This document shows, piece by piece, positions 1 to 64,000 of a stretch of 64,000 bases of DNA. The position numbers and the translations under genes are program-made. The notes beneath the pieces are model-generated. The model was not told where the DNA came from. It did no database searches and saw only the letters and a program-made list of their open reading frames with translations. Origin of the DNA: Desulfobulbaceae bacterium DB1 (GTDB lineage Bacteria > Desulfobacterota > Desulfobulbia > Desulfobulbales > SURF-16); contig MQUF01000006.1 of the NCBI GenBank assembly GCA_001914235.1, positions 203,234 through 267,233 of the forward strand, written 5' to 3'. Position 1 is the stretch's first letter. Every line of letters begins with the position of its first letter.

Positions 1-894
1 TGTGATTGGAACATGGCCGAACTTCCGGCTGGTCTCCTCGATCCGCTTGGCATCGTAGGCTGCATCCATCAAATCGTAGAGATAGGTCACCTTTCCGCTG
101 GTCAACTTGATCAGCGGAATCGCTACCTGGCTGTCATGCAGCGAAGCAGAGGTTACAAGGGCACTGATTGGCAGGCCGATATCGTTGATGTCCAGATGCA
201 GCTTGAAACCGTTCCATGATATTTTGTACCCCTTGGCGTCCTTCTTGGTGCCACGATCACAGGCAACCGGCAACTCACCAATGGCTTCCTCGGCACTCTG
301 GCGGACCTGACGGTCAAGCCGCTTCTCGATGGCCGGCGTCCGTTGCTCGCCTTTGGCGGGACGCCCCCTCTTGCGAGGCTTCTTCGGCTCCCTGGCCACC
401 TTCTTCGCCGCTTTCTCACGTCCGGCAATGGCCGTGGAGTCCCGGCTGATGTGTCCGACAAGCTCTTCGCCAAGGTATTCCTTCACCAGTGCATCATGGA
501 CCCGCCCACCAAGACTGCCGGCGGCAAATTCGGCAAAGGCCCGCGACAAGGTAGGCTCCGACGGGATAGCATTGGAAGTGGCAAATCCGCATATCTGCCG
601 CAGATTCCCTGCTGATTGCAGAGCCCGACGCAGGTCGCTGGTCGTCGGATATCGGTAGAGCGCCTTTGCCACGAATGCTCGGGCGCAAGCCTGTCGGTCA
701 AGAGGCTTGCGCCCGGGATACTGATATCGACGTATGTTCCTTGGTACGTGTTGCTCAACCTGGATAATCTCCAGAATAGACACCAGGCGTTCCTCCTGCG
801 CGGTGAGCGGAGCTTGCAAACATTTGTTCAGATGGGGAAACAGACTTCTTTGGACATACCCCATCAACCATGATATTTTGTCGGTGAGCTTCAC
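1..894 (-). CDS. DDE transposase (IS4/IS5-superfamily type), 5' part only; the ORF runs off the left window edge
   Basis: Absent from the ORF track because no stop lies in the window. The minus-strand frame from GTG 894-892 (AGGAGA just upstream) stays open for 298 codons: VKLTDKISWLMGYVQ...KKPRKRGRPAKGE...KGYKISWNGFKLHLDINDIGLPISALVTSASLHDSQVAIPLIK...YDLMDAAYDA. These are blocks typical of DDE_Tnp_1-like transposases. Confidence 0.75.
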   Translation of the reverse strand, partial: MKLTDKISWLMGYVQRSLFPHLNKCLQAPLTAQEERLVSILEIIQVEQHVPRNIRRYQYPGRKPLDRQACARAFVAKALYRYPTTSDLRRALQSAGNLRQICGFATSNAIPSEPTLSRAFAEFAAGSLGGRVHDALVKEYLGEELVGHISRDSTAIAGREKAAKKVAREPKKPRKRGRPAKGEQRTPAIEKRLDRQVRQSAEEAIGELPVACDRGTKKDAKGYKISWNGFKLHLDINDIGLPISALVTSASLHDSQVAIPLIKLTSGKVTYLYDLMDAAYDAKRIEETSRKFGHVPIT

Positions 895-1091
895 GGCGTT
901 CTCCTGTGTTCTGTTTTGCTGGTTACAAAACAATACCAGAAAACGCCGTGAAGTTCAATTATTTCAATATGTTACGCGATAATATCTTTTGTGTGGCGCG
1001 TCTCGTCATTTTGAAAGAGGCTCATAAAGGAAATATGTCTTCACAATGAAAAGCCGAGTTGTAATAAAGTACCTGACGCAAGGAGGGAAAT

Positions 1092-1571
1092 ATGAGTAAA
1101 TCGCTTGTTGAGATGGCTGCGGACATTGTCAAGTCACAATGTGCCTGCACAAGTATGACGTCGGATGAGATCGGGCTGTCATTGCAGAACACCTTTACTT
1201 TGCTGCAATCCCTGCAGCAAACTGAATTGTCTGCTGATGCGGGTCAAGCAGAAGCGACCGGGGAGGAAAGCGTCCCTGTCGCGATTACGCCGGAAAAATC
1301 AATCCAGAAGAATAAAATAATCTGCCTTGAGTGCGGCCGGTCCTTCAAGCAGTTGTCGCCGAAACATCTTGCCGGGCATGGACTGACCGGCCGAGATTAT
1401 CGAAAGAAATACGGGTTTTCCCTCCGTCAGCCTCTTTGTGCAAAGGCGCTGTCGGAACGCCGTAAAAAGGCCGGCAAGGAGCGCGGTGTTCCGGAGAATC
1501 TTTTAAAGGCCATCGCCGAGCGGAAAAAGAAGGGCGGCGCGAAACAGAAATCGGCGAAGAAGACGAAGTAA
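1092..1571 (+). CDS. MucR/Ros family transcriptional regulator
   Basis: The C-terminal zinc-finger block KIICLECGRSFKQLSPKHLAGHGLTGRDYRKKYG is the Ros/MucR signature. A strong SD (AAGGAGGG) precedes the ATG. Confidence 0.85.
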   Translation: MSKSLVEMAADIVKSQCACTSMTSDEIGLSLQNTFTLLQSLQQTELSADAGQAEATGEESVPVAITPEKSIQKNKIICLECGRSFKQLSPKHLAGHGLTGRDYRKKYGFSLRQPLCAKALSERRKKAGKERGVPENLLKAIAERKKKGGAKQKSAKKTK

Positions 1572-1616
1572 AAAACGATTTTATTTTACTTCTTTCAATC
1601 CGTCTTGTAATAAAAA

Positions 1617-1650
1617 GCACGCAGGGAATGGATCTTTGCGTGCTTTTTTT
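1617..1650 (+). terminator. Rho-independent terminator after the mucR-like gene
   Basis: The stem GCACGCA(1617-1623)/TGCGTGC(1637-1643) is followed by T7 (1644-1650). Confidence 0.7.
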
Positions 1651-1661
1651 ATGTTGATTTA

Positions 1662-2474
1662 TTGTGTCAGGCGTCGGAAGTGATAGGTATCTTTGATTCA
1701 GGTGTCGGCGGAATGACGGTGGCCAAAGCCATTGAACAACTGCTGCCCCAAAAAAATATAGTCTATTTCGGGGATCTTGCCAGGACTCCCTATGGTTCGA
1801 AAAGTCCGGAAACCATCCGGAAATATTCACGCCAGAATACCGAGTTGCTGCTCGATAAAGGGGCAAAAATCATTGTCATCGCCTGTAATTCCGCGGCAAG
1901 TGTGGCCTCGGACCTGCTGGCCGGCGAGTTCAGCGCCCCGGTTTTTGAGGTTATCACTCCGGCCATCCATCGGGCCATCAATCTGTCGAAAAACGGACGG
2001 ATAGGGGTGATAGGCACCAGGGCAACGATTAAAAGCAACATCTATGAGTCGAAAATCCGGCAAATCCGGCCGGATGCGGCGGTGCTCTCCCAGCCCTGTC
2101 CCCTGCTGGTTCCCTTGGTGGAAGAAGGGTGGCTGGACAAGCGGGAAACCAAGATGATCATCCGTCGTTATCTGCATCCGTTGAAGCATAAAGGTGTTGA
2201 TACCCTGGTGCTGGGATGTACCCATTACCCGCTGCTCAAGCATCTTATCGGGCCGCGGATCGGCAACGGGGTCAATGTGATTGATTCTTCCACTGCTGTC
2301 GCCTGGGTGGTAAAGCAGTATCTTGTTGATCACCCCGAGATGGACAGTCAGTTGACCAACGGCGGAGAGCGCTTTTATTATGTTTCGGATGTCACCGATG
2401 CGGCTCAGAAGACCGCCCAGCGGATTTTCGGCAGAAAAGTAGAACTTATTCAGGTTGATATGGAAGGAAGTTGA
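1662..2474 (+). CDS. murI: Glutamate racemase
   Basis: Motifs IGIFDSGVGGMTV, VIACNSAS and GCTHYPLL. The start is uncertain: TTG 1662 or GTG 1680. Confidence 0.9.
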   Translation: MCQASEVIGIFDSGVGGMTVAKAIEQLLPQKNIVYFGDLARTPYGSKSPETIRKYSRQNTELLLDKGAKIIVIACNSAASVASDLLAGEFSAPVFEVITPAIHRAINLSKNGRIGVIGTRATIKSNIYESKIRQIRPDAAVLSQPCPLLVPLVEEGWLDKRETKMIIRRYLHPLKHKGVDTLVLGCTHYPLLKHLIGPRIGNGVNVIDSSTAVAWVVKQYLVDHPEMDSQLTNGGERFYYVSDVTDAAQKTAQRIFGRKVELIQVDMEGS

Positions 2475-2475
2475 A

Positions 2476-3135
2476 ATGAAAAAAATGTTACTTTTGCTGC
2501 AGATGCTCCTTATTCTCTTTTTTTCCGTTGTCGGTCACTGCGATGACTTGACCCCGACTGCCGTTGCCACGAAGATTCAGGAAAAATACGAGAGGACAAA
2601 TGCTTTTAAAGCCGATTTTTTGCAAACATCAAATATAAGCGGCATGCAGCATCGCGAGCGGCAGGGCAGCGGCACAATGGCGATCCAGAAACCGGCTTTG
2701 CTTCGTTGGGATTATTCATCTCCGGACATCCAGGTGCTGGTAAGCGATGGAGAGAATTTCTCCCTTTATTTCGCCTCGGAAAAACAGATGATTGTCACCC
2801 CTGCCAAAGAGTATTTGCAGGAGGATGTGACCTATAGCTTCTTTTCCGGGACCGGCAACCTGCTGCGGGATTTTGACGTGACGGACGCACCCGGTTTTCT
2901 CGACCAGGAAGGCAGCCACGTGATCGCCCTCAAGCCGAAAAATCCGCATCCCCAGGTGGAGATCATGTATGTCTGGGTGGATAAGGACACTTTTCTCATC
3001 AACCATCTGCAGATTCAGGATCATCTGGGCAGTTTGACCGATCTTGTTTTTTTCAATCCGGTGGTTGATAAACCGTTTCCGGTCGAACATTTCCATTTTA
3101 CCCCCCCTGAAGGAACGGAAATAATCAGGCAATAG
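2476..3135 (+). CDS. lolA: LolA-like outer-membrane lipoprotein carrier protein
   Basis: Signal peptide MKKMLLLLQMLLILFFSVVG, and a LolA-like pattern (FKADF.Q...........G.......P..LRW.Y..P). ATG 2476 was chosen over the longer track start 2455. Confidence 0.7.
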   Translation: MKKMLLLLQMLLILFFSVVGHCDDLTPTAVATKIQEKYERTNAFKADFLQTSNISGMQHRERQGSGTMAIQKPALLRWDYSSPDIQVLVSDGENFSLYFASEKQMIVTPAKEYLQEDVTYSFFSGTGNLLRDFDVTDAPGFLDQEGSHVIALKPKNPHPQVEIMYVWVDKDTFLINHLQIQDHLGSLTDLVFFNPVVDKPFPVEHFHFTPPEGTEIIRQ

Positions 3136-3226
3136 CCTTTTTGTTTTTTTTCAATGACCGGTTTATGGTTTGCGGAGGATGGTTTGCTGTTGACCTGAAA
3201 CCGGAACCGGAACTCAAAGCAGTCGA

Positions 3227-5035
3227 ATGACACCATCATCTCCTTTCCATGTGGCGCTTGTCTCCATGCCGTGGGCCATTTTTAACCGGCCTTCCATCCA
3301 GCTCGGTACCCTGAAAAGTTATCTGGAGGGAAAAGCGGACGGTATCAAGGTGCGTTCGCTGCATCCGTATCTTGCAGTGGCAAAAGATCTCGGCAAGGAT
3401 CTTTATCACGCGATTTCCGCCAATGTCTGGGTCTGCGAGGCGCTTTACGCGGCACTTCTCTTTCCGGAACAGCGCGGTCGGGCCAAGGAGCTGGCGGAAA
3501 AAGAGTTTCAGTCCGACAACCGGACGCTTCCTTTTGATTTTGATGCTGTCTGTGCGCAACTGGACAAAAACCTGAAAATGTGGGCGGCAGGCGTTGACTG
3601 GCGGGACATTGATCTGGTCGGTTTTTCCGTTTGTTTCAATCAGCTCTTTGCCACTCTTGTTGCGGTTCGGGAATTGAAAGAAAGACGTCCCGGCCTGGTG
3701 ATCGTGCTTGGCGGCTCTTCCTGTCATGATGATGTTGCAGGCGCCCTTTTCCGCTCTTTTGATGTTGATTACATGATCAGCGGCGAAGGGGAGGAACCGT
3801 TTCTTTCGCTGTGCCGATATCTGGCCGGGCTGGACAAAAGGCTGCACGCGCGGGTGCATCATGCCGGTCCTCCTGCCCAACCTTCACCGGCGCCGGCGGA
3901 CGGGCAGGTCAATTTGACCGAACTTGCTGTTCCTGATTATGATGACTATTTTCGGGAAATGGAAAATTTGTTCAGCCGCAATACCTTCATCCCTGTTCTG
4001 CCGATTGAATTTTCCCGTGGATGCTGGTGGCGGCGATGTACTTTCTGCAATCTGAATCTGCAGTGGCGCGGCTATCGTTTCAAAAAGGCGGAAAAGATGG
4101 CACGCGAGGTGCTGTTGCTGGCCAACCGCTATAAAACCCTGGACTTTACCTTCACGGATAACGCGCTGCCGCTCAAGGATGCAGCCACCTTTTTTACGAC
4201 GATGGCGCGGTCCGCCCATGACTACCGTTTCTTTGCGGAAATTCGGGCGGATTATCGAGGGACGATGCTCGCCCAAAGCCGACAAGGCGGCCTTGCTGCC
4301 GTCCAGGTGGGGATTGAATCCTTCAGCAACTCGTTGCTGCAGAAATTTGCCAAAGGGGTCACGGTGATCGAAAATCTGGCGATCATGCGTGATGCGGCGG
4401 CCGGCGGCGTCGTGCTTGACGGCAATCTGATCGTTGAATTTCCGGGAAGCACCTCGGCCGAGGTCGAGGAGACACTGACGGTCCTTGATTTTGCTTTTCC
4501 TTTTCACCCCCTCTCCACCGCCTCTTTTTTCCTCGGCCACGGCAGTCCCGTGGATTGCCGGGCCAGGGATTACGGAATTTCGGCAAAAACGGTGCATCCC
4601 CATTTTGCGGCCATGCTGCCCGCGGAGATTGCCGCGGATTTCCCTTTTCTCATCAAGGGATACCGGGGGGATCGACAAAAACAGCGCAGGATGTGGCAGC
4701 CGGTGGTGGACAAGGTTCGCCGGTGGCGCGCCTTTCATGAAAAAAAAACAGGCGGCGGGAACCCTTTTCTTTCATATCGCGATGGTGGTGATTTTCTCAT
4801 TATCCGTCAGGTGCTGCCGGCAGGAGATGTTCTGCATCATCGGCTGCAAGGCCTGTCCCGCGAAATATATCGCGCCTGTAATGATATTATCGACCCGGCC
4901 TCCCTTGCCCGGATGTTTCCGTCATTGAGCGTGAAACAGATTGAGAACTTTTTAAATGACCTTGTCGCCAAGCGGCTCGTCTTCCGTGAAGGTGACAGAT
5001 TTCTCGCCCTGGCGGTCAGGGATGGGAAAAATTGA
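3227..5035 (+). CDS. B12-binding-domain radical SAM protein with a C-terminal winged-helix (RRE/PqqD-like) tail
   Basis: N-terminus VALVSMPWAIFNRPSIQLGTLKSYL, Cys cluster SRGCWWRRCTFCN, and C-terminus LQGLSREIYRACNDIIDPASLARMF..IENFLNDLVAKRLVF. Confidence 0.8.
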   Translation: MTPSSPFHVALVSMPWAIFNRPSIQLGTLKSYLEGKADGIKVRSLHPYLAVAKDLGKDLYHAISANVWVCEALYAALLFPEQRGRAKELAEKEFQSDNRTLPFDFDAVCAQLDKNLKMWAAGVDWRDIDLVGFSVCFNQLFATLVAVRELKERRPGLVIVLGGSSCHDDVAGALFRSFDVDYMISGEGEEPFLSLCRYLAGLDKRLHARVHHAGPPAQPSPAPADGQVNLTELAVPDYDDYFREMENLFSRNTFIPVLPIEFSRGCWWRRCTFCNLNLQWRGYRFKKAEKMAREVLLLANRYKTLDFTFTDNALPLKDAATFFTTMARSAHDYRFFAEIRADYRGTMLAQSRQGGLAAVQVGIESFSNSLLQKFAKGVTVIENLAIMRDAAAGGVVLDGNLIVEFPGSTSAEVEETLTVLDFAFPFHPLSTASFFLGHGSPVDCRARDYGISAKTVHPHFAAMLPAEIAADFPFLIKGYRGDRQKQRRMWQPVVDKVRRWRAFHEKKTGGGNPFLSYRDGGDFLIIRQVLPAGDVLHHRLQGLSREIYRACNDIIDPASLARMFPSLSVKQIENFLNDLVAKRLVFREGDRFLALAVRDGKN

Positions 5036-5080
5036 TGTTGCGTCCCAGACAAATGGCTGTTGCCTGATTGGATAAAGAAT

Positions 5081-5614
5081 ATGGATACCTTTGATAAACA
5101 GACGATGCTTGTTGTCGGCGGCTGCCGCAGCGGCAAGAGCCGCTTTGCGGAACAATGGGCCACCGAGCGTTTCGCCAGAAAAATCTATGTGGCCACCATG
5201 GTTATCGGCGATGACAAGGAAATGGCGAAACGGGTGCGGATACATCGTCGGGACCGTGGGGAAAACTGGCGGACCATCGAGGAATCGAGTAATCTGCCGT
5301 CCGTGTTGCGTGACCTTTGCCGTGAAACGGATGTATTCCTCATCGATTGTCTCACCCTGTGGCTGACCAATCTTCTGTTGGATGAGAACACCGATGAGGC
5401 CATTTCCGGCAAGGTGAAGGAGCTGATCCAGGCCCTGGAGGAGTGCCCGATATCGGTGGTGCTGGTCGCCAATGAGGTGGGGATGGGAATTGTGCCTGAA
5501 TCGTCCCTTGCCCGGCGTTTCCGGGATCTTGCCGGCTGGTGCAACCAGCAGATCGGCGCCCGCTGTGACAAGGTTGTTTTCATGGCGGCCGGATTGCCGC
5601 TTACTTTGAAATAA
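5081..5614 (+). CDS. cobU: Adenosylcobinamide kinase / adenosylcobinamide-phosphate guanylyltransferase
   Basis: P-loop VVGGCRSGKSRFAE, plus IDCLTLWLTN and VANEVGMGIVPE. ATG 5081 is preferred to TTG 5060. Confidence 0.85.
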   Translation: MDTFDKQTMLVVGGCRSGKSRFAEQWATERFARKIYVATMVIGDDKEMAKRVRIHRRDRGENWRTIEESSNLPSVLRDLCRETDVFLIDCLTLWLTNLLLDENTDEAISGKVKELIQALEECPISVVLVANEVGMGIVPESSLARRFRDLAGWCNQQIGARCDKVVFMAAGLPLTLK

Positions 5615-5624
5615 GGGAGGAACA

Positions 5625-6689
5625 ATGAGCAAGCATGGGGGCAATATAGTTGCCGTTGCCAAAGAGCTCGGTTGCCGGGTAGTCGACCTGATCGATATGA
5701 GCAGCAACCTGACACCCTTGGGTATGGCTCCCGGACTCAGACAGGTTCTTGAACAGGGGCTGTCGCAGATAGCCTATCTGCCCGAAACGGAAAGTGAAAC
5801 CCTGCGCAATATTTTTGCCGCAAGATTCGGCCTGGCTGAAAACGAGGTTCTGGTCGGCAACGGAACCACCGAGTTTATCTTTGCCTTGCCGTGGGCCTTT
5901 ACGGGCCGGCGGGCGGTGATCGTCAATCCGACCTATTCCGATTATCAGCTGGCCTGTTCATGGGCCGGTGTCGAGGTGGTCGATTTCATGCTCGACCGTG
6001 ACCGGGATTTTCAGCTTGATCTGCACCGGCTTTCGTCGCAACTCCGAGGCGGGGAGCTGGTCTTTCTCTGCAACCCCAACAATCCCACCGGCGTACTGAC
6101 ACCAAACCGTGAGCTGCATGATTTTATCGTCAACCATCCGCAAACGTTTTTTCTGGTGGATGAATCCTATCTGCCGTTTACCCGGGATATATCGCAGCTC
6201 ACCCTTGAGCTGCCCGGCAATCTTTTTGTTCTCTTTTCTTCTTCCAAGATATATGGTATTCCAGGGCTCCGGCTCGGTTTTCTGGTTTCCCGCGCCGCCA
6301 ACCTGAAAAAACTCGGCGAGCGCCGCAAACCATGGGGGGTCAACCGGATCGCCCAGTTGGCGGGGGAGTTTCTCCTCACCCATGGTGAGGTTTATGCGGA
6401 GCAGGTACGCGCGTTTCTTGAAAAGGAGCGCCCCTGGTTTGTCGACCGATTGGCGAAAATTCCCGGAATCGAGGTTATTCCCGGCAACGCCAATTTCATC
6501 CTCATCCGACTGCACGGACAGATGACGGCACGGCAACTGCGGGATAAAATGCTGGTTCGAAGAATCATGATTCGTAACTGCGATAATTTCGAAGGGCTTG
6601 ACGATACGTTTTTCCGCATCTGCCTGAAGGAGCGCAAGGAAAACGAGGCATGCATCAGGGCCTTGTCCGACATAGTTGCCGAAAGGTAA
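5625..6689 (+). CDS. cobD: L-threonine-O-3-phosphate decarboxylase (CobD, class I/II aminotransferase fold)
   Basis: N-terminal KHGGNI...DLIDMSSNLTPLG, NPNNPTG, and PLP-lysine context SSSKIYGIPGLRLG. It lies directly after cobU. SD GGGAGG. Confidence 0.75.
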   Translation: MSKHGGNIVAVAKELGCRVVDLIDMSSNLTPLGMAPGLRQVLEQGLSQIAYLPETESETLRNIFAARFGLAENEVLVGNGTTEFIFALPWAFTGRRAVIVNPTYSDYQLACSWAGVEVVDFMLDRDRDFQLDLHRLSSQLRGGELVFLCNPNNPTGVLTPNRELHDFIVNHPQTFFLVDESYLPFTRDISQLTLELPGNLFVLFSSSKIYGIPGLRLGFLVSRAANLKKLGERRKPWGVNRIAQLAGEFLLTHGEVYAEQVRAFLEKERPWFVDRLAKIPGIEVIPGNANFILIRLHGQMTARQLRDKMLVRRIMIRNCDNFEGLDDTFFRICLKERKENEACIRALSDIVAER

Positions 6690-6720
6690 AAAAAAGAATT
6701 ATTTTCAGTAAATAACAACA

Positions 6721-7236
6721 ATGAGAATAGCGATCATTTCGGATACACACGATCAGGTGGCCAACCTGCGGGCAGCGGTCACATATTGCAATGCCTATAA
6801 TGTCCAATTGCTCATCCACTGCGGGGATCTGATTTCGCCGTTCATGCTTGATGAGCTGGCCTGCTTTGCCGGTGCGGTGCATTTGATTTACGGCAATAAT
6901 GTCGGCGATCAGCATCTGATCTCCCAGTCCTGCGGCACCAGATTCCCCTCCATCAGTCATCACGGGGTGCTGGGAGCCGTTGAAGCGGGAGGGCTTAAAA
7001 TCGCCTTCCACCATTATCCCCAGGTTGCCCGCGGCCTTGCCCACCAGGGTCTTTTTGACGTGGTATGCTGCGGCCATAATCATCGTTACGGGGTGGAAGA
7101 AATAGGCACGACATTGCTGATAAATCCAGGGGATATGCTCGGCAAGGAAAATCAGCCGTGTTTTGTAATTTTTGAAAGCTCATCCCGCACCGTGGAAAAG
7201 GTGGAGGTGGGCACGAAAATGAAGTTCGGAAACTAA
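6721..7236 (+). CDS. YfcE/MJ0936-type metallophosphoesterase
   Basis: Motifs MRIAIISDTHD, HCGD, GNNVGD and GHNH. Confidence 0.8.
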   Translation: MRIAIISDTHDQVANLRAAVTYCNAYNVQLLIHCGDLISPFMLDELACFAGAVHLIYGNNVGDQHLISQSCGTRFPSISHHGVLGAVEAGGLKIAFHHYPQVARGLAHQGLFDVVCCGHNHRYGVEEIGTTLLINPGDMLGKENQPCFVIFESSSRTVEKVEVGTKMKFGN

Positions 7237-7301
7237 TGTCACGCACCATTGGGAAAGAAGTTTTTTTATAAGCCGGAAAAAACATTGAACAGGACAAATG
7301 C

Positions 7302-8522
7302 ATGCAGAACCAGAAGAACGACAATGAGATGAGCTTTGCCGAGATGTTCCAGGATAACGAGACCGTTGTGGAACATCTTGTTCCCGGCCAGAAGGTGAAG
7401 GCGGAAATCGTTCGCATCAGCAAGGAATGGGTTTTTCTTGATCTCGGCGGCAAAAGCGAGGGATCGCTCGCCCTGGCGGAACTGCTTGGCACGGAAGGAG
7501 AGCCGACGGTCAAGGAAGGCGATTCCATTGAGGTTTATTTTCTTGGGGTGCAGCGCAATGAGAAAATTTTCACCACAAAAATAGGCGGTTCCGCGGCCAG
7601 TGCCCATCTGGAGGAGGCGTACCGCAGCGGTATCCCGGTTGAGGGAACCGTTCAGAAGGAAATCAAGGGGGGCTTTGAAGTGAAAATCGGGGCCATCCGC
7701 GCCTTCTGCCCCTTTTCTCAGATGGGGCTGCATAAAATAACAAATAATGAGGAATACATCGGCCGTCAGTTGCCTTTCCGCATTGTTGAATACAAGGAAA
7801 ACGGCAGGAATATCATCGTTTCCCACCGTAAAATCATGGAGGAGGAACGTCTCCGGCAGAAAGAAGCCCTGCGGGAAAGTCTTGAAGTCGGCCGGATCGT
7901 CGATGGAACCATCACCTCCATCCGTGATTTTGGCGCATTTGTCGATATCGGCGGTATTGAAGGACTTATTCCGGTTTCCGAGATGGCCTACGGCAGGGTT
8001 GAGGACGTTCATTCCGTGGTGGAAAAAGGTCAGAAGGTACAGGTTGCCGTCAAGAAACTTGACTGGGAAAACGACCGTTATTCTTTTTCCCTGCGGGAAA
8101 CCATGCCCGATCCCTGGGAAGCGGCCAATCTTCAGGAAGGCAGCACCATGACAGGCGTTGTCTCGCGTCTGGTGGATTTCGGCGCCTTTGTTACCCTGGC
8201 GCCCGGCATTGACGGCCTGGTTCATATTTCCAATCTCGGCGGCGGACGCCGGATTAATCATCCCCGTGAGGTGGTGCAGAAAGGACAAAGCCTGGAAGTG
8301 CGCATAGACTCCCTTGACCGGGAGCAGAAACGGGTTTCCCTTTCCCTGCCCCAGTCGCAGGAAGAAGAGCAGAAGGTTGAGGAAAGGAAAAAAGGACGAA
8401 AGTCTGAGCGCCGGGATGACATGCGTGATGAATTCCATCGTTTTCAAGAGACATCGAAAGACAAGAAAGGGTCCGCAATGGGGACTTTTGGGGATCTGTT
8501 GAAGGGAAAGCTTGATGAATAA
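7302..8522 (+). CDS. S1 RNA-binding domain protein (about four S1 repeats, basic/acidic tail)
   Basis: Repeated S1 units (VPGQKVKAEIVRI..., GTVQKEIKGGFEVKIG, GRIVDGTITSIRDFGAFVDIGG, MTGVVSRLVDFGAFVTLAPG.DGLVHIS). Confidence 0.8.
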   Translation: MQNQKNDNEMSFAEMFQDNETVVEHLVPGQKVKAEIVRISKEWVFLDLGGKSEGSLALAELLGTEGEPTVKEGDSIEVYFLGVQRNEKIFTTKIGGSAASAHLEEAYRSGIPVEGTVQKEIKGGFEVKIGAIRAFCPFSQMGLHKITNNEEYIGRQLPFRIVEYKENGRNIIVSHRKIMEEERLRQKEALRESLEVGRIVDGTITSIRDFGAFVDIGGIEGLIPVSEMAYGRVEDVHSVVEKGQKVQVAVKKLDWENDRYSFSLRETMPDPWEAANLQEGSTMTGVVSRLVDFGAFVTLAPGIDGLVHISNLGGGRRINHPREVVQKGQSLEVRIDSLDREQKRVSLSLPQSQEEEQKVEERKKGRKSERRDDMRDEFHRFQETSKDKKGSAMGTFGDLLKGKLDE

Positions 8523-8576
8523 GTATGGTTCCAGTCCGGAAGCCGCCGAAGGCAGAGGGCAGATGAAAGTCAACCA

Positions 8577-9170
8577 ATGAAAGTCAAAAAAAAAATCCTC
8601 CTCGTTGATGACGAAGAACTTATTTTAAGCAGTCTTTGCATGGACCTTGAAGGCGCTGGGTACGATGTCACCATGGCGGCCAACGGGGAGGAGGGGATAG
8701 ATGCGCTCAGAAAAAATTACTTCAATCTGCTGATTACCGATCTGGCGATGGAGGGCATTGACGGACTTGAAGTTCTGAAGGCGGCCAAGGAAATTGACCC
8801 TGAAATCGCCGTCATCATCCTCACCGGTTACGGCGAGGTGTCATCGGCAATCGAGGCGTTACGGCTCGGAGCCTCTGATTATCTGCTGAAGCCCTGCGGC
8901 AGTGATGAACTGCAGGTGCGGATTGAAAAATGTCTTGAACTGCAGGACATGGCCAGGAAAATAAAGATTTATGAAAAAATTCTGCCGATCTGCGAGGATT
9001 GCAGGAAAGTCTGTAACGATTTGACGGGAACAGGCAAAAAGACGGAATGGATTGCCCTGGACCAGTTCATAAGCAAAAAAACGGGTCTCGGTATCAGTCA
9101 CGGATACTGTCCCGAATGTTTCATGGAGGCCATGAAAGAAATCGAGCTGGCCAGAAAAAAGAAGAAATAA
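8577..9170 (+). CDS. Response regulator receiver with a C-terminal Cys-rich tail
   Basis: REC motifs ILLVDDEE, LITDLAM and DYLLKP. The tail is PICEDCRKVCND...W..LDQFISKKTGLGISHGYCPEC. Confidence 0.85.
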   Translation: MKVKKKILLVDDEELILSSLCMDLEGAGYDVTMAANGEEGIDALRKNYFNLLITDLAMEGIDGLEVLKAAKEIDPEIAVIILTGYGEVSSAIEALRLGASDYLLKPCGSDELQVRIEKCLELQDMARKIKIYEKILPICEDCRKVCNDLTGTGKKTEWIALDQFISKKTGLGISHGYCPECFMEAMKEIELARKKKK

Positions 9171-9176
9171 TTTTGC

Positions 9177-9342
9177 AACTATCCAGCTTGGGACGAAAAG
9201 TGTTCAAACCGTCCCGTGCTGTAACTGTTCAGCAGTGCCGCAGATGCGCCGGTAAGCGCAGACTCCGAGAGAGGCCTGACCGCTATACACTGGGTATGCG
9301 GGCAGGCCGATGACAAAGCAGATGCGGTGCTGCTGGATAGTT
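9177..9342 (+). ncRNA. Candidate structured RNA of unknown family
   Basis: Closing helix AACTATCCAGC(9177-9187)/GCTGGATAGTT(9332-9342). Internal hairpins at 9190-9215, 9245-9260 and 9273-9308. A 12-bp helix joins 9230-9241 to 9324-9335. A T-run at 9350-9355 follows on the plus strand. The strand call is weak. Confidence 0.3.
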
Positions 9343-9357
9343 ACATAATTTTTTCCC

Positions 9358-10128
9358 TTATTCCGACCCGGTTCTCTGTCGCACGATTTCGAACATGACA
9401 ACCCCGGCTGCAACGGAGGCGTTAAGGGAATCGAGATGCCGTTGCATGGGGATTGTGACCTTGAAGTCACACTGTTCGCCGATCAGAGGGCGAATGCCTT
9501 TTTCCTCGCCGCCGATCACCAGGCAGACGGCGCCGGAAAATGTGGTCTGATAAATCGAAGTTCCGCCATCCTTGACCGTTCCGTAAATCCACATCCCCAT
9601 TTCTTTCAGTTTCTGCAGCATACGGGCTACGTTGGTTACCTGGCAGACCGGCAGAGAGGCCGATGCGCCGGCGGATATTTTGGCCACCGTGCCGCTCAAC
9701 TGGGCGGAGCGATCCTTGGGGATGATCAGGCCGGTGACGCCCGCCGCGGAAGCGGAACGGATGATGGCGCCCAGATTGTGCGGGTCCTGGATGGAATCAA
9801 GGACCAGAACAAAGGGCGGAGCGTGCTGTTCCAGCAGGGCAAGGAAGGCGTCCTCGTCCAATGTTGCAAAAGGAGCGACCCTGGCGATGACGCCCTGGTG
9901 ATTCATCTGCTTGTTGCCGGTCATTCCGAAGTCAGCGGAAAAATTGACCTTGATTCCCGCATCACGGGCCAGATCGATGATTTCCCGGAGTTTTTGGCCG
10001 CTTTTCCCTTTCTGGATAATGATCTCATGAATCGAACCGGGTCGGCCGGCAAGCAGTTCATGGACGGGATGGATGCCCCAGACGAGATTGTCGTCGGTTT
10101 GGTCGTTTTTTGGTTTCATATCTTTCAC
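9358..10128 (-). CDS. rlmB: 23S rRNA (guanosine-2'-O)-methyltransferase, SpoU/TrmH family
   Basis: N-terminal LVWGIHPVHELL and SpoU motifs LDSIQDPHNLGAIIRSA, LVIGGEEKGIR and IPM....DSLNASVAAGV. Confidence 0.85.
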   Translation of the reverse strand: MKDMKPKNDQTDDNLVWGIHPVHELLAGRPGSIHEIIIQKGKSGQKLREIIDLARDAGIKVNFSADFGMTGNKQMNHQGVIARVAPFATLDEDAFLALLEQHAPPFVLVLDSIQDPHNLGAIIRSASAAGVTGLIIPKDRSAQLSGTVAKISAGASASLPVCQVTNVARMLQKLKEMGMWIYGTVKDGGTSIYQTTFSGAVCLVIGGEEKGIRPLIGEQCDFKVTIPMQRHLDSLNASVAAGVVMFEIVRQRTGSE

Positions 10129-10736
10129 GTGAGGGGAAGGGAAAGGGGCCGTCCGTCCCTGTCGCGCCTCGTTCTGCTGCGCTCTGCAATGATAATGGCC
10201 CGCAGGGTGTCAACCGCCTGTTCCACCGTATCATTGACGATGATGTAGTCATAAAGAGAAGCATCCCGCATTTCCATTTTGGCGTTTTTCAGGCGCAGGG
10301 CAATGGTTTCCGTTGAATCGGTTCCCCGTCCGGTGAGGCGCCGTTCCTGCTCCTCCCAGGAGGGGGGCACGATGAAAATGGAGCAACAGCCGACACTCCC
10401 GGCTGCCTGCCGGACCTGGCGGGCGCCTTGCACATCAATGTCCAGAAAAACATCGATCCCTTGTGCCAGATGTCCCTCCACCTCTTTTTTGCTGGTGCCG
10501 TAAAAATTGGCGTGCACCTCGGCCCATTCGAGAAATTCATTTTTGGTCCGCATGGCGGCAAAGGTCTGATGATCGACGAAATGGTAATCCACACCGTTTT
10601 TTTCACCGTGACGCGGTGCCCGGGTCGTATGGGAGATGGAAAAGGTCACGCCGTGCAAATCTGCGAAAATTTTTTTGAGGATCGTGGTTTTGCCGGTTCC
10701 CGAGGGGGCGGAAATAATAATGAGATTTCCTTTCAC
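10125..10736 (-). CDS. gmk: Guanylate kinase
   Basis: Motifs [13 protein letters not shown] and [20 protein letters not shown]. The GTG start overlaps the remA stop (GTGA). Confidence 0.95.
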
Positions 10737-11017
10737 GGTGCGTCCTCTTCATCAACCACGGGTGGATCGTTGATGGTGGCCGGGGTGAAACGCTGGGTTA
10801 AGGTCTCCGGCTGCACAGCGGAAAGTATCACATGATTGCTGTCCAGGATGATGATGGAGCGTGTTTTCCTCCCCTCGGTCACATCAATGAGTTTTTTCTG
10901 CTCTTTTGCTTCCTCTTTCAATTTCTTGATGGGGGATGATTTCGGTTTTACCACGGCAAGAATCCGGCTCGCCACCACCGAATTGCCGAAACCGACATTG
11001 ATCATTCTCTGGTCCAT
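10733..11017 (-). CDS. RemA/DUF370 family protein
   Basis: Sequence [29 protein letters not shown]...[28 protein letters not shown]. Confidence 0.85.
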
Positions 11018-11031
11018 TTCAACCTGTTCTC

Positions 11032-11919
11032 CTATTCCAGATTCTGTACCTGCTCGCGCATTTTTTCCACTTCATTTTTCAGCTCAACCGCTTGATGAGC
11101 GATGGTCGCATCGGAGATCTTCGATGCCATTGTGTTGATCTCCCGTAAAAATTCCTGCAGGAGGAAGTCCAGGCGGCGCCCGACGGGTTCCTGTTTTTCG
11201 AGAAAACGGCGGAATTGGTCGATGTGGCTGTTCAGCCGGACCAGCTCTTCGGTGACATCCGCCTTGTCGGCGATGAGAGCGATTTCCTGAGCAAGGCGGT
11301 TCGGATCGAGATCAACCTCGGATGCAAGTTTTGCCACTCGATCACGCAAGGTTTCCATTCTCTGGACGGTAAGCTCCGGAATCCTTTCCGCTATCTGTTT
11401 CCCGACCTCGGTCAGCAGATCGAGACGCTGAAGCAGATCCAATTTTACGCTCAATCCTTCACGTTGTCGCATTTCGCCGGTGAATTCAAGGGCTTCCAGT
11501 AGAGCCTGGCGGAGAACGGACCACGCATCATCAAGGTTCTGTTCCTGCTCGTCGGAAATAATGACGTTCGGGTAGGCGGCGATCAGGTCAAGTTCATTGG
11601 GGGAAGAAGGCAGCATCAGTTCCTGCTTGATTTCCTTCAACCGATCACGGTATTGACGGGCCAGGGGGAGATTGACGGTGAGGGTTTTGCTGTCAACGAT
11701 GGAAGGGGCAGGGGTGATCACCACTTCGATGTGCCCCCTGCTGTAAAAGAGGCAGATTTCTTTTTTGACCTTTTCCTCAAGACCGGCAAACTGCCTGGGT
11801 ATTTTGATGCGGATGTCGGAAAAACGATGGTTGACCGAACGGATTTCCACCGTCCAGCCGCAGGTCGGGGTCAGCTGTTCGCCTCGGCCGAAAGCCGTCA
11901 TGCTGGCAGGGTATTTCAT
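11032..11919 (-). CDS. yicC: YicC/YloC family protein
   Basis: Motifs [18 protein letters not shown] and C-terminal [12 protein letters not shown]...[18 protein letters not shown]. Confidence 0.85.
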
Positions 11920-12902
11920 GAAATAAGCTCCATAAGTTCTTGTGCCGTTGTCGTGGCCGTGCCCACCTTGCCCACCACGATGCCCGCTGCAAAGTTGGCA
12001 AGAGTGGCGGCCTCGGCGAAACTGAGCCCACAGGCAAGACCCAGGGCAAGGCTGGCGATAACCGTATCGCCGGCCCCGGTGACATCATATATTTCTTTGG
12101 CCACCGTGGGAATAGTGAAAATGGTCTTTCCCTTTTCAAGCAACGCCATTCCCGCCTCGCCCCGGGTAATGAGAACAGCGGTACAGTTGAGTCGTTCCCG
12201 CAGGGCGGATGCGGCGCGCAGCAGCGAATCACCGTCCGTGATGGCAACGCCTGACATCTTTTCCGCCTCATGGTTGTTCGGGGTGATGATGGTGGCGTTG
12301 TGAAAGAGTTCGGCATGGGCGGGTTTCGGGTCGACAATCATGGGGATCTGCCGGCGACCGAGAAGATCCCGCAGATGGTCCATCAGGCGGGCGCAGATGA
12401 CGCCTTTGCTGTAGTCGGAGATGATCACCGCGTCAAAAGAGGAAATATGATCGTCAAGAAAGGAAAGCAGGGAATCGATGGTTTCGTCGGGAAGGGGACC
12501 TGATTTTTCCCGGTCGAAACGAACCACCTGCTGGCTTTGCGCAACGATCCTGGTTTTTTTTGTGGTGGGCCGATCCGCGCATCTGATGACGCCGTTTGTC
12601 GGGGAATCCAACTCTTCCAGCAAAGAAAGGAGATGGTCGCCCATGAAGTCACTGCCGATCACGCCGCACAAAACCGCTTTACCGCCCAGATCATAGAGAT
12701 TGTGCAGGACGTTTGCCGCGCCGCCCAGCAGCAGGCTTTCGTCCGTGACGTTGACGACCGGAACCGGGGCTTCGGGAGATATGCGGGTGACTGTTCCCCA
12801 GATGAAGTGGTCAACGATAATATCACCGATGACCAGCACCCTGGCGGAAGAAAATTTTTTGACGGCATCATGCAGGTTCTGCCTGTTGACATTTTCCAGC
12901 AC
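11916..12902 (-). CDS. hldA: D-glycero-beta-D-manno-heptose-7-phosphate kinase (RfaE domain I only)
   Basis: Motifs VLVIGDIIVDHFIWGTVTRISPEAPVPVV, GGAANV and TGAGDTVIA. GTG start with an AGGAG SD. 328 aa, with no adenylyltransferase domain. Confidence 0.8.
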   Translation of the reverse strand: MLENVNRQNLHDAVKKFSSARVLVIGDIIVDHFIWGTVTRISPEAPVPVVNVTDESLLLGGAANVLHNLYDLGGKAVLCGVIGSDFMGDHLLSLLEELDSPTNGVIRCADRPTTKKTRIVAQSQQVVRFDREKSGPLPDETIDSLLSFLDDHISSFDAVIISDYSKGVICARLMDHLRDLLGRRQIPMIVDPKPAHAELFHNATIITPNNHEAEKMSGVAITDGDSLLRAASALRERLNCTAVLITRGEAGMALLEKGKTIFTIPTVAKEIYDVTGAGDTVIASLALGLACGLSFAEAATLANFAAGIVVGKVGTATTTAQELMELIS

Positions 12903-13009
12903 TGGTTACTCCTGTTTTATAGGGACGTGTCGTATAATTTCAGAACTCCTGATGTCGTAACGTGATTTCGATAAGTTTGTCACAATTTCGGATTCTGGCT
13001 TGTTACCGG

Positions 13010-13125
13010 TTTTAGTGCCTAAAATACTTCAAGTGCGTAACGTGCCGAAAATTAAAGGTGTTATCTGAGCAGAAAATACCGCCACTTCAAGTATTTTAGG
13101 CATTTTAAGTACTTTAGGCACTTTT
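13010..13125. repeat. MITE-like inverted repeat pair plus an extra half copy
   Basis: TTTTAGTGCCTAAAATACTTCAAGT (13010-13034) is inverted against CACTTCAAGTATTTTAGGCA (13083-13102). A related TTTTAAGTACTTTAGGCACTTTT follows (13103-13125). Confidence 0.6.
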
Positions 13126-13280
13126 CTCGAACCGCGATTCCGGTATTAAAGTAAAATTTGCCGGGATCAGGTTGTTTGAATTTTAAAAAAAGCTCTTTAA
13201 CCTGATTTTCAGATTTTGCCATCGTTTTAAACAAAAAATTGTTTCTCCAGGGCACGTTGTCCGCCGGCAGCGCCGGGCTG

Positions 13281-14822
13281 TCAGCGGGTATTCGGCCTTA
13301 CGAGATGTTTTCCGTCATCCTGAAGAATCAGTTCGGAAAATTTTATCGCCAATCGTTGCAGCTCGGGGATCGAAAGGTTGTCAATCCCTTCCATGCGGAC
13401 GGTTGTGGTGCGGCCGCGATTGTCTAGCGGCATCCATCTGGAGAAAAAACGGTCATTAACAGCCCCGGCAAAGCAGATGACCGATCTGGTTTGCCGGGCG
13501 GTGGCGAGGTGCTGGCAGCAGGAATCATAGCCGAAAAAAACATCGGCCTGATCGATAAGCGCCGAAAGCATGCCGATGCCGCCCTGCACGCAGACAAGGC
13601 CCTGTTTGAAATACGGTTTTTCTTGGTTGAAATCTTTTTCCGATATGTGCGCGGTCGCAAATCCCCTGCCGCTTATTTTGTCGACAAGTTTTATCGCCCT
13701 TTTTCTTTCATCCGGGTGACAACCGCTGTCAAGCACGACCATGGCCCCGGCATGCTGAAGCAGGCTGGACAGCAGTTCTTCCTCGAAAGGGTCGGGCAGT
13801 CGTTTGCGAGGATCATTGCCTACCCCGAGATTGACGGCGATTTTTTTGCTTTCTTTCGGAAAGCGGGTGAAAAAGTTGCGCACGGTCTGCTGGTGCACGG
13901 GGCGAATGGAGATGCAGGGCGCGATATCTTTTTTTTCATCCAGCAGACGGTTCAGCCAGACATTGGTCAGACTGCTGAGGCGGTGTGAGCTGTGCTGCTC
14001 CATTTCCCGTGAAGGAAAATAGCAGTAAGACCGGTCATCGATCAAGGGAAACAGGCCGAGTTGACTGAGTCGGCTGTCGGGATCGAAAAGAAGGGTGTTT
14101 TCCACCGAAGCTGCCTGCCATTCCTGTTCAAGCAAACGGTAAAGCGAGGTGAAGTAGGTCATTCGGCCGACAAGACCGCCTTCACGGTGATAATGCACCT
14201 TGGTCCAATGGACGCGGGGAAGTTCGGAAAAAATCTCGGCAAGATGCTGAGGGCCGAAAACAATCAGTTCAGCCTGGGGAAAAGTAACGAGAAGCCGATG
14301 AACAATGATGGAGGTCATGGCAACATCGGCGCCCACGGTGACCCGGGACAGCACAAGGATCTTGCGGATGTTGCGGCGCATGGAGCCGGAGAGCGCGCGT
14401 TCTTTTTTGATCCGGCGATAACGGGAGAATAACTGGTGCTCGTCGTGAAAGTGCAGATCGCCGAGCAGTTTGTCGAGAGCCCCGCCTTCAGTCCGGGTGC
14501 GGAGAAATGCCGTCATTCGCAGCAGGACCCGGCTGCAGATGTCGACACCGTCAGCGCTGAAATCATCGCACAACGGTTCGATAATATTTTTATAAAGGGC
14601 GACAACGGCAGCTTTTCGTGTCTGTTCGTTGTCCCTGGAAAGAGCCATGCGGCAAAGATGATCAACAACATCAAGATCCGGCGGCAGCTTGTTTGCGACC
14701 TGCGCCATGAACGATCGGCTCAAGTGATCGGCAATTGATTCAGGAGCGGAATGTTGCCTGACGGAAGTGTTTGCCGGTTGCGCCATGATGAGTTTATGTC
14801 CCTTTTTTGGGCCTGAAAACAT
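13281..14822 (-). CDS. Glycosyltransferase family 9 (heptosyltransferase)-like protein with a ~150-aa N-terminal extension
   Basis: The core ILVLSRVTVGADVAMTSI...IAVNLGVG....KR.P...GIGMLSALIDQADVFFGYDSCCQHLA resembles the GT9 fold. It lies next to the heptose kinase gene. Confidence 0.55.
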   Translation of the reverse strand: MFSGPKKGHKLIMAQPANTSVRQHSAPESIADHLSRSFMAQVANKLPPDLDVVDHLCRMALSRDNEQTRKAAVVALYKNIIEPLCDDFSADGVDICSRVLLRMTAFLRTRTEGGALDKLLGDLHFHDEHQLFSRYRRIKKERALSGSMRRNIRKILVLSRVTVGADVAMTSIIVHRLLVTFPQAELIVFGPQHLAEIFSELPRVHWTKVHYHREGGLVGRMTYFTSLYRLLEQEWQAASVENTLLFDPDSRLSQLGLFPLIDDRSYCYFPSREMEQHSSHRLSSLTNVWLNRLLDEKKDIAPCISIRPVHQQTVRNFFTRFPKESKKIAVNLGVGNDPRKRLPDPFEEELLSSLLQHAGAMVVLDSGCHPDERKRAIKLVDKISGRGFATAHISEKDFNQEKPYFKQGLVCVQGGIGMLSALIDQADVFFGYDSCCQHLATARQTRSVICFAGAVNDRFFSRWMPLDNRGRTTTVRMEGIDNLSIPELQRLAIKFSELILQDDGKHLVRPNTR

Positions 14823-14887
14823 GTGAAAAGAAAAAAAATTCTGAATCTGCTACTATAGACGGCAAGAGGCCAGCAGGCAAACAAATT

Positions 14888-15349
14888 TTAATGTTGCCGG
14901 CATGCGTAAAGGAGGGTGGGGCGGGTGAAATGACGGAGGGATCCGGGGAAAAAGAAAAGGGGGATAGCGATCAGCAGGTTGCGCAGGATAAGCAGGTAAA
15001 CCGGGCTTGTATTGCCGGTTCCGAAACAGCCGCAGTCGATGGGCAATTGCAGGTAGCCGCCGGAAACAAAAAGAAGAAGCAGGGTGAAGGCGAGATAAAG
15101 ACCGGCGATCATCCTGGCGAAAATTCCTGCCTTGATACCGATGAGGGCCAGAACGCCGAGAAGGATTTCCAGGGGAGGGTACCAGCGGGCAAGAAACAGT
15201 ATCTGATCAAGGGTGAGAATGTGCCGTTCCAGAAGGGATTCAAGCACATCTCCGACACCGGCGTCCCGTATCTTGACAAGTCCTGCCCAGACAAGAAGAG
15301 CCGACGCCAGATAGTAGTCAGTCACCACCAGGAAGCGGATCACCTTCAT
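14888..15349 (-). CDS. MauE/DoxX-type redox-associated membrane protein
   Basis: Four hydrophobic segments and the CGCFG motif (IDCGCFGTG). The start overlaps the upstream MCP stop (ATGA). Confidence 0.7.
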
Positions 15350-16785
15350 GACGGGTCGACAGGAGAATCGCCTTTGCCGGTTCCTTCCCAGAACTGCATC
15401 AATTTGTACATCATCTGATGCAATCTCTCCACCTGTTCCTTCACGTCCTGAACAGTAGCCGAGGCTTCTTCCGACATGGCAGCCTGGGATTGTACCATGC
15501 CGTCAATGCTGTTGACCGATTCGCGGATTTTTCCTTCGGTTTCCGACTGTCGTTTGCCGGTCTCCATGATTTTTTCCATCTGGCGGACAACCGAATCCGA
15601 GGCCGTGTTGACTTCGGCAAAGGTTGTTTTCAGGTTGTTCACCATATCGACGCCGGCGGTTACTTTTGTGTCGAGTCGTTTGATAATGGCGGCAACCATG
15701 CTTGATGTTTCCGCCGTCCGGGTGGCAAGGTTTCTCACTTCAGTGGCGACAACGGCAAATCCCGCCCCTGCTTCACCGGCGCGCGCCGCCTCGACCGCGG
15801 CATTTAAAGCCAGAAGATTTGTTTGAAAAGCAATATCTTCTATGACTTTGACCAGGGAAGAAATTTCCTTGTCCGCTTCCACCATCTCCTTCATGGCACC
15901 GACCACATCATTGATGGAACTGTTGGAATGAGTTGCCGTGCGATAGAGGTCGTTTGCCGCGTTTTCAGCGGTACGGGCGGCTTGCAGATTCTCTTCGGCC
16001 TGTGCCGTCATCTGCTCCATGGTCGATGCGATGCTGTCCAGGGAGGCCGAGGATGAGCTGGTCTCGGTTGCCAATTGAACGGACATGGCGTTGATGTTGT
16101 CAATGGCGTCGAGCAGCCCATGGGTTGCGTTGGTTGATTCCTGGCCCATCCAGTCGAGCTGGCGGGAAATGAGGGAAATCATGTAAAAGATGATTGCGCC
16201 GATCACGACCAGCAGTCCAATGGAGACAAGCAGCATTTTGTTGAGTTGCCTGCTGACGTCAAGGACATGGGCCATGGCCTCGTTATGACTGGCGGAGCTG
16301 TTTGCGACGATTTCGGCAAGGGACTGGAGGAGACTTTTGTTTTCTTTGTCGAAGGCGGCGGTCCATGTCGATTCTTCCCCGTATTGCTGATTAACGCTGG
16401 CGGAAACCATTTTCAGCCCTGCCTGATACGATGCCTGATAGGTTTTTTGCAGAGCGCCAATCTGCTTTGTTGCCTCGGGTACGGATTGGTTCAGTTGAGC
16501 GAGTGCTGCAAACTGATCAAGAATCTGTTTGTTGATGGTTTCCATGCCGGCAAGTTCGCTTTCCGTTCCCGCTGCCCGCGACACATTGAATTTTTCTATG
16601 ATATTGGTGACGCGGCCTTTTAATTCAATGGCGATTTTGGTTTCCGGATACACCTGCCCGCTCACCTTGCGAACTTCGAGGGTAAATTGTTTCGTCGCCA
16701 TCAGGGCGTAGGAAATAATAGCGCCGGAAAGGAGAAAGAGGAGAAGAAAAAAGAAATACAGTCTTCTTTTGCCGCCGAATTTCAT
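15346..16785 (-). CDS. Methyl-accepting chemotaxis protein
   Basis: Two TM segments flank a ~170-aa periplasmic region. The conserved signalling hairpin is [37 protein letters not shown]. Confidence 0.9.
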
Positions 16786-16904
16786 AAAAAATCTCTCGAA
16801 AAAGTCTGAACTGTTGGAAATAAAACAGCATCACAAAAACAGGAAAAGGAGATGACGTCTGGCCGCATCTCCTTTTTTCGCCAAAATCACAAACGTAAAA
16901 GCAT

Positions 16905-17627
16905 CTATTCAACCGGCAGTCCGGCCCGTTTCCATGCCAGTACGCCGCCATCCATGACGGCAAGATCAGTGTAACCGTTCATGTGCAGGAATTTGCCGCA
17001 GACGCCGACTTGTTTTCCGGCATGGTCAATGATAACTATTTTTTTGTCTTTGGGCAGGGTTGTGTATTTCTCATCCAGGTCATCAAGGGGGATATTGACG
17101 GCGCCTTTGATTTTGCCCACCTCAATAACCTCTTCACCGCGGATGTCGAGCATGACGATACCGCCGGCCTGGGCCTGAACATCGGCAGGGTTCAAGCGGG
17201 GAAGGTCGACATTGGGATATTTGACTTTGTTTTCAATGGGATACCCTTTTTTTGCCCAGGCGGGAAGCCCTTCGTTGTAGACCATGACATTGGTGTATCC
17301 CAGGGCAGTTGCCGCGTCCGCCGCTTTCTTGCTTTTGGTGCATTTGGGGCCCTTGCAGTAGAAAATGAGCAGTGATGCCTTGTCAGCCGGGAGCAATGGG
17401 TTGCCGGCAACCTTGCTGCTGGGGATATTGATGGAGCCGGCAATTGCCATTTCGTTATGTTCGATGGAGCTCAACGCATCAATTAAGGTGAGAGGTTCTC
17501 CTGCATCAATTTTCTTTTTCAGGTCGTCGGTGGTTATCAGAGAATCCGCCGCAAGGACCGTTGACTGAATGAAAAAAAGACAAAGCGTCAATAATGACAG
17601 AATACGGCAAAGACCAACTTTTTTCAT
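16905..17627 (-). CDS. Secreted tandem-rhodanese protein (CxGPxC active-site loop)
   Basis: ATG 17627 has an AGGAGG SD. Signal peptide MKKVGLCRILSLLTLCLFFIQSTVLAADS. Rhodanese domain 1 contains LIFYCKGPKCTKS; domain 2 follows. Confidence 0.85.
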   Translation of the reverse strand: MKKVGLCRILSLLTLCLFFIQSTVLAADSLITTDDLKKKIDAGEPLTLIDALSSIEHNEMAIAGSINIPSSKVAGNPLLPADKASLLIFYCKGPKCTKSKKAADAATALGYTNVMVYNEGLPAWAKKGYPIENKVKYPNVDLPRLNPADVQAQAGGIVMLDIRGEEVIEVGKIKGAVNIPLDDLDEKYTTLPKDKKIVIIDHAGKQVGVCGKFLHMNGYTDLAVMDGGVLAWKRAGLPVE

Positions 17628-17990
17628 GAAATCATCCTCCTGGTTTAATTTTTTTGATCCGCGCACAACACGCACTGTTCTTTTTTTGATGGAAAAAATC
17701 AGTGCCGCAAGTTGATTCCGTTGCAAGCTTATGCCATTATAAGGGGGAAAAAAAAATAAAATCAAAGGAAAAATTCAGGATAGAGGCAAGAGGAACATTT
17801 TGGCAATGCAAACATTTTCTCCATGACTTTTTCGATTTTGTTCGGCGTCGATTGCTCTCGTCAATTTCGGTTTGAGTTAAATTTTTGACTGTGATACCAT
17901 TTAAAAAATATTTTTTCGTAATATTAGCCGGATGCACAATGTGGTATTTGCCTTCCGGTTGAAAATCACAAATCCATTCGGAGGTTGTCT

Positions 17991-19307
17991 ATGCAGAAAA
18001 CGTTTTTGCGGAAATTTGTGCCGGTGATGATTTTTTTCTCATTGCTGGTTGGCTGTGCAACAACGGGCAGCGAAAAACAAGGCGGCAAGGCCGCTCAGGT
18101 CACCAGCGCCCAGACCGAGCAGAATGTCTATAAAGGCGAGGTGACGGGAAAGTCCAATAAGGCGAAAACAATATCCATCAAGGTCGGCAAGGATGCGGAA
18201 GCCAAAACCATGATGGTCAAGTTTAACGACCAGACCACGGGTCTTGAATTCGCCGAACAAGGTCAGGCCGCCATTGTCGCGTATAAGGTTGTCGGGAAGG
18301 ATAAGATAGCGACGGTCATCAAACCGAAACTGGCCCAACTGCCCAAGGGAACCTCCGAGGTCAAGACCGACTATGTTGCCGCCCTTATTGCCAAAGGCGG
18401 GAATTATCAGCTGATCGACTCTCGTCCGGCCGGTCGTTTTCACGCCGGCAGTTTGCCTTCCGCGGTCAGTATTCCTGTTGACAAGATCAAGAAGGAGGGT
18501 GCCTCCCTTCTGCCCAAAGATAAAAATACCGAGCTGATTTTCTTCTGCGGAGGCCCCACGTGAGGCATGAGCACCGAGTCCGCCGGTCTGGCGGCTGAAG
18601 CAGGGTACAAAAATGTAAAGGTATTTCTTGACGGCGCACCGGGATGGCAGAAGGCCGGTCATCATGTGGTTGCCAGCAATAATTTTGTCGAGAAAGGCAA
18701 TATCGTGCTGGTTGATCTGCGCGATGCGGCTGATTACAAAAAAGGTCATATTCCCCGCGCCTATAATGTCCCCTTTGCCGATCTTGAAGGTGCGGAGGAT
18801 GATTTCCCGGAAAACAAAACGGCCCCCCTTGTTTTTTACGGCAACAACGCGGTGAAGGCCTTTAAAACGGCAAAGAAGTGGGGATATAAAGGCTCGGCGG
18901 TGTATGAAGGAGGAACCAAGGCATGGACCGCGGCCGGCAAATCCCTGGATACATCCGCCTCTCCCAAAGAGATCACCTGGGTGAGAATTCTTGGGCCGGG
19001 TGAAATCGGGATTGCCGATTTTGTGAAAGTCGCGGGAAAACAACCTGCGGACAAGATTATCCTTGATGTGCGGACAAATGACGAGATCAAGGAAGGCATG
19101 TTTGCAAACGCCGTTCACATCCCCCTTGATGAGCTGGGCGCCAAAATGAACACCCTGCCCAAGAACAAGGAGATACTCATCCACTGCTCCACCGGGGCCC
19201 GGGCGGAAATGGCCTTTCAGGAGTTGAAAAAGGCAGGTTTCAAGACCCGGTATGTCATGGGAAATGTGGAATGCGATCCGGATGACGGGTGTGAAATTTC
19301 GGAATAA
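17991..19307 (+). CDS. Lipoprotein with three rhodanese-like domains, read through an in-frame UGA (probable selenocysteine at 18561-18563)
   Basis: Track ORFs 17985..18563 and 18567..19307 share one frame, separated only by TGA+GGC. The break splits a rhodanese domain (LIFFCGGPT-UGA-GMSTESAGLAAEAGYKNVKVFLDGAPGWQKAG). The paralog at 16905..17627 has Cys at the aligned position. Lipobox LLVGC. The third domain has HCSTGARA. Confidence 0.65.
18577..18596 (+). promoter_or_regulatory. Candidate bacterial SECIS hairpin
   Basis: AG(U)CCGCC-GGUCU-GGCGGCU starts 14 nt after the UGA. The 5' bulged U and GGUC-type apical loop resemble the upper part of the E. coli fdhF SECIS. Confidence 0.5.
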
Positions 19308-19343
19308 TTGACACGGAAGTTTCAACTTGTATTGATAAAAAAA

Positions 19344-19370
19344 GGCGATGCTGCCGCATCGCCTTTTTTT
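19344..19370 (+). terminator. Rho-independent terminator (A-run/T-run flanked, possibly bidirectional)
   Basis: GGCGATGC(19344-19351) pairs with GCATCGCC(19356-19363) across a TGCC loop, followed by T7. Confidence 0.75.
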
Positions 19371-19530
19371 ATGCGTCCTGTTCGGGTGTTTTTAATCGGA
19401 ACAGAGGAATGCGCTGCCGTGGTAAAAAAAACTTTCTTTCTGCGTTTCTCACCTCTATAATTTGTTTGCGGTATCAGCCGGTTGCCTGATGTGCTTTTCA
19501 ACCAAATTTAAAAAGGGAGAAAGTGGCGCG

Positions 19531-21303
19531 ATGATTGTTCCCAACATAAAAACAAAAATGGTTGTCATGATCTGCATTTCCCTGCTGGGGCTCTTTATTG
19601 TCTTTTTGAACGCCAATAAAGCACTGAATGCAAACATCGAAATCAGTGCACGGGTCAAGAGTGAAAAATTTGTTATGGCCATGGATATAGAAAAACTCGG
19701 TGCCCAGTCCCGCAAGTTGTCAAATGATGTCGAAATCAGCGCCACCACGGAATCTCTTGACAGTCTGGAAACGGCAAAACAGGACAAAACCGTTCTTCAG
19801 AAACAGATTGATGATATTGTTGCGGTATCAAAAAATGAGGAAGTGAAAAACACCCTTAATGAAATGAAGAAACTGACTGATCAGGTTCTTGACGCCGGCA
19901 GGCGATGGGTTGAATTTTCCTTTGCGCAGAAGTATGCCGAATCATTTGCCGCGGAGGAAGAATTCAAGGCTCTGAAAAAAGAATATTTTACCCTGATAAG
20001 CTCTTTGCAGCAGATGGCCCGTTCCGATCTGGAGCAATCGCTGGATCAGATTCATTCGCTTTCCAAACAAAGTATTCGTATCAATCTCGTTATCTTTGCT
20101 GTCTCCGTGCCGATTGTCCTTTTTTTGTCGATCGTCACTGTTTTTTCCATTATCCGGCCATTGGCGAAAACTGTGGAGTTCGCCGAAAGGGTGGCGGAAG
20201 GAGATGTTTCCCACCAGCTTGATATCACGTCAAAGGACGAACTGGGCAGCATGAGCAGGGCCTTGAATGACATGGTGCGCAGCCTTGCCCAGAAAAGCGA
20301 GGTGGCTGAGTCCATCGCCCAGGGAGATCTGTGTTGCAATGTCCCGATAGCTTCCGAGCGCGACACGCTTGGCCATTCGTTGCAGAAAATGGTGGAAAAT
20401 CTTGCCGCGATGATTAAAAACGTGCAGAAAAATGCCATCCATCTTTCCACCGCCTCTGATTCCATGTCCGGTTTGTCGATGCATCTTGCCGCAGGGGCGG
20501 AAGAGATGAGTGCACAAACGAAAGATGCGACAAATTGTATCAACGATATCAATGTCCATGCTCGCAATGTCACCACCACTGCCCGGAAAATGTCCGAAAA
20601 TATGGCAATCATCGCCGAGACCACCGAGCGGATGTCGGCTGCCATCGTCCGGATAGGAGGCAATGCAAAGGATGGCGCCGAGATAACCGAGACGGCGTTG
20701 ACCATGTCCGATAAGGCGACGAAAACAATCCTCTCCCTGCACGATACGGCCATTGAAATCGGCAAGGTGACCACGGCCATTAATGAAATTACCGAGCAGA
20801 CCAAGCTTCTCGCCTTAAACGCCACCATCGAGGCCGCCCGGGCCGGCGATGCCGGCAAGGGCTTTGCCGTGGTTGCCGGAGAGGTCAAGGAGTTGGCCAA
20901 GCAGAGCGCGGCGGCGGCGGAAAATATAGCAGCACTCATCGGCCAGGTGCAGAACAACACCGGCGAGGCGGTGCATGTCATCGGCGATGTGGCGGAGACC
21001 ATTAAGAAGGTTAATCTCTCTTCTCTCCAGATCAATCAGGCGGTGGAAGAGCAGATTCGGGAGGCACAGGGCATGGCGGCCGGTGTGGCGGATGTCAATG
21101 AAGGGGCAAACAACATTGCCTCCGCCATCAGTGAGCTTGCCGGGAATGCCAACGATACCACGGCCAATATCAATGAGGTCAAGGCTGTTGTCGACAGCAG
21201 CACGGAAGGAATTCATAAAATTTCCGATGCCGCCGCGGAACTGGCGGAACTGGCCGGAAGACTTGAAGGGCTTGTCGGGGAATTTCACCTGGAGAAGGCA
21301 TGA
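19531..21303 (+). CDS. Methyl-accepting chemotaxis protein with HAMP domain
   Basis: ATG 19531 has a GGGAGA SD (the track start 19462 is too long). TM, ~170-aa periplasmic region, TM, HAMP ([19 protein letters not shown]), then [35 protein letters not shown]. Confidence 0.9.
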
Positions 21304-21563
21304 TGCAGGAAATTCATATTACCGTTGATGGGATTGCGCTTGATTTTGAGACGGCAAAGAACATCGCGCTGGCCGTTGCGGAAAAAGAGGGTGATGAACC
21401 CATGCTGATTTCCTGGAATGACAGGGCACGCGATAAACATTCCCCCAGTTGCGTGAAATGCGAATTGCATGGCGCCCCGGGCTGGGAGGTTTATGGCCGC
21501 AACCATGGCGGCCGGGTGAGGATCAGTGTCAATAAGGATGATTATGTCTTTATTTACAGTTGA
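21300..21563 (+). CDS. Small hypothetical protein (87 aa) translationally coupled to the MCP
   Basis: The start overlaps the MCP stop (ATGA). Sequence: [20 protein letters not shown]...[20 protein letters not shown]. No family was assigned with confidence. Confidence 0.5.
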
Positions 21564-21593
21564 TCGTGCAACAGCAGCCGGCAGTCGGGAATC

Positions 21594-23522
21594 TCACCAA
21601 CCTTTTTTGTTGTTGCTGCGGATTTCCGACTTCATTGCCCTTTCCCTGATTGCCGCTTCCCTGATTTTGTTGCTGAAAACGATACGTTTGGCCGCCCAAT
21701 CAAGTTCCTCGAATTTTTTTTCCCCCGCCGTGCCTGTTGCCCGGATTTTGTACGTCCAACAGCCGTCCTCCTCTTGAAAGACCCGGCTTACCTCACCCTC
21801 GTGCAAACCGGCGAGCTCCCTGTCTTTTTCCTGGTTCATATCAAGATACCTGCGCGGCAGCAGGGATTGGAATTGCCTTGAACCGGCCTGGGAGAATTTT
21901 TTTGATATTAGGTCCATATTGCCGTCGGTAAGCATCAATTCCCGCGCCTCACGGCAGAGGTTTTCCTGGGCCTGTTTTTTTTCTGCGGAGTCGTAAGGAT
22001 GGATGTAGCGGAAGATGCCGTGCAGATCAAGCCGGAAGGGCGACATGACCGTATTTTGTTCGAGTTCCTTGAGTGCTGGGGGAATAATGGTTCGGCAGCT
22101 TTGATGAAAATCCTCAATCCTGGCTGAAATCCGCAGGTCGACTGCCTTATTCATTTCATTTTTTTTCACCCCGCGTATTTTTTGCAGGTTTCGAATGATA
22201 TGTTCCGTTGTCATGGTTTGTTGCGCGGCTTTTGATGTTGTCGCGCCGCAGCCGTTGTGGCGAGGAAAAACCATCTTTTTTCTATATGCGGCGGATTTGT
22301 CGTCTTGCCGCAGTAAATGGCCGAGACTGAAAAACGATATGCCGTCAAGTCCCAGCTCGGATATGTTCTCGGTTTCCCGAGCGATTTCTTCCGGAGATTT
22401 GATGTAGGCGCCGAGTCCGGCCCAGATGCGAACCGGGGTTGCGCCGCTTCTGTCCACAACATTTTCAAGTTGTCTCTTTACCCGTTCGGCGCCGCCGAAA
22501 TAGGCCATCGGCATGATTTCATCAACAATCCCCTCCTGCGCCCAGGTCAACCAGTCCTGGCCTTTGTCGAGATAGGCGGGAATCAGGTCCGGGAAAACAG
22601 CAGCGGAAAGCAAGGGGGTATGCGGGGATTGCCGCAAGGTGTTTTTAACCCGGCGGACAAGTTTTGTGACTTCACCCGCCCGCAGGTCGGCCCAGAGAAG
22701 TGCCGCTGTGGTGAGGAGTTCATCACCTGCGCTCAGTTGCCCCCGATACCATTTTTCAACGTCGGCTTCGTTTATTTTTTCCGGCAGCAGCCGGGGATCA
22801 AAGCCGTACGCATTTGTGAATTCATCGGCAATTTCCCCAAGGCCGAAGAAGGAGCCGGGGTAGCGGACAAAATCGAGATGAATGCCGGCAACCGGATATT
22901 GCTGTACAAGTTCCGCCACAACGGCGACAAAATAATCGCGGAAGCGGCTGGAGGAAGGGTCGGCATAGATGCCTTCAATCCAGTGTTGACTTTGTTCCAG
23001 TTCGCTGTAATCGGAAACCGATTTGCCGTTTCTGTCGGCAAGGAGCCAACCGTGGTCGGCGAGGGCCGGATGTTTTTTGTTTTTGGGCGGGGCCTGGCCG
23101 GACCAGAGATAATAAACGTTCAGCCATGCCTGGATGCGCTGGTCAGGGCACTGCTGCATCATCGCGGCCAGTGGATCGAAATCAGGCGGCGTCTGACTCA
23201 GTTCTTCGGCACGCGGAACAAGATCGCTCCGGTAATAGGCATCAGCTCTTCCCCTCACCTGGACGAGCAGGGTGGTGTAACCGGAGGCATGGGCTTCGGC
23301 GCAGATCTGCTTTATTTCCGCCTGGCTGTCCATGTGCCGGCGGACGACCCAGGCGGCAAGGTTTTTTTGCGGCGCCGCCTGCGGGGCACTGACGAGGAAC
23401 AGGGGCAGCCCGACAAGACAGACGAGGATGACGCGGCATATTCGATACGCATTCTTGACCTGCATAAACGCAAATGTTACCTTGTTTCTTTTTTGCAAAA
23501 GACTCATTTGCCTCATTTCCAT
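21594..23522 (-). CDS. GHL10-type (YngK-like) glycoside-hydrolase-like lipoprotein/secreted protein with a C-terminal parvulin-like segment
   Basis: Motifs AAWVVRRHMDS....I...AHASGYTTLLVQVRGRADAYYRS, IQAWLNVYY and AGIHLDFVRYPG. The C-terminal ~120 aa loosely resemble a PpiC rotamase domain. Confidence 0.65.
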   Translation of the reverse strand: MEMRQMSLLQKRNKVTFAFMQVKNAYRICRVILVCLVGLPLFLVSAPQAAPQKNLAAWVVRRHMDSQAEIKQICAEAHASGYTTLLVQVRGRADAYYRSDLVPRAEELSQTPPDFDPLAAMMQQCPDQRIQAWLNVYYLWSGQAPPKNKKHPALADHGWLLADRNGKSVSDYSELEQSQHWIEGIYADPSSSRFRDYFVAVVAELVQQYPVAGIHLDFVRYPGSFFGLGEIADEFTNAYGFDPRLLPEKINEADVEKWYRGQLSAGDELLTTAALLWADLRAGEVTKLVRRVKNTLRQSPHTPLLSAAVFPDLIPAYLDKGQDWLTWAQEGIVDEIMPMAYFGGAERVKRQLENVVDRSGATPVRIWAGLGAYIKSPEEIARETENISELGLDGISFFSLGHLLRQDDKSAAYRKKMVFPRHNGCGATTSKAAQQTMTTEHIIRNLQKIRGVKKNEMNKAVDLRISARIEDFHQSCRTIIPPALKELEQNTVMSPFRLDLHGIFRYIHPYDSAEKKQAQENLCREARELMLTDGNMDLISKKFSQAGSRQFQSLLPRRYLDMNQEKDRELAGLHEGEVSRVFQEEDGCWTYKIRATGTAGEKKFEELDWAAKRIVFSNKIREAAIRERAMKSEIRSNNKKGW

Positions 23523-23562
23523 GCTGCCGGGAAATCGCGGCTTTTATCATGAAAAAAGTCAC

Positions 23563-24366
23563 ATGAACATCATGAGAGAGATTACGATGAACGAGACCGA
23601 CAAACAAGACAAATCCTTTCCCGCGGGGATGGTTCCCCTGGGAAAGTCGAAGTTTTCCTTTTCCTGCCATCCCGGTGTGTCCTGTTTCATGAAGTGCTGC
23701 AGCAATGTTGATATGCTGCTGTACCCGTATGACATCATCGGGTTGAAAAAATTCCTGGGCATCCGTTCAGACCAGTTTCTGGAAAAATATGTGCAGGTGG
23801 TCAAAGGGGCAAATCCTTTTTTTCCTGCGTTGATGATGAAAATGACCTCAACCAATTCCTGTCCTTTTCTCGGTGCGGAAGGATGCACGGTTTATGAGCA
23901 GCGGCCGTTGTCATGCCGCATGTATCCGCTGGAAAGGGGGGTTGACCGCACGCCGGAGAAGGGCAGGGCCGCGGAGTTTTATTTCCTGACCCGTCATGAT
24001 TACTGCAAGGGACATGAGGAACAACAGGATTGGTCGGTAAAGGAATGGCTGCGCAGCCAGAATCTGCTGTTTCACAATGCCATGGCTGATCAGTGGGCGG
24101 AGATGGATACCCTGTTCGCGAAAAATCCCTGGGCGGGTGAAGGGGCGGCCGGCCCCATGCAGAAACTTGCCTTTTTGATCTGTTACAATATCGACGGCTT
24201 CAGGGATTATGTCGCGCATCACAATCTGCTCGACCTGTTCAAGATTTCGCCGAACCGGCTCCGTTCCATTGAAAATGATGATGAAGCCCTGTTGACCTTC
24301 GGCTTTGACTGGCTGAAGTTGCTGCTTGCCGGCATGCCGACTCTGCAGCCGAGAAAAAAAAGGTGA
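23563..24366 (+). CDS. YkgJ/UPF0153 family Cys-cluster protein
   Basis: Motifs FSCHPGVSCFMKCCS and NSCPFLGAEGCTVYEQRPLSCRMYP. The start was trimmed from track 23332 because that would overlap the divergent gene. Confidence 0.75.
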   Translation: MNIMREITMNETDKQDKSFPAGMVPLGKSKFSFSCHPGVSCFMKCCSNVDMLLYPYDIIGLKKFLGIRSDQFLEKYVQVVKGANPFFPALMMKMTSTNSCPFLGAEGCTVYEQRPLSCRMYPLERGVDRTPEKGRAAEFYFLTRHDYCKGHEEQQDWSVKEWLRSQNLLFHNAMADQWAEMDTLFAKNPWAGEGAAGPMQKLAFLICYNIDGFRDYVAHHNLLDLFKISPNRLRSIENDDEALLTFGFDWLKLLLAGMPTLQPRKKR

Positions 24367-24439
24367 GAAAATGAATCCGTCAAGACGGGGAAGAGCGGCG
24401 ATGTTCAACCGCTGCTTCTCCCCGCAGGCATTGCCTTTG

Positions 24440-25201
24440 TCAGCGAAAAATTTTCTGCAGGATTTCCGTTGTCCGTTTTGCCGGATTGGTGCGGATAGCA
24501 GCTTCTTCCCTGGCCAGATAGTAAAAAATGCCGTCAAGGCCTTTGTCAACCACATGGGCGGTGAGATCGGCCTTGACGTCGGGAACAAAGGGGATGGATT
24601 GGTATTTGGACATGACATTGTCGTATGATTTGACCGCCTCGGTCTCGGCCAGGCTTTCCGAGACCACGGGCGTCATTTCCTTTGTCAGCCGCGGGGTCAG
24701 TTTTTTCTGAAAATATCTGGTCGCGGCGTCTTTCGGGCCATTATAAATCGCCATGGCGTCGTCCATCGTCATCTCGCTGATGGCGCCCAGGAAAAGTTCT
24801 TTCGCCCTTGGCGTTGCGATCTCCGCCGCACGGTTGAGACGTGTTTCCAGGTCATCGACCATGGAGGACATGCCGATTTTTTTCAGGGCATCCTGGACGA
24901 CGCGCATTTTTTCCGGCAATGGTATGTGGATTTTAGGATCCAGGTTAAAGCCGTCCGGCCGTCCGAGCTTCCCCACCACGGTTTCGGAGCCCACCCGCAG
25001 GGCGTCCTTCAGTCCGGCGGTGACATCGCCTAAACTCGGCTGGGTGGCGGATGTTGTTTTTCCCGGCATGGAGTTCTGCAGGACATCAGCCCCTTTTTCC
25101 AGCCAGCCGGCCTGCAGGGAGGGAGGATTTGCCGGCACGAGAACCAGCTGGGCGGTGAGCAATGACAGAAAACAGATCGATGCGGATAATTCTCTTTTCA
25201 T
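24440..25201 (-). CDS. DUF4197-like secreted protein
   Basis: It has a signal peptide. The body is GLKDALRVG...AV..LG..DGF......I.LP........L...G........L....N.AAE.A.P.A...F, recalled as DUF4197. Confidence 0.6.
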   Translation of the reverse strand: MKRELSASICFLSLLTAQLVLVPANPPSLQAGWLEKGADVLQNSMPGKTTSATQPSLGDVTAGLKDALRVGSETVVGKLGRPDGFNLDPKIHIPLPEKMRVVQDALKKIGMSSMVDDLETRLNRAAEIATPRAKELFLGAISEMTMDDAMAIYNGPKDAATRYFQKKLTPRLTKEMTPVVSESLAETEAVKSYDNVMSKYQSIPFVPDVKADLTAHVVDKGLDGIFYYLAREEAAIRTNPAKRTTEILQKIFR

Positions 25202-25297
25202 GGGCTTTCTCCTTTGATTTGAGAGAGGGGGTCATGAAAATTATGGAAAGATCATTGCCGTTCTGTCAAGCAATATGAATTTCAGGAGGAAGGTGCC

Positions 25298-26020
25298 GTG
25301 GATGATCTTCGTCTTTATGAAGAAATAATCCGTTTCATGCACGAACGCAAGTCCGTCGCCCTGGCCACGGTGGTTGAGACGAGCGGGGCAACGCCCCGCA
25401 AGGCGGGAGCCAAGATGCTGGTTTCCGCGGACGGCTCCATTGCCGGAACCGTCGGCGGCGGCAGAATCGAGGCGGACACCATCGTCGCGGCGCTTGAGAG
25501 CCTGCAAACCGGCGAACCGCGTCTTCTGCGCTTTGCTGCCATCGAGGAAAGCGGCGCGACCTGCGGCGGCAACATGCGGGTCTATATCGAACCGATCAAC
25601 GCGGCACCCCGTCTGGTGGCGGTGGGATCAGGCCATGTGGCCAGGGCCGTGATGTGCGCGGGCGAGGCGGCGGGGTTTCAGGCACGTCTCGTCTCGCCCG
25701 GTCCTGAAATCGACAAAGAACTGCTTGCCCTTGCCGGGCACCGACAAAGCTTTATTTTTATCGCGACCAGTGATCACCGGCAGGATTTTGCCGCGGCCCT
25801 TGCCGCGCTGAAAACTCCGGCGCGATATGTTGCCGTGCTGGGAAGCCGCGGGAAACGCACGGCCATGGAGGCATATCTTGCCGCGCAGGGCCTTGACGCA
25901 GCAGAAATTTCCCGGATAATTTCACCGGCCGGTCTTGAGATCGGGGCGCAAACCCCGGAAGAAATCGCGGTCAGCGTTGTCGGTCAGATGGTACAGGTCC
26001 GGAGGTCGACAGGCGACTGA
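25298..26020 (+). CDS. XdhC/CoxI family accessory protein
   Basis: Motifs VALATVVETSGATPRKAGAKMLVSADGSIAGTVGGGRIEA and a Rossmann-like LVAVGSGHVARAV. GTG start with an AGGAGG SD. Confidence 0.8.
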   Translation: MDDLRLYEEIIRFMHERKSVALATVVETSGATPRKAGAKMLVSADGSIAGTVGGGRIEADTIVAALESLQTGEPRLLRFAAIEESGATCGGNMRVYIEPINAAPRLVAVGSGHVARAVMCAGEAAGFQARLVSPGPEIDKELLALAGHRQSFIFIATSDHRQDFAAALAALKTPARYVAVLGSRGKRTAMEAYLAAQGLDAAEISRIISPAGLEIGAQTPEEIAVSVVGQMVQVRRSTGD

Positions 26021-26040
26021 TAACTTGAGACACTTTAAGT

Positions 26041-26065
26041 ACTTGAAGTATTTCAGGCACTAAAA
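26041..26065. repeat. Solo copy of the 13.0-kb repeat arm
   Basis: The reverse complement TTTTAGTGCCTGAAATACTTCAAGT matches 13010-13034 at 24 of 25 positions. It lies between the convergent xdhC-like and dnaE stops. Confidence 0.6.
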
Positions 26066-26084
26066 CTATCGATTCATTTTTCGT

Positions 26085-29000
26085 TCACTGTCGCTTGCCG
26101 CCCCATTTACCGTTTTTCTTGGGGATCAGTTCCGCCTGTTTTTTCATGAAAAGGAGCCCCTTGTAGCCAAGCACGCTTTCCACCTCCCGGGCGAAATCCC
26201 CGCAGGGATTGATGGTGAGTTCTTCCGGGAGGTCGATGTCCGCCTCTCCCCGTTTGTTGAAATGAAGGGTCAGCGACACCGGGCAGGGGCCGTGGTGGCG
26301 GTGGATGGTTTTTTTCAGGTCTTCAAGTATCTTGCGGTTTACCCGATCGGAAATGAGCATGATTTTTGCCGCGGCGGTGAATTTTTTCAGGGCCTCGGAC
26401 AGTGTATCAATGGTGTCCGCCAGGATCTTTGCTCCGCCGCCTTCTTCCTCTTCCTTCTGCAGGACTCCCTGAATAACCAGGGGGGTATCGTCGACCAGCA
26501 CATGACCGAATTCGGCATAGGTCTGGGGGAAGACGATGACCTCAACCGAGCTGGACGTGTCTTCCAGGGTGATAAAGGACATGGGATCCCCTTTTTTGCT
26601 TTTCAGGTTTTTCCGGTTCTTGATCAGGCCGCCGATTCTGACCGCCGAACCGTCACTGCGCTGCATCAGGTCGGCGATCTCGGTATCAATAACCTGGCTG
26701 ATTTCTTTCCTGAAATCATCCAGCGGATGGCCGGTGATGTAAAAACCAACCGTTTCTTTTTCCGCGGCAAGCTTGTCTTTTTCATCCCATTCCGGGATGT
26801 CGGGAAAGGGGATATTGGTCGATTTTTCCTTGGCCTCGGTCGGCATGATGGAAAAAAGGGAAAGCTGTCCGCTTTCCTTGTCCCTCTGGGCGGCCTGGGC
26901 CTGTTCCATGGCCAGGTCAAGAACGGCGAAAAGCTGGGATCGTTTCGCGCCAAGGGAATCAAAGGCCCCTGCCTTGATCAGGCTCTCAATGACCCGGCGG
27001 TTGACCTTGCGGGAGTCGACCCTGGCGCAAAAGTCACCGAGGGATTTGAACGGCCCTTCCTTGCTCCGCTCTTCCATGATGGAATCAAGGGCCGCGCCGC
27101 CGACATTTTTTACCGCCGCAAGGCCGAAACGGATGCGGTCGTTGATGACGGTGAAATCCTGGTTGCTTTCATTGATGTCCGGCGGCAGGACATCGATTTC
27201 GTGTTCCTTGCACTCATTGATGTATTTGACCACCTTGTCGGTGTTGTTGACGTCGCAGGAAAGCAGCGCCGCCATGAACTGGGCCGGGTAATGGGCCTTG
27301 AGATACGCGGTCTGGTAGGAAATAAGGGCATAGGCGGCGCTGTGTGACTTGTTGAAGCCGTAGCCGGCGAACTTGGCCATCAGGTCGAAGATGTACTCGG
27401 CCTTGTCCAGGGGGACCTTGTTTTTCTCCGCCCCTTGCATGAACTTGCCCCGCTGTTCCTCCATCACCGCCGGGATCTTCTTACCCATGGCGCGGCGCAG
27501 GTTGTCTGCATCGCCCAGGGAGTAGGCGGCCAGGACATTGGCAATTTTCATTACCTGCTCCTGATAAACGATGACGCCATAGGTTTCTTTCAGGATCGGT
27601 TCCAGTTGGGGCAGGGGATAGGTGGCCACCATCTTGCCGTGCTTGGTGTTGACGAAGTCATCCACCATGCCGCTTTCGAGCGGTCCCGGCCGGTAGAGGG
27701 CAACCAGGGCGATGAGATCGGTGAACACCTCCGGCTTCATCTTCATCAGCAACTGGCGCATGCCTGAGCTTTCCAGCTGGAACACTCCCAGGGCATCGCC
27801 CTTGCAGAGCAGATCGTACGTTTTCGGATCATCCATGGGGATGGCGGCGATGTCAAGCGGTTCTTCCCGTTCCTCCTTGATCAGCTTCAGGGCGCGATTG
27901 ATAACAGTGAGCGTCTTCAGGCCGAGGAAGTCGAATTTGATGAGACCGGTCATCTCGGTGTACTTCATGTCGTACTGGGTGAGTACCTCGCCTTTCGGTC
28001 CCTTGCACACCGGCAGATATTCCACCATGGGCTCGGGCGAAATCACCACCCCGGCCGCATGGATGGAGGTGTGGCGCTGCAGACCCTCGAGCACCTTGGC
28101 GATGTCGATGAGTTGCCTGACCTGGTCATCGCGCTGATACAGGTCTTTTAAGCGCGGTTCCTGCTCCATTGCCTTTTTGATGGTCATTTTCAGCTCATCC
28201 GGCACCAGCTTGGCGATACGGTCGACATCGCCGAAAGGCATGGCCAGGGCCCGGCCCACATCGCGGATAACGCCCTTGGCCTTCATGGAACCATAGGTGA
28301 TGATCTGGGTGACATGGTCATCACCGCCATATTTTTCATGGACGTATTTGATGACCTCGCCGCGTCGTTCCTGGCAGAAATCAACATCAAAGTCCGGCAT
28401 GGATTTGCGTTCGACATTGAGAAAGCGTTCGAAGATGAGGCCATAAGGAATGGGGTCGATATCGGTGATGCGCATGCAGAAGGCCACCAGGCTGCCGGCG
28501 CCGGAGCCGCGCCCCGGTCCCACCGGGATATCATGGTTTTTGGCCCAGTTGATGAAGTCGGCCACGATGAGAAAATAGCCGGGAAATCCCATGGTCTTGA
28601 TGACGTCGATTTCCATGTCCAGCCGTTTGCGATAGGTTTTTTCAAGCTCCGCCCCGACCTCCTGCCTTTTTCGCAGTTCCCGCATCCTTTCCTTGAATCC
28701 CTGACGGGCGGTCTGGTCAAAGAGGGAATCAAGGGTTTCTCCTTCCGGTACCGGAAAGATGGGGAAATAATGGTTGCCGAAGGGGATTTCCAGATTGCAG
28801 CGGGCGGCCAGGGCCACGGTATTTTCGATGGCCTGCGGGCAATCGGCAAAGCGGCTCTTCATTTCCTGGGGGGATTTGAAAAAGAGTTCATCCGTGCTGA
28901 ACCTGAAGCGGCCGGCATCCATGATGGTCTTGCCCGTCTGGATGCAGAGCAGCAGCTCATGGGCCTTGTGTTCTTCCCGGTTGAGATAGTGGCAGTCATT

Positions 29001-29633
29001 GGTGGCGATCAGCGGGATGGAAAGCTCTCTGGAAAGCTGTTTCAGGCCGTTGTTGGCGATCCGTTGTTCCTCCATGCCGTTTTCCTGCAGCTCGAAATAG
29101 AGCCGGTCGCCGAAAATCGCGTAGAGCTCCCGGGCCTTTTCCCGGGCCAGATCGATATTTTTCTCAGTGGCAATCAGATAGGGAATTTCCCCGTGCAGGC
29201 AGGCGGTCATGGCAATGAGCCCTTCACTGTGGGCAATCATTGATTCTTTGTCGATGCGGGGTTTGTAATGGAAACCCTGGAGCTGGGCGATGGAGGCAAG
29301 TTTCAGCAGATTTTTGTAGCCGACGAGATCCATGGCAAGCAGCACGATGTGAAAGGCTGCCTTGCCCGCACTCTTCGCGCTTTTATCCCCGCGGGAACCA
29401 GGGGCGATGTAGAATTCGCAGCCGATGATCGGTTTGATGCCTGCCTTTCTCGCCTTGACGTAAAATTCCAGGGCACCGTACATGGAGCCGTGATCGGTGA
29501 TGGCCACCGTGTCCATGCCGAATTCCTTGCATTTGGCGAGCAGGTCGTCAAGCCGGATGGCGCCGTCCAGCAGGCTGTACTGGGTATGGACATGGAGGTG
29601 GACGAAGTTGGCGGGAATGGTTTCGCTGGTCAT
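26085..29633 (-). CDS. dnaE: DNA polymerase III alpha subunit
   Basis: PHP N-terminus FVHLHVHTQYSLLDGA with full-length collinear DnaE motifs. ATG 29633 (MTSETIPANF) is preferred. The track ORF extends to 29732 through a 9-nt repeat ladder. Confidence 0.95.
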   Translation of the reverse strand: MTSETIPANFVHLHVHTQYSLLDGAIRLDDLLAKCKEFGMDTVAITDHGSMYGALEFYVKARKAGIKPIIGCEFYIAPGSRGDKSAKSAGKAAFHIVLLAMDLVGYKNLLKLASIAQLQGFHYKPRIDKESMIAHSEGLIAMTACLHGEIPYLIATEKNIDLAREKARELYAIFGDRLYFELQENGMEEQRIANNGLKQLSRELSIPLIATNDCHYLNREEHKAHELLLCIQTGKTIMDAGRFRFSTDELFFKSPQEMKSRFADCPQAIENTVALAARCNLEIPFGNHYFPIFPVPEGETLDSLFDQTARQGFKERMRELRKRQEVGAELEKTYRKRLDMEIDVIKTMGFPGYFLIVADFINWAKNHDIPVGPGRGSGAGSLVAFCMRITDIDPIPYGLIFERFLNVERKSMPDFDVDFCQERRGEVIKYVHEKYGGDDHVTQIITYGSMKAKGVIRDVGRALAMPFGDVDRIAKLVPDELKMTIKKAMEQEPRLKDLYQRDDQVRQLIDIAKVLEGLQRHTSIHAAGVVISPEPMVEYLPVCKGPKGEVLTQYDMKYTEMTGLIKFDFLGLKTLTVINRALKLIKEEREEPLDIAAIPMDDPKTYDLLCKGDALGVFQLESSGMRQLLMKMKPEVFTDLIALVALYRPGPLESGMVDDFVNTKHGKMVATYPLPQLEPILKETYGVIVYQEQVMKIANVLAAYSLGDADNLRRAMGKKIPAVMEEQRGKFMQGAEKNKVPLDKAEYIFDLMAKFAGYGFNKSHSAAYALISYQTAYLKAHYPAQFMAALLSCDVNNTDKVVKYINECKEHEIDVLPPDINESNQDFTVINDRIRFGLAAVKNVGGAALDSIMEERSKEGPFKSLGDFCARVDSRKVNRRVIESLIKAGAFDSLGAKRSQLFAVLDLAMEQAQAAQRDKESGQLSLFSIMPTEAKEKSTNIPFPDIPEWDEKDKLAAEKETVGFYITGHPLDDFRKEISQVIDTEIADLMQRSDGSAVRIGGLIKNRKNLKSKKGDPMSFITLEDTSSSVEVIVFPQTYAEFGHVLVDDTPLVIQGVLQKEEEEGGGAKILADTIDTLSEALKKFTAAAKIMLISDRVNRKILEDLKKTIHRHHGPCPVSLTLHFNKRGEADIDLPEELTINPCGDFAREVESVLGYKGLLFMKKQAELIPKKNGKWGGKRQ

Positions 29634-29840
29634 ATCGGTCTCATTGGTCTTGTTGGTCATTGTGGTCTGACTGGTCTGACTGGTCTGACTGGTCATACTG
29701 GTCATACTGGTCATACTGGTCATACTGGTCATACTGGTCTTACTGGTCTTACTGGTCTAATTGGTCTTATTGGTCTGAGTGGTCTGAGTGGTCTGAGTGG
29801 TCTGATTGGTCAGACTGATGAGACAAGTCAGACCAATCTC
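29625..29840. repeat. Tandem array of ~21-24 nonamers (NNTGGTCNN) ending in an 11/12-bp inverted repeat
   Basis: Units were read directly: ACTGGTCAT x5 (29688-29732), ACTGGTCTG x2, ACTGGTCTT x2, AGTGGTCTG x3, ATTGGTCTT/G and others. The inverted repeat is GATTGGTCAGAC (29804-29815) / GTCAGACCAATC (29827-29838). Confidence 0.9.
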
Positions 29841-30610
29841 TCCAATGCCGCAAAACTTTCTTCAACCCCGTTTTCATGGTGCGGTTCCATGGTGAGAATG
29901 GGAGAAAGTCCTCGTTGGTTGAGATAGGTGAATAATCCGTTGAAGTCAAATATGCCTTGCCCGATGGCCAGATGCGCGTCATGATCTCCATGGTTGTCAT
30001 GGAGATGGAGTTGGCCGAGCCACGGCTCAAGTTCCGGCAACCAGTCCTGCCAGCGGTTTTCGGCAAAGGCAAGCACATGCCCGACGTCGAGGCAGAAACG
30101 GGCTCGCGGTGAATCAAGGGCCTGGAGCATTTTCTTGTGCTGAGCCGGATTTGTTTCATAGGTGTTTTCCAGCATGAGCGGCGTGTCATGTTCCGTTGCC
30201 AGGGCGAGAAGTTCGCGCCACCCCTCAAGGGAATAGCGGAACCACTCTTTTTCCTTGTACCCGTGCTTGTTTTTTTCAAAGCCGAGATGGCAGACAATGG
30301 ATCGGGGTTGAAATACCGGGATCAGGTCAAATGTCCTGCGGATCTTGTCGCGGCTGACTTTGCGGATATACGGGTCGAGAGCACCGACGGACAGTTCAAA
30401 AAAAGGCGCGTGCAGGGTGCATCCAAGGTTGTGGGCGGCAAGCTGCCGTGCAACCTGGATAAAATCTTCCTTGTTCCCGTTGTATAAAACGTCGCCTTCA
30501 AGTCCGATTTCCGGTTGCAATCCCTCGGAAAGAAACCGATCAAGGTTTGCCTTGAGATAGGCGAAGGGGGCATTGACAAAGCAACGCGATTTGAGATGCG
30601 GCAGCGACAT
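29828..30610 (-). CDS. Xylose-isomerase-like TIM-barrel protein (sugar phosphate isomerase/epimerase / AP-endonuclease-2 superfamily)
   Basis: Motifs LHAPF, IVCHLG, LMLENT and LDVGH...LHLHDN.G..DAHL. Confidence 0.7.
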   Translation of the reverse strand: MSLPHLKSRCFVNAPFAYLKANLDRFLSEGLQPEIGLEGDVLYNGNKEDFIQVARQLAAHNLGCTLHAPFFELSVGALDPYIRKVSRDKIRRTFDLIPVFQPRSIVCHLGFEKNKHGYKEKEWFRYSLEGWRELLALATEHDTPLMLENTYETNPAQHKKMLQALDSPRARFCLDVGHVLAFAENRWQDWLPELEPWLGQLHLHDNHGDHDAHLAIGQGIFDFNGLFTYLNQRGLSPILTMEPHHENGVEESFAALERLV

Positions 30611-30618
30611 GATTCGGT

Positions 30619-30792
30619 TTAATCCTCTTCAAGGGGTTTTGCCTCATCGATCAGCATGATGGGGATGTCGTCCTTTATTTCATAGACAAGCCTGCAGGTG
30701 CGACAGATCAAACCGTTTTCCGTTTTGTTGAGTTCAACCGGGCCCTTGCATTTCGGGCAGGCCAGGATATCGAGCAGTTCTTTTTTGATCAT
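30619..30792 (-). CDS. Trm112/UPF0434 family protein (57 aa, below the ORF-track cutoff)
   Basis: Hand translation: MIKKELLDILACPKCKGPVELNKTENGLICRTCRLVYEIKDDIPIMLIDEAKPLEED. Confidence 0.8.
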   Translation of the reverse strand: MIKKELLDILACPKCKGPVELNKTENGLICRTCRLVYEIKDDIPIMLIDEAKPLEED

Positions 30793-30839
30793 TGGTTACC
30801 CCTTAAAAAAAATGTGGATGCGTGAGGCCCCTTGCCGAA

Positions 30840-31718
30840 TCATTTTTCCTGATCTGAAAAAAATGTTGCAAGACTGCTGGACAGATCCGGCAGCTGAACT
30901 CCGAAGACACTGTGCACTTTCCGGCAATCCAGAACTGAGTATTTCGGCCGGGGTGCGGCTGTCGGGAACTCTTCACTGGTGATCGGTATAATTTCTCTTA
31001 CTTTAACGGGATGAATTTTTCTTGCAAGATCTAAGATGAGGGTGGCGAATTCATGCCAGGTCACCGCGGTTGCCCCGCAACAGTGATAGGTTCCCCAGCA
31101 GTTCGTTTGTCCTGCGCGGATTTTTTTTGCCATGTTCAGCAGGGCCAGAGCGAGATCGCCGGCAAAGGTGGGACACCCCAGTTGATCATCGACCACTCTT
31201 AGTTCATCTTTTTCCTGCCCCAGGCGCAATATGGTTTTGACAAAGTTGCGGCCATGGATGCCGTAAACCCAGGAGGTGCGGATAATGAGATGGCTCGCCA
31301 GCCGTGCCCGCACCTCCTCTTCCCCGGCTGCCTTGCTCCTGCCGTATATGCCGAGGGGAGCAGTGGGTGATGTTTCCGCATAGGGCCTGCTTGCCCGGCC
31401 GTTAAAAACATAATCAGTGGAGAGATGAATAAGCGGTATGTGCTCCAAGGCGCAGGAGGCAGCGAGCCATGCCGGCCCATCCCTGTTTACCGACCAGGCC
31501 ATTTCCTCTTCCTCTTCCGCCTTGTCAACCGCCGTATAGGCGCCGCAATTGATCACCAGATCAGGAGAATTTCCCCCAATCTCCCGGAAAACGGCCTGCC
31601 TGTCGGTAATGTCAAGAGCGTTCCGGTCAAAGCCGATGATCCGGCAACCATGGAGGGGGCCTTTCCGCAGCAGTTCCCAGCCGACTTGGCCGTTTATGCC
31701 GGTTACAAGAATTTTCAT
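30840..31718 (-). CDS. rfbD: dTDP-4-dehydrorhamnose reductase
   Basis: MKILVTGINGQVGWEL starts at ATG 31718 (the track start 31898 overlaps rfbC). Motifs LSTDYVFNG and YGRSK. Confidence 0.9.
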   Translation of the reverse strand: MKILVTGINGQVGWELLRKGPLHGCRIIGFDRNALDITDRQAVFREIGGNSPDLVINCGAYTAVDKAEEEEEMAWSVNRDGPAWLAASCALEHIPLIHLSTDYVFNGRASRPYAETSPTAPLGIYGRSKAAGEEEVRARLASHLIIRTSWVYGIHGRNFVKTILRLGQEKDELRVVDDQLGCPTFAGDLALALLNMAKKIRAGQTNCWGTYHCCGATAVTWHEFATLILDLARKIHPVKVREIIPITSEEFPTAAPRPKYSVLDCRKVHSVFGVQLPDLSSSLATFFSDQEK

Positions 31719-31722
31719 GGGT

Positions 31723-32280
31723 TCATCCGGGATAGCGGGGCAGATTTCCGGGGAAAATATCCTGCAGAACGGGGAATTGCTGATCCTTGGACGAGAGCAG
31801 GAAATTGTCGCCCGGCCAGCTGATGGCAAGTTGGGGATCGGAAAAGATGATGCCTCCCTCACAGTCGGGAAAATAAAAATCACTGCATTTATAGACAAAA
31901 GAGGCGGTATCGCTCAACACGACAAAGCCATGGGCAAACCCAGGCGGGATGAAGATCTGTCTTTTGTTTGCGGCAGAGAGTTCGACCCCTATCCATTTGC
32001 CGAAGGTTGGCGAGCCGATCCTGATATCAACCGCCACGTCAAACACCGCTCCCTGGGCAACATGGACGAGTTTTGCCTGGCCATGGGGGTGCTGGTAGTG
32101 CAGACCGCGCAGGCTGTTTTTTCTGGAAAAGGAGAAATTGTCCTGCACGAATGCAACCGTGATGCCTGCTTTCTCATATTTCTCCTTGTGATAGGTTTCC
32201 ATGAAAAAACCGCGGTTATCCTCAAACACACGGGGTTCAAGTATTACCACGCCGGAAAGTTCCGTTTCAATCACGTGCAT
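31723..32280 (-). CDS. rfbC: dTDP-4-dehydrorhamnose 3,5-epimerase
   Basis: Motifs [18 protein letters not shown] and GFAHGF. Confidence 0.95.
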
Positions 32281-33154
32281 AAAGGATTTCCTCTTGAATG
32301 AGTTTCATCAGGTACTGGCCATAATTATTTTTCATCAAGGGGAGCGCCAGTTTTTCAAGTTGCGTATTGTCAATATATTTCATGAGATAGGCGATTTCTT
32401 CGATACAGGCTATCTTGAGCCCCTGTCTTTTTTCAATAACCTCAATAAATCTTGAAGACTGAAGCAGGGAATCATGGGTGCCGGTATCAAGCCAGGCGAT
32501 GCCGCGGCCTAATTTTTCAACATGAAGCACCCCCATTTCCAGATAGGCGCGGTTGATGTCGGTAATTTCCAGTTCGCCCCGTTGTGATGGTTTGATTTGC
32601 GCCGCGATATCCGCTACCCGATTGTCATAGAAGTAAAGTCCGGTGACTGCGTAATTTGATTTCGGCACAACAGGTTTCTCCTCAATATCAATAACCCGCC
32701 CTTCCTTGCCGAAGGTGATAACCCCATAGCGCTGCGGATCACTCACCTGATAGCCGAAGATCGTTGCCCCTTGGGTCCGGGCCGACGCCCTGTGAAGTTT
32801 CTCAGGCAATCCATGCCCGTAAAAGAGATTGTCGCCGAGGATCATGCAGACGTTCTCGTTGTCGATAAAGTCCCGCCCCAGGATGAATGCCTGGGCCAGG
32901 CCCTCTGGTTTCGGCTGCTCAACATAAGAAAAGGTGAGACCCCACTGTGAACCGTCGCCGAGAAGTTCCTGAAAGCGGGGAAGATCCATGGGTGTTGAAA
33001 TAATGAGAATATCCCTGATTCCGGCCAGCATGAGAACGGAAAGGGGGTAATAGATCATCGGTTTGTCATAGACAGGCAGGAGCTGTTTGCTGACTACCTG
33101 GGTGATGGGATACAGGCGGGTGCCTGACCCGCCGGCAAGAATAATTCCTTTCAT
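32267..33154 (-). CDS. rfbA: Glucose-1-phosphate thymidylyltransferase
   Basis: [18 protein letters not shown] starts at ATG 33154. Motifs [11 protein letters not shown] and LGDNLFYG. Confidence 0.95.
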
Positions 33155-33155
33155 T

Positions 33156-34238
33156 TTACCTCTTTTCGTAGTTGAGTTCCAGCCATTGGCGATATGCCCC
33201 GGAGCGGACGGAGTCGACCCATGCCATATTGGCCAGATACCAGTCAACGGTTTCGTTCACGGCCTCTTCAAAGGTGGATATCGGCATCCAGCCCAGTTCT
33301 TTGCTTATTTTTGTTGCGTCAATGGCATAGCGGAAGTCATGGCCCGGGCGGTCTTTGACAAAGGTGATAAGCGACTCTGAGACGCCCGCGGATCTTCCCA
33401 GCTTGTCGTCCATGATTCTACACAGCAGGCGGACGATGTCAAGATTTGAGCGTTCAGCCCCGCCGCCGATATTGTAAGATTGTCCCGCTGTTCCGTCCTC
33501 AAAGACACGGAGCAGGGCTGCGCAGTGGTCAAGTACATAAAGCCAGTCCCGGACATTGCTGCCGTCACCGTATACCGGCAACGGTTTTCCCGTCAGAATA
33601 TTGCATAGTATGAGCGGAATAAGTTTTTCAGGAAACTGAAAGGGACCGAAATTATTGGAGCAGTTGGTGATGACAAAAGGCAGGCCATATGTTTTCCCGT
33701 AAGCCCGGACAAAATGATCCGAAGCGGCCTTGGATGCGGAATACGGGCTGGAGGGGTCATAGGGGCTCTTTTCGGTGAAAGCGCCAACCGGACCCAGGCT
33801 GCCGTATACCTCATCGGTGGAAACATGATGGAAACGAAAATCCGCAGGTCTGCCACGTCTGTCCCAGGAATTAAGGCTTGCCTGCAACAGGGCGCAGGTG
33901 CCTCCGACGTTGGTGTCAACAAAGACTTTCGGCCCCTGAATTGAACGGTCAACGTGTGATTCCGCCGCAAAATGAATAACACCCTTTAATGGATATTTGT
34001 TGAAGAGTCCGGCAAGCAGATCTGCATCACGGATATCGCCGTGGATAAAGGTATGGCGATTGCGGTGTTCCACCGGCAGGCCGGCGAGACTGGTCAGGTT
34101 TCCGGCATAGGTCAGGGCATCGAGATTAATTACCCGCAGATCAGGCCGATTTTTGAGAATGAAGTGGATGAAGTTGGCGCCGATGAAACCGGCGCCGCCC
34201 GTCACCAGGATATTTTCTGTAGTAATCTGATTATTCAT
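33156..34238 (-). CDS. rfbB: dTDP-glucose 4,6-dehydratase
   Basis: Motifs [25 protein letters not shown] and [12 protein letters not shown]. Confidence 0.95.
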
Positions 34239-34645
34239 CTTTTTTCATAAATTAGAGGGTATTGGCAAGGATGAGTTAAAATAAAATCCCAAGTATACAA
34301 TATTCTTTTTTCATACTTGACGGGTATAGGGTATTTTGATAGCATAAATAGTTTTTCGTTAGCTGATCGCCAGCCGGCGCCGGAAAGAAAGAATTTACAT
34401 AGTATACCGTATTCAAGATGACCGAAAAAACCGTATTTGCAATGAGCAGGAATAACAATTTCAGGGGATTGGGGGGCATATGCCCGTTTCACCGCGGAAA
34501 ATTCAACAACGGGAGATTGGTATTTTATTTTTTCGTATGAGGTCATTCTTATTTCCATCATCAAGTACCTGAACTCTTCCATTTTTTCAACCCCTATGAT
34601 TTCCTTTTTTTGCAACGCTGTATCGATCTTTTTTACGGAAAACAA
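34235..34645 (-). CDS. Hypothetical ORF in an AT-rich divergent region (doubtful)
   Basis: TTG start, 4-nt overlap with the rfbB start, and no recognisable motif. The region may instead be a divergent promoter region. Confidence 0.3.
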   Translation of the reverse strand: MFSVKKIDTALQKKEIIGVEKMEEFRYLMMEIRMTSYEKIKYQSPVVEFSAVKRAYAPQSPEIVIPAHCKYGFFGHLEYGILCKFFLSGAGWRSANEKLFMLSKYPIPVKYEKRILYTWDFILTHPCQYPLIYEKR

Positions 34646-34668
34646 ACAACAAATTACTCTCAGTGAAT

Positions 34669-35808
34669 ATGAAACTGGCCTTCCTTATCAATAATTATTA
34701 TCCATATGGCGGGTTGGAAAAAAATTTTTTGCGTATCGCCCGGGCCTGCCTTGATAGAGGGCATACCGTCACCGTCTTCACCATGTCCTGGCAGGGAGAA
34801 AAACCGGAAGGCCTTGCAGTAGTTCTCGTGAAAGTTCGTGGCCTGACAAATCACGGTCGCTCTCAAGCTTTTGCGTGGCAACTCAGCAAACATCATTATA
34901 CCGCCGGCTTTGACCTGATAGTGGGTTTTAACCGCTTGCCCGGACTGGATCTCTATTACGCGGCGGATGTCTGCTACGTGCTTGATATTGTCCGGCGGCG
35001 CGGCTTTTGGGCGCGACTCACGGCTAGGTATCGCACCTATGCCGGCTTTGAGAAGGCGGTTTTTGCTAAGAAATCAGCAGCCTGCATCATGTATCTCTCT
35101 GAAGCGGAAAAGAACAATTATATAAGTGTCTACAACACCCCGAAAGAGCGCTTTCACTATCTGCCACCCGGCATTGACCGGGAGCGGATTCGGGCCGAGC
35201 TGCGTCCCGAAATCCGCAGGCAGACCAGAGAAGAGTGCGGGGTGGGGGACGGGCAGTTCATGCTGGTTATGATCGGTTCGGATTTTGTCCGTAAGGGGGT
35301 GGCCCGGGCCATTGTTGCCCTGGCTGCCCTGCCGCGGGAAGTGCGGGCGCAAACCCGCCTCTTTGTCATCGGCAAGGGGGACGCCAAGAAAATGGAACGT
35401 CTGGCAGCCCGGGCCGGCGTCAGGGACCGGGTGCATTTTCTTGGGGCGCGGCCCGACGTCCCCCGTTTTTTGGCCGGGGCTGATCTGTTGATGCACCCGG
35501 CGGTGACGGAAAATACCGGAAATGCCATTCTAGAAGCCATGGTGGCCGGGCTGCCGGTTCTGGCTACGGAAATCTGCGGCTACTCCTTTCATGTCACCAG
35601 GGCGAATGCCGGCTGTCTGGTTCCGGAACCATTCACGCAGCAGGAGATGAACAGGGTTCTTGGCGCTATGCTCAGCCCTGCTGAGTTGAAAATTTGGGGA
35701 GAAAACGCTTATGCCTACGCGGACCGGGAGGATCTGTACAGCCGACCCCAGGCGGCGGTGAGAATCATCGAAGAGACGGCGGCACGTAGAAAAGGTGGGG
35801 TGCGTTGA
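34669..35808 (+). CDS. waaG: LPS core alpha-1,3-glucosyltransferase WaaG-like (GT4)
   Basis: Collinear with the recalled E. coli WaaG: KLAFLINNYYPYGGLEKNFLRIA..GH.V.V.T.SW.G, TNHGR, VGFNRLPGLDLYYAADVCY, GSDFVRKGV and LPVLATEICGY. Confidence 0.85.
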   Translation: MKLAFLINNYYPYGGLEKNFLRIARACLDRGHTVTVFTMSWQGEKPEGLAVVLVKVRGLTNHGRSQAFAWQLSKHHYTAGFDLIVGFNRLPGLDLYYAADVCYVLDIVRRRGFWARLTARYRTYAGFEKAVFAKKSAACIMYLSEAEKNNYISVYNTPKERFHYLPPGIDRERIRAELRPEIRRQTREECGVGDGQFMLVMIGSDFVRKGVARAIVALAALPREVRAQTRLFVIGKGDAKKMERLAARAGVRDRVHFLGARPDVPRFLAGADLLMHPAVTENTGNAILEAMVAGLPVLATEICGYSFHVTRANAGCLVPEPFTQQEMNRVLGAMLSPAELKIWGENAYAYADREDLYSRPQAAVRIIEETAARRKGGVR

Positions 35809-36698
35809 TGCAAGATCTGGCCGCCCCTGTTGACATTGTCGAATACCTGGGCCATGATCCCGGCTCGTCCTGGCGGCTTGTCATCAACGTCCTGTATCAG
35901 CAGCAGCTGCAAAGCGCCGGTTTGCGCACCTTTGAAGACTTTTATGATCTGCACCTTGGCACGCTCATTAAAAAAATTAAGGAGCGCTCAGTCTACCGCT
36001 GTGAAATCGCAGGCACGGTCTTTTTTTTGAAAAGGCATGACCGGGAACAACAACAGAAAAAAGGACTCCGGCCATCCTCCTCCCTTGTCTGGCAATCGGA
36101 GGGCGGCAAGGAGTTTGTCTATTTTTATGATTTCCGCAGGCATGGCCTGGCCACGGCAGTGCCTGTGGCCATGGGGGAGAGGGTGTATGAGAACGGCACC
36201 GTGGACTCTTTTTTTCTGACCGAGGATTTTTCTCCCTATGTGCAGCTGGAAGAGCTGATCCGCAATCAGCCGGACCGGCTGGCCGGCCTGCAGCACACAC
36301 TGTTGCGAAAGAATATTCTGCGGGGTGTGGCAGGGTACGCCGGAAAAATGCATGCCAGCGGCTACAACCATCTTGATTTCAACGCCACCCATGTCCTGCT
36401 GGCTAATATTGACAGCGGCGCGCCGGACATAGCTCTTTTTGATCTGCAGAGAATCGACAGAAACACCCTGGGCCGCTTCCGCTGGCCGGTCAAGGCCCTG
36501 GCCGAGTTCAATTACAGCAGCAGGGAAAATGCCATCTTCTCCGACAGCGAGCGTTTTTTGCTTTTTCAGGTTTATCTTGCCAAAGAGGGGCAGTCTCTTA
36601 ACCTGCTTGAGCGGCTGACCTGGCGCTGGATTCGCTCCAAAACGGAGCGCATAGCACGCCATGCGGACAGACGCAGGGCAAGAAAAAAAGTTGGGTGA
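35808..36698 (+). CDS. Lipopolysaccharide kinase (Kdo/WaaP/InaA family)
   Basis: Motifs FFLKRH, FFLTEDF, MHASGYNHLDFNATHVLL and LFDLQR. The ATG overlaps the waaG stop by 1 nt. Confidence 0.7.
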   Translation: MQDLAAPVDIVEYLGHDPGSSWRLVINVLYQQQLQSAGLRTFEDFYDLHLGTLIKKIKERSVYRCEIAGTVFFLKRHDREQQQKKGLRPSSSLVWQSEGGKEFVYFYDFRRHGLATAVPVAMGERVYENGTVDSFFLTEDFSPYVQLEELIRNQPDRLAGLQHTLLRKNILRGVAGYAGKMHASGYNHLDFNATHVLLANIDSGAPDIALFDLQRIDRNTLGRFRWPVKALAEFNYSSRENAIFSDSERFLLFQVYLAKEGQSLNLLERLTWRWIRSKTERIARHADRRRARKKVG

Positions 36699-36808
36699 CA
36701 GCGCTCTTCTTTGCTCATCCCGGTAAACTCCTTCTTGCAATTAAAAGGCATCTCATTTACTATCCCGTGTTTGTTTCTCTTACTTTCTGGGTTTTCTGAT
36801 ATTTTATT

Positions 36809-38560
36809 ATGAATAAATCATCTCTTACACAGCTGTTTCAAAGAAAGGTCTGGCGTTTTGTCAGCCCTTATGCCGGATCGGTGCTGCTGGCGGTTGTCTT
36901 CAGTCTGATCTCATCAGGCGCCAGCGGCGGCATCGCCTGGATGGTAAAACCGGTTATTGACTCGATCTTTGTTGAGAAAAAATATGCCGTGCTTACCTGG
37001 CTCCCCCTGGCCATCATCTTTCTTTATTCCCTCAGGGGCGGGAGTCAGATGGTCTATTCACTCATGATGCGTTCTGCCTCGCTGAAGATGGTTAGGGATT
37101 TAAGGATTAGAACATACAGCCACCTGCTCAGGTTGCCACTCTCTGTTTTCGGTTCCGAGACTTCGGGTAGAATCATTTCCAGAGTGATTTATGATATCAG
37201 CATGTTACAGTCTTTGGTTTCGGACACCCTCCTTACCTTTTTCAAGGAAGGACCGACCGTTATTGTCATGCTCGTAGTTGCTTTTTACCGGAAATGGGAT
37301 GTTGCCCTGTTGGCACTCGTTGTTTTGCCGGGAATGATCCGCTTGACGCACCGTTTCGGCACTAAGGTGAAGAGGCAGAAGGGCAAAGCCCAGCAGACTC
37401 TCTCCACCATCACTCATCAAGTCGGTGAAAGTGTAACCGGGTTGCGGGTGGTGAAAATTTTTATCAATGAAGAAAGTTTTGTCAGCCGTTTCATGAATGA
37501 GTGTTTGAAACATTACGGACAGGAATATAAAATCATCCGTCTCAAGGAAATGATCAAATTCCTCAGTGACGTGGCCAGCGGCGTAGGTGTAGGTTTGGTG
37601 GTATGGTATGGTGGTCTGCTTGTTGTGAAAGGGGTGATCACAAGTGGAGATCTTTTTTCTTCTCTGGGTGCGATCATCATGGTGCTTTCCCCCATGAAAA
37701 AAATCGGGGATTCTTATACCATTCTTCAGGAGACAGTGGCGGCTATTGATCGTTTGGAGTGGTTGGAACAGCTTCCAGAGGAAAAGAGTGGAACGGTTCG
37801 TGTCGACTCCTTTCAAAAGGAGATATGTTTCGAGAATGTCTCCCATCGTCATAATGGCAATGATGAATACGCCTTGCAGAATATCGATCTCAAGATACAC
37901 AAGGGTGAAATATTGGCCATTGTCGGGGCAAGCGGCGCCGGGAAAAGTACATTGATTGATTTAATTCCTCGGTATTTTGACCCATCTGAAGGCACAGTGT
38001 TTTTTGATGGTCATGATATACGGACGATTGATCTTGCCGATTTACGCGGGCTTATCGGGTTGGTGAGTCAAGATGTTATTCTCTTTAACGGATCAATCCG
38101 GGAAAATATGGCGTTCGGAAAACCTGATGTTACCGATGCTGATATTGAAAAGGCCTCGAAGCTCGCCAATATTTATGATGTCATCATGGAGCTTCCTGAT
38201 GGTTTCGAAACCGTACTTGGTGAAAGAGGTTTAAATCTTTCCGGTGGCCAGCGGCAACGCATCGCTATAGCCCGGGCAATATGCAAGAATTCACCGATTC
38301 TCATTCTCGATGAGGCAACATCGGCGCTGGACAGGGTTAATGAACAGTTGGTTCAAAATTCGCTGGAAAAATTAATGAAAGGCAGAACGACGATTGTTGT
38401 TGCCCATCGTCTTTCCACCATTCGCAATGCTGACAGAATCCTGGTGATGGATCATGGAAAAATAGTTGCTTCCGGCAGCCATAATCACCTGATGGAGAAT
38501 TCTCCCGCCTACAAACAACTCTACCACACGATGAATGTTCAGGAGATGGAAAGCGTCTGA
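36809..38560 (+). CDS. msbA: ABC transporter permease/ATPase, MsbA-like lipid A/LPS-core flippase
   Basis: Six-TM N-terminal half, then Walker A GASGAGKST, signature LSGGQRQR and Walker B ILILDEATSALD. It sits in an LPS-core cluster. Confidence 0.8.
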   Translation: MNKSSLTQLFQRKVWRFVSPYAGSVLLAVVFSLISSGASGGIAWMVKPVIDSIFVEKKYAVLTWLPLAIIFLYSLRGGSQMVYSLMMRSASLKMVRDLRIRTYSHLLRLPLSVFGSETSGRIISRVIYDISMLQSLVSDTLLTFFKEGPTVIVMLVVAFYRKWDVALLALVVLPGMIRLTHRFGTKVKRQKGKAQQTLSTITHQVGESVTGLRVVKIFINEESFVSRFMNECLKHYGQEYKIIRLKEMIKFLSDVASGVGVGLVVWYGGLLVVKGVITSGDLFSSLGAIIMVLSPMKKIGDSYTILQETVAAIDRLEWLEQLPEEKSGTVRVDSFQKEICFENVSHRHNGNDEYALQNIDLKIHKGEILAIVGASGAGKSTLIDLIPRYFDPSEGTVFFDGHDIRTIDLADLRGLIGLVSQDVILFNGSIRENMAFGKPDVTDADIEKASKLANIYDVIMELPDGFETVLGERGLNLSGGQRQRIAIARAICKNSPILILDEATSALDRVNEQLVQNSLEKLMKGRTTIVVAHRLSTIRNADRILVMDHGKIVASGSHNHLMENSPAYKQLYHTMNVQEMESV

Positions 38561-38580
38561 ATGAAGTAGGGGGAGAATGT

Positions 38581-39480
38581 ATGTCAGGTGTAAGCGATCA
38601 CCAAGACTCAATATGTCTATCTCAGGAATCCATGTATATGTCACTTAAGAAAACATTTTATGCTTTTCGCGAGGGAATAAAAAATTCCTTTTATCGAAAT
38701 AAAAAGATAATTACGGCAAGTAATCCAAAATTTACCCTCCATTTTGATACTTATTATACAGATGATGTCCGGCAATTAATCCGCCTGTGTTCCCGGATCA
38801 GAAGAAACAGGTGGGAGAGAGATCTAATCCAACTCTGTTTTGACCGTATTAAGCCTGATGAAACTGTATTGGAAGTTGGGACATGGATAGGTAACTATTC
38901 AACTTTACTTGGAAAATATATAGTTCCACAGGGGATGGTTTTCGGTTTTGAGCCCGATTCTGTTGCATTCCGTCAGTGTTCCATCAATCTGATTCTCAAT
39001 GATGTTCATAATGTTTTTTTGGAAAGAACTGCCCTTTCGGATTCAATCGGTTTTTTGGATCTGTATACCAATAGAATTTTCGGTAATTCCGGTTCGTCAA
39101 TTTTTGCCACTAACCCGGTAGCAGATGGTGCTGAACACATGAAAATTCAGGTTCCTTGTATCACTCTTGACAGATTTGTTGAAGCATTTCAGATTTCCCC
39201 AACCACTATAAAAATTGATGTTGAAGGAGCTGAAGACTTGGTGATTCATGGAGGGAGAAAAACTCTGCAAAAAAAAGATGTAAAACTTTTTGTGGAAATT
39301 CATACTCCATATCTTCAGTCCAGAGGAAAATCCCCAAGGGATATTTTCCGCCAATTGTCCGATCTCGGCAAAACTATTTATATGGTTGAAGATTTCGACA
39401 ACGCACCTATTAAGAAAGGGAAAATTATCGATCCGGCAACGTCGATCGAAATTCCCAATTTTCATATTTTTGCTGCATAA
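38581..39480 (+). CDS. FkbM family methyltransferase
   Basis: VLEVGTWIGNYST....V...G.VFGFEP and IKIDVEGAE. The start may be ATG 38632 or 38638. Confidence 0.75.
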   Translation: MSGVSDHQDSICLSQESMYMSLKKTFYAFREGIKNSFYRNKKIITASNPKFTLHFDTYYTDDVRQLIRLCSRIRRNRWERDLIQLCFDRIKPDETVLEVGTWIGNYSTLLGKYIVPQGMVFGFEPDSVAFRQCSINLILNDVHNVFLERTALSDSIGFLDLYTNRIFGNSGSSIFATNPVADGAEHMKIQVPCITLDRFVEAFQISPTTIKIDVEGAEDLVIHGGRKTLQKKDVKLFVEIHTPYLQSRGKSPRDIFRQLSDLGKTIYMVEDFDNAPIKKGKIIDPATSIEIPNFHIFAA

Positions 39481-39566
39481 ATTTGGCGATTTTTCTGATA
39501 AAAAAACATGCAAGGGAAGTTTAAAAAAAATGATAATACTGAATCTTGGCATTTTGAAATAATGTG

Positions 39567-40859
39567 ATGTTACCGCAATTATTTTCCAGGCAGAAAGGAA
39601 AACCACTTTCCATTATTGTGGCGGAGTCATTGGTTTACCTGGGGTTGACTCTTCTTGTTTACGCCATCCCGACGAACCATACCAATACCTTTGAAGGTGC
39701 GGGCGTAATTTTTGTCTTGATTGGTTGTTTTGTTTTAAAATATATAAAAAATGACTGGAAGTTTCGACTGAATCCTCTTCACCCTCCCATTTTTTTGCTA
39801 TTTACAGTTATTCTTTTTTCCATTTTTTCATGTTTTGATCTTTCATATACTTTAAATGAAATAAGAGGTGAGTTCCTAACCTATATTTTTCTTTTTTATG
39901 CCTTGGCAGGTTTTTGTGCTGAGAGGGAAAGGCTTTATCTGGTTTTGGCAATCTTTTTTCTAGGGAACCTGCTGGCGTTGTTTCTTTTTTTCTATCAGTT
40001 TTACGACAATGATTTTATCCAGTTGAAGTTTGTTCGCTCTCTTGCCACTAAAAAACTTTTCAGCAAAGGGTTAACAGAAGTCAGCAGCTATTTTTTGATA
40101 TTTTCCAGCCTTTATTATGCGTCATTGTATTTTGTTTCCGGGAAAAAATATGTTCTGCTTACCTCTATTCTCCTGATATGTAATATTTATATGTTATATT
40201 TATCCTACCAGCGGGCCGGGATAGTTGCGATGGCTGTAGTTCTTTTGGTGCCTTTAATGTTTTATCGGCAGTTCTCGCCTAAACGGATATTTTATATAAT
40301 GTTACCCGTTATGATAGCCTTGGTGTTTTTTGTTATGGTAACTCCGATAAAATCAAAATTTATGGGTAGAAATTGGGAGCCGATTCTTTCGAAACATTTG
40401 GATAAATTTGATCAGAAAGATGCAATTCAGGTACGGTTTCTGCTCTATGAGCATTTCTGGCAGTCCTTCAAGCAGCATCCTTTTGTCGGTTATGGATATG
40501 GCCGATCCAATCTGAAGAAAGTGGACAAGGAAACAGTGAACTCGCGCCCTAATTCTCTAACCCATGGCCACAACACATTTTTCAATTTTACTCTTCAGAC
40601 CGGAGTGCAGGGGCTTGTTGCTTTACTGTTTCTGCTGTTTGTGCAATTCAGTGTTTTTTTTAAAGGAATGAGACTATCTACCTCTCAGTTTGAACGATTT
40701 GTATTTGCCGGCACTCTTTGTCTTATGTGCGGTTTTTGGGCAAGAATGTTGTTTGATGATGTCTATGATTCAGGGATAGCGCTGGCCTACTGGATGGTGA
40801 TGGCAATGGCAGTTGGATTGTATTTAGATGTGAGAAAACAAAAAACATTTTCTGATTAA
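39567..40859 (+). CDS. O-antigen ligase family (Wzy_C) membrane protein
   Basis: Polytopic membrane protein with SYQRAG and a periplasmic loop FVGYGYGRSN...HGHNTFFNFTLQTGVQGL. Confidence 0.75.
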   Translation: MLPQLFSRQKGKPLSIIVAESLVYLGLTLLVYAIPTNHTNTFEGAGVIFVLIGCFVLKYIKNDWKFRLNPLHPPIFLLFTVILFSIFSCFDLSYTLNEIRGEFLTYIFLFYALAGFCAERERLYLVLAIFFLGNLLALFLFFYQFYDNDFIQLKFVRSLATKKLFSKGLTEVSSYFLIFSSLYYASLYFVSGKKYVLLTSILLICNIYMLYLSYQRAGIVAMAVVLLVPLMFYRQFSPKRIFYIMLPVMIALVFFVMVTPIKSKFMGRNWEPILSKHLDKFDQKDAIQVRFLLYEHFWQSFKQHPFVGYGYGRSNLKKVDKETVNSRPNSLTHGHNTFFNFTLQTGVQGLVALLFLLFVQFSVFFKGMRLSTSQFERFVFAGTLCLMCGFWARMLFDDVYDSGIALAYWMVMAMAVGLYLDVRKQKTFSD

Positions 40860-40947
40860 ACTTCGTCATCTATTTTTTAACTGCTTCCAGCAAAAAAAGA
40901 TTCTGTCGATGGGAGATTTGCCGGCAGAAGTATGAGCGATTCGTAAC

Positions 40948-42075
40948 ATGACAGTAATTTCCCGTTTTTTCTACAATTTAGCAAAAAAAATTCAAAAAAA
41001 ATATAATCGACCTCTGCCTGCATTTAAAAAACAGAATTCCATAAATTATAATAAAATATTAATACTTTGCACAACGGCAATAGGGGATACTCTCCTTTCC
41101 ACTCCGGTATTTTGCGCATTGCGGCAGGAATTTCCTGACGCAATCATCAAGGTGTTGGTTCAAAAAAAGTTTATCCCTCTTTTTTCTGATAACCCCCATG
41201 TTGACGGATTTATTCCCTTTCAAAAGGGTATAATTAATTTTTTTAAAATTGTTCATTCAATTAAGCAAGATCAATTTCAGCTAGTCCTTGCGCTCCAAGT
41301 CTCTGATCCGTTTCCTGTCTATATGACAGTGCTTGCGAAAATTCCTCTTTTGGTTGGATATTCGCCTGATCAATTAACCAGTCGTTTTTTTAGTCATGTA
41401 GTAGACCCTCCTGTCGGAAAGCATGTAATATTTCATCGTCTGGCTGTTCTTGAAGCAATCCGTCCCCATCATCCGGTTTGGTCAACCCGGCTTATTTTGC
41501 CCCTGTCGACTCATGATCAGCGGAATAAGTTGCAAGTGTATATGAAATCGGGATTTCCTGATCCGGACAAAATGACTCTTGTCGGTTTCCAACCTGGTGC
41601 CAGTAAGCAATTTAAGATGTGGCCGGTTGAGAATTTTATCATGCTTGGCCAAGAACTTATCCAGCGAAATCACAAAGTTTCAATTGTTATTTTGGGTTCC
41701 CCTAATGAAAAGAAACTGGCTGACAAAATTACAAAGGGCATCAATCGCAATGACCGGGTAACATCTCTTTGCGGCCTCATCCCAATTGGGGATCTGTCTC
41801 TAATTGTATCTTTTCTGAAAACTCTTGTGACTAATGATACGGGGACCATGCATATCGCAATTGCGTTAAAAATACCAACAGTATCTCTTTTTGTTCCTAC
41901 CAGTCACGTTGGGATAGGGCCAATTCAAGATAATGAAATTCACCACGTTATAAGCCGGCCTCGACCATGTGGTAATGATTGTGTCACGAAGAAATGCTCC
42001 GTTAACCCTTCCTGCATGTCTCTTCTTCCTGTTGATGAAGTGCTCGATGCAGTCCTGCAGAGTATTGATACATGA
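40948..42075 (+). CDS. Glycosyltransferase family 9 (heptosyltransferase-like)
   Basis: Motifs ILILCTTAIGDTLLSTPVFCALRQEFP, GFQPGAS...K.WP and VTNDTGTMHIAIAL. Confidence 0.85.
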   Translation: MTVISRFFYNLAKKIQKKYNRPLPAFKKQNSINYNKILILCTTAIGDTLLSTPVFCALRQEFPDAIIKVLVQKKFIPLFSDNPHVDGFIPFQKGIINFFKIVHSIKQDQFQLVLALQVSDPFPVYMTVLAKIPLLVGYSPDQLTSRFFSHVVDPPVGKHVIFHRLAVLEAIRPHHPVWSTRLILPLSTHDQRNKLQVYMKSGFPDPDKMTLVGFQPGASKQFKMWPVENFIMLGQELIQRNHKVSIVILGSPNEKKLADKITKGINRNDRVTSLCGLIPIGDLSLIVSFLKTLVTNDTGTMHIAIALKIPTVSLFVPTSHVGIGPIQDNEIHHVISRPRPCGNDCVTKKCSVNPSCMSLLPVDEVLDAVLQSIDT

Positions 42076-43181
42076 AAGTAGCGCTTTATAATTTAACGAC
42101 CACGGTGCTTACTGGAGGGATTGAAACTTTCAACTGGGAAGTTGGTCGGGAATTGGATCGTCGGGGACATGAAGTTCATATTTATGGAGGGAATTCAACA
42201 TTACCTGCTAAGTATCCTCTCGCCGTCTTTACCTATCCATATCGATCACGTGACCAGTTCCCTGGTTTTGGGATGCGCTTTCAAAAAATGGCTGAAAGAT
42301 GGTCAATGGCCAGAAATTGTTCAGAAGATTTACGTAAACGTAAATATGATGTCATAATCATTCACAAACCATATGACATTCCATGGATATTGCGGGTCGC
42401 GAAACAATCAAAGAGTAAGGTTGTTTTCTGCAGCGGTGGAACAGAGTTTTTCCCTGGATATGGCTGGTTGGTAAAAAGGCTTGATTTTTTTACGGCCTGC
42501 AGCAGTTTTAATGCCGGGCAGATAGAAGATTACTGCGGGATACGGCCGAAGGTTCTTTATAATGGAGTTGACACAGAAACCTTCCGTCCTTTGACCGTTA
42601 ATAGGTCACTAAAAGCGGAGCTTCTTCCTTCCGCTGATGCACGGGTGATTTTCAGTGCCGCCCGGTTGAAGAGATTTAAAGGGTTTCATCATGTTATTGA
42701 AGCTGTTGCTAAGCTAAAAACTGAGTTCCCTGATTTTTTTTACCTGATTGCCGGCGAGGGAAACTATCGTACTGAGTTGGATGAATGCGTGCGTCGATTT
42801 CAACTTGCTGACAGGGTGAAATTTCTCGGCAATGTCCCGCATCACTTATTACCGCAGTATTATTCCTTTGCTAACGTTGCCGTATTTCCAAGTCTGCATT
42901 TGGAGACTTTTGGGATTTCAATCGCTGAGGCAATGAGTTGCGGGGTTCCTGTTATCGGTTCGGATTCTGGAGGAATACCTGAGGTGATCGGCGATGCCGG
43001 GATTTTATGCGCTCCTGGCAACAGTGACCAACTTGCCGATGGAATACGAGTAATCTTAAGCGATCAAAAAATACAACAAACAATTGGCCAGCAGGGCAGG
43101 GAACGGATATTGAATAGGCTCACATGGCAACACACTGTTGATAAACTAGAGAGTTATCTGCAAATGATACATCCGATGTGA
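42072..43181 (+). CDS. Glycosyltransferase family 4
   Basis: Motifs GG.ETF, the KGFHHVIEA...L.I.GEG pattern, and FPSLHLETFGISIAEAMSCGVPVIGSDSGGIPEVI. Confidence 0.85.
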   Translation: MKVALYNLTTTVLTGGIETFNWEVGRELDRRGHEVHIYGGNSTLPAKYPLAVFTYPYRSRDQFPGFGMRFQKMAERWSMARNCSEDLRKRKYDVIIIHKPYDIPWILRVAKQSKSKVVFCSGGTEFFPGYGWLVKRLDFFTACSSFNAGQIEDYCGIRPKVLYNGVDTETFRPLTVNRSLKAELLPSADARVIFSAARLKRFKGFHHVIEAVAKLKTEFPDFFYLIAGEGNYRTELDECVRRFQLADRVKFLGNVPHHLLPQYYSFANVAVFPSLHLETFGISIAEAMSCGVPVIGSDSGGIPEVIGDAGILCAPGNSDQLADGIRVILSDQKIQQTIGQQGRERILNRLTWQHTVDKLESYLQMIHPM

Positions 43182-43216
43182 AATCATTAAATGGTATTTT
43201 TCTGGTATGAGAGGAA

Positions 43217-44596
43217 ATGTGTATGGCGAATATTTTGTATCTTGTCCACAAAATGAAATTTGATTTTTTATTCGGAAACTATCTCAGAAAATTTCATAAT
43301 GTTACATTTATGACGTCCGATCCCATGATCGGACTTTTTCTGGATAGCCAGTATGAAGATAGTGTTCATTTATACAAGGTCAATCCTGTTCAGGGTGAGA
43401 ACAAATCATCATTGCGAATAGAAAGTGCATTGGCGAGAACACATTTTTATACTCTTGCGAAAGACCGGAAGATAAAACAGGCTTTTCATCATCTTTGTGC
43501 GACATATTTAGAATTTCTGGACGATTATCTCATAAAAAACAATGTGGATTTGATCATCACGCAGGCCAAGAATTTCCTCGATTCTGCCTGTATTACCGCT
43601 GTCGCCAATGATAACAATCTGCCGGTATGCTACTTGGGCGGTGGTTTTTTCAGAGGTGAGTCATGTGGGGTATTATGGGAACCTTTACGCGTTTTTGAAC
43701 CAGCCATATGGCAAAAACGATGGGACAATGCGACCAAAAGAACAATTGTGCCGAGCATTGAAGTTCCGGATATGCAGTATGACCCTGTGGAGATAAAAAA
43801 ACCGAGCCGTTTGGCTTCTCTGTTGCAGAAGACGAGATATCAGCGCAATCCCTTCTGGGTATCACAGCACCCAGACCTTCGACCCACCCGCTCTTTGTTA
43901 AACGATTTGCGCCACCAGTCTCTCAAGTCAAGCGGTAAGCATTTGCCCGACCAAACATCACTCACTTTACCAGAGGAGTTCGTCTTGGTGCCATTGCAGG
44001 GTAATGAAATCTGTGGGGAAGTGCCGAATCCTCTTGGTATTACCAATATGGAGTGTTTGGCTACTCTGGTTGAAGACGCTTTGCAGAAATTAAACAGCGG
44101 GAAGAAAAACAAAATAAGAATGGTTGTCAAGGAACATCCTGCGCGTCCCGGAATTATCAGTGACAAATATAAACAACAGCATCCTGATGTTCTTTTTTTG
44201 TATAAATATCCGATGGCTAAATTACTTGAAAAAACCAAGCTGGTTGTTACTTTTAATTCTTTGGCGGGTTTTGAAGCTTTGCAGCACTATAAACCGGTGA
44301 TCACCTTTGGCCCTCTGTTTTATACCTTGCCGAAACTTGTATATAGATGCGAAGATATCAATTTGTTTCCTTCTTTGATAAATAAAGCAATTTCAGATGG
44401 TTGCGACCGGAATTCAGTTGATGATTTTGTGGCATTTTTGAAAAACCATTTCGAGATTCCCTGTCCCGGATTCAATAGAAAAAATCCGACAAAGGAAATG
44501 TTTCAGAAAATACATGGCAAGATTGAGGGAATTCTTGATTTTTGCCGTTCCCATCCATGTTCACCTAGAGACTGTATTCCTGGAGAAGATTATTAG
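43217..44596 (+). CDS. Capsule-polysaccharide-biosynthesis (KpsS/KpsC-like) family protein
   Basis: Pattern VLVPLQGNE, VVKEHPARPG and VVTFNSLAGFEAL...KPVITFG, recalled as the Capsule_synth fold. Needs HMM confirmation. Confidence 0.5.
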   Translation: MCMANILYLVHKMKFDFLFGNYLRKFHNVTFMTSDPMIGLFLDSQYEDSVHLYKVNPVQGENKSSLRIESALARTHFYTLAKDRKIKQAFHHLCATYLEFLDDYLIKNNVDLIITQAKNFLDSACITAVANDNNLPVCYLGGGFFRGESCGVLWEPLRVFEPAIWQKRWDNATKRTIVPSIEVPDMQYDPVEIKKPSRLASLLQKTRYQRNPFWVSQHPDLRPTRSLLNDLRHQSLKSSGKHLPDQTSLTLPEEFVLVPLQGNEICGEVPNPLGITNMECLATLVEDALQKLNSGKKNKIRMVVKEHPARPGIISDKYKQQHPDVLFLYKYPMAKLLEKTKLVVTFNSLAGFEALQHYKPVITFGPLFYTLPKLVYRCEDINLFPSLINKAISDGCDRNSVDDFVAFLKNHFEIPCPGFNRKNPTKEMFQKIHGKIEGILDFCRSHPCSPRDCIPGEDY

Positions 44597-44598
44597 CA

Positions 44599-45726
44599 AT
44601 GAGGTTAGCCTACTGCTATCCGGAGGCATTGCCCTCTAAAACTGCTCGGTCAATTCAGGTTGTTAACACCTGTTTTGCTCTTGCGGGAGAACTCGAGGAA
44701 CTGATTCTTTATGTGCCTCAAGGCGTATATGCCGGGGGGGAGATTTTTAGTTATTATGGCTTGGAAAAACCCTCTAATTTAAAAATATCTTTTATCCGAA
44801 AATCATTAGGTCCTATCACAAGTCATAAATTCTATAATTATTTTTTGGGTGTTTCTTTAAAAAAAGATCAGCCGGATATTCTCTTTTCCAGGCATCTTCA
44901 GACTGCTGACTTTCTTCTTAATCATTCTGCCCCACTTATTTATGAATCCCATGAGATTTTTTCCGAAAAGAAAAATGCTTCCACTCGTGATAACCTGCTC
45001 GAAAAAAAGGTGATGGCGAATGCCTCTGGCGTTGTTTTTATTTCTCAGGGGTTGCGGCGTGTTATGGCGGAACACTATATAATAACGGAGAATCAGGAAA
45101 TTATTCCAAGTAGTGCAAAAAGAATAGAGTTATTCGCCGAAAAACAGATAAAACCGGAAAACGTCAACACATTTGTCTATGTAGGGACGACCCGTTACGG
45201 ATGGAAGGGTGTGGATGTCCTTATTGATGCTGTGGAGCTTTTACCTGAGAAATATGTTTTGGAGATTGTCGGCGAGCTGGATGAAAAATTTTCTAGGCAG
45301 AAAAAGGTTGTTCAGCTTATCGAGCAGGGACGGCTGATAAGCCGGGGATATCTCCAGGCCTCTGAAGTTTTTTCTTTTATGAGAAAAACGAAGGTTGCCG
45401 TCATTCCAAATTCTGCTAGGGATCGCATAAGCGCCCTTTTTACCAGTCCTTTAAAACTCATTGAGGCGATTTCTGCAGGTGTTGCGGTGGTTGTTTCGGA
45501 TCTGCCAAGTATGAGAGAAATTGTTTCAGAAAATGAGGCGGTTTTTGTCCAGCCGGACAATCCCTTTTCTCTTGCCGCCGGTGTGCGTAAACTTTTTGAA
45601 GACGATTCATTGAGAAATAAACTTGCTGAAAATGGATGGAAACGATCTCGTGAGTATTCTTGGCAGAGTCGCGCCCAAAAAATTGCCGATTTGGCTCAAA
45701 AGATACTTGGAAAATTTCCGTCATAA
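44599..45726 (+). CDS. Glycosyltransferase family 4
   Basis: YVGTTRYGWKGVD..I.A...L and PLKLIEAISAGVAVVVSDLPSMREIV. Confidence 0.8.
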   Translation: MRLAYCYPEALPSKTARSIQVVNTCFALAGELEELILYVPQGVYAGGEIFSYYGLEKPSNLKISFIRKSLGPITSHKFYNYFLGVSLKKDQPDILFSRHLQTADFLLNHSAPLIYESHEIFSEKKNASTRDNLLEKKVMANASGVVFISQGLRRVMAEHYIITENQEIIPSSAKRIELFAEKQIKPENVNTFVYVGTTRYGWKGVDVLIDAVELLPEKYVLEIVGELDEKFSRQKKVVQLIEQGRLISRGYLQASEVFSFMRKTKVAVIPNSARDRISALFTSPLKLIEAISAGVAVVVSDLPSMREIVSENEAVFVQPDNPFSLAAGVRKLFEDDSLRNKLAENGWKRSREYSWQSRAQKIADLAQKILGKFPS

Positions 45727-45729
45727 AAA

Positions 45730-46539
45730 ATGATTGATGAAAAAGAGCAGATAGTCTGCAAAAATATGAGCGGCTACATCAATTCCGAAATTGATGAAAA
45801 ACTCCGAGACATCATAACCCTTAACCCACAGGTACTTTTTGAAAAGAGTGTACAAGATTTTAAACGTGAAAAACGGTCCAGAGTATCATTAATTAGTTTT
45901 TCGGGCAAGCCTTACATTGTAAAACATTATTTTGTAAAAAATTTTCTTTTTCGCATCAGACGCTTCATACTGCCTTCACTTGCTCTTAATATTAGAGACA
46001 GAGTGAAAATTATGGAACAGCACCACATATCAACCCCTGTATTGTTGGCCGCCGTCGACATAGGGAAAAGGTTTTCATATAAAGGGACAACGTGTCTTTA
46101 CGAGTATGTCAAACCCGACAAGGATAAGGACCAGCTTAGGGAAGATTTTCAAGAGCCTGAAAAACGGGATATTATTATTTCCGCCGTGGCATCTCTCCTT
46201 GGCCGAATGCACCATTCCGGCATTTATCACGGTGATGCCAAGATAAGTAATTTTCTCTGGATTGAACGTTCAGGGGAGGCCGACATTCATGTTATAGACC
46301 TTGATGATTGCCGATTTATGGGAAAAGTCACCGCAAACAAGAGATTGGCTGATCTTGCAAATTTGGTTTTTTCATTTGCCTGGTGGAACAGTACTCCAGA
46401 TCTGCCTGCAGATTGTTTCGGGGTGTATCTACAACATGATGCTTCCTGGTGTTCTGATGAAAAAGCTTTCCTGGATGAATTGAAGAAAAAGGTTGCACGA
46501 AAATTGGAGCATCGCCGAAGCAGGCAAAAGAAAAAGTAA
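45730..46539 (+). CDS. Lipopolysaccharide kinase (InaA/Kdo-kinase-like)
   Basis: Motifs YIVKHYF, GRMHHSGIYHGDAKISNFLW and VIDLDDC. Confidence 0.65.
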   Translation: MIDEKEQIVCKNMSGYINSEIDEKLRDIITLNPQVLFEKSVQDFKREKRSRVSLISFSGKPYIVKHYFVKNFLFRIRRFILPSLALNIRDRVKIMEQHHISTPVLLAAVDIGKRFSYKGTTCLYEYVKPDKDKDQLREDFQEPEKRDIIISAVASLLGRMHHSGIYHGDAKISNFLWIERSGEADIHVIDLDDCRFMGKVTANKRLADLANLVFSFAWWNSTPDLPADCFGVYLQHDASWCSDEKAFLDELKKKVARKLEHRRSRQKKK

Positions 46540-46555
46540 TTGTTGATCAATTACA

Positions 46556-48229
46556 CCTGAATCCGTGAGGTATCCCGGATTCTCCCTAAAAATTGTGGGG
46601 CGCGAAAAAATTTCAACACCGCGACCGCCAGAAATTTATATATTGCCAGCATATTGCTGGTAAATTGGGACATCGTCCCCGTTGTTCTTTGAAAAATTGC
46701 TATATTTGCCTGTTTTTAGGCGTATTTTCCCGGCAGGGCCTGCTGTTCAGCCACTTTCCGGCAAATTTCTCTTCTGTTCTTGCATTAGCCAAAGGCAAGC
46801 CGGTTATAAACGGCCTGAAACGAGTCAAATGCGCAACAGTGGCGGCTGAACCGCAGCTTCAGTTTCCTGCCGGTCTCAATCAGTCTGGCTGCACGGTACA
46901 TGAGTTCCTGAATAACGGTACGAATTCTCCTGCGCTTTGCCGAGTGGCGCACTGGTGAGCGATCACCGAGAAGGCCAAGCTGGCCGATAAACCGCAAGAT
47001 GTTATAAGCCAAGCCGGCCAAGGACATGATCAAGGAATTGGTCGCAAATTTTCCCGAAGGCAACCGCTCAAGATCCATGTCGGTTTTAAATTCGCTGTGA
47101 AACTGCTCGCTTGTGCCGTGGTCCCGGTAGAGCTTGATGATCTCTTTTTCCGGCAGGTAAAGGGATGTCCACCAGCCCTCAAGTTCTATATCCGGCACCA
47201 GCAGCAACTGGCCGCGTTTGTCAATGGTACGTTCAATCACGCGGACGATCAGGCGGGTACTGAACTCCTTGCCCTCGTGCTCCTGAAGCTGGTTGAAACT
47301 GAATACGGCAACCCGTTTGCCGCGTCGTGGTTCGCTCACTTCTCCTTCTTGCAGCCCACGGGCCAGCCAGGCGGGAAGGTCCTGCTTGCGGGGATTCCAT
47401 TTCAGGATGTAATCGACCTTTTTGTGGCCATAAAGCGTTGCTCGGGTCTCGACAGCATCGTGTCCGGAGTCAAGCCTGAATAACAGTGACTTTTTGGTTA
47501 AAGACTTGGCACGGGAGATGGTTTCCTGCAGAAAAGGAATAAAATTGTTTTGGCTGTGCTGGCTGCCCTCCCGGAACTCAAGATTAATACACCAGCCTTC
47601 CTCTCCCATGTAGGCGGCTATTGGCGCATAGCCGTCATAACCGTGATAGGTATGCTTGGAACCTTCTTTTTTGGTGCCGGAGTTGTCCATGCAAAAGACG
47701 TCCATATCGACGGCGACATGACCCATGGCCAAGGGGGTTACTTTTCCTTTGGCATTGCGGATGAACTCCGTGTAGGTGGAGGAAGCAATTGGCTGAAAAA
47801 CTGTTGCGGTTTCGTCAAGGCGCTGGCGCAAGGTTTCGGGCGAAGGAACCGCTTTGATGCCAAGTGATTGCTGGAAATACCTGTCGTCTTTCATGTCGGC
47901 AATGGCTTCGAAATCGCTTTTGCCAAGCGAGAGGAGCCCGAGATAACTGCGAATGACATCTGTATTGGCAATGTCCTTGGTGTCGGGTATCGCCTTTTTC
48001 AGCTTGGCGTTCAAGCTGGTAAAGCGATTGATACCGAGCCCGATCAGGGCCAGGCCGGAATGAGAGGTATAAAATTCGTCCGATGAGCGTTCAAGAATAA
48101 ATCGTTTCATTTTTTCACCTGCAGAGTGATGTTTTTAGACAGGCGAATATTGCAATATTTTTTGTTAAATTTCAAAATGTTATTTGATTATACAGACGAT
48201 TTTTACTGCAAAAATTTCACGGATTCAGG
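46556..48229 (-). mobile_element. Complete IS1380-family insertion sequence (~1.67 kb)
   Basis: 13-bp perfect terminal inverted repeats: CCTGAATCCGTGA (46556-46568) and TCACGGATTCAGG (48217-48229). Abutting flanks are TTACA (46551-46555) and ATACA (48230-48234). It carries a single transposase ORF. Confidence 0.85.
46785..48110 (-). CDS. IS1380 family transposase
   Basis: 441 aa. MKRFILERSSDEFYTSHSGLALIGL...YHGYDGY matches the recalled IS1380-type architecture. Confidence 0.85.
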   Translation of the reverse strand: MKRFILERSSDEFYTSHSGLALIGLGINRFTSLNAKLKKAIPDTKDIANTDVIRSYLGLLSLGKSDFEAIADMKDDRYFQQSLGIKAVPSPETLRQRLDETATVFQPIASSTYTEFIRNAKGKVTPLAMGHVAVDMDVFCMDNSGTKKEGSKHTYHGYDGYAPIAAYMGEEGWCINLEFREGSQHSQNNFIPFLQETISRAKSLTKKSLLFRLDSGHDAVETRATLYGHKKVDYILKWNPRKQDLPAWLARGLQEGEVSEPRRGKRVAVFSFNQLQEHEGKEFSTRLIVRVIERTIDKRGQLLLVPDIELEGWWTSLYLPEKEIIKLYRDHGTSEQFHSEFKTDMDLERLPSGKFATNSLIMSLAGLAYNILRFIGQLGLLGDRSPVRHSAKRRRIRTVIQELMYRAARLIETGRKLKLRFSRHCCAFDSFQAVYNRLAFG

Positions 48230-48243
48230 ATACAGTTTAATAT

Positions 48244-48984
48244 TTAGGAGTTTGCCATGATTTTTGTGACGAGTTCAATGTCTTCGGGACGGTCGACTCC
48301 ATGGCTTTTGTAAGTTGTTTTGACTACATGAATGGGGATGCCGTTTTCCAGTAGGCGTAACTGCTCAAGTTTCTCTTTTTTTTCAAGAACACCGTTTTGC
48401 AGGGAAACAAAAGTTTCAAGGGTCTGCATACGGAAGGCGTAAATGCCGATATGAGCATGGAAACCATCCTGTTTCCCGTCTCGGGGGTAGGGAATTGGCG
48501 CCCTGGAAAAATAGAGCGCTTTCGCTGAGTTGTCCAGCACGACCTTGACCACGTCGGCATTGTGGGCTTCGTCAAAGTCGATTTCACGGGCAAGGGTTGT
48601 CACCTGAACATCTGAAGAAAGAAAGGGTAAGATAAGCTCCTCAAGCATTGCTGGTTCCAAAGTGGGCTCATCCCCCTGAATATTTATGACCACAGCATCC
48701 GGGGCGACATCAAGAAGTCGCGCCGCTTCAAGCACCCTCTCAGTGCCGCAGGTATGGCTGGCACTTGTCATTAAAACAGGGACATCAAGATTTTGCGCTG
48801 CAACCATTATCCTCTGATCGTCAGTGGCAAGCATGACTTTGCTTAATCGAGTACATTGACGGGTCCTGTTATAAACATGCCAGAACATTGGCTTGCCGAG
48901 GATAAGGGCAAGAGGCTTTCCTTCAAAGCGGGAAGAGGCATACCGGGTTGGGATGATTCCATAACAATCAGGCAGTAAGTCCAT
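48244..48984 (-). CDS. kdsB: 3-deoxy-manno-octulosonate cytidylyltransferase (CMP-Kdo synthetase)
   Basis: Motifs GIIPTRYASSRFEGKPL, ATDD, CGTER and NIQGDEP. ATG 48984 is preferred to TTG 48993. Confidence 0.9.
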   Translation of the reverse strand: MDLLPDCYGIIPTRYASSRFEGKPLALILGKPMFWHVYNRTRQCTRLSKVMLATDDQRIMVAAQNLDVPVLMTSASHTCGTERVLEAARLLDVAPDAVVINIQGDEPTLEPAMLEELILPFLSSDVQVTTLAREIDFDEAHNADVVKVVLDNSAKALYFSRAPIPYPRDGKQDGFHAHIGIYAFRMQTLETFVSLQNGVLEKKEKLEQLRLLENGIPIHVVKTTYKSHGVDRPEDIELVTKIMANS

Positions 48985-49171
48985 AATATTCAAAATGTTT
49001 GAGAAGCGATGTGTTAAAGGTGTCAGGCTGAAAAGCCCGGTGGTTAAACGCTGATCTTAGCAGCCTGTTGAAAAACCCTGTTGTGGCCATTGATTGAGAT
49101 TGATTTAAGAGGTGGTCCGGTTTGCTTGGACACCATCTGGGCGTTTTTAAGTGGTGGAATGCTGCTCCTGT

Positions 49172-49999
49172 TCATGCTGCCTTTTCTTGTTGTAACGTTC
49201 CCCAGTATATTTCTTCTGGGAATTTTTTGCCAAGCCCTTGGTGACGCCGCTGTTTGTTATAAAATTCAAAGTAGTTGCGGAGTTCTTTTCTGGCTACCGC
49301 TATCGAGTCGTAGGCCTTGAGGTATACTTCCTCATATTTTACGCTACGCCATAAACGCTCGATGAAAATATTATCCCGCCAGCGGCCACGACCATCCATG
49401 CTGATCCGGATTCCATGGTCCTTGAGTTTGCTGGTAAATGCCTCAGAGGTAAACTGAGACCCCTGGTCAGAGTTGAAAATTTCAGGGCAACCATATCGTT
49501 CGATTGCCTCTTCCAGAGCAGCAAGACAAAACGATGTGTCCAACGTGTTGGACAGTCTCCAGGAAAGAACTTTCCGGCTGGCCCAGTCCATGACTGCTAC
49601 CAGGTACACATAGCCCTTGGATAAAGGAATATAGGTGATATCAGTCGACCATACCTGATTGGCCCGATCAATCGTCAGTCCGTTCAGCAAGTACGGATAT
49701 GTTTTATGGCCGGGATGCGGTTTGGAAAGTCTTGGCTTACGATAGAGTGCCTCAATTCCCATTTTCTTCATGAGGTTGCTGGTCCGGCCACGGCTGACAT
49801 GAAATCCGTTATCCAGCAGTTTGTCACTGATCCGGCGGCTTCCATAGAAAGGATACCGCAGGTGGATTTCGTCAATCAGCGACATGATGTTCAGCTCGTG
49901 CTCACTGCACGGTACTGGTTGGTAATACAGGCTTGATCGAGATAAATCAAGAATCTTGCACTGTCTGGTTACTGGCAAGGCGTGATTCGTAGAGATCAT
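49172..49999 (-). CDS. IS3 family transposase OrfB (rve integrase core)
   Basis: Motifs [37 protein letters not shown] and [14 protein letters not shown]. Confidence 0.9.
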
Positions 50000-50298
50000 C
50001 GTTTTGCGCTCGGAACGTTGATGCGCCCGAGCGCTTTGGATAAAAAATCGTTTTCCATGGTGAGCTGGCCGATTTTTGCATGTAACTCAACTTCACCTGG
50101 CCCTTGCTTCACGTTGCTGTTTTTTTCAAATATTTCGTCTGCATTTTCAAGAAGTTGCTTTTTCCAGTCAGTTATCTGGTTGGGATGAACATCAAACCGC
50201 TGAGCGAGCTCGGCCAGTGTCTGTTCTCCCCTGACCGCTTCAATGGCAACTTTTGCCTTGAATGCAGAGGAATGATTTCGTCGTGGTCTCTTTGTCAT
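49996..50298 (-). CDS. IS3 family transposase OrfA (HTH)
   Basis: [49 protein letters not shown]. Its stop overlaps the orfB ATG (ATGA). Confidence 0.9.
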
Positions 50299-50597
50299 GT
50301 TTTTACTCCTTTCTGTTTTTGGTGAATTTAACAGATTGGAGCAACATTTTCACTTAACAGCCTGTCCAAATTTTCCAGACCGCCTATATGGAGCCATTTC
50401 AAGATCGCCTTAATGGCGCCACCTGGTGATCGAGTTAATGGAGCCAGCGCATGTGTTGGTTGCTTTGAGTTGTAAGTGGTTTTTGTGTTTAATTGCAATC
50501 ATGATCTCCTACCCGCCCTACACTAATTTTTCAATGGGCAGGTGTCTCACTTACATTGACACAGAGGGTTACGAGAAAATTCTACTTTTTAACACCT

Positions 50598-51518
50598 CTA
50601 TTTTTCGGGGGGATTACCAGCCCACAACGACCGCAAATAATGGGATAATTCATTTAAATCAGATTCATTCAGGCGAATTGAATTGGAAACCTCAAAAGAT
50701 TCTGGAACCGCGTTGACTTGCTCAAGTGATACTCCTTTCTGTTTTTTGTAAAAATCACAAAAACCAGAAACTATCTCTTGGGTTTTTTTGCAAAAGACCT
50801 CATAGTTGATGTTAAAGACTGGCAGGTTTTTGCAATTTCCAATGTCACAATCCATGTTTTTTTCCAAATAGTAAATTTGTTCGCAAACCTGTTTGATTGG
50901 AGTACTGTTTTTTATCTGTTCGAATTCCTTTGGCTTAACAGAGAACCAATGACCGGTAGTGCCAAATACCCTTTCCCTCCCCAATAAAACTGATTGGGCG
51001 GTCAAGAGGTGGTTTCGGTGAACTCGAATAAGCACCATATCAGGGAAAGCCTTTCTGAGAGCCAAGATTCGCACACAATGTCCTTGCGATTTATTGATAA
51101 AAGGAGCGCCAAAGTAGGCTTCAACATGTGCTATTGTTCCTTGCATTTCTTTTAATTGCCAATCAGACAGATGGCCTTCGCTGACATAGCTTTGATCTGG
51201 TGGAAACCATCTGCACCATATGTGTCGGCCTTGGCTTGGAGCATTCCAGCCAAGCGTTTCACCATAATTGTTTTTCAAAGAATGCTTAGGAATGAACGGT
51301 TTCAATTTTGAAGCAATGAGTGAAACGAGACATGGATTCTCTGGAAATTTGTCAACCACATTACAAAAATATGAAAGTTTTAAGGCCCGAGTCAATACGA
51401 GATATATCAGTGTGGTGCCAGACCGAGGTGGTCCCACAATAAAAATAGGAGGATATTTAGGGCCATGGCTATTGACTATTTTTTTTTTTTCGTACTGATC
51501 CAGTAGAGTTAGTATCAT
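50598..51518 (-). CDS. Sulfotransferase family protein
   Basis: PAPS-binding loop FIVGPPRSGTTLIY, and a later R....S region (VHRNHLLTAQS). Confidence 0.75.
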   Translation of the reverse strand: MILTLLDQYEKKKIVNSHGPKYPPIFIVGPPRSGTTLIYLVLTRALKLSYFCNVVDKFPENPCLVSLIASKLKPFIPKHSLKNNYGETLGWNAPSQGRHIWCRWFPPDQSYVSEGHLSDWQLKEMQGTIAHVEAYFGAPFINKSQGHCVRILALRKAFPDMVLIRVHRNHLLTAQSVLLGRERVFGTTGHWFSVKPKEFEQIKNSTPIKQVCEQIYYLEKNMDCDIGNCKNLPVFNINYEVFCKKTQEIVSGFCDFYKKQKGVSLEQVNAVPESFEVSNSIRLNESDLNELSHYLRSLWAGNPPEK

Positions 51519-51542
51519 TTTCTTAAAGAATTTATAGTTTCT

Positions 51543-52377
51543 ACAGAGGTGGCACCGGTTATTAGAATAGGTTAGCGGCTAAAATAAGGTGGAAAGCCGT
51601 CATGTTTAAGCCGCCAATTTGATAACCTGGCCTTTGTAGCCGGGTCGGTCTTTTTGCCAATATGCCCTCATCCAGAGTTCTGTCGTCAAGGTCGGAATTA
51701 GGACGCCGTGTGTTATAAAAATTAATCCAGCGATTGAGGCCTTGTCGTACCTCGCTTCCGGTTTCAAAAGCATGGAGATAAATACATTCGTACTTCAGTG
51801 AGCGCCATAGCCTTTCGATCATAAAATTATCTATCCAGCGTCCTTTACCATCCATGGAGATGCGGATGTCCGCGTCTTTGAGCGCATCGGTAAAATCCTC
51901 GCTGGTAAACTGGTTGCCCTGATCGGTATTGAAAATTTCTGGTTTGCCATAGCGAGCCAGGGCCTCTTCAAGTGCGGCCACGCAGAAATCGGAGTCCATG
52001 GTGTGGGATAACCGCCAGGACAAAACTTTGCGACTGGACCAATTCATAATCGCTACCATATACAGAAAACCCAGCCGCATCGGGACATAGCTAATATCAA
52101 CACACCAGACCTGATTGGCCCTGTTGATCGTCATGCCGCGCAACAAGGTAAGGATAAATCTTGTGCAACGGATGTGGTTTCGGGGTGTTCGGCTTCTGGT
52201 AAATGGCCGAGAGACCCATCTGCCGCATCAGGGGCGTCCGATTCGTTTGCGATTCACCCCATAGCCCGACGACGCAGATGCCGGGACATCTGTCGGGCTC
52301 CGCACCAAAGCGTTTCGAGATACTGCTCGTCGATCAGGTGCATCAATTCCAAGTTCAGGGCAGTTTAGACGAACAGG
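51543..52377 (-). pseudogene. Decayed, 5'-truncated IS3-family copy (orfB remnant with frameshifts, no orfA)
   Basis: The intact part 51562..52146 (NQVWCVDISYVP...FNTDQGNQFTS...IERLWRSLKYE) is related to OrfB at 49172. Upstream, orfB-like sequence (LIDEQYLE..., MRQMGLSAIYQKPNTPKPHP) lies in two other frames. The end sequence AGAGGTGG (51545-51552) matches the intact copy's end. Confidence 0.8.
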
Positions 52378-53490
52378 CTATTCTTTGTTACGAGGAGGTG
52401 AAATTTCATAATTCAAAAAATCATTTGGATCTCCAGTTTTGCCGTCTTCTGCCGCCCTGACAATGTTGTAAGCTTCTCTCGCGGTTACATAATGTAGTCG
52501 GTATTCACCTTGAGAATATTTTTTTTCTAAATAGGAAAACATATCATCAACCACATCACTAAATATTGTTTTTCGGCTTTGGATGCCATGCGTATACACT
52601 TTCACGAATATCCATTCGGGGCGGCCTTTAACATGAATATTGGCATTAATCCAACTATCTATTTTTTTAGAATCAGGTGTGAGCCTTGATTCGACAGCCC
52701 CATAATCTTTTAAGGTGAGAGGGCCTTGGAAAATCATAAGGTCTCTCTTGTTTGAGCTACCAACCTGCACGTCAACTCCAGAATTGTATGATTTATTTTC
52801 ATCGTCCTCCTCAGCATAATATATGCTGTTTATTTTTGCCGGCTGCGATTTATTCCCAAAGCTCGGAAAGGTGAAATCTGCGTAACAGCCTGCCTTTTTG
52901 AGAATTTCCAGTTCTCTACTAACACCGCAATGTTCAATTTTTCCAGAATTGTCCAGTGCCCAATTCCCATGGATAAATCCAAAATTTACGCAGCCTTCAC
53001 GAGAGATCATAACGCCATAAGTGTTGAACCACTGCACAGCTTTTTCAAGTTTTTCGGGAAATGTTGCATTTGTGTCATTTCCATGATGCCAATGGAATTC
53101 AATTTCTCCGTAGTCCTCTCTGGTAAAGGAGCTTAAAGCGGCCATTATCGTATCATTTCGCTGATCATAGGCAAAAAACCACGTATGTTGTGGTTTTCTT
53201 CCGTAGCTATCGCTATGACGATCCGCTAGGCTTCGGTAATTTGCCAGCCAATTTTTATTTTTTTCTTCCCCATTTTCCCACCCCGGCTCATAATGATCTA
53301 CGAAAAGAAACAGTATATGTTTTACTCCAGACACCTGTTCAGGGCGTTCCAAGACCTGACGTATATAATCGGGGAGCCAGATATACATTTTCCATCGTAT
53401 GATTTTAAATACTGGAACTGCGATAAGCAAAAGTGCAACTAGTGTGAGTATGACAAATAAATATAATCTATTGTCTAGAGTTGTAGTCAT
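52378..53490 (-). CDS. Membrane-anchored hypothetical protein with His-rich motifs (possible carbohydrate-esterase-like)
   Basis: N-terminal TM segment, then HILFLFVDHYEP, EIEFHWHHG and FIHGNWALDN. No family was assigned with confidence. Confidence 0.5.
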   Translation of the reverse strand: MTTTLDNRLYLFVILTLVALLLIAVPVFKIIRWKMYIWLPDYIRQVLERPEQVSGVKHILFLFVDHYEPGWENGEEKNKNWLANYRSLADRHSDSYGRKPQHTWFFAYDQRNDTIMAALSSFTREDYGEIEFHWHHGNDTNATFPEKLEKAVQWFNTYGVMISREGCVNFGFIHGNWALDNSGKIEHCGVSRELEILKKAGCYADFTFPSFGNKSQPAKINSIYYAEEDDENKSYNSGVDVQVGSSNKRDLMIFQGPLTLKDYGAVESRLTPDSKKIDSWINANIHVKGRPEWIFVKVYTHGIQSRKTIFSDVVDDMFSYLEKKYSQGEYRLHYVTAREAYNIVRAAEDGKTGDPNDFLNYEISPPRNKE

Positions 53491-53648
53491 TTTATTCCCT
53501 TGATAGCTGCTTGTGCAGGCACTGATTCAGGATTATCTATAAATAACCATGGCCTTCTTGTTCAAGACGATCTTTTGCTGCAACTCCGTCACGGATTAAA
53601 GGAAGACTACCAACATAAGCAGCATGAAGATCAAAATTTGAAAAGGAC

Positions 53649-54218
53649 TTAAAAAATTTTTTTGGCTAATTTTGCAGGATTTCCTGCCATGAGAGAAAAA
53701 TCTTCTGTTCTCGACGTAACCACACTTCCTGCCGCAATGACATTTTGGAGACCTAAGTCAGCCATAATTATTGCCCCATTACCTATCCAGCAATTTTCCC
53801 CAATGCGGACTTTAATGAATTCCCCAGATTGTTCTTGAATAGGCACACCTATTTGCGCATAACCGTGTTGATGCTTCCCGCTTAGGATATTGACTCCGCT
53901 ACCAATGGTGACATGATTCTCAAGAACCGCCTTACCAAGAATACAGTAACTCCCTATGTAATAACCTAATCCCAGTTCAGCCTCCGATTGAGAAAAAAAA
54001 GTGCCGAACCCAATATATCCATGGGAGGAACAGCGTTTTAGAGTCTGACAATAATATGCCACACGAAGATAACTGCCTGCCTTGCCAGGAACCAGCGCCA
54101 ATAATTGAGCCTGGCCAGCAAATAGTGAAGACGATTGCGATAGTCGAAAAATCATGGCCAGCGGGAATGTGCAAATGAGAGCAAGGAGCTGTAATATTTT
54201 TTTCAATAACTCTTTCAC
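53649..54218 (-). CDS. Hexapeptide-repeat (LbH) O-acetyltransferase
   Basis: Left-handed-helix repeats: VTIGSGVNILSG and IGENCWIGNGAIIMADLGLQNVIAAGSVVT. Confidence 0.8.
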   Translation of the reverse strand: MKELLKKILQLLALICTFPLAMIFRLSQSSSLFAGQAQLLALVPGKAGSYLRVAYYCQTLKRCSSHGYIGFGTFFSQSEAELGLGYYIGSYCILGKAVLENHVTIGSGVNILSGKHQHGYAQIGVPIQEQSGEFIKVRIGENCWIGNGAIIMADLGLQNVIAAGSVVTSRTEDFSLMAGNPAKLAKKIF

Positions 54219-55348
54219 CCGTGGTCTCCTACCAGCTTATGGTAAAGATTTTGATAGGCCGCAACCATCGACTCTTTTGCAAAAAGCTCTTGGACAATCT
54301 TTCTGTTTAGTGCGGAAACCGACTCATGATTCATTCGTAGAGCTCCAAGAATGCCTCTAGCAAGCCCTTCGCTTGCACTATCAAGGGAAATTACAAATCC
54401 ATTGACTCCGCCTTGAACGGCCTCTCTCGCACCTCCAACATCTGTGACAACAACAGGCAGTCCGCATGCCAGATATTCAACTAACGCATTAGAAAAACTC
54501 TCCGAATGTGAAGCCAGGACACCCACATCCATATCCAAGAGAAGATCGGCAACATCCTCTCTCTTCCCAAGAAAGAAAACATATTTCGATAATGACAATT
54601 CGGAGGCCAACCGTTCAAGCCGTTTACGCTCTTGGCCCTCCCCGATAATTACGAAATAAACTGATGATATCTGGTCCGCAACTATTCTGGCTGCTCGCAG
54701 GAAAATTTCATGGCCCTTAACAGGCCTGAGGTTTGCCACGATGCAAACAAGTCGAGCACAATCTGGGGTATTATATTCCTTGCGGAGATTGACCTTCGCC
54801 TTACGGGACAAATCATAGTATTCTAACTCAATCCCATTCAGAATTACGGAAATTTTTTGCCCTGGAATTCCTTCTCGTTTCATAGCCCACTGCTTTGTGC
54901 TATGGGAATTCGCAATGAAATGGGTTGTCAAGCAATTCAAAAAACGAAGTTGAAGGAGTTCCAAAAGACCAATCCAATAACCCTGATTTCTTCTTGAGGA
55001 GATAACAGACTTTACACCAGCCAAACAACCAGCAACCACACCAATTTTGTTCGCATCCACGAAATAGGTCTGGACAATATCGATTCTTTCCTGCTTCAAA
55101 TATCGTACAAATTTGAGAAGTTGCATGACGGAACGGAAACATCTTAGTGCCCCAAATTCAAGATCAATTAGGGGGCAGTCTTTAAATGTTTCCTTGAGCC
55201 AAGGGGAAGATCGAAGGACACAAAGATATGGTAAAAATTTACGTCTATCCAAATTACGTATGAGCAGCAGCAACTGCTTCTCCGTCCCTGCTGTCGGTGA
55301 TTCAATTGTATCGATAACGAAGGCAATTTTAATCATACGTTGATCCAT
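54215..55348 (-). CDS. Glycosyltransferase family 4
   Basis: Motifs IAFVIDTIESPTAGTEKQLL, KGHEIFL.A and SHSESFSNALVEYLACGLPVVVTDVGGAREAV. Confidence 0.85.
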   Translation of the reverse strand: MDQRMIKIAFVIDTIESPTAGTEKQLLLLIRNLDRRKFLPYLCVLRSSPWLKETFKDCPLIDLEFGALRCFRSVMQLLKFVRYLKQERIDIVQTYFVDANKIGVVAGCLAGVKSVISSRRNQGYWIGLLELLQLRFLNCLTTHFIANSHSTKQWAMKREGIPGQKISVILNGIELEYYDLSRKAKVNLRKEYNTPDCARLVCIVANLRPVKGHEIFLRAARIVADQISSVYFVIIGEGQERKRLERLASELSLSKYVFFLGKREDVADLLLDMDVGVLASHSESFSNALVEYLACGLPVVVTDVGGAREAVQGGVNGFVISLDSASEGLARGILGALRMNHESVSALNRKIVQELFAKESMVAAYQNLYHKLVGDHG

Positions 55349-55363
55349 GGGTCTTGAGAAGTT

Positions 55364-56407
55364 TCATTCGAAATCTCTAAAAATAAATATTTCTTTTAAG
55401 AACCCCCACCCCAACGAAAAATGAATCCCAAAAAAAATCAACGGAAGAATAAATTTATATTGCCATCCGTTTCTCACGGAAATATCAGCGCTAAAATAAA
55501 GAATTAACCCAGCATAAAGTAAATACGGAAAAATAAACACGCCTGCTAAAACATTCGCAGTATCCGTTATAAAGACTCCCACGAAAACCATTATAATGGC
55601 AGCCAATCCAAGAACAAAAAATAAAGGCACAAGTTGGTTGAAAGTTAGCGCTTCAGGGTGCTTACGAACAAAACGCCTTCTCCCCTGCCCATAGCGGCAT
55701 AATTGCCGGAATAGAGCGCTTAAAGATTCCCGAGGATAATATTGCACGGCAAGGGATGGCGCCGTGTAGCAAGTCAAGCCCGCCTTTTCGACCCGGTAGT
55801 TAAACTCCACATCCTCACAGGCATCAAATGTTTCATCAACATAGCCAACTTTCTCAAAAACATTTCTTCGATAAGCCGCACCATTGCTGGTTGGGCTGAC
55901 AAAACCCTCATAATCACTGTATATGAATGAATCGCCACCGTGCCCTATTCGTGAAGCCCTGGCAAGCGCTACAGCTTTTTGAAAATCTGTGAGACCGGGA
56001 GGGTCCAGTGGTTGCGGCCTGCCGAGGCAGTCAGCCCCGGATTTTTCAAAACAATCCGCAATATTTCGAATTAACTGATTATTCGGCAGAAAACAATGCC
56101 CGTCAATGACCACAAAATATTCCCCGGAACCGGCTTTAAAGCCAATATTACGCCCTGCGCTTGATCGTTTCTTTGGATTTTCCAGCAATTTTATTTGCGA
56201 ATGTTCGCGGGCCATACGCTGGACAATTTCCCTGGTGGCATCTTGGGACATTCCATCAACTACAATGATTTCCAAACGGTCCGCTGGATACTCCTGGGTA
56301 AGAAGCTGCCGCAATGTTCCTTCGATAAAACGTGCCTCATTATACACAGGCATAACAACAGTAACGACAGGAAAATTTGCCTTATCCGGCAATGCAGTTT
56401 TTTTCAT
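55364..56407 (-). CDS. Glycosyltransferase family 2 with C-terminal TM segments
   Basis: Motifs VTVVMPVYNEARFI, IVVDGMSQDAT and DVEFNYR. Confidence 0.85.
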   Translation of the reverse strand: MKKTALPDKANFPVVTVVMPVYNEARFIEGTLRQLLTQEYPADRLEIIVVDGMSQDATREIVQRMAREHSQIKLLENPKKRSSAGRNIGFKAGSGEYFVVIDGHCFLPNNQLIRNIADCFEKSGADCLGRPQPLDPPGLTDFQKAVALARASRIGHGGDSFIYSDYEGFVSPTSNGAAYRRNVFEKVGYVDETFDACEDVEFNYRVEKAGLTCYTAPSLAVQYYPRESLSALFRQLCRYGQGRRRFVRKHPEALTFNQLVPLFFVLGLAAIIMVFVGVFITDTANVLAGVFIFPYLLYAGLILYFSADISVRNGWQYKFILPLIFFGIHFSLGWGFLKEIFIFRDFE

Positions 56408-57528
56408 ATGGACAACAAAGTTCGATAAATACCCTGGAGATTAATTGATTGTTCCCCAAAACTAAATTCAGCCCTGACCCGATTGTATCCGGCCTCACCC
56501 ATAACGCGCATTTTTTCCGGATCATCCAGACTTTTTGCAATGGCATTGGCCAGCAAATCAGAACGTTCTTTGTCCACCAAATATCCGTTTTCTCCGTCAA
56601 CAACAAGCTCTGGAACACCTCCTACACTGGTCGCCAGAACAGGTTTTGCCAAGGCAAACGATTCAAGTATGACATTGGGAAGCCCCTCTGTTAAAGAGGG
56701 CAGAACCATAAGATCCATGGCCAGAAAAAACTCCTGAATATTCCTCTGAAACCCAGGGAAGCGGCATTTACCGTAAACGCCAAGCTTTTTCGCCTGCTCA
56801 ATAAGGGCAGTATAACAGGGGCCATCACCGCAAAAAATAAAAACAGCCTCATTGCCTTCCTGATTCAATCTCGCCACGGCATCAACCAGGAAACGATGGC
56901 CTTTCTCTGGGCTCAGGCGGCCGGCCGCGACGACTATCTTCGCGTCAGAGGGAATATCGAACCGGGAATGTATTGCCTGTTTCGCAGCTTCAACCTGTGC
57001 ATCATCCCTCGGCGGGACAACAACAGCATTGTGCACAACCCAACTTCGTCTCCCATCTACTCCAAAAGAGGCAAGTTTCTGCCTTTGTCCTTCGGAAACC
57101 GATATAATACCGTCAACTCTTTTTAAAACCTGCCTGTCAAGCCATTCATAAAAGGCGACTTTTTTGTTTTCCGCAGTATAACCCCGCGAAAAGGCAAGAA
57201 CAGAGATTTTATTTTTCCGCCCGCAAAGCCACCCCATGACAGTCGCCTTATAACCGTGAACGCAGAGAATATCTATTTTATTTTTTTTGATAAAACTATC
57301 CAGTATGGATAAAGCCTTGAAGTCAATCGGACCAGCCATGGGGATGGCTTGAGTTGTAATGCCGACAACCGCAGCCTTTTCAAGAATTTCATTTTGTTCG
57401 CCTTCCATGAAAGAGGCGACAATGCCATAAAACTGTTCGGGATCCAAACGCTGAAGATGTTCAACTATTTGTTTCTCCGGTCCTCCATAAAAATTGGTGG
57501 CTATAAGGTGGCAAATCTTTATCGTCAT
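56404..57528 (-). CDS. Glycosyltransferase family 4
   Basis: ATG 57528 (MTIKICHLIATNFYGGPEKQ), with PSLTEGLPNVILESFALAKPVLATSVGGVPELV. Confidence 0.85.
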   Translation of the reverse strand: MTIKICHLIATNFYGGPEKQIVEHLQRLDPEQFYGIVASFMEGEQNEILEKAAVVGITTQAIPMAGPIDFKALSILDSFIKKNKIDILCVHGYKATVMGWLCGRKNKISVLAFSRGYTAENKKVAFYEWLDRQVLKRVDGIISVSEGQRQKLASFGVDGRRSWVVHNAVVVPPRDDAQVEAAKQAIHSRFDIPSDAKIVVAAGRLSPEKGHRFLVDAVARLNQEGNEAVFIFCGDGPCYTALIEQAKKLGVYGKCRFPGFQRNIQEFFLAMDLMVLPSLTEGLPNVILESFALAKPVLATSVGGVPELVVDGENGYLVDKERSDLLANAIAKSLDDPEKMRVMGEAGYNRVRAEFSFGEQSINLQGIYRTLLSI

Positions 57529-57548
57529 TGTAATTGTTCGAAAAATCA

Positions 57549-58739
57549 TTATGAGCGTGGCGTGCGGGCCCAATCATCCTTTTTAAACCCGATTAATCCA
57601 AGCATGGAAACAAACATCAGGTTAATAACCGTAACCGGGACTTGCATTAAGTAAAAAAATCTGCGCCAGGATAAACCAAACCGGTATATACCAACCACGA
57701 AATAGGCAATATACAAAAACGTTACAACAAGCGCGAAAATCAACAGAAAAGTTGAAAAATCTCCGGGTGCAAAAAAAACACATGCAATAGATACCAACAC
57801 TGCCGCGCATAGCCCCAAAAGAAGAAGAGGTTTACTCAAAACAAGGAAAGACCAACCCGCATCAGCTACGGCCATATTTCTGTTTTTTACCCCCTCCAGT
57901 ATCAGGTTGAAAGCTTCTTTTTTACCAAAACTCAGGTTGCCGCTGGCCCAACGGGTTCTCTGCACTTTGAGCTGTTCATGCGTTACCGGAAAAGGAGAAA
58001 TTACCCGAACTTTTTTTAAAAATTTTATTGCATAGTTCGCCTTGATCAGAGACAAGCTGTATTCAATATCTTCTACGATCGAATGAGCATCCCATGGATA
58101 CTTGCGCAAAACATCCGCCTTGATGGCCATTCCGGTTCCGCGAAGAATCACCGCCATGCCAAGCTGTGATTTAGGGGCATAAAATAATTCGTTCTCAATG
58201 AAATTCCCCACCGCGAGGGCATAACTCATCGGTGATTCATCAGGGTTTCCAACACAATAATTTATCTGTATAACCTCATCGCCTTGAGCTAAAACGACGG
58301 TAAGTTCCGCCAAAGTCCCCGCATCCAGCAGACAGTCCGCATCAACTACAAGTATTACATCAAAATCTTCCTGAAGAATACGGTCAAAAGCCCAAGCCAA
58401 GGCAAAGCCCTTTCCTTTATTGCTGTCATCAAATCTTTCAAAAACTGCAACGTCGTGTTTCCTCGCCATATCCGCAGTTTTATCCGTGCAATTATCGGCA
58501 ACGACAAAAATTTGATATTTATCAGCAGGGTATTCCAAGCCTTTACAAGAGGAAAGGGTTGCTGCAATGACATCCTCTTCATTATGCGCAGGAATGACAA
58601 TGGCAAATGTAATTTTTTTATTACCCTTTATCGTTTCATCCTTTGCCCGGGAAAAAGAGGCGAAAAGTAAAAACCAGTAATAGAGACAAACGACTGACAA
58701 CAAAAAAAGGATAATGATACAAAAGAGTTGCAGCAGCAT
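57549..58739 (-). CDS. Membrane glycosyltransferase family 2, processive-synthase-like
   Basis: Motifs FAIVIPAHNEEDVI, VVADNCTDKT, VVDADC and QRTRWASG (QxxRW), with TM segments at both ends. Confidence 0.85.
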   Translation of the reverse strand: MLLQLFCIIILFLLSVVCLYYWFLLFASFSRAKDETIKGNKKITFAIVIPAHNEEDVIAATLSSCKGLEYPADKYQIFVVADNCTDKTADMARKHDVAVFERFDDSNKGKGFALAWAFDRILQEDFDVILVVDADCLLDAGTLAELTVVLAQGDEVIQINYCVGNPDESPMSYALAVGNFIENELFYAPKSQLGMAVILRGTGMAIKADVLRKYPWDAHSIVEDIEYSLSLIKANYAIKFLKKVRVISPFPVTHEQLKVQRTRWASGNLSFGKKEAFNLILEGVKNRNMAVADAGWSFLVLSKPLLLLGLCAAVLVSIACVFFAPGDFSTFLLIFALVVTFLYIAYFVVGIYRFGLSWRRFFYLMQVPVTVINLMFVSMLGLIGFKKDDWARTPRS

Positions 58740-58757
58740 AGCTAATTAAGAAAATTC

Positions 58758-59615
58758 CTACTTATTTTGATTACTCTTATTTTCAAGCAGTGATTTGAAC
58801 CCTATTAATATCATCAACCCCAAAACAAAAACAAGCCACCCGGAAAAATCGTGAAGAAACCCCTGTGCCACTCCTTCGCCGAACCTGTGCGCAAGGGCCG
58901 CAGTACCCGTTAATCGGATGATATTAGCCAGTACAGCAATCGGTGCAGCAGCAAGAAAAAGAAGCCATTTTTTTATGACGGTTCCTTTTGCCATATAGGC
59001 AAGAACCGCACTCAGCGCGAACATAGTCACAAGTGACCGCAGCCCCGAGCAGGCATCAACTACTTCGAGAGTTGTTTGAGCGAGATGCAAAACATTCCCC
59101 TCACGGAAAATAGGGATTCCCAAGGCAAGGATCACCTTTTCAGTAATTGCGGATGCAAAGAGCTGCATCGGAAAGGCAAATTTGTTCCAGATAATAGCGG
59201 GAACAGGAATCATAAAAAAAAGATAGACAAGAGGAAACCAAATCTTTTTTGCAAATTCTTTCCCTGCCAAAAAAAGAGCTGCCCCAAAAAGGACAACAAT
59301 CATTGAAGTTCTTTGCAGGAAATATTCGGAACCTATTTTCGCAACAACAAGTTGCATGAGGCCGATGATTATCAGGACAAAGCCCCAATTTGTCGGGAGG
59401 ATACGCCCCTTCTTAAGTTCATCTCGCATTTCATAAATAAGATATGCGGATATAAACGGAATGAAATAACCGTGCGAGTAATTATCGTTAACCTCCCAGT
59501 CTGCTATCATTGTCAGGATAAAAGGATAGTAGAGGAAAGCAAACGCCGCAAAAAAAATAATTGCCTGCACACCCAATTTTCCGTGTGTTGCATTCATCTG
59601 AAAAGGCTTCGTCAT
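58758..59615 (-). CDS. Exosortase (EpsH/XrtA-like)
   Basis: Polytopic membrane protein with NDNYSHGYFIPFIS, VVDACSGLRSL and ANIIRLTG. Confidence 0.85.
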   Translation of the reverse strand: MTKPFQMNATHGKLGVQAIIFFAAFAFLYYPFILTMIADWEVNDNYSHGYFIPFISAYLIYEMRDELKKGRILPTNWGFVLIIIGLMQLVVAKIGSEYFLQRTSMIVVLFGAALFLAGKEFAKKIWFPLVYLFFMIPVPAIIWNKFAFPMQLFASAITEKVILALGIPIFREGNVLHLAQTTLEVVDACSGLRSLVTMFALSAVLAYMAKGTVIKKWLLFLAAAPIAVLANIIRLTGTAALAHRFGEGVAQGFLHDFSGWLVFVLGLMILIGFKSLLENKSNQNK

Positions 59616-60268
59616 ATTTCTTTCCCCGGCAGGTAATCCTGAAGTGTAACCATGACATCTTCCGCAAACTTTTTCACAAGCTCTTCAGTTTCCCGGATAT
59701 TCTCTTCCCTGGTCGGCGCCATGATACGAATAAACGAGCCATCCCGGCGCTGCTTGAAGAGGGCATCCAGAACTGTATAGATTTTATCCCAGTACTCGGA
59801 ATAAATTATTCTGCCTCGATTTTGAAACCAATACAACGTTATTTGCCGGTCAGCACCGTTCTGGATAATCATGGAATTTATGATGGATGATGGAGCGGAT
59901 TGAGGCTGCAACCGGACAGTTGAGAGCTCAGCAATTCCCCAGCCACCCCCAGGAAGGCAGTTGCGCGGTGAATGGTATCCGCCGGTTACGCCAATGGAAG
60001 AAAAGTAACTTACATATAAATTCACAACTGTTCCATTTCCAGAAGCATAATTGTACTCGATGTAATCGTTTACACCCAGCATATCGATTGTTGGCTGCGA
60101 CAGCGTCTTTGAACTGACAACCTTCCATTCTCCTATTTGCGTGGGGAACTGAGATAGAGGTTTTAGAATGGGAACATCTCTGACCGCTTGGCTAAGGTGT
60201 ATCGCCAGGTATGTAAGACCGAACAAGAGCAGTATGATAGTTAAGCGAAACGAAGGCTTTAATTGCAT
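59612..60268 (-). CDS. epsI: EpsI family exosortase-associated protein
   Basis: N-terminal TM segment, NLYVSYF....G..YHSPRNCLPGGGW. It overlaps the exosortase start by 4 nt. Confidence 0.8.
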   Translation of the reverse strand: MQLKPSFRLTIILLLFGLTYLAIHLSQAVRDVPILKPLSQFPTQIGEWKVVSSKTLSQPTIDMLGVNDYIEYNYASGNGTVVNLYVSYFSSIGVTGGYHSPRNCLPGGGWGIAELSTVRLQPQSAPSSIINSMIIQNGADRQITLYWFQNRGRIIYSEYWDKIYTVLDALFKQRRDGSFIRIMAPTREENIRETEELVKKFAEDVMVTLQDYLPGKEI

Positions 60269-60450
60269 GGTGATTTCCCAGCGACTCTTTTAATGTTCAT
60301 CCGGTTAATAATCAAGTATTCCAACATAATTCGCTCAAGCCGATGTTGAGCTTAAGGAACACAAAAAAAACGGGCTGTAGTTGCAATTATCTCTTTTATG
60401 CTCTCCTCTTCATTTTTTTGTTTTTCGTTAAACTTCCTCAACTGTGTCAA

Positions 60451-61338
60451 TCAACCAGTCACTCCCATCGGTCCAAAAACAAAATCGTTGAGCAATCTTT
60501 CCAGCCTCTGCCTGGTTTTGTGCAGGTTGTTGTAATGCCGGAATTTCGACAATTTCCCGGCATGGTTGAAGCGGGGCTGGCTCGGATCGATTTCCCAGGG
60601 ATGGAGATAAAAAACAAAGGGCTTGCGCTCGTCGCTATTAATTTTTTTCAGGGCCATTTTCGTAAACCAGTAAGGGAACAGGCGGAAATAGCCGCCGCCG
60701 GCCACAGGAATTTTTCTTCCCAGGAAAAGCGACGTGGAAATAGGATATTCCATCATGTCATGGTTTGGCAATTTATATTCGAAACGGGGGGCGTCCGGAA
60801 TACCGTAGTTGTCATGATAAATGGGAAAGATGCTTGAATCGTATTTGAAGCCGAGTTCCTCCAGAATATCCAAGGCCCAAAGCGATTTTTTTGTTATCGA
60901 ATAACTGGGGGCGCGGTAGCCGACGACCGCCTTGCCTGTTATTTCTTCAAGAATATCCTTGGCCCGCCGGGTGTCTTCCCTGAATTCAGCGGGCGAAAGA
61001 TCATAAATTTTTCTGTGCAGATAGCTGTGGCAGCCTATTTCGTGCCCATGCCGGACAATTTCTTTTACCAGCGCCGGACAGCGTTCGGCAATCCAGCCGA
61101 CAATAAAAAATGTGGCTTTGACATTATGGGCAGCCAGCAGATTTAAAATATTCCCGGTGTTGTTTTCCACCCGCAAATCGCACCCTCCCCATTCTCGGGG
61201 AGAAATTACTTTTTCGAATGCCGCAACCTGAAAATAGTCTTCAACATCAATGGTGAGGTAGTTGGTTGGCTGGTTCAATTTGTTGTTTGGTCTAATTGGT
61301 CTGATTGGTCGGGTTGGTTGGATTGGTTTTCTCCGCAT
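60451..61338 (-). CDS. Polysaccharide deacetylase of the exosortase-locus (DUF3473-containing) type
   Basis: Motifs LTIDVEDYFQV, ATFFIVGW, GCHSYLH, DSSIFP and GGGYFRLFPY. ATG 61338 is the first Met. The N-terminal PIQPTRPIRPIRPNNKLNQPTN is encoded by the nonamer repeat. Confidence 0.85.
   Translation of the reverse strand: MRRKPIQPTRPIRPIRPNNKLNQPTNYLTIDVEDYFQVAAFEKVISPREWGGCDLRVENNTGNILNLLAAHNVKATFFIVGWIAERCPALVKEIVRHGHEIGCHSYLHRKIYDLSPAEFREDTRRAKDILEEITGKAVVGYRAPSYSITKKSLWALDILEELGFKYDSSIFPIYHDNYGIPDAPRFEYKLPNHDMMEYPISTSLFLGRKIPVAGGGYFRLFPYWFTKMALKKINSDERKPFVFYLHPWEIDPSQPRFNHAGKLSKFRHYNNLHKTRQRLERLLNDFVFGPMGVTG
61261..61332. repeat. Second nonamer tandem array (8 units, TTGGTCNNN register)
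   Basis: TTGGTCTAA (61288-61296), TTGGTCTGA, TTGGTCGGG, TTGGTTGGA and TTGGTTTTC, plus degenerate upstream units. Two units are identical or near-identical to units at 29760-29777. Confidence 0.8.
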
Positions 61339-61425
61339 TCCGAAATCCCAAATCCCAAATCCGCTATTGCATGACATCGAACATAACCACACCCTGCGGT
61401 CTCCGATGCCGTATTTGCCTCTTTC

Positions 61426-61779
61426 TCACAAAAACATGCGATAATCAGCACGAAGAGCATCTGCCAGTCTTTTGGCCACCTCTTTGCCGATGGGACGCTT
61501 CCCGTTTTCCATCTCCGAAATATGCCGTTGGGGGATACCTGTCAATTCCGATAATTGCCGTTGTGTAAGGTTTTCCCGGTGTCGATAACCACGCAGCGCA
61601 ATCTGCTGCTCTTTTCCCGCATACTCTGGGAATACTTCGGCGATGGTATAGGTACGCTCTTCCGCCTCGTCGATCGCCTTAGCATACTCTCTCACCTTTG
61701 CCGCATTACTGCGATGAACCCGCACACGAATCGTCACATAGTCTTTATCAATATGGTGCTTTCTCATGGGTTCCGGCAT
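61426..61779 (-). CDS. HTH (XRE-type) antitoxin, HigA-like position downstream of the toxin
   Basis: ATG 61779 has a GGAGG SD inside the toxin 3' end. C-terminal HTH: LTQRQLSELTGIPQRHISEMENGKRPIG. Confidence 0.8.
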   Translation of the reverse strand: MPEPMRKHHIDKDYVTIRVRVHRSNAAKVREYAKAIDEAEERTYTIAEVFPEYAGKEQQIALRGYRHRENLTQRQLSELTGIPQRHISEMENGKRPIGKEVAKRLADALRADYRMFL

Positions 61780-62029
61780 AAACCACCTCCACCAAACAAA
61801 TTTCCCCTTTGCATTCCCGCCATACGGCCACATCATAGGTTGGTTTCCCCTTCTTCAAATGGCAATGATGCTCCGAGTTGGACAATTTGGAGTAATTCGG
61901 CCAGTCTCCGCGTATTGGCCCTCTTGCCTCGATATCACGAACCAACTGAAACAGGATTTCGCGCACCTTGACGGGCAGCTTCTCCTTCTGCTTCCGCGCC
62001 CTTCAGGTGAATTCTACTACCCACTTCAC
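61748..62029 (-). pseudogene. RelE/YafQ-like toxin interrupted by an in-frame TGA at codon 9
   Basis: From GTG 62029: VKWVVEFT-TGA(62005-62003)-RARKQKEKLPVKVREILFQLVRDIE...HHCHLKKGKPTYDVAVWRE..GEICLVEVVYAGTHEKAPY. The N-terminus before the stop matches the usual toxin start (MKWxVEFT..A.KQL.KLP). Confidence 0.6.
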
Positions 62030-62046
62030 AATATATACCAATTATT

Positions 62047-62090
62047 AGATTTCTGTTGGGTTGCGCTGCGCTTAACCCAACCTACAAACT
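62047..62090. repeat. REP-like GTAG hairpin repeat, copy R1
   Basis: AGATTTCTGTTGGGTTGCGCTGCGCTTAACCCAACCTACAAACT. The stem is GTTGGGTT/AACCCAAC. The minus strand reads GTAGGTTGGGTTAAGCGCAGCGCAACCCAAC. Confidence 0.85.
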
Positions 62091-62119
62091 TGCCTTGACG
62101 ATGCGGAAGGTCTCTTCGT

Positions 62120-62205
62120 AGATGGTTTTGCGCGGGCCGAGGGCCACCCCCTCGATGATTCCCTTAGCGGAAATGCGGTAAACAATCCGCATGTTCTTGA
62201 CCCGC
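62120..62205 (-). pseudogene. 3' fragment of a second RelE/ParE-type toxin gene (copy A)
   Basis: The minus-strand frame reads NLRVKNMRIVYRISAKGIIEGVALGPRKTIYEE..., the C-terminal RelE/ParE pattern. It has no start codon and is bounded by R2 and R1. Confidence 0.6.
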
Positions 62206-62249
62206 AGATTTCTGTTGGGTTGCGCTGCGCTTAACCCAACCTACAAACT
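62206..62249. repeat. REP-like GTAG hairpin repeat, copy R2
   Basis: Identical 44-mer to R1, lying 159 nt from it. Confidence 0.85.
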
Positions 62250-62308
62250 CTCCACCGCATGAATAAGCGCTTAATTCTTTCTTCCAGCTTATACGGGCAT
62301 TTCTTCGT

Positions 62309-63718
62309 TTACTGCCGATCCCGCACCAGCTTCCAGGCATCAAACTCGGACAACTTCAGCCGATACATGGCCACATTGCCCTCATGCAAGCGCTGCAAGG
62401 CATCCTGCACCATCTTGGCAAACATGGCGGAGTCACTGCCCGGCACCAACTGATCGGCCAGTTGGTGAACATTCTGAGCGGAAGGCTCCTTACTTTCTCG
62501 AACAATAGACTGCACGGCATCGATCAAGGTCTCCCGGTAGCGGATGCGTAAAGGATCAGGCTCAGCCATGGTCTGGGTGATGGCGAGATAGCGCTGACAG
62601 GAACGCTCATAAGCCCAAACAAAGACATCGCGCAACAGGTCAACCTGGTTGAGCTCATAGACGCCTAAAGTGCCGTCCACATATGCCTGTTCCGGCACAT
62701 CGACGAAAGACAGCGGACAGAGGTTGTGGCGAAAGAGCGGAATGTTGGCCCCCAAGCGGGAGACCCGCTTGTTGACATCCTCGAATGGCTGGAGATACGG
62801 CAACTGGACCATCACGAAAAAGGCTTGCTCAAAGGGGTCGGGGATGGCAGCACCCTTCGCGAGCAGCAAACGGAAGCAGTCCTCCAGAACTTGGGGCATG
62901 GCCAACGGGTGGAAGACCGAGCCCGCGATGTCTACCGGCCGGCGACGTAAGCGCCCGCAGGCGTCTTCATCGTGGAGCAGGTTTTCCGACAACAGGGCGT
63001 GCAGGTTGAGGAAGGTGAAGGGATTGAACCCAACCTGATCGACCTCTTCGATAAGCATTTCGATGGCTGCCTTGTGATTCAGGATCATCTGGGTTTCCTG
63101 AATATCCTTGCCTGCCGCCGCCTGTCCAAACTCGATCAGATTTTTGGTATCGAGACGGCTGTAAGTGTTGCCCTCCAACCTGGACGAGGCCCAGGAGAGA
63201 TCAACCAGTAAACGATTCAGGAGTTCCCGGGCATAGGTTCCTGCCGGCCGTTGGTCAGGCGAGGTACTGCCCATGGCATGGAGGTCGGCCCGCAGTGACT
63301 CGGGGAGATAGAAGGTAACGCCTGGCTCGTAGTCCTCAAGGAACGTCCGCTGATACCCGACAGGCTGCCGTTGCATCAGGGGACGCCGGATGAGATCGCA
63401 AATGATGCCGCCTTCTCGCGAAACCGGGATATATGGTTCAGTCTCGACACGACCTGCCCCTTTTGCCGTGCGGTCTCGTCTGCCGCGCAATTCGTTTGGG
63501 GCGCGCTTGTAAACCAGAGCGATGCTTTCGCCTTCGGTCGTGATGCGTGCATCCACCATGAGGCGTTCCAGGCGGCGCTGCAAGGTACGACGGTTGAGCA
63601 TTTTCGGCAGGCGGCGGTGGAGGGCCTCTTCCAGGGCTGAGATGCCGATACCCTCGGGATGCTCTGAAATTACCCGTTCGATCAGCTCTAATTCTTCAGC
63701 AGGCACACTACGCGACAT
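62309..63718 (-). CDS. Fic/Doc family protein with an N-terminal winged helix and a non-canonical active-site motif
   Basis: ATG 63718 (MSRSVPAEELELIERV...). The Fic-core region is AFFVMVQLPYLQPFEDVNKRVSRLGANIPL. Confidence 0.8.
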   Translation of the reverse strand: MSRSVPAEELELIERVISEHPEGIGISALEEALHRRLPKMLNRRTLQRRLERLMVDARITTEGESIALVYKRAPNELRGRRDRTAKGAGRVETEPYIPVSREGGIICDLIRRPLMQRQPVGYQRTFLEDYEPGVTFYLPESLRADLHAMGSTSPDQRPAGTYARELLNRLLVDLSWASSRLEGNTYSRLDTKNLIEFGQAAAGKDIQETQMILNHKAAIEMLIEEVDQVGFNPFTFLNLHALLSENLLHDEDACGRLRRRPVDIAGSVFHPLAMPQVLEDCFRLLLAKGAAIPDPFEQAFFVMVQLPYLQPFEDVNKRVSRLGANIPLFRHNLCPLSFVDVPEQAYVDGTLGVYELNQVDLLRDVFVWAYERSCQRYLAITQTMAEPDPLRIRYRETLIDAVQSIVRESKEPSAQNVHQLADQLVPGSDSAMFAKMVQDALQRLHEGNVAMYRLKLSEFDAWKLVRDRQ

Positions 63719-63852
63719 GAAAGTTCCCCTTGATGGCTTCGTTGCATGGTTTCCCCCGGCCGGCAACGGCAGGAACGACACAAAAGAGTGACATCATAAT
63801 GGCATACGTTAATGTCGCGCGTCAACAATAATTTGAATAACCATATCGCTCA

Positions 63853-63896
63853 AGATTTCTGTTGGGTTGCGCTGCGCTTAACCCAACCTGCAAACT
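63853..63896. repeat. REP-like hairpin repeat, copy R3 (one substitution: GCAG instead of GTAG)
   Basis: AGATTTCTGTTGGGTTGCGCTGCGCTTAACCCAACCTGCAAACT. Confidence 0.85.
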
Positions 63897-63902
63897 CTTC
63901 AC

Positions 63903-63988
63903 AGATGGTTTTGCGCAGGCCGGGAGCCACCACCTCGATGATTCCCTTGGCGGAAATGCGGTAAACAATCCGCATGTTCTTGACCCGC
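63903..63988 (-). pseudogene. 3' fragment of the RelE/ParE-type toxin gene (copy B)
   Basis: Same 86 nt as 62120-62205 with 5 mismatches by eye. It reads ..LRVKNMRIVYRISAKGIIEVVAPGLRKTI.. Confidence 0.6.
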
Positions 63989-64000
63989 AGATTTCTGTTG
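63989..64000. repeat. REP-like hairpin repeat, copy R4 (cut by the window edge)
   Basis: AGATTTCTGTTG is the first 12 nt of the 44-mer. Confidence 0.7.

Follow-up and report, generated by a model that had tools for sequence, protein, structure and literature searches.

At the end of the stretch analysed here (the window, 64,000 nt from a Desulfobulbaceae bacterium DB1 MAG), copies of a short hairpin repeat (R) and of a toxin-gene remnant (X) lie on both sides of a Fic unit and next to a degraded HigBA-like toxin–antitoxin pair, followed by EPS genes (Table 1). The Fic gene product is a 469-aa protein with a Pfam Fic domain, and GC content is 0.54–0.58 in the Fic unit versus about 0.43 in the adjoining EPS genes. 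Proteins OKY75634–OKY75638 mark the locus. Codon 9 of the HigB-like pseudogene is GGA in the strain contig L126, and profile comparison gave no family match for this pseudogene. A preliminary description of this DNA had proposed a search for a RAYT or recombinase beside the array; the 64-kb window contains no RAYT gene by tblastn, and over the 12 kb of the readable downstream side the genes encode neither an integrase nor a recombinase domain.

Table 1. Features of the array and its neighbouring genes, by position in the window
Feature	Position	Strand	Description
Antitoxin gene	61426–61779	−	HTH_3 (Xre/HigA-like), 117 aa
HigB-like toxin pseudogene	61748–62029	−	Begins 17 nt past R1; in-frame TGA at codon 9
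R1	62047–62088	−	TTTGTAG, hairpin 62055–62081 and tail AGAAATCT; its TAG closes the X4 reading frame
23-nt piece, copy A only	62089–62111	−	Toxin-gene 3′ sequence (ACCTTCCGCATCGTCAAGGCAAG)
X4	62112–62206	−	In-place relic, 3′ end of RelE/ParE-like toxin gene (RVKNMRIVYRISAKGIIEGVALGPRKTIYEE)
R2	62207–62247	−	Directly after the Fic 3′ flank; tail AGAAATC adjoins X4
Fic unit	62248–63852	−	Promoter-like site 63796–63825; Fic gene 62309–63718; 64-nt 3′ flank
R3	63853–63894	−	GCAG replaces GTAG; joined to the Fic upstream flank
X3	63895–63989	−	Toxin-remnant copy of a diverged allele; 7 differences from X4, 1–2 from X1/X2
R4	63990–64000	−	Window-edge fragment: tail and hairpin start; remainder past the window, read from L121
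X2, chimeric REP, X1, REP-A, toxin 5′ part	64001–64335		Past the window, read from L121

The R hairpin and the X remnant

On the minus strand, R is a 42-nt unit, TTTGTAG-GTTGGGTT-AAGCGCAGCGC-AACCCAAC-AGAAATCT, containing a 27-nt hairpin with an 8-bp stem of perfect arms and an 11-nt loop. The preliminary description had reported a 44-nt repeat at 62047, 62206, 63853 and 63989; the four copies are real, but the unit is 42 nt long and two of them start at 62207 and 63990. The 27-nt core occurs exactly at 62055, 62214 and 63861, with 0 expected (100 shuffles), and no further copy of it, or of any GTTGGGTT..AACCCAAC hairpin, was found across the 64 kb. Computed folding of the hairpin as DNA gave about −9.5 kcal/mol (z −2.8 to −3.7). 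As in GTAG-type REPs, a GTAG foot precedes GTTGGGTT..AACCCAAC in R1, R2 and R4, while R3 has GCAG. All copies in the window are direct (head-to-tail) singlets, not the inverted doublets of REPINs, and the spacing from R2 to R1 is exactly 159 nt, as first reported. An Rfam scan of positions 61000–64000 with E up to 1 matched nothing. A terminator role for the hairpin was rejected, since no T-run lies 3′ of it and no terminator was flagged.

X measures 95 nt, with 7 mismatches between the two window copies over its full length; the 86 nt and 5 mismatches given previously describe a sub-stretch of a genuine repeat. Its earlier assignment to the C-terminus of a RelE/ParE toxin agrees with a match to Pfam ParE_toxin (profile positions 58–89 of 89), which is statistically weak (E 0.18). 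The X peptide had no match away from this locus among 5.8 billion proteins, and a search for the full-length parent toxin recovered just the two local fragments. The copy formed by X3 and R3 lacks the 23 nt at 62089–62111, confirming the reported difference between copies.

A strain contig, L127 (run ERR3839026), that begins 11 nt inside X carries the same gene end. Its positions 1–91 equal the last 84 nt of X4 plus the first 7 nt of the 23-nt piece, without a mismatch over 91 nt. The 23-nt piece agrees with L127 through ACCTTCC and diverges beyond, where L127 has a TGA stop, a REP-free spacer of 146 nt and then the same TAATAATTGG...HigBA sequence. Relative to L127, R1 substitutes for about 29 nt and is not a clean insertion. 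This alignment shows X4 to be a relic, still in place, of a RelE/ParE-like toxin gene from which the 3′ end survives; in the related strain L127 that gene end is complete and free of REPs. The R-X-R boundary module envisaged in the preliminary description thus falls away, X4 being a resident toxin remnant.

The array beyond the window and in related strains

The metagenome contig L121 matches the window without a difference over 11,692 nt. In it the array continues past position 64000, as had been expected, with the full R4 hairpin visible there. Its order is toxin 5′ part, REP-A, X1, chimeric REP, X2, R4, X3, R3, Fic, R2, X4, R1, degraded HigBA-like pair and EPS genes. TRF reported a period of 136 nt with 3.0 copies and 93% matches, a copy number that may be inexact given the short-read assembly and a JGI contig that ends within the array. 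These data show that X1–X3 arose by recent tandem amplification in units of 136 nt. The left junctions of the X units differ (CTAC, CTAC+CTGC and AGAAATC). Protein look-ups (P0001 and a 136-aa antitoxin form) returned nothing extending the locus past 64335.

X1–X3 differ from one another at 1–2 sites and from X4 at 6–7 sites, 3 of them non-synonymous; they are nearly identical copies of a diverged toxin-remnant allele. The TAG of R, previously described as in frame with X throughout, is in frame for X4-R1 and for X1 outside the window, and is out of frame for X3-R3 (GCAG) and X2-R4. A coding function for X was rejected because three of the six substitutions fixed between the two X alleles are non-synonymous and the reading frame from X into R is not kept.

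A second REP variant, REP-A, with the loop TCACTTTGTTC, is also present in the array. L121 positions 174–210 read GTAG, GTTGGGTT, the REP-A loop, AACCCAAC and CTAC, showing that this hairpin is chimeric, with its left part from R and its right part from REP-A, joined within the 8-nt stem.

The strain comparison proposed earlier revealed a locus that is not static. At the Fic 3′ junction, GGAGAGATAAAG is joined to AAATCTGAAAGAT-REP-A in L128 and to TTTGTAG-R in L129, and GGAGAG is joined to TTTGTAG-R in both L130 and the window, demonstrating that this junction differs between strains. The junction between R3 and the Fic upstream flank recurs in three other datasets. In L128, an R tail is fused to a REP-A tail (AGAAATCTGAAAGAT), which could be the remnant of a doublet. 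Together, the in-stem chimera and the strain-variable Fic 3′ junction indicate REP-to-REP recombination.

The hairpin in other genomes and in known systems

Among the matches listed, from which the source genome is absent, the exact 27-mer occurs at at least 120 places in GTDB genomes, mostly Nostocales, and genomes such as that of Anabaena sp. CCY 0017 each hold dozens of loci. GTAG or CTAC stands at one foot of 199 of the 214 hairpins at the GTDB loci, and 68 inverted doublets have GTAG outside. At three cyanobacterial loci (L050, L117 and L046), doublets lie on both flanks of a 180-aa gene; the L050 protein matched NCBIfam NF047646 REP_Tyr_transpos with 213.8 bits (E 9e-64), and tblastn identity to it was 81% for L117 and 73% for L046. 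These results show that R is a GTAG-tagged REP whose family members flank RAYT genes, in agreement with its first classification.

The same 27-nt hairpin is common to Nostocales, Desulfobacterota, Nitrospirota, the isolate Pseudomonas sp. GV071 and further MAGs, and viral contigs gave two matches. Mapping R in other genomes revealed a dispersed intergenic repeat with no link to X or to accessory genes, contrary to the association assumed at first. In DB1, all R copies within the 64 kb form one cluster, unlike a typical high-copy REP. Doublets reiterated together with flanking DNA were found in L086 (period 146, 3 copies) and L113 (period 142, 2 copies). A metagenome scan with GTAG, R and tail gave 0 matches in a collection that evidently lacks this sample, and a scan for the R-tail doublet gave one chance terminator hairpin on a contig of 62% GC. 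A literature search by hairpin sequence returned chance primer matches only, and the sequence is absent from the supplements of PMC3733652.

GTAG-tagged REP families and REP clusters have been described by Di Nocera, De Gregorio and Rocco (2013, PMC3733652), and REP/REPIN-RAYT systems by Bertels and Rainey (2011, PMC3116915). In the former, GTAG REPs share with R the short palindrome, the GTAG foot and the provision of a TAG stop to the upstream ORF, and REP clusters, as here, are tandem units reiterated along with flanking DNA, so that such reiteration is already in the literature. The 8-bp stem and 11-nt loop fit cyanobacterial GTAG-15, compared by its description in that text only (PMC3733652). 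Duplication junctions with short homology are known to contain REP sequences (PMC1428787), and in the present array REPs are likewise join points through short homology. Unlike the GTAG REP families, which resemble R also in placing the identical hairpin as inverted doublets around RAYT genes in other genomes, the host here is a Desulfobulbaceae MAG, and the copies are head-to-tail singlets confined to a single cluster within the 64 kb, with no RAYT in the window. Known REP clusters differ further: in this array, what is reiterated beside the REPs is the remnant of a toxin gene, and two of its copies enclose an entire Fic unit. BIME linkers are dedicated motifs of 1–30 nt, and BIME REPs alternate in orientation. 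The array resembles E. coli BIME-2 clusters in being a tandem REP array with constant linker motifs, but its linker is a 95-nt gene relic and its REPs all point in the same direction.

Like integron arrays, the locus has co-oriented hairpin-forming sites between accessory genes, a toxin–antitoxin pair included, and the R stem contains GTTGGGT and ACCCAAC, which match the attC core consensus GTTRRRY and RYYYAAC. In attC, however, RYYYAAC (R″) is 5′ and GTTRRRY (R′) 3′ in an imperfect palindrome of 57–141 nt with extrahelical bases, whereas R has GTTGGGT before ACCCAAC on both strands and is 27 nt long, with perfect 8-bp arms and no extrahelical bases. Moreover, the genes here occupy the place of X and do not lie between attC-like halves as in integrons, and the stretch AACCCAAC-X-GTTGGGTT does not fold into one hairpin. 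No intI, attI or Pc was found in a gene survey covering 12 kb on the downstream side. An attC identity was rejected on motif order and size. A CRISPR array was rejected because the "spacers" are either whole genes or repeats of a single sequence, at irregular spacings of 136, 159 and 1647 nt; no cas genes were found in the 12 kb read. Xer/dif sites have an 11-6-11 geometry, and a module of this kind was rejected, as the 8-11-8 geometry of R would not fit it.

Origin of the array

We consider it likely that REPs invaded a decaying toxin locus and copied its remnant around Fic by mutual recombination, giving a REP cluster of a known kind. The invaders would have been at least two REP variants, R and REP-A, entering both a RelE/ParE-like toxin gene and the 3′ flank of that gene, next to a second degraded HigBA-like pair at the edge of an EPS gene cluster. 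With the toxin remnant flanked by direct REP copies, REP exchange or template switching at the 8-nt stem they share, or at the 42-nt unit, may have reiterated X together with a REP, and the same exchange may have put such copies on either side of a horizontally acquired Fic unit. Deletion between two identical stems would have collapsed doublets into single hairpins. We infer this order of events from the arrangement of the copies, and any role of the hairpins for Fic or for the toxin–antitoxin pair would be speculative. The REP-mediated duplication and shuffling offered as one reading in the preliminary description is supported by the RAYT-flanking hairpins, the in-stem chimera and the variable Fic 3′ junction.

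The other reading offered there, an undescribed site-specific cassette system, would make R the recombination site for a RAYT or recombinase encoded outside the window, with circular gene units shuffled as in integrons; we regard it as very unlikely. Although Fic has its own promoter and clean R edges on both sides, and every unit is co-oriented, Fic is the one true gene unit bracketed; what would be the other "cassettes" is a single pseudogene fragment in several copies, and the toxin–antitoxin pair has R on a single side. The chimeric hairpin shows exchange within the stem, and the REP at the Fic 3′ junction varies by strain in a region GC-richer than its surroundings, yet R3-Fic-R2 is one and the same locus in four of four datasets, which fits vertical descent, and the nearest Fic homologues elsewhere (83–89% identity) have no R hairpins. 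The dispersed intergenic distribution of R in other genomes, the attC motif order and the absence of a RAYT from the window and of a recombinase from the 12 kb on the known side also speak against it. That a RAYT encoded elsewhere in the genome catalyses REP-to-REP exchange as a low-grade site-specific capture is similarly improbable. If true, any segment with R at both ends would be cut out, multiplied or moved to another R copy, and REPs would take the place of attC sites in what would amount to a primitive cassette platform.

It is extremely unlikely that R-X-R is a non-autonomous palindrome-associated element of the IS200/IS605 type that transposes as a unit beside accessory genes. Two direct-orientation hairpins around a short non-coding body do recall IS200/IS605 ends, and RAYTs are members of the same HUH Y1 superfamily (see also PMC6006769). 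X4, however, runs on into native downstream sequence in L127 and is therefore not an insertion. Furthermore, the X copies are contiguous in a single array rather than dispersed, their left junctions are unlike one another, and the protein search gave no sign of X at unrelated loci. Alternatively, short-read assembly over the 136-nt tandem repeat might have produced the whole repeat structure, or at any rate the number of copies, as an artefact, since the JGI contig starts within the array and Logan contigs end inside R hairpins. We think this very unlikely: the copies differ by SNPs, hairpin type and the 23-nt indel and are therefore distinct sequences, and the junctions R3-Fic and Fic-R2 were seen again in three independent sequencing runs.

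Recombination among invading REPs thus remains our preferred explanation, under which the apparent new cassette system is an already described kind of REP cluster, and a false lead is removed. The sharing of one hairpin across Nostocales, Desulfobacterota and other groups bears on the question of strictly vertical inheritance of REP-RAYT systems. With its in-stem chimera, possible doublet remnant and strain-specific junctions, the array is a readable record of the remodelling of a locus by REPs and gives direct sequence evidence of REP-to-REP exchange.

Sequence and family of repeat R

On the minus strand, R reads TTTGTAG-GTTGGGTT-AAGCGCAGCGC-AACCCAAC-AGAAATCT. The hairpin repeat reported in the preliminary description proved to be real: R1, R2, R3 and part of R4 lie in the window (see table), and the 27-nt hairpin core was found in three exact copies compared with none in 100 shuffles. 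No further GTTGGGTT..AACCCAAC hairpins were present in the 64-kb window beyond the R copies. Folding of R as single-stranded DNA gave an 8-bp stem followed by an AA bulge and a 3-bp stem capped by a triloop (about -9.5 kcal/mol). The TAG of every R had been described as in frame with X; because the TAG of GTAG ends the X frame in some copies only, this relation is not conserved.

We searched the GTDB species representatives for exact matches to the 27-mer and found it at no fewer than 120 places, a total that is a lower bound. Nostocales accounted for the majority of the listed matches, and dozens lay in the genome of Anabaena sp. CCY 0017; the other listed hosts were Nitrospirota, Desulfobacterota, a gammaproteobacterial MAG, Pseudomonas sp. 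GV071 and a Christensenellaceae MAG. The listed loci contained 214 hairpins with the R stem, 101 with only a 5' GTAG foot and 98 with only a 3' CTAC foot, and these hairpins formed 68 inverted doublets with GTAG outside. Such doublets, the exact R hairpin included, enclose a 180-aa gene from both sides at three loci: L050 (Nostoc minutum), L117 and L046. The L050 protein matched NCBIfam NF047646, "REP-associated tyrosine transposase" (213.8 bits, E 9e-64), and the L117 and L046 proteins were 81% and 73% identical to it. Since the same hairpin with GTAG feet, in doublets, flanks RAYT genes elsewhere, R is a GTAG-type REP of a RAYT-associated family, as had been proposed. GTAG REPs have been described in cyanobacteria, one family with 9-15-nt loops (Di Nocera et al., PMC3733652). 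The expected RAYT or recombinase near the array was not found: tblastn detected no RAYT homologue in the 64-kb window, and the 12 kb annotated downstream of the array contained no recombinase domain.

The occurrence of an identical 27-mer in Nostocales, Nitrospirota, Desulfobacterota, Pseudomonas and other MAGs suggests either that a REP-RAYT system has spread horizontally or that the hairpin is strongly constrained. The identity extends to the loop, with examples in Pseudomonas sp. GV071 (L110, 4536-4562), Nitrospirota (L047, 4476-4502) and Syntrophobacteraceae (L080, 126-152). The hairpin adjoins ParE/RelE-type toxin-antitoxin pairs in L047 and L080, and in L099 a gene whose N-terminus resembles, by eye, an IS110-family transposase.

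Order of the locus and origin of fragment X

The window belongs to the MAG Desulfobulbaceae bacterium DB1, in which the Fic protein (OKY75638.1) is encoded on a 397-kb contig. Over 11,692 nt, the window and the JGI contig L121 do not differ in sequence; L121 extends 335 nt beyond 64000, where further X/REP units confirmed that the array continues. In gene orientation, the locus read from L121 begins with the 5' part of a toxin gene (...KSGNPVGMEF), followed by REP-A (TGAAAGAT-GTTGGGTT-TCACTTTGTTC-AACCCAAC-CTAC), X1, a hairpin that carries the REP-A loop between a left-hand GTAG and a right-hand CTAC, and X2. Then come R4, X3, R3, the Fic unit, R2, X4, R1, a HigB-like pseudogene, an HTH_3 antitoxin, and genes for a polysaccharide deacetylase, EpsI, an exosortase and glycosyltransferases. 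Tandem Repeats Finder gave the X+REP units a period of 136, with 3.0 copies and 93% matches. The reverse complement of the REP-A loop is a variant that occurs beside the L117 RAYT gene.

Coordinates of array features and transposase genes in the window
Feature	Position	Strand	Remarks
R1	62047-62088	-	repeat unit
R2	62207-62247	-	repeat unit
R3	63853-63894	-	GCAG in place of GTAG
R4	window edge	-	first 11 nt of fourth copy inside window
X4	62112-62206	-	95 nt
X3	63895-63989	-	95 nt; 7 differences from X4
HigB-like gene	61748-62029	-	
IS3-/IS4-type transposase genes (46.8-52.1 kb)	46788-48110, 49175-49999, 51565-52146	-	DDE_Tnp_1_4 / rve

The shared piece X was confirmed, but not at the reported 86 nt with five mismatches (see table); the 23-nt difference between copies also held, the additional nucleotides lying at 62089-62111 in copy A. 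The X peptide gave a weak match (E 0.18) to Pfam ParE_toxin, covering the final 32 positions of the profile, and no relatives outside this locus were found among 5.8 billion proteins. The related-strain contig L127 (run ERR3839026) shares the HigB-like pseudogene with the window, and its antitoxin is identical to the one there. On the upstream side of these genes, a 91-nt match to the window with 0 mismatches starts 11 nt into X and ends at ACCTTCC; L127 then runs on to a TGA stop (...TIYEETFHIISESS*) and a 146-nt REP-free spacer before rejoining the window at CTAATAATTGG. Because L127, the decisive comparison, keeps a continuous, REP-free gene end in the same place, X4 is the 3' end of a toxin gene still in its original position, and R1 is a later arrival that cost the site about 100 nt. 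The assignment of X to a toxin-gene end stands, its RelE/ParE affiliation is tentative, and X4 is not part of a boundary module. X1-X3 differ from one another at 1-2 positions and are set apart from X4 by six common differences, including three non-synonymous ones; they are a diverged allele that was recently amplified in place, free of coding constraint. Codon 9 of the HigB-like gene is changed from GGA to TGA in the window and L127; the gene is intact in L126 (93 aa) and matched no Pfam or NCBIfam family. The whole toxin-antitoxin region is decaying.

GC is 0.51-0.58 from 61.5 kb onward versus about 0.39-0.47 in the EPS genes, among which sit one DDE_Tnp_1_4 transposase gene and two of IS3 type (rve), the second of these being truncated. 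The EPS genes after the same toxin-antitoxin pair differ between L126 and L127, and the EPS region looks mosaic as a whole. About 25 tandem copies of the 9-nt unit TGGTCTNAN (29609-29837) overlap the 5' end of a 1215-aa ORF (26085-29732, minus strand), and the polysaccharide deacetylase ORF has a 4-copy form at its 5' end (61270-61336); the repeat may serve as a variable N-terminal stretch of the protein or as a tract for phase variation. GACCAATAA occurs three times in the L127 spacer (110-175). A 46-nt inverted repeat pair (13009-13054 / 26021-26066, 83% complementary) encloses about 13 kb, possibly a mobile or invertible segment with these repeats as its ends.

The Fic unit and formation of the array

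The Fic gene carries its own promoter-like site. Homologues with 70-89% identity are abundant, those with a source name mostly in Desulfobacterota MAGs. The closest outside the lineage (L123, 89%; L124, 87%; L125, 83%) have the promoter and about 50 nt of the 3' flank in common with the Fic unit here but carry no hairpins. Positions 1-60 of L123, directly upstream of the Fic gene, resemble by eye a tRNA gene 3' end, a position typical of a genomic island.

The proposal of an undescribed site-specific cassette system is not supported, since R, in the sequence read up to 64335, brackets a single real gene unit (Fic), whose nearest homologues are hairpin-free, and the remaining "cassettes" are copies of one pseudogene piece. 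Integron attC was rejected, as its core motifs run in the opposite order to those of R, whose hairpin is shorter and more perfectly paired than such a site would be. Readings as a CRISPR, a terminator or an IS200/IS605-type element failed their defining tests.

The alternative proposal, REP-mediated duplication and shuffling, gained support from a stem chimera and, on strain comparison, strain-specific Fic 3' junctions. In the hairpin at L121 174-210 the left flank is R-type (TTGTAG) and the loop and CTAC foot are those of REP-A, with the exchange point within the shared GTTGGGTT stem. At the Fic 3' junction, ...GGAGAGATAAAG meets TTTGTAG-R in L129, and ...GGAGAG meets TTTGTAG-R in the window and L130; in L128, ...GGAGAGATAAAG meets AAATCTGAAAGAT-REP-A, an R tail fused to a REP-A tail without the R hairpin. 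The R3-Fic junction is alike in all four datasets. Doublets of the R family are also repeated together with the DNA beside them, three times in L086 (period 146) and twice in L113 (period 142), and REP sequences are documented duplication join points with short homology (PMC1428787).

R and REP-A may be two halves of one doublet, GTAG-R-AGAAATCTGAAAGAT-REP-A-CTAC. Exchange between direct REP copies, or template switching from one to another, would have duplicated X+REP units, and doublets would have collapsed through deletion between identical stems; two exchanges between REP copies could place X+REP on each side of Fic. That RAYT-driven REP-to-REP exchange acts as a capture platform is very improbable. 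The structure is a REP cluster with reiterated flanking DNA, of a known kind, in a new host and locus.
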